The position numbers were made by a program, and so were the translations under genes. Under the pieces are notes generated by a model. The model was not told where the DNA came from and ran no database searches. It saw nothing but the letters and a program-made list of their open reading frames with translations. Shown piece by piece: positions 1-12,904 of a stretch of DNA of 12,904 nt (position 1 is the first letter of the stretch; each line of letters begins with the position of its first letter). Source of the stretch: Thermoproteota archaeon (GTDB lineage: Archaea > Korarchaeota > Korarchaeia > Korarchaeales > Korarchaeaceae); the NCBI GenBank assembly GCA_027491735.1, contig JAOZGP010000041.1, positions 1-12,904 on the forward strand, in the 5' to 3' direction.

Positions 1-206
1 GCCTTCGAGCAATGCAGCTTTTTTCACATGCCCTGAGGTGTGGTCAGTGGTGCGACCCCCGGCGTGTGGGTCTCAAGCCCCACTGGGCTTGAGGGGAGAT
101 ATGATGGTCTTCGTTTCCCTCGAAGGCTCTTCGATGAAACCTGAGATGAAAAGAGCCCTGTAGCGAAATATGCTGAATGTTACAAAAGTATGGAGAAGTA
201 GAATGG
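1..206 (+). mobile_element. Probable 3' remnant and right end of an IS607-family (tnpB-carrying) element
   Basis: 181-206 (TACAAAAGT-ATGGAGAAGTAGAATGG) aligns 21/27, with one gap, to the right end of the IS607 element at 10209-10235 read on the - strand (TACAAAAGTTACGGCTAACCAGAATGG). Frame 2 is open from 2 to 163 and ends ...DMMVFVSLEGSSMKP..., resembling archaeal TnpB tails as recalled. ACATGCCCTGAGGTGTGGT (26-44) gives TCPRCG if one base is removed. The left boundary is outside the window or uncertain. Confidence 0.5.
72..93. repeat. Perfect 9-bp inverted repeat (hairpin)
   Basis: CTCAAGCCC-CACT-GGGCTTGAG, seen directly. Confidence 0.85.
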
Positions 207-540
207 CCGGAGCAGGGACACCATGATTATCGCTGCCCGAGATTGTGCCTTGCACAGCTGCAACAGGTGAACCTAGCGGACAAGCGTGGGTTTTCAGCCA
301 TACCCCTCGAGTCGGAGTTTTGTAGCTTCCTAGATAGCCTCGCTAAGAGCTCCCCTCTTGCTGCCCTCAACTTCGATCGCTTACAGCTTTGAACCTCCCT
401 TCCAAGCTCTCCCCGTCAGCTTCCCACAGCCCGCATCCATAACCTCGCCCACGTCGAAATGTCTATAAAAGACCACACCTGCTGAACCCAACGAGACACG
501 ATCCTGTTGTAAGCTGTGCTCGATGTCGACCAGGGAGGTG

Positions 541-558
541 GGGATAATTTTTATTAAA
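541..558 (+). promoter_or_regulatory. Putative BRE/TATA promoter of the rpo operon
   Basis: GGGATAA-TTTTTATTAAA is the only AT-rich tract upstream of rpo5, about 55 nt before the start. Confidence 0.55.
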
Positions 559-609
559 CACATCCGGTTATGAAGAGGAGGTGCATTTTAGGGCACTCCT
601 GAGGGTGTC

Positions 610-951
610 TTGAACTTGGTCAGGAAATCTTCTCGAAGAAGAAAGTCTAGAAGAACTGTTAAAAGGATTAAAGTTAAGAGATCCCCTCCTAAAGTGGAGA
701 AAAAATCCAAGGAGGAGAAGAGGATTGCTGAGTTTGATGTCACAGCACATGTCCTGGTCCCAAAACATGTAAAGCTGAGCGAGAAGGAGAAGGCTGAGCT
801 CGAGGAGAGAGTCGGTAGTCTAAGTCTCCTTCCCAAGATAAAACATTCAGACCCAGCCCTCAGGGGACTAGATGTGAGACCGGGAGATGTAATAAAAATT
901 ATAAGACCCAACGAGCCCGTTCCGTATTACCGAGTGGTTGTAGAGGAATAG
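610..951 (+). CDS. rpo5: DNA-directed RNA polymerase subunit Rpo5 (H), with basic N-terminal extension
   Basis: Rpb5 C-domain motifs HVLVPKH, LPKIKHSDPA, PGDVIKIIR and YYRVV. First gene of the canonical rpoHBA operon. The TTG start is preceded by GAGGGTG; an alternative GTG lies at 694. Confidence 0.95.
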   Translation: MNLVRKSSRRRKSRRTVKRIKVKRSPPKVEKKSKEEKRIAEFDVTAHVLVPKHVKLSEKEKAELEERVGSLSLLPKIKHSDPALRGLDVRPGDVIKIIRPNEPVPYYRVVVEE

Positions 952-990
952 AGATCATGATCTATTCTGCTTCTGTGGAGGGAGGTTTTG

Positions 991-3900
991 ATGAACCTAG
1001 GTAATAGCGTTGATTTTTACCCAATCGTTTTGGCTTATTTTAGAGAAAACAGTTTAGTCGATCCTCAGATAAAATCCTTTGACAAGTTCTTGGAGGAAGG
1101 ACTTCAAGAGGTTATAGACTCCTTCAAGGAGATAGAGCTCATAGAGGGATATAAGCTCATTCTGGGTAAACTCAGCGTCGATAAACCACTAGTCTATGAG
1201 TATGACGGATCCAAGCTCTCCATATACCCGGCTGAGGCGAGGCTCAGGGACACGACATACCAAGCCCCAATATATCTTGATATAAAGGTATATTCCTCTG
1301 GAATGGAGCTCAAGACCGAGCGAGTTCAGCTGGGACATCTGCCGATCATGGTCAGATCGAAGGCCTGCAGGCTCAGCGACCTTGGTGAGGGAAGGAGCTT
1401 AGAGGATGTTGGAGAGGATCCTCTGGATCCCGGAGGATACTTCATAATAAATGGGTCCGAGAGGGTTCTCGTCATCAGAGACGACATAGCTCCCAACAAA
1501 ATAATAGTTGAGGAGGCCAGGGCTGAAAACAAGCCATACTCGCATTCAGCACAGGTTGTTTCAGAGAAGGCGGGTTTCAGAAGCAGGCTTTTCATGGAAT
1601 ACTACCTCAGCGAGGGAGCCATCAAGGCCTCCGTTGGCGGACTGCGTAAGGTTCCTGTGGCCATATTCTTCAAGGCCTTGGGCCTTGTGAGGGACTCTGA
1701 TATACTGAATGCTATCTCCATGAACCCTGAGATATCCAATGAATTCTTGTACAGTATAGAGGAAGCACAGAGAACCCTGAAGTCGGAAGGTCCTCCCTCT
1801 CAGGAGGACGCCTTGGATTATATTGGCAGGAGGCTCATCCAAGGAGCACCGAAGAGGGACAGGATAAGAGTCGCTAAGGACTATCTGAAGACCAGGTTTC
1901 TCCCTCACCTGGGAGATAAAGAGTCGGACTTCAAAGTGAAGGCTTACTATCTGGCGAAGATGATAGAGAAGCTCATCAGGGTCGTCAAGGGAATGTGCGA
2001 ACCGGATGACAAGGATCACTTCTCAAACAAGAGGTTGAGGCTCGCAGGAAATCTGATGCAGGAGCTCTTTAGGGATGCGTTCTATCAGTACATAAGGAGG
2101 TTAAAAGAAAAGGCTGATGATAAGCTCGCTCAAGGAGTTTACGACTTGGAAATTAAGAAACTTGTCGGAACGGAGATGTATATAACTAAGAGGATCATGA
2201 GATCACTGGCCACCGGAGCTTGGCCCCGAGGAGAGCTGGGTATAAGTCAGAACTTGGAAAGAACTAACTACATAGCAACAATCCATCATCTCAGAAGGGT
2301 CAACTCGAGCCTTCCAGCAGGTCTCCCACTACACGAGGTAAGGCAGATCCATGGAACCTCTGTTGGAAGATTATGCCCTCTGGAGACCCCAGAGGGAACT
2401 AACGTCGGACTTGTGAGGAGCTTAGCTCTCATGGCCAACGTGACGTATGGAGTGGATGCCTCGATTATAGTTAGCAGTCTACTTGATTGGGGTATGAGAC
2501 CAATTGAGGAAGCCTCTCCTGAGGAGGTCGGTTCCCTTGTCCCGGTGTACGTGAATGGAAGGTTAGTTGGACTCACGGATAAACCCGATGGTCTAGTAGC
2601 GTTCATCAAGGAGAGGAGAAGAGAGATAAGCCACGAGATAAACGTTACCTACATACCTGAGGAGAACACCGTCTACGTGAATGCTGATGCTGGGAGAATA
2701 CAGAGACCCCTGATACCGGTGGACAAGCTTGATGAGGTGATCTCCATCCTCGATAAGATAAAGAACGGTGAGCTCTCCTTTTCTGAGCTGTTCAGAAGAG
2801 GACTCATAGAACTACTTGATCCCGACGAGGAGGAATCCGCTCTCGTAGCTTACACCTTAGAGGAGGCCAGAAGGCCCGGCTATACGCATTTTGACTTTGC
2901 TCCATACGCCTCGCTCGGCGTAGCTGCCGGACAGATACCCTACGCCGAGCACAATGCCATACCAAGGGACATAATAGGGGGAAACATGGTGAGACAGGGC
3001 ATAGGGGTCTACGCCACTAACTGGAGGCTCAGAACGGACAGCCGCTCCTACATAATGTTCTACCAGCAGAAGCCCATAGTATACACGAGAAGCGCTGAGA
3101 TCGTTGGATATCACGTAAGACCCTCCGGACAGAACCTTGTCGTTGCCCTGATGCCGATGGACGCTTACAACATGGATGATGCTGTGGTCCTCAACAAGGG
3201 AGCTGTTGACAGAGGAATGGCTCGCATCATGACTTTCAGAACCTACAAGGCTGCAGCTAAGAGGCAAGCAGTTATAGAGGGAGATAGAATAGAGAATCCG
3301 CTGCCTCTTAAGGATGTTGTGGGGAAGAGAGAGGATCAGTACTACCAAAAGCTTGGAGAAGACGGTATAGTTGACCTTGAGACTTATGTCAGTGGTGGAG
3401 ATATCCTCATAGGAAGGACTAGCCCTCCAAGGTTTGCCCACAAACTAACGGGCACGGGATGGTTCTCGTTCACCTTCGAGAGGAGAGATACTTCAGTTCC
3501 CATGAGAGCTTGGGAGGAGGGCTACGTCAACGACGTGTACCTGATAACCACCCCAAGCGGAGAGAGGCTTGTGAAGGTGAGGGTCAGGGAGGTCAGACCT
3601 CCGGTCATAGGGGACAAGTTCGCCACAAGACACGGTCAGAAGGGAGTGGTTGGCATGGTGTTCAATGAGGAGGACATGCCTTTCACAGCCAGTGGAATAG
3701 TTCCGGACATAATACTTGATCCTCATGCCATACCCTCCAGGATGACCATAGGTCAGCTCATAGAGATCCTGGCAGGAAAGCTTGGATGCATCAAGGGGGA
3801 GTTCATCGATGGGACGCCCTTCATGAACGAGATGGTTGAGGACCTCATGGAGGCTCTCAGAAGGCTTGGCTTTGAGTACGGCGGCCTCGAGATAATGTAT

Positions 3901-4347
3901 GATGGAAGAACCGGTGAGATGATAAAGGCCCCGATATTCATAGGAGTTGGCTTCTATCAGAGACTTAAGCACCTTGTGAAGGATAAGGTTCACGCCAGAT
4001 CGAGAGGGCAGATGCAACTTTTGACCAAACAGCCTGTGGAGGGAAGAGCGAGGGGAGGAGGGCTCAGATTGGGAGAGATGGAGGGGGAGGTTCTCATCTC
4101 CCATGGAGCTGCTGCCATGTTGAAGGACAGGTACGTGGAGAACTCCGACAAGGAGATAGCATACATTTGCAAGAGATGCAACTCCCTCGCATATTTCAAC
4201 GTGCACACAAACCAGTTCTACTGTCCAAGGTGTAGAGATAACGTGGAGGTTTATCCTATAGTGACGAGCCATGCATCAACTCTGATGATGAAGGAGCTCA
4301 TGTCCGGGCTGATCGATGTCAGAGTGGAGATTGAGGAGGACCTGTAG
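991..4347 (+). CDS. rpo2: DNA-directed RNA polymerase subunit Rpo2 (B), unsplit
   Basis: Motifs GGYFIINGSERV, LCPLETPEG, GDKFATRHGQKG, PSRMTIGQ, YQRLKHLV and GLRLGEME, plus C-terminal CxxC...CxxC. GGAGG at 981-985 favours ATG 991 over TTG 988. Confidence 0.98.
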   Translation: MNLGNSVDFYPIVLAYFRENSLVDPQIKSFDKFLEEGLQEVIDSFKEIELIEGYKLILGKLSVDKPLVYEYDGSKLSIYPAEARLRDTTYQAPIYLDIKVYSSGMELKTERVQLGHLPIMVRSKACRLSDLGEGRSLEDVGEDPLDPGGYFIINGSERVLVIRDDIAPNKIIVEEARAENKPYSHSAQVVSEKAGFRSRLFMEYYLSEGAIKASVGGLRKVPVAIFFKALGLVRDSDILNAISMNPEISNEFLYSIEEAQRTLKSEGPPSQEDALDYIGRRLIQGAPKRDRIRVAKDYLKTRFLPHLGDKESDFKVKAYYLAKMIEKLIRVVKGMCEPDDKDHFSNKRLRLAGNLMQELFRDAFYQYIRRLKEKADDKLAQGVYDLEIKKLVGTEMYITKRIMRSLATGAWPRGELGISQNLERTNYIATIHHLRRVNSSLPAGLPLHEVRQIHGTSVGRLCPLETPEGTNVGLVRSLALMANVTYGVDASIIVSSLLDWGMRPIEEASPEEVGSLVPVYVNGRLVGLTDKPDGLVAFIKERRREISHEINVTYIPEENTVYVNADAGRIQRPLIPVDKLDEVISILDKIKNGELSFSELFRRGLIELLDPDEEESALVAYTLEEARRPGYTHFDFAPYASLGVAAGQIPYAEHNAIPRDIIGGNMVRQGIGVYATNWRLRTDSRSYIMFYQQKPIVYTRSAEIVGYHVRPSGQNLVVALMPMDAYNMDDAVVLNKGAVDRGMARIMTFRTYKAAAKRQAVIEGDRIENPLPLKDVVGKREDQYYQKLGEDGIVDLETYVSGGDILIGRTSPPRFAHKLTGTGWFSFTFERRDTSVPMRAWEEGYVNDVYLITTPSGERLVKVRVREVRPPVIGDKFATRHGQKGVVGMVFNEEDMPFTASGIVPDIILDPHAIPSRMTIGQLIEILAGKLGCIKGEFIDGTPFMNEMVEDLMEALRRLGFEYGGLEIMYDGRTGEMIKAPIFIGVGFYQRLKHLVKDKVHARSRGQMQLLTKQPVEGRARGGGLRLGEMEGEVLISHGAAAMLKDRYVENSDKEIAYICKRCNSLAYFNVHTNQFYCPRCRDNVEVYPIVTSHASTLMMKELMSGLIDVRVEIEEDL

Positions 4348-4358
4348 GAGGGATATTT

Positions 4359-7300
4359 ATGTCAGCTCTGGTTCCCGCTGCTGAAGAAGCGGTTCCTTAT
4401 AGGATAAGAGGTCTCATATTTGGGCTCCTCTCTCCCAAGGATATAAGAAACATAGGAGAGGTCGAGATCACTGAGGCCACAGTCTACGATGAGGGAGGCC
4501 TTCCAGTACAAGGGGGCGTTCTAGACCCGCGGCTGGGCTCCATAAATCCAAGACAGAGATGTCCAACATGTGGAAATCTGGCTAGTAGATGTCCTGGGCA
4601 CTTCGGCAGGTTAGAGCTGGCCAAGCCTGTTCTCCACATAGGATACATAAAGCACATACACAACATGCTGAACTTGACCTGCCACAACTGCGGAAAGATT
4701 CTGGTACCTCCAGAGAAGAGAGAGGAATTGATAAGAGAGGCGAAGAGATATTGGGAGAGAGAGGACACTGGGAACATAGATGACAAGCTGTCACGCAAGG
4801 TGAGAGGGCTTGTTAAGAGCTGCACAAAGAAGCAGAACGAGTGTCCACATTGCGGAGCGCCCATATATAAGGTGAACCTGTCCGAGGTCTTCAAGTTCAT
4901 AATCAGGGAGCCCGAGCCTAGGAAGCTCTTACCCCATGAGATAAGGGACTGGTTGGAGAGGATTCCCGACGACGATGCCATGATCTTAGGTTTTAATCCT
5001 AAGCGGGCTAGACCCGAATGGGCGGTACTAACAGTTATGCTCGTTCCCCCAGTGACGATCAGGCCTTCGATTTATTTAGAAACGGGAGAACGCTCGGAGG
5101 ATGACCTCACTCACATTCTTGTGGAGCTTGTTAAAGCAAATCAGAAGCTTAAGGAATCTATATCCGCTGGATCTCCCGACAGCGTCGTGGAGGGAGAGTG
5201 GGAGCTCCTTCAGTACTGGGTAAGCATCTTTTTCTACAATGCCAAGGCTCAGATGCCGACCGCCACGCAGAGAGGTACCAGAAGACCACTTAAATCCGTA
5301 TTTCAGAGGCTTACGGGTAAGGAAGGAAGGTTTAGAAGGAACCTCATAGGAAAGAGGGTCAATTTCAGCAGCAGGACCGTGATCTCGCCGGATCCCATGA
5401 TAGATATCGATGAGGTGGGTGTCCCTCTCGAGGTTGCAACCACCCTCACGGTCCCGGAGTACGTCAATGAGCAGAACATAGAGACCATGAAGGAGTACGT
5501 GCTAAAGGGTCCGACCGAATACCCTGGAGCCAATTACATAAGAAAGGGCAATCTGGTGATAAACCTCAGAGTCCTCAGAAGAAAGGGGAGGGAGCTACTC
5601 CAGAAAGCTGCTGAGGAGCTTGATCTTGGAGATGTTGTGGAGAGACATCTGATGGACGGGGACTACGTCATATTCAACAGGCAGCCTTCTCTGCACAAGC
5701 TTTCCATCTTGGGACATAGGGTCAAGGTCCTGCCCGGACTCACGTTCCGCCTAAACCCAATCGTCTGTGTACCTTACAACGCTGACTTTGATGGAGATGA
5801 GATGAACTTACATGTACCTCAGCTTCTGGAGGCGAGGTTGGAGGCGAGAGAATTAATGAGCGTTGTAAACAATATGCTATCTCCGAGAACTGGTGGAGCG
5901 ATCATTGGAGCTCGACAGGATCTGATAACCGGGCTCTACTGGCTCACCAAGAAGGATGCCCTCTTCAATAGAAAGGAGGCCTGCAGGATCCTGGCTCGGG
6001 CGGGATTGGACAGGCTTCCTGAACCCGTCATATTCAGTCCCGAACCGTTATGGACTGGTAAATCCTTAGTTACCGAGATACTCAAGCTTATCCCCGGAAA
6101 GCTTAACTACCGCGGGATCTCCAAGTCCTCCAAATCCAAGACGGAGCGTACCGACCCCACGAGCCCAGATGACGGGTATGTCCTCATCATGAATAACGAG
6201 TTCCTGTCCGGAATACTGGATGATAGCATCTTGGGAACCCTGGTGAAGGGCAAACCGACACTTCACGACATTATACTCAGAGATTACGGTCCCAGAGTCG
6301 CTGCTGAGTTTCTAAATAGGCTTTTAAAGATGGTAGCTAAGGAGATAACTCTTTTGGGAGTTACATCCACAATAAAGGAGCTCATGCTTCCAGAAGCCGC
6401 CAAAAAAGAGATCAACCAGAGGTTCAAGGAGGCACTTAGCGTGGTCTCCAAGAAGATAAAGGAGTTCGAGAAAAGCAGAACTGGGAGAAGAGTTCTCCAC
6501 AGGACCAAGGAGGAGCTGCTTGGGGCACTCCTAGAGGAACAAATGCTCGAATTTGAGATTGTTCAGGCTCTGGATAGGGTGAGATCTCAGATAGGTAATG
6601 TGATAAAGAAGTACATGGATCCGAACTCCAACGTCATCGTTATGGCCAAGACCGGTGCCAGAGGTAGCATGACAAACCTGGCTGAGGTCGTTGGTACTGT
6701 AGGACAGCAGATGGTCAAGAGCAGAATAGGGTTTGTGTTAACGAGTGGAAGACCCAAGAAAGGATTTAAGGGGCGAGTGCTCACTTATTTCAAGAAGGGA
6801 GACCTCAGTGCTGAGGCCAGAGGATACGTAAGAAGCAGCTACTTTGATGGGTTGAATCCAGCGGAGTTCATATTCCACGCCATGAGCAGTAGGGAGTCAC
6901 TGATAGATAAGGGAAGGAGAACCGAGGACAGCGGCTACTTCTACAGAAGAGTGGCTAACTCTCTGAAGGACATGTACGTCGAATATGATGGCACCGTCAG
7001 AGATTCGGCCGGTAGAATAATACAGATGGCTTTTGGAGGAGATGGATACGACCCAATAAAGCTCTTTAAGGGCGAACCAGTGAATATTGATGCTCTAATA
7101 AGCGAGATCTGTAAAGGGAAGAGGGGTAGAATGGTTTCTGAGGACGAACTCAGAGCTATGGCCTCCGAAGTCGGACTTCCGGAGGAGGTCATTGAGAGTC
7201 TTGCTAGCAGGGAGATACCTGTTTCCGCCGCCAAGAGAATCGTCAGGAGATTAGCGAAGGAGGTAGAAAGATGTAAAATCGACCCTCTCACACCTATAGG

Positions 7301-8318
7301 AATAATATCTGCGCAGAGTATAGCTGAACCCACGACTCAGATGGTCCTGAGAACCTTCCATGCTCCAGGAGTTCTGGAACTGGATGTAACTTATGGTGTG
7401 GAGAGATTTAAGGAGTTGGTGTTTTACGCGTCAACAAGCAGACCTTCGATGACGATCTATCTCAAACCGGAGTATGCTAGAGATGAGGAGAAGGCCAGAA
7501 AGACAGCTAGCAAGATAAAGGAGGTTAAAATAAGGGATCTGATCTCCGAGTTCGACATAGATAACACGACGTTTACGCTGACCATAAGAGTGGACGAGAA
7601 GGCCCTGAAGTCCAACGAGGTTACCGTCGAGGAGCTGGGGAACACAATAAAAAGAATGGTCAAGGGAAGGAAGGGTGAAGTCAGTAGAAAGGGTGATTTA
7701 ATGATCATTTCCCTTATAGAAGCCGCCAATAGAGATAAGCCGTTCCAGACATTGAGATCTTGGTCGATGAAGATTTTGGATAGGAGAATGAGGGGCATAA
7801 AGGGAATAAGAAAGGTCAGGGTTGAGAGGTCGAGAGAGGGGGAGTACGTGCTCAAGACCACGGGTTCCAACCTCAAAGCAGTTCTGAACATGCCTCAGGT
7901 CGATGCCACAAGAACCATCACAAACGATTGCCGTGAAGTAGCTGAGGTTCTTGGCATTGAAGCTGCCAGAGAGTGTATTTTTAGACAGCTAATGGGCGTG
8001 CTAGAGGAACAGGGTCTGGAAGTGAATGGAAGATATGTCTCACTTATAGCTGATGCCATGGCTTACAAAGGACACTTGGAGGCCATGAGGCTGCAGGCTC
8101 TCGGGATACCGTCCGGGTTCTTCAGTGAGATGAAGACTCCGCTCAGCAAGATGGCCTTCGAGTGGACGTACCACGTTATATTGAACTGTGCCAGGAGAGG
8201 GGATAAGAATATTATATCGAGCCCGCTTGATGCACTGATAGTTGGGCAGACCCCGCCCACAGGGACCGGAATGGTCTCGGTCAGGTGGGACGTGGACAAG
8301 CTCGCAGTGGAGGAATAA
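4359..8318 (+). CDS. rpo1: DNA-directed RNA polymerase largest subunit Rpo1, single polypeptide (A' and A'' fused)
   Basis: CPTC...CPGHFG zinc site, GKRVNFSSR, NRQPSLH, catalytic NADFDGD (5778-5798), AQSIAEPTTQMVLRTFH and GTG C-terminal region all lie in one 1319-aa frame. SD GGAGGGA lies upstream. Confidence 0.98.
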   Translation: MSALVPAAEEAVPYRIRGLIFGLLSPKDIRNIGEVEITEATVYDEGGLPVQGGVLDPRLGSINPRQRCPTCGNLASRCPGHFGRLELAKPVLHIGYIKHIHNMLNLTCHNCGKILVPPEKREELIREAKRYWEREDTGNIDDKLSRKVRGLVKSCTKKQNECPHCGAPIYKVNLSEVFKFIIREPEPRKLLPHEIRDWLERIPDDDAMILGFNPKRARPEWAVLTVMLVPPVTIRPSIYLETGERSEDDLTHILVELVKANQKLKESISAGSPDSVVEGEWELLQYWVSIFFYNAKAQMPTATQRGTRRPLKSVFQRLTGKEGRFRRNLIGKRVNFSSRTVISPDPMIDIDEVGVPLEVATTLTVPEYVNEQNIETMKEYVLKGPTEYPGANYIRKGNLVINLRVLRRKGRELLQKAAEELDLGDVVERHLMDGDYVIFNRQPSLHKLSILGHRVKVLPGLTFRLNPIVCVPYNADFDGDEMNLHVPQLLEARLEARELMSVVNNMLSPRTGGAIIGARQDLITGLYWLTKKDALFNRKEACRILARAGLDRLPEPVIFSPEPLWTGKSLVTEILKLIPGKLNYRGISKSSKSKTERTDPTSPDDGYVLIMNNEFLSGILDDSILGTLVKGKPTLHDIILRDYGPRVAAEFLNRLLKMVAKEITLLGVTSTIKELMLPEAAKKEINQRFKEALSVVSKKIKEFEKSRTGRRVLHRTKEELLGALLEEQMLEFEIVQALDRVRSQIGNVIKKYMDPNSNVIVMAKTGARGSMTNLAEVVGTVGQQMVKSRIGFVLTSGRPKKGFKGRVLTYFKKGDLSAEARGYVRSSYFDGLNPAEFIFHAMSSRESLIDKGRRTEDSGYFYRRVANSLKDMYVEYDGTVRDSAGRIIQMAFGGDGYDPIKLFKGEPVNIDALISEICKGKRGRMVSEDELRAMASEVGLPEEVIESLASREIPVSAAKRIVRRLAKEVERCKIDPLTPIGIISAQSIAEPTTQMVLRTFHAPGVLELDVTYGVERFKELVFYASTSRPSMTIYLKPEYARDEEKARKTASKIKEVKIRDLISEFDIDNTTFTLTIRVDEKALKSNEVTVEELGNTIKRMVKGRKGEVSRKGDLMIISLIEAANRDKPFQTLRSWSMKILDRRMRGIKGIRKVRVERSREGEYVLKTTGSNLKAVLNMPQVDATRTITNDCREVAEVLGIEAARECIFRQLMGVLEEQGLEVNGRYVSLIADAMAYKGHLEAMRLQALGIPSGFFSEMKTPLSKMAFEWTYHVILNCARRGDKNIISSPLDALIVGQTPPTGTGMVSVRWDVDKLAVEE

Positions 8319-8336
8319 GTGGGGGGTGTGCAACGT

Positions 8337-8639
8337 ATGGCCGATCTCGATGAGGAGATAAGGCTTGCATATAGCTCTGGTAAAGTTCTCGTAGGGTACA
8401 AAAGGACAGTAAAGGAGCTCAAAACTGGTAAGGATGAAGTAAAGCTGGTAATCATAGCCAAAAACGCACCAAAGAACATAAAAGACGAGATTACATATCT
8501 AGCTAAGCTCGCTGACGTACCAGTGGTGGAGTATCCTGGCAAGTCTCTGGAGCTCGGTAGAATACTCAGAAAGCCCTTCTTTGTCTCGTCTTTGGCCGTG
8601 ATAGATCCAGGAGAATCTTCCATACTCAAGATTACGTGA
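8337..8639 (+). CDS. rpl30e: Ribosomal protein eL30 (L30e)
   Basis: GKVLVGYKRTVK, KLVIIAKNAP, ELGRILRKPF and IDPGESSI motifs, in canonical position after rpo1. ATG 8337 follows GGGGGGTG; GTG 8319 is an alternative start. Confidence 0.96.
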   Translation: MADLDEEIRLAYSSGKVLVGYKRTVKELKTGKDEVKLVIIAKNAPKNIKDEITYLAKLADVPVVEYPGKSLELGRILRKPFFVSSLAVIDPGESSILKIT

Positions 8640-9124
8640 AGGAGGGGTCGCTGATACCTGAGAGGAAAATTTTCCTGAATCCCATACAGGTCAAGTACAT
8701 GACCCTCTTCGAGAACCTAGCGAGGGTTCCAGTGAAGGATGTAATCATAGATGATGAAGAAAACAGGCTGATCTTTCTTGTCGAGAAAAACTGTATAGGC
8801 CAAGTCCTTGGACGACGAGGGAGGAGGCTTAGAGCGATAAGAGAGGCACTCTGGATGGAGCTCAAAAAAGAGGTGGAGGTCGTCGAGTACGACGATAACC
8901 CCAAAAACTTCCTGAGGAATCTATTCAAACCTGCGCGAGTTGAGGAGGTGGTGATAAGGAGTACAGGCGGATTAAAGGTCGCATATATCTATGTCTTAAG
9001 AGAGGACAAGGGCATAGCTATAGGGAGAAACGGAAGGAAGATTAAACGTGCCAGGATAGTTGCCAAGAGATGGCTTGGGATAGACAACGTTAAAATAGGT
9101 GATGCTGAAAGATTAACCAGCTGA
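8636..9124 (+). CDS. nusA: Archaeal NusA (two KH domains)
   Basis: KH-type motifs IGQVLGRRG and KGIAIGRNG, plus VEVVEY; position between rpl30e and rps12. Start uncertain: GTG 8636 overlapping the rpl30e stop, or CTG/ATA at 8651/8654. Confidence 0.93.
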
Positions 9125-9134
9125 GACTGGGGGA

Positions 9135-9581
9135 ATGCCCATGACCAAGAAATCCCCGTTGGGACTATACGCCGCTCGCGTACTGAAAGAGAGATACAAG
9201 GAGAAGAGATGGCACTCTTGGAAGTATAGAAGGAGAGTTCTGAGACTTAAGGAGAGATTTGATCCCCTTGAGGGCGCTCCAATGGCGAGAGGGATAGTCC
9301 TGGAGAAGGTGGGTCTAGAGGCTAGACAGCCACACTCCGGATTGAGAAAGGCAGTTAAGGTGCAGCTTTCTAAGAACGGAGTTGTCGTCACAGCATTCGC
9401 TCCGGGAGATGGAGCTCTGAATGTCATAGAGGAGCACGACGAGGTGATCATAGAGGGGATCGGAGGTTCGCGAGGGAGGAGCATGGGAGATATACCAGGA
9501 TGTAGATATAAGGTGATAAAGGTCAACGGCGTGAGTCTCCAGGCGATCCTCTCCGGCAAAAAGGAGAAACCTACGAGGTGA
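9135..9581 (+). CDS. rps12: Ribosomal protein uS12 (archaeal S12/S23)
   Basis: [34 protein letters not shown] and GDIPG.RYKV motifs. ATG 9141 is an alternative start. Confidence 0.97.
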
Positions 9582-10207
9582 TGTCCTTGAGTGAAAGGGG
9601 AAGCCAAAGTCCAAAACTTTTTGGTATATGGAGTTTCGATGAGGTGGAGATAAAGAACCCGGCGATGAGACGAGTGATCTCCTTGAAGCCTGTCTACCTC
9701 CCGCACACCGGTGGCAGACATGAGCACAAAAGGTTTTGGAAGCTTCAGCTTCCAATCGTAGAGAGGTTAGTGAATAGGTTGATGAGCCAAGCCATGAACG
9801 CTGGCAACAAAAAAGATCGAATCAACAGCCGAAATCCTGGAAAGAAATTGAAGGCTCTTAGGACTGTTAAATTAGCCTTCAGGATCATTGAGCTAAGAAC
9901 CGGGAGAAACCCTATCCAAGTACTTGTTGATGCCATAGAGAACTCGCTTGTGAGAGAGGAGGTAACCAGGATAGTCTACGGAGGAGTCAGTTACTTCCAC
10001 TCAGTGGACACATCACCCACCAGGATGGTTGACTTGGCTGTAAGGTTCATAGCACAGGGAGCTGCCATGAAAGCGTTCAGGAGCATCACCAGCCTGCCAG
10101 AGGCCTTGGCTGAGGAGATAATTGCTGCTGCTGAGTATGACAGAAGTAAAAGCTATGCTATCAGAAGGAAGGAAGAGCTTGAGCGTATAGCCATGAGCAG
10201 TAGGTGA
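9581..10207 (+). CDS. rps7: Ribosomal protein uS7 (archaeal S7/S5)
   Basis: [35 protein letters not shown] and [12 protein letters not shown] motifs. Overlaps the rps12 stop (TGATG). GTG 9578 or TTG 9587 are also possible starts. Confidence 0.97.
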
Positions 10208-10249
10208 ACCATTCTGGTTAGCCGTAACTTTTGTAGAGTTTGTAAATTG

Positions 10250-10357
10250 AATGAGAAAGTTCACAATATCATGGTAGGTGGAGAAGAGGTCATATAACCC
10301 TTTAGGGAATTCCTTGAGCTTGAATCTTGCAGTGAGCTTAATCGTCTCTGAGGACAT
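10250..10357 (-). pseudogene. tnpB: 5' fragment of tnpB
   Basis: MSSETIKLTARFKLK...DLFSTYHDIVNFLI overlaps the tnpA end, as expected for IS607 tnpB. It runs directly into the right end, so RuvC and zinc finger regions are missing. Confidence 0.7.
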
Positions 10358-10947
10358 TCTTTACCGCCCCTACAAGACGCTTTTTCTTATGAGATCTCAT
10401 TCCATAAAGTTTTCCAGCAAATGAAGTTACGATGGCCAACAAGTCCTCAACGAGTTCTTTTTCTGGCGCTTTCTCCTCATCATCAAAGATTACCTCAATT
10501 TCAACACCATGAGAGTTAAAGTACTATTCGAGGTATTTGAATCCAAAGCGTGTGAGCCTGTCCCTGTAAGTTATGACGACCTTCCCAACTCTTCCACCCT
10601 CAACTAATTTGAAGGGTTGTTTTAATCCCTTTCTGTTCTCATTCAAGCCTAATGAAATGCCGGTAAGGATTTTCACAACCTGATAACCCTTGTAGGGGCA
10701 GTAGTTTTTGAGGTATTCTGCTTGTCTTTCAAGATCTTCTTTTTTGGTCTCTGCTCGAAACTCTAGCATAAATGATGACTTTATCAAGAGTTTTGCCTTC
10801 AAGTATTCTTTTGATTTCACTTTCGGGTATACGGTATTCTCTTCCAACATGATATGCTTTAATCTCATCAGGTTTAATCTTTCTAATTAGTGTTGGTTTG
10901 CTGATGCCCAAGAGTTGTGATGCCTTACCCGTTCGATACAGCCTCAT
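10338..10947 (-). pseudogene. tnpA: IS607-family transposase TnpA (N-terminal HTH plus serine recombinase), disrupted
   Basis: KASQLLGISKPTL HTH, catalytic YARVSS, DLERQ, YRDRLTRFGF and ELVEDLLAIVTSFAGKLYGMRSHK. There is a frameshift in an A6 run (10740-10745) and an in-frame TAG (10524-10526). The natural stop TAA at 10338-10340 overlaps the tnpB start region. Confidence 0.92.
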
Positions 10948-11080
10948 ACAGCACTCCTCAAGAATAAATTATGAAATGAAAATATCTAAACTTTACACTT
11001 TTAACTATTTATGAAACAGCGATACATTTATGAAGATCCTCATGGAGATTTTTATCAAAGATACGTCGGAGGAGATTTTC

Positions 11081-11326
11081 TTGAGAGGACAAGGAGGTCT
11101 CACCTCTCCCCTTTCGTTTCTAAAACTGGCTCATGGCGGGGACGTCACCATCAGACTTAAGAACGGTATAGAGATTGTCGGAAAGCTTTCGGTATACGAT
11201 GAGATGATGAACTTGGTGATAACATCCGCCAAAGAGAGAGATCCCGAGACAAAAAAGATTCTAAGGAACATAGGTACATTGTTCATCAGGGGAAACAACA
11301 TACTCATGATAACCATAGAGGAGTGA
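11081..11326 (+). CDS. Sm-like (Lsm/SmAP) RNA-binding protein
   Basis: Sm1 motif (VTIRLKNG...GKLSVYDEMMNLVI) and Sm2 motif (LFIRGNNI). TTG 11081 is preceded by GGAGGAG; the ORF extends upstream to ATG 11030. Confidence 0.93.
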   Translation: MRGQGGLTSPLSFLKLAHGGDVTIRLKNGIEIVGKLSVYDEMMNLVITSAKERDPETKKILRNIGTLFIRGNNILMITIEE

Positions 11327-11411
11327 AAACTACCTCGAGAGAGGAAAGCATCTGGACAGATCTCAGGAGTTTACTGACTGAAAAATTGGTTCTCTCCCAT
11401 TTCAAAATTCT

Positions 11412-11690
11412 TCATCTCTTAAGGGCTGTTATCGTTTTTGTAGCAGTGATGTACCATCTTATCTGATCTCTGAACCATTTCCAGAACTGAACAAACGCGT
11501 CCATATCATCGGTCTCGAGAATTATGAATCCGTTATATGAGCTACCCCAAGCATGATCGAAAACCCCAACGAGCCTTATCTTTGAGGGCCAGCTCTCCAT
11601 GATCTCCTCCCATTGGGCACGTGCTTTTTCCTCCTCCTCGGGAGTTAGATATTTTAGTTTATAGAATATAAGGAAGAGATAGCTGGGCAT
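11412..11690 (-). CDS. Small hypothetical protein, possibly a dimeric alpha+beta barrel (ferredoxin-like) fold
   Basis: A 92-aa ORF with an apparent beta-alpha-beta-beta-alpha-beta pattern (YLFLIFYK / helix / RLVGVF / GFIILETDD / helix / TKTITAL) and SD-like GGTGG upstream. The fold call is inference. Confidence 0.75.
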   Translation of the reverse strand: MPSYLFLIFYKLKYLTPEEEEKARAQWEEIMESWPSKIRLVGVFDHAWGSSYNGFIILETDDMDAFVQFWKWFRDQIRWYITATKTITALKR

Positions 11691-11759
11691 TCGACCCACC
11701 CGGACCCACCGACGCTAGGGATAAGATAAAAAGATGAGCCCTCATGAAGAGGACTTCCA

Positions 11760-11831
11760 TGGGCCGGGTGGGACTCGAACCCACGACCTCCGCCTCGTAA
11801 GGGCGGCGTCATACCGCTAGACCACCGGCCC
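11760..11831 (-). tRNA. tRNA-Val(UAC), intronless, no encoded CCA
   Basis: GGGCCGG/CCGGCCC acceptor stem, CCGCC-CTTACGA-GGCGG anticodon arm, GTGGG-TTCGAGT-CCCAC T arm, discriminator A. Confidence 0.97.
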
Positions 11832-11838
11832 AAAAACA

Positions 11839-11911
11839 AGCCCCGAGGGGGATTCGAACCCCCGACCTGCCGCTTACAAGGCGGCCGCTCTGACCGCTGA
11901 GCTACCGGGGC
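11839..11911 (-). tRNA. tRNA-Thr(UGU), intronless, no encoded CCA
   Basis: GCCCCGG/TCGGGGC acceptor stem, GCCGC-CTTGTAA-GCGGC anticodon arm, GGGGG-TTCGAAT-CCCCC T arm, discriminator U. Confidence 0.97.
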
Positions 11912-11934
11912 TCGTGGGGTAAAAAGGCGTAACC

Positions 11935-11950
11935 ATATTTAATTTTACTT
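11935..11950. promoter_or_regulatory. AT-rich putative TATA region between the divergent tRNA-Thr and tfe genes
   Basis: ATATTTAATTTTACTT. On the - strand it reads AAGTAAAATTAAATAT, about 25-35 nt upstream of tRNA-Thr. Confidence 0.5.
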
Positions 11951-11980
11951 GCCCCCTCTAGATATCTTGGGAAAGGAGAT

Positions 11981-12538
11981 ATGTTCACCGACGTCATAGC
12001 CCTAACCATGGCAATAGGAGATAAGAGGCTCGCTGAAAAGATACTTGAGATCATGAACTTTGAGGAGGTGGAGGAAGGCGACCTAATAGAAGCCATGAGG
12101 ATGAAACCCTCTGAGCTCAGAAGGATCCTCTACATCATGCAGGAGGAGAACTTGGCCATAAGAACCAAGATTGATATAGACAGAGAGGAGGGAATAAGGA
12201 AAGTTTATTGGAAGCTGAACGGAAAAGAGTTCAGCAAGTATGTAGCCAAAAGGCTAAGAGAAGCCATAGATGACCTGAGTAGATATCTTCAAAAGCAGAA
12301 CGGGACGGAGTTTTACGTGTGTGCCTCTGACCCATCCCACAGGAGGATAACCCTGGACGAGATGATGAAAATTATCTCCTCGGAAAAGGGGGCTGTGTGT
12401 GACGTTTGTGGGGCTATGTTGGTGCCAGTGGATAAGGAAAGAGTGAAGAGAACTGTTGACGGCTACATAAGGATTCTCAAGGAGGCCTTGGAGATTTTTG
12501 AAGGGAGATTCAAATCGCATGGAGGGACAAGTTTTTAA
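11981..12538 (+). CDS. tfe: Transcription factor E alpha (TFE/TFIIE-alpha), divergent
   Basis: Winged helix (ELRRILYIMQEENL...VYWKL), a coiled segment and a zinc ribbon FYVC-x5-H...CDVCGAML..VD. 185 aa, with SD AGGAG. Confidence 0.85.
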   Translation: MFTDVIALTMAIGDKRLAEKILEIMNFEEVEEGDLIEAMRMKPSELRRILYIMQEENLAIRTKIDIDREEGIRKVYWKLNGKEFSKYVAKRLREAIDDLSRYLQKQNGTEFYVCASDPSHRRITLDEMMKIISSEKGAVCDVCGAMLVPVDKERVKRTVDGYIRILKEALEIFEGRFKSHGGTSF

Positions 12539-12540
12539 AT
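12523..12540 (+). promoter_or_regulatory. Putative BRE/TATA for tRNA-Ser, overlapping the tfe stop codon
   Basis: AGGGACAAG-TTTTTAAAT lies about 25-32 nt upstream of the tRNA 5' end. Confidence 0.6.
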
Positions 12541-12563
12541 CCCTTCCTTGTGGAGGTAGGGAT

Positions 12564-12651
12564 GCCGGGGTGCCCTAGCCCGGTAGGGGGCTGGCCTGCT
12601 AAGCCAGTGGCCCGTTGGGCCGCGTGGGTTCAAATCCCACCCCCGGCGCCA
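12564..12651 (+). tRNA. tRNA-Ser(GCU) with long variable arm and encoded CCA
   Basis: GCCGGGG/CCCCGGC acceptor stem, CTGGC-CTGCTAA-GCCAG anticodon arm, GGCCC-GTT-GGGCC variable arm, GTGGG-TTCAAAT-CCCAC T arm, G-CCA end. Confidence 0.97.
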
Positions 12652-12702
12652 TATCCTAAGCCAAAAAAATCCTCTACTATCGCTCTTTTCGACTGAAGGG
12701 TG

Positions 12703-12904
12703 TTAAAAATCGAGCTCGATTTTGTATAGCATCTCTATTTCGTATTTCGGTTCGAACTCTCAAACTCATTAGACCTGGAAGGACGATGGTGCCGCTGTAC
12801 TCGAAGGTCTTATCCAAGCCCTCTCCAAGCAGCCTTATCCTAGACGTTTTGTCCTTTCAGCTCAAGTTCAAGGTGATCCTCTCGGGCCTCGCCTCGATGT
12901 GCTC
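12703..12904 (-). pseudogene. 3' part of a probable disrupted gene of unknown function
   Basis: Reads EHIEARPERITLNLS*KDKTSRIRLLGEGLDKTFEYSGTIVLPG, then after a frame change EFEPKYEIEMLYKIELDF*. Codon usage looks genic, with an in-frame TGA at 12857-12859. Confidence 0.45.
12706..12723. repeat. Perfect 18-bp palindrome
   Basis: AAAATCGAG|CTCGATTTT, seen directly. Confidence 0.85.

What the first reader, a model, noticed from the sequence alone, without database searches (positions are those of the whole stretch)
6858..6972. Strongly rewritten RNA polymerase bridge helix
Seen: [29 protein letters not shown] versus the highly conserved archaeal/eukaryotic [17 protein letters not shown](R/K)T(A/S)xSGYxQRRL. 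All three N-terminal hinge glycines are Ser, the central TAV (Pol II Thr831 region facing the +1 template base) is KGR, and Q before RR is Y. The catalytic NADFDGD is intact and the gene sits in the main operon, so it is likely the working enzyme. Established: bridge-helix hinges govern nucleotide addition and translocation. Inference: a natural RNAP variant with a different active-centre mechanism, fidelity or inhibitor resistance. This is the best candidate for novel biology here.
Basis: partly seen in the sequence, partly recalled or inferred. Interest (0 to 1): 0.8.

Follow-up and report, generated by a model that had tools for sequence, protein, structure and literature searches.

The report
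Rewritten bridge helix of korarchaeal polymerase
The only RNA polymerase of this hot-spring archaeon, and of its whole family, carries a heavily altered version of a helix at the enzyme's active centre that was thought to be almost unchangeable, with matching changes in the parts that touch it; it is probably a re-fitted but working enzyme, and nobody has tested it.

Summary
Rpo1 residues 840-864 read [25 protein letters not shown], which differs at 11 of 25 positions from the archaeal consensus (median 2 in 81 other archaeal loci). The gene is a fused A'+A'' rpo1 in the rpoH-rpo2-rpo1-L30e-nusA-S12-S7 operon and is the only copy in the genome. It is not special to this genome. All 33 Korarchaeaceae genomes that had a match carry the same type of helix, among them Ca. 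Korarchaeum cryptofilum OPF8. The amino acids are held fixed while the codons drift. Relatives at order, class and phylum rank carry intermediate forms, so the helix changed step by step. Partner elements changed with it: the trigger loop (FHAPGV, GVERFKE), the Rpo1 C-terminal block, and the Rpo2 fork-loop and link segments. The residues that face the nucleic acid and the C-terminal hinge are kept. Several of the replaced positions are ones where single substitutions cripple the M. jannaschii or yeast enzymes. Others match changes that activate them. Best reading: a working, compensated, co-evolved bridge-helix/trigger-loop module. A different mechanism is possible but not shown. I found no description of it in the library I searched. 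The closest precedent is the Nanoarchaeum polymerase.

The parts
610..951 (+). rpoH (Rpo5). The Rpb5_C domain covers residues 42-110. It is preceded by a 40-residue Lys/Arg-rich stretch if the TTG start is real.
   Evidence: Pfam PF01191, E 4.6e-17; translation
988..4347 (+). rpo2, the unsplit RNA polymerase subunit B, 1119 aa
   Evidence: Seven Rpb2 Pfam domains above cut-off
2305..2433 (+). Rpo2 fork-loop / FL3 block (residues 440-482): ...[35 protein letters not shown]. Other archaea have ...PHFEARDLH...ETPEGPNCGLVKNLA here.
   Evidence: Query-anchored alignment of 19 lineages; F449H and K477R are fixed in 23/23 Korarchaeaceae against 11/11 outgroup lineages
2935..3006 (+). Rpo2 link-domain block (residues 650-673): IPYAEHNAIPRDIIGGNMVRQGIG. 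Other archaea have IPYPEHN.SPRNTY..(A/G)MAKQ(S/A)(L/I)G. The Arg of PRN is kept.
   Evidence: The role of the link domain, which couples the NTP to the bridge-helix N-terminus, is taken from PMC3270539.
3997..4095 (+). Rpo2 C-terminal block [31 protein letters not shown]. Other archaea have RGPVQ.LT.QPTEGRAREGGLRFGEMERD here.
   Evidence: P1008Q, T1017V, D1034E are fixed in the family
4359..8318 (+). rpo1, with A' and A'' fused in one 1319-aa ORF; the only copy in the assembly
   Evidence: Rpb1 domains 1-5 above cut-off; PDB hits to Rpo1N (E 5e-244) and Rpo1C; one match in the own genome with the protein and with PF04998
5778..5798 (+). Catalytic NADFDGD (residues 474-480), intact
   Evidence: invariant columns
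6876..6950 (+). Bridge-helix core, residues 840-864 (M. jannaschii A' H806-R830; offset 34): [25 protein letters not shown]
6885..6899 (+). N-terminal hinge SSRES (mj G809 G810 R811 E812 G813): all three glycines are Ser
   Evidence: S844 and S847 are invariant in 33/33 family genomes, and 843 is S, T or A
6909..6917 (+). Central KGR (mj Q817 A818 V819; yeast T827 A828 V829)
   Evidence: K851 is found across the whole phylum, G852 across the class, R853 only in the family.
6921..6947 (+). T855 (yeast T831, conserved), E856 (yeast A832) and the C-terminal hinge D857-S858-G859-Y860...R863. S-G-Y and R-R are kept. Asp sits where mj has Q823.
   Evidence: Q823D/E is superactive in M. jannaschii and mimics the Thermus D1090-R1096 lock (PMC2776397; PMC3270539).
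7314..7418 (+). Trigger loop, residues 986-1020: [35 protein letters not shown]. Q994, L997, R998 and H1001 are kept. Changes fixed in the family: G989A, T996V, Y/F1002A, A1003P, L1014V, P1015E, L1017F, I1018K.
   Evidence: This is the highest-scoring 25-residue window for family-specific replacement of conserved residues.
8136..8243 (+). Rpo1 C-terminal conserved block (residues 1260-1295), strongly rewritten: ...LSKMAFEWTYHVILNCARRGDKNIISSPLDALIVGQ
   Evidence: second-highest window. Its PDB matches are only marginal (E 1.6e-4 to 6e-3).
8319..10207 (+). Downstream operon genes: L30e (8319-8639), NusA-type KH protein (8636-9124), S12 (9135-9581), S7 (9578-10207)
   Evidence: Pfam hits

Best explanation
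This is the single, working largest subunit of the RNA polymerase of a member of the Korarchaeaceae, in the same genus as Ca. Methanodesulfokora washburnensis. The rewritten bridge helix is a fixed lineage character. It arose in steps on the korarchaeal stem and is now held by strong purifying selection. On its nucleic-acid and catalytic side it is an ordinary bridge helix: R845, L848, D850, R854, T855 (the +1 template contact), S858-G859-Y860 (the C-terminal hinge) and R863-R864 are all kept. What has been re-fitted is the N-terminal glycine hinge and the face that, by the M. jannaschii data, points away from the catalytic centre towards the trigger loop. The trigger loop, the Rpo1 C-terminal block and the Rpo2 fork-loop and link segments changed with it. 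I read this as a compensated, co-evolved bridge-helix/trigger-loop module, that is, contextual epistasis. Inferred, not shown: three Gly->Ser changes stiffen the N-terminal hinge. The trigger-loop changes F/Y1002A, A1003P and P1015E fall at positions where single changes give loss of function or lethality in yeast. On their own these would lower activity. They are offset by changes of the kind that raise activity in M. jannaschii RNAP: an acidic residue at Q823, which can lock onto R829, and a basic residue at V819. The chemistry is the ordinary two-metal mechanism. Rate, pausing or fidelity may differ, but that is untested.
For: Working enzyme: five Rpb1 domains and an intact NADFDGD; the canonical operon; one rpo1 in the own genome; one match in each of the closed or nearly closed family genomes G013, G019 and G007. 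Lineage character: 33 of 36 family genomes gave a match. The 3 without a match are 63-83% complete. All 33 have S844, S847, DKGRRT and DSGYFYRR: 24 read MSSRES, 5 MTSRES and 4 MASRDS. Among 1.84 billion cluster representatives there were 5101 hits, and only 1 of the best 150 has this type. Lineage names come from exact look-up: G013 is the Ca. Korarchaeum cryptofilum OPF8 record and G003 is Ca. Methanodesulfokora washburnensis. Selection: in 21 family loci, 23 of 25 bridge-helix codons vary synonymously, while the amino acid is invariant at 20 of 25. Stepwise origin, taking GTDB ranks from the tool: the phylum has [11 protein letters not shown], the class and order have AGR(D/E)(S/T)LVDKGL, and the family has (S/T/A)SR(E/D)SL(I/V)DKGR. 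The tree agrees. Co-variation: the three top non-overlapping 25-residue windows for family-fixed replacement of conserved residues are the trigger loop (6.84), the C-terminal block (6.55) and the bridge helix (4.93). A852G, G989A, A1003P and E1291D/N1292A are shared with the class. G844S, T996V, L1014V/P1015E and A1263S/A1265M are family-only. The Rpo2 fork-loop and link blocks also changed. Experimental framework, from passages and sections I read: any substitution of mj G809 or G810 severely reduces activity, and G813 is less sensitive (PMC2988716). Superactive changes cluster at D816, Q817, V819, Q823 and S824, on the face away from the catalytic centre; V819K and Q823D/E are superactive; A822 tolerates large side chains (PMC2776397; PMC3270539). 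In yeast, changes at A1087-G1088 are almost all lethal or severe, and most F1086 and P1099 variants lose function. The pocket of T1080, L1101, I837 and L841 takes part in trigger-loop folding, and all four equivalents are changed here. Gain-of-function bridge-helix variants suppress loss-of-function trigger-loop variants (PMC5127505). Trigger loops are widely incompatible outside their own enzyme (PMC10002619). Hyperthermophily is not the cause: loci labelled Sulfolobales, Desulfurococcales, Archaeoglobus and Thermofilaceae have the canonical helix. That these groups are hyperthermophiles is recalled, not taken from a call.
Against: There is no biochemical, structural or expression evidence for any korarchaeal polymerase. 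I could not test whether the changed residues touch each other in three dimensions, because no coordinates were available. The AlphaFold model of residues 780-1319 had pLDDT below 50 over the bridge helix. By a strict count the bridge helix is only weakly enriched: 3 of its 14 positions that are at least 90% conserved are replaced, against 18 of 277 elsewhere (one-sided Fisher p = 0.07). The trigger loop gives p = 0.007 and the C-terminal block, which was chosen after seeing the data, p = 0.001. Rpo1 as a whole is divergent in this lineage: about 16% of other conserved positions deviate, as many as in Nanoarchaeota. General acceleration therefore explains part of the pattern. Co-variation rests on two branches of one lineage. 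Effects of single mutants in M. jannaschii and yeast may not carry over. Summed helix propensity rises at the N-hinge by 1.5 kcal/mol but is unchanged in the centre, so a simple move of the hinge to G852 is not supported (the scale values are recalled).
Confidence: 0.7

Rival explanations
1. The mechanics really differ. The Korarchaeaceae polymerase runs the nucleotide-addition cycle without the N-terminal glycine hinge. It relies on an Asp-Arg-locked C-terminal hinge, a central glycine and a proline-capped trigger loop. Translocation, pausing, fidelity or ion requirements are measurably different, and the state was selected for.
For: All three hinge glycines are lost, together with A1087P, F1086A and P1099E equivalents. 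These are positions reported as nearly unsubstitutable in model enzymes. The state is held invariant across five genera. Ser at 844 occurs with Ser at 847 and Lys at 851 in at least three further lineages: L100/P0175, and the Micrarchaeota L102 and L109. Of 29 sequences without Gly at 844, 27 have K851, counted among 259 sequences whose kin are not independent. That suggests a second stable design. The Nanoarchaeum enzyme, with its own radical substitutions, has an unusual fluoride requirement in vitro (PMC8204694 abstract).
Against: No functional data exist. All residues that contact nucleic acid, the catalytic residues and the C-hinge residues are conserved. An acidic residue at the Q823 position is also seen in Pol III. 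The lineages that share parts of the pattern are long-branched in the Rpo1 tree, which fits drift plus compensation as well.
Confidence: 0.2
2. Plain neutral divergence. These positions are less constrained in nature than the single-mutant experiments suggest. They drifted during a phase of relaxed selection in a small-genome lineage, and no compensation by the trigger loop or Rpo2 was needed.
For: Deviation is high at conserved positions over the whole of Rpo1, at 13-19% in Korarchaeia. Enrichment in the bridge helix is weak by the strict test (p = 0.07). G843 and Q862 vary in other archaea. One family member, P0096, has Gly at 844.
Against: The replaced residues cluster in exactly the three blocks known to work together. 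They are now invariant while the codons drift. Single changes at mj G809/G810 and at yeast A1087 are severe or lethal.
Confidence: 0.08
3. An inactive or accessory copy, or an assembly or sequencing artefact.
For: None was found. The own assembly is only 88% complete, so a second copy cannot be strictly excluded for this genome alone.
Against: There is a single copy in this genome and in the 99%-complete single-contig relative G013. The ORF is intact, lies in the operon and has all catalytic motifs. The same protein string occurs in 33 species-level genomes and in 20 clusters at 90% identity from NCBI, JGI, ENA and Logan.
Confidence: 0.02

Closest known systems
Canonical archaeal Rpo1 (Thermococcus kodakarensis 4QIW, Sulfolobus 2WAQ/2PMZ, Pyrococcus 8CRO)
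   Same: Same five-domain architecture. HMMER E-values are 5e-244 to 4e-238 to Rpo1N and 3e-60 to Rpo1C. NADFDGD, the zinc ligands, R845, D850, R854, T855, SGY, RR, and the trigger-loop residues Q994, L997, R998 and H1001 are conserved.
   Different: A' and A'' are fused. 11 of the 25 bridge-helix core residues differ, including all three N-hinge glycines. The trigger loop has FHAPGV and GVERFKE in place of FH(Y/F)AGV and GLPRLIE. The C-terminal block and the Rpo2 fork-loop and link blocks are rewritten.
Rpo1 of Ca. Korarchaeum cryptofilum OPF8 (ACB08268.1 / WP_012310165.1) and Ca. Methanodesulfokora washburnensis (RZN61447.1)
   Same: Identical bridge-helix core and near-identical trigger loop. 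Fused rpo1. Overall identity is 64% and 73%.
   Different: Nothing relevant to the finding differs, so these are the same thing in sister genera. The feature has therefore been in public records for years. My recollection is that the OPF8 genome paper dates from 2008; I did not check this.
Nanoarchaeum equitans RNAP and related DPANN enzymes (Nottebaum & Weinzierl 2021, PMC8204694)
   Same: A natural archaeal polymerase with radical substitutions in the bridge helix, trigger loop and fork loop 3 at positions otherwise invariant. The substitutions lie in the same enzyme, and the authors read them as a diverged but active active-site architecture.
   Different: The substitutions are different. 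The nanoarchaeal type has a Pro in the bridge helix and keeps the second glycine (MTGRD...DTALRTPKSGYLYRR). The korarchaeal type has no Pro in the helix, loses all three glycines and puts a Pro after the trigger-loop His. The Metal-B motif was not examined here. The nanoarchaeal enzyme has been reconstituted; the korarchaeal one has not.
Superactive M. jannaschii bridge-helix mutants, and the Thermus D1090-R1096 lock (Tan et al. 2008; Weinzierl 2010, 2011)
   Same: D857 with R863 reproduces the Q823D/R829 pairing. R853 is like V819K. The changes lie on the face the authors describe as pointing away from the catalytic centre.
   Different: Those are single engineered changes in a canonical background. 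Here they occur together with G809S/G810S-type changes that are strongly deleterious on their own in that enzyme.

Membership tests
Archaeal/eukaryotic RNA polymerase largest subunit (Rpo1/Rpb1) | Rpb1 domains 1-5 in order | tested here: met
   PF04997, PF00623, PF04983, PF05000 and PF04998 are all above the curated cut-offs
Archaeal/eukaryotic RNA polymerase largest subunit (Rpo1/Rpb1) | Catalytic NADFDGD metal-A loop | tested here: met
   Residues 474-480, invariant in alignment A1
Archaeal/eukaryotic RNA polymerase largest subunit (Rpo1/Rpb1) | Bridge helix with the conserved R..L.D...RT..SGY..RR frame, and trigger loop with Q..L(R/N)..H | tested here: met
   R845, L848, D850, R854, T855, S858, G859, Y860, R863 and R864, plus Q994, L997, R998 and H1001, are all present
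Archaeal/eukaryotic RNA polymerase largest subunit (Rpo1/Rpb1) | Housekeeping context: the rpoH-rpo2-rpo1 operon, single copy | tested here: met
Canonical archaeal/eukaryotic N-terminal bridge-helix hinge (BH-HN, Weinzierl 2010) | Two adjacent glycines after the hinge Met (mj G809, G810), plus G813 | tested here: not met
   S843, S844 and S847. The sample of 81 other archaeal loci has G at 85%, 96% and 86%.
Canonical C-terminal bridge-helix hinge (BH-HC) | S-G-Y followed by R-R (mj S824, G825, Y826, R829, R830) | tested here: met
   S858, G859, Y860, R863 and R864 are each 100% in the family and in the outgroup
Nanoarchaeal-type diverged active centre (PMC8204694) | Proline within the bridge helix (neA' P810), with the nanoarchaeal FL3 and trigger-loop pattern | tested here: not met
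   There is no Pro in residues 840-864. The nanoarchaeal and woesearchaeal loci read ...TALRTPKSGY....
Korarchaeaceae-type bridge helix (defined here) | S844, S847, DKGRRT and DSGYFYRR, together with FHAPG in the trigger loop | tested here: met
   The window matches the strings seen in all 33 family genomes for the helix and in 20 of 20 family loci that reach the trigger loop
Active enzyme | Transcription activity, expression | not testable with these tools
   No RNA run was listed. No korarchaeal RNAP biochemistry was found.

The most novel reading that the evidence does not exclude
Korarchaeaceae carry a second stable design of the multisubunit-polymerase active centre. DPANN lineages with Ser844/Ser847/Lys851 would have reached it independently. 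In this design the N-terminal glycine hinge is dispensable. Bridge-helix and trigger-loop mechanics are re-partitioned: an Asp-Arg-locked C-hinge, a central Gly, a Pro directly after the catalytic His of the trigger loop, and a re-packed hydrophobic pocket. This would give measurably different translocation, pausing or fidelity, and it would be a natural test of the two-hinge model of the nucleotide-addition cycle.
Probability: 0.22. Interest if true: 0.75.

Novelty: new variant of a known kind. Interest (0 to 1): 0.45.

Why it matters
The two-hinge model of the bridge helix, and the view that the Ala-Gly linker of the trigger loop cannot be changed, rest on mutagenesis of two model enzymes. 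[quoted passage not shown] A whole archaeal family that has replaced all three hinge glycines and the linker alanine, and holds the new state under strong selection, is a clean natural counter-example. It comes with living intermediates at order, class and phylum rank, which lay out the order of the substitutions. That makes the compensation hypothesis directly testable by grafting residues into recombinant archaeal polymerases. It also gives a concrete natural case for the contextual epistasis described for the Pol II trigger loop. It does not by itself show new chemistry, and the sequence has long been public, so its value is as a lead and not as a discovery of a new system.

Tried and rejected

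They served as the outgroup sample. The family was named through the listing of cluster members instead.

(3) Sequencing runs: two DNA runs from one study held 4-6% of the sampled words, and no RNA holder was listed. Laying them gave only short contigs of relatives at less than 95% likeness. One 151-base piece spanned 6798-6946. It had 12 differences, and the 7 that were listed are third-codon or synonymous positions. This gives no evidence on expression and only trivial support for the sequence.

(4) AlphaFold2 on residues 780-1319 with a 26-row alignment gave mean pLDDT 64.5, and below 50 over residues 1-90 of the fragment, which hold the bridge helix. The helix break it draws at SSRES (fragment 64-68) is therefore not usable. 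No fold search was run.

(5) Hinge relocation to G852: summed helix propensities change by -1.5 kcal/mol at the N-hinge and by 0 in the centre (recalled scale). I dropped it as a stand-alone mechanism.

(6) An outgroup search for Rpo2 in the phylum of G037 returned 31 genomes of a single family. Only one of these (G037, L138) was counted in the outgroup, which therefore has 11 lineages. With so few, the 90% threshold missed the obviously rewritten fork-loop and link blocks. Those were read from the alignment instead.

(7) Inhibitor resistance: nothing in the data bears on it, and I did not pursue it.

The per-residue 'structure, evolution and function' files of Tan et al. 2008, and the list of archaeal trigger-loop substitutions that are lethal in yeast (PMC10002619), may already show korarchaeal residues.
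Full report
WHAT IS THERE. The window is a whole 12.9-kb contig of a 1.36-Mb, 88%-complete assembly. Its + strand carries the classical archaeal transcription/translation operon: rpoH (610-951), an unsplit rpo2 (988-4347), rpo1 (4359-8318), L30e, a NusA-type KH protein, S12 and S7. Rpo1 is one 1319-aa ORF that joins what most archaea encode as A' and A''. It matches solved Rpo1N chains at E 5e-244 and Rpo1C at 3e-60. In an ungapped alignment to Thermococcus Rpo1N, its core [25 protein letters not shown] stands against [25 protein letters not shown]. NADFDGD is intact.

NUMBERING. The M. jannaschii positions listed in Weinzierl 2010 and Tan 2008 (H806...R830) fit the window's residues 840-864 with an offset of 34. 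Yeast Rpb1 fits with an offset of 24 (1i3q_A 776-874 against query 7-105). So S843/S844/S847 = mj G809/G810/G813. K851/G852/R853 = mj Q817/A818/V819 = yeast T827/A828/V829. T855 = yeast T831. E856 = yeast A832. D857 = mj Q823. The threonine that contacts the template is conserved, and it is its neighbour A832 that has become Glu.

HOW UNUSUAL. I extracted the bridge helix from 80 named archaeal loci spread over the domain and from one Nitrosopumilus-like relative. The computed consensus is [25 protein letters not shown]. These 81 loci deviate from it at a median of 2 of 25 positions. The window deviates at 11. Some DPANN lineages deviate as much or more: two Micrarchaeota loci at 13 and 14, an unnamed lineage (L100) at 13, and Woese- and Nanoarchaeota at 9-11. 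In a search of 1.84 billion cluster representatives, 5101 proteins matched the 107-residue segment. Only one of the best 150, the family's own representative, has this type of helix. A residue other than Gly at position 844 occurs in 4 of those 150.

WHOSE IT IS. Exact look-up of relatives' proteins named the lineage. The single-contig relative G013 encodes the Rpo1 on record for Ca. Korarchaeum cryptofilum OPF8. The same-genus relative G003 encodes that of Ca. Methanodesulfokora washburnensis. Other relatives are labelled Korarchaeota. The collection holds 43 species-level genomes of this phylum, 36 of them in the window's family. Of those 36, 33 gave a match; the three that did not are 63-83% complete. 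Each of the 33 has exactly one match. All 33 have S844, S847, DKGRRT and DSGYFYRR: 24 read MSSRES, 5 MTSRES and 4 MASRDS. Twenty protein clusters at 90% identity from NCBI, JGI, ENA and Logan carry the segment at 75% identity or more. Nineteen of the twenty have Ser at 844, and one (P0096) has Gly. The fusion of RpoA in Korarchaeota is already in print (PMC3082918, Table 1).

SELECTION AND HISTORY. Across 21 family loci whose Rpo1 proteins are only about 60-64% identical to the window's, 23 of the 25 bridge-helix codons show synonymous variants. The amino acid is invariant at 20 of 25. Ser847 even uses both the TCN and AGC codon families. This excludes an artefact and shows strong purifying selection on the new state. 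Relatives at increasing rank carry intermediates. The phylum-level families have [14 protein letters not shown](D/E)SGY(L/F)QRR. The class- and order-level families have AGR(D/E)(S/T)LVDKGLRTAESGY(A/T)YR(R/K). The family has the full set. So G843A, G847S/T, T851K and an acidic residue at 857 came first, then A852G and Q862Y, and last G844S, L853R, A856E/Q and 861F. A FastTree tree of Rpo1, made without the three rewritten blocks, recovers the family, its sister families and then the phylum-level families. It puts P0096 inside the family. The tree also shows long branches for Korarchaeia, DPANN and Njordarchaeia.

THE HELIX DID NOT CHANGE ALONE. I scored every Rpo1 position for a residue that is fixed in the family, differs from the outgroup consensus and is rare in the outgroup. 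The three best non-overlapping 25-residue windows are the trigger loop (996-1020, score 6.84), a C-terminal block (1268-1292, 6.55) and the bridge helix (842-866, 4.93). The trigger loop reads [20 protein letters not shown]...GVERFKEL. The substrate-contacting Q, L, R and H are kept. The aromatic residue after the His has become Ala, the Ala of the Ala-Gly linker has become Pro, and the Pro of GLPRL has become Glu. The C-terminal block is so changed that its PDB matches are marginal. In Rpo2, the fork-loop/FL3 block, the link block around the conserved PR(N->D) and the GEMERD block are also family-specific. By a strict count the enrichment is modest for the helix (3 of 14 conserved positions against 18 of 277 elsewhere, p = 0.07). 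It is clearer for the trigger loop (p = 0.007) and for the C-terminal block, which was chosen after the fact (p = 0.001). About 16% of other conserved Rpo1 positions also deviate, so part of the picture is general acceleration.

WHAT THE EXPERIMENTS ON MODEL ENZYMES SAY. I read sections 5 and 11 and passages of PMC2988716, and passages of PMC2776397, PMC3270539 and PMC10002619. I read the abstract and passages of PMC8204694, and passages plus section 13 of PMC5127505. In M. jannaschii RNAP, any residue other than Gly at G809 or G810 severely reduces activity, and G813 is less sensitive. These glycines are called essentially invariant in archaeal and eukaryotic enzymes. Activating changes cluster at D816, Q817, V819, Q823 and S824, whose side chains point away from the catalytic centre towards the trigger loop. 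V819K and Q823D/E are superactive. Q823D/E is superactive because it mimics the Thermus Asp-Arg lock of the C-terminal hinge. A822 tolerates large side chains. In yeast Pol II, changes in the A1087-G1088 linker are almost all lethal or severe and mostly cannot be suppressed. Most variants of F1086 and P1099 lose function. T1080 and L1101 of the trigger loop form a pocket with bridge-helix I837 and L841, and the equivalents of all four are changed here (V996, F1017, F861, V865). Gain-of-function bridge-helix variants suppress strong loss-of-function trigger-loop variants. Trigger loops from other enzymes are widely incompatible with yeast Pol II, which the authors ascribe to co-evolution with the enzyme context. 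Nottebaum and Weinzierl reconstituted the N. equitans enzyme, whose helix, trigger loop and fork loop 3 carry a different set of radical substitutions. They found it active, with an odd fluoride requirement.

READING. The nucleic-acid side of the helix and its C-terminal hinge are untouched. The N-terminal hinge and the face towards the trigger loop are rewritten together with the trigger loop and its surroundings. The korarchaeal state combines changes that are crippling on their own in model enzymes with changes that are activating there. The most economical explanation is a compensated, co-evolved module in a fully working housekeeping enzyme (confidence 0.7). It probably has some shift in kinetics, but there is no evidence for different chemistry. 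A truly different mechanical solution remains possible (about 0.2). One hint for it is that Ser844 comes with Ser847 and Lys851 in at least three other lineages. Of the 29 sequences without Gly at 844, 27 have Lys851, among 259 sequences whose kin are not independent. Plain drift without compensation (0.08) fits poorly with the clustering and the present invariance. An inactive copy or an artefact is effectively excluded. Heat is not the cause: loci labelled as hyperthermophilic orders keep the canonical helix (that these orders are hyperthermophiles is recalled).

NOVELTY. Two full-text searches for 'bridge helix' with Korarchaeum or Korarchae* found 1 and 4 papers. From title and abstract in the listing, the PolD and ASFV papers are about other subjects. 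In the two others I read the passages, and the two words occur in unrelated places. So I found no description of this variant in the held library. Subscription journals and supplementary files were not seen. The sequence itself is long public. I rate it a new variant of a known kind and a good, cheap lead for people who study polymerase mechanics, with interest 0.45.

Noticed in passing
window 10524-10947 (- strand), with the low-GC stretch 10001-11000: Two overlapping ORFs in different frames look like one broken serine recombinase. ORF 10729-10947 has an HTH_17 domain and ends with the start of a resolvase catalytic motif. ORF 10524-10868 matches the Resolvase N-terminal domain. Together they resemble a frameshifted IS607-type transposase (the IS607 naming is recalled). 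They lie in a GC dip (0.41 against about 0.49) directly after the S7 gene.
   Followed up: partly
window 610-735: If the TTG start at 610 is used, RpoH has a 40-residue Lys/Arg-rich N-terminal extension ahead of the Rpb5_C domain. The true start may lie further downstream. I did not compare it with relatives.
   Followed up: no
window 1-609: About 600 bases upstream of rpoH have no convincing ORF, no Rfam match and no tRNA.
   Followed up: partly
window 11759-11912 (-) and 12564-12651 (+): tRNA-Val(TAC) and tRNA-Thr(TGT) in tandem, and tRNA-Ser(GCT). They flank a TFE-alpha gene (11981-12538). Nearby are an LSM gene (11030-11326) and a small ORF with a borderline NIPSNAP match (11412-11699).
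   Followed up: partly
L100, L102, L109; proteins P0102, P0108, P0175: Other archaeal lineages (two Micrarchaeota loci and an unnamed lineage) also have Ser at the second hinge glycine, always with Ser at 847 and Lys at 851 (for example NSRESLMDKSL). This looks like a convergent alternative hinge. Two of them also share Val or Ile at the trigger-loop position of T996.
   Followed up: partly
P0105-P0107 (one is named Candidatus Njordarchaeia): Fused Rpo1 of about 1350 aa with [22 protein letters not shown]. It has the korarchaeal C-terminal half of the helix (DSGYFYRR) on a canonical N-terminal half. It groups with Korarchaeia in the Rpo1 tree, possibly through long-branch attraction.
   Followed up: no
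P0108 (1446 aa, ENA): One protein carries both Rpb2 domains (PF00562, PF04560, PF04566, PF04567) and Rpb1 domains, with the bridge helix at residue 1367. It may be a fusion of the end of Rpo2 to Rpo1N in the lineage with the NSRE(G/S)LMDKSL helix.
   Followed up: no
P0096 (1326 aa, JGI): A member of the family, nested next to genus g5 in the tree, reads [23 protein letters not shown]. It has Gly at 844 on the otherwise complete family pattern, so position 844 can toggle in this background.
   Followed up: partly
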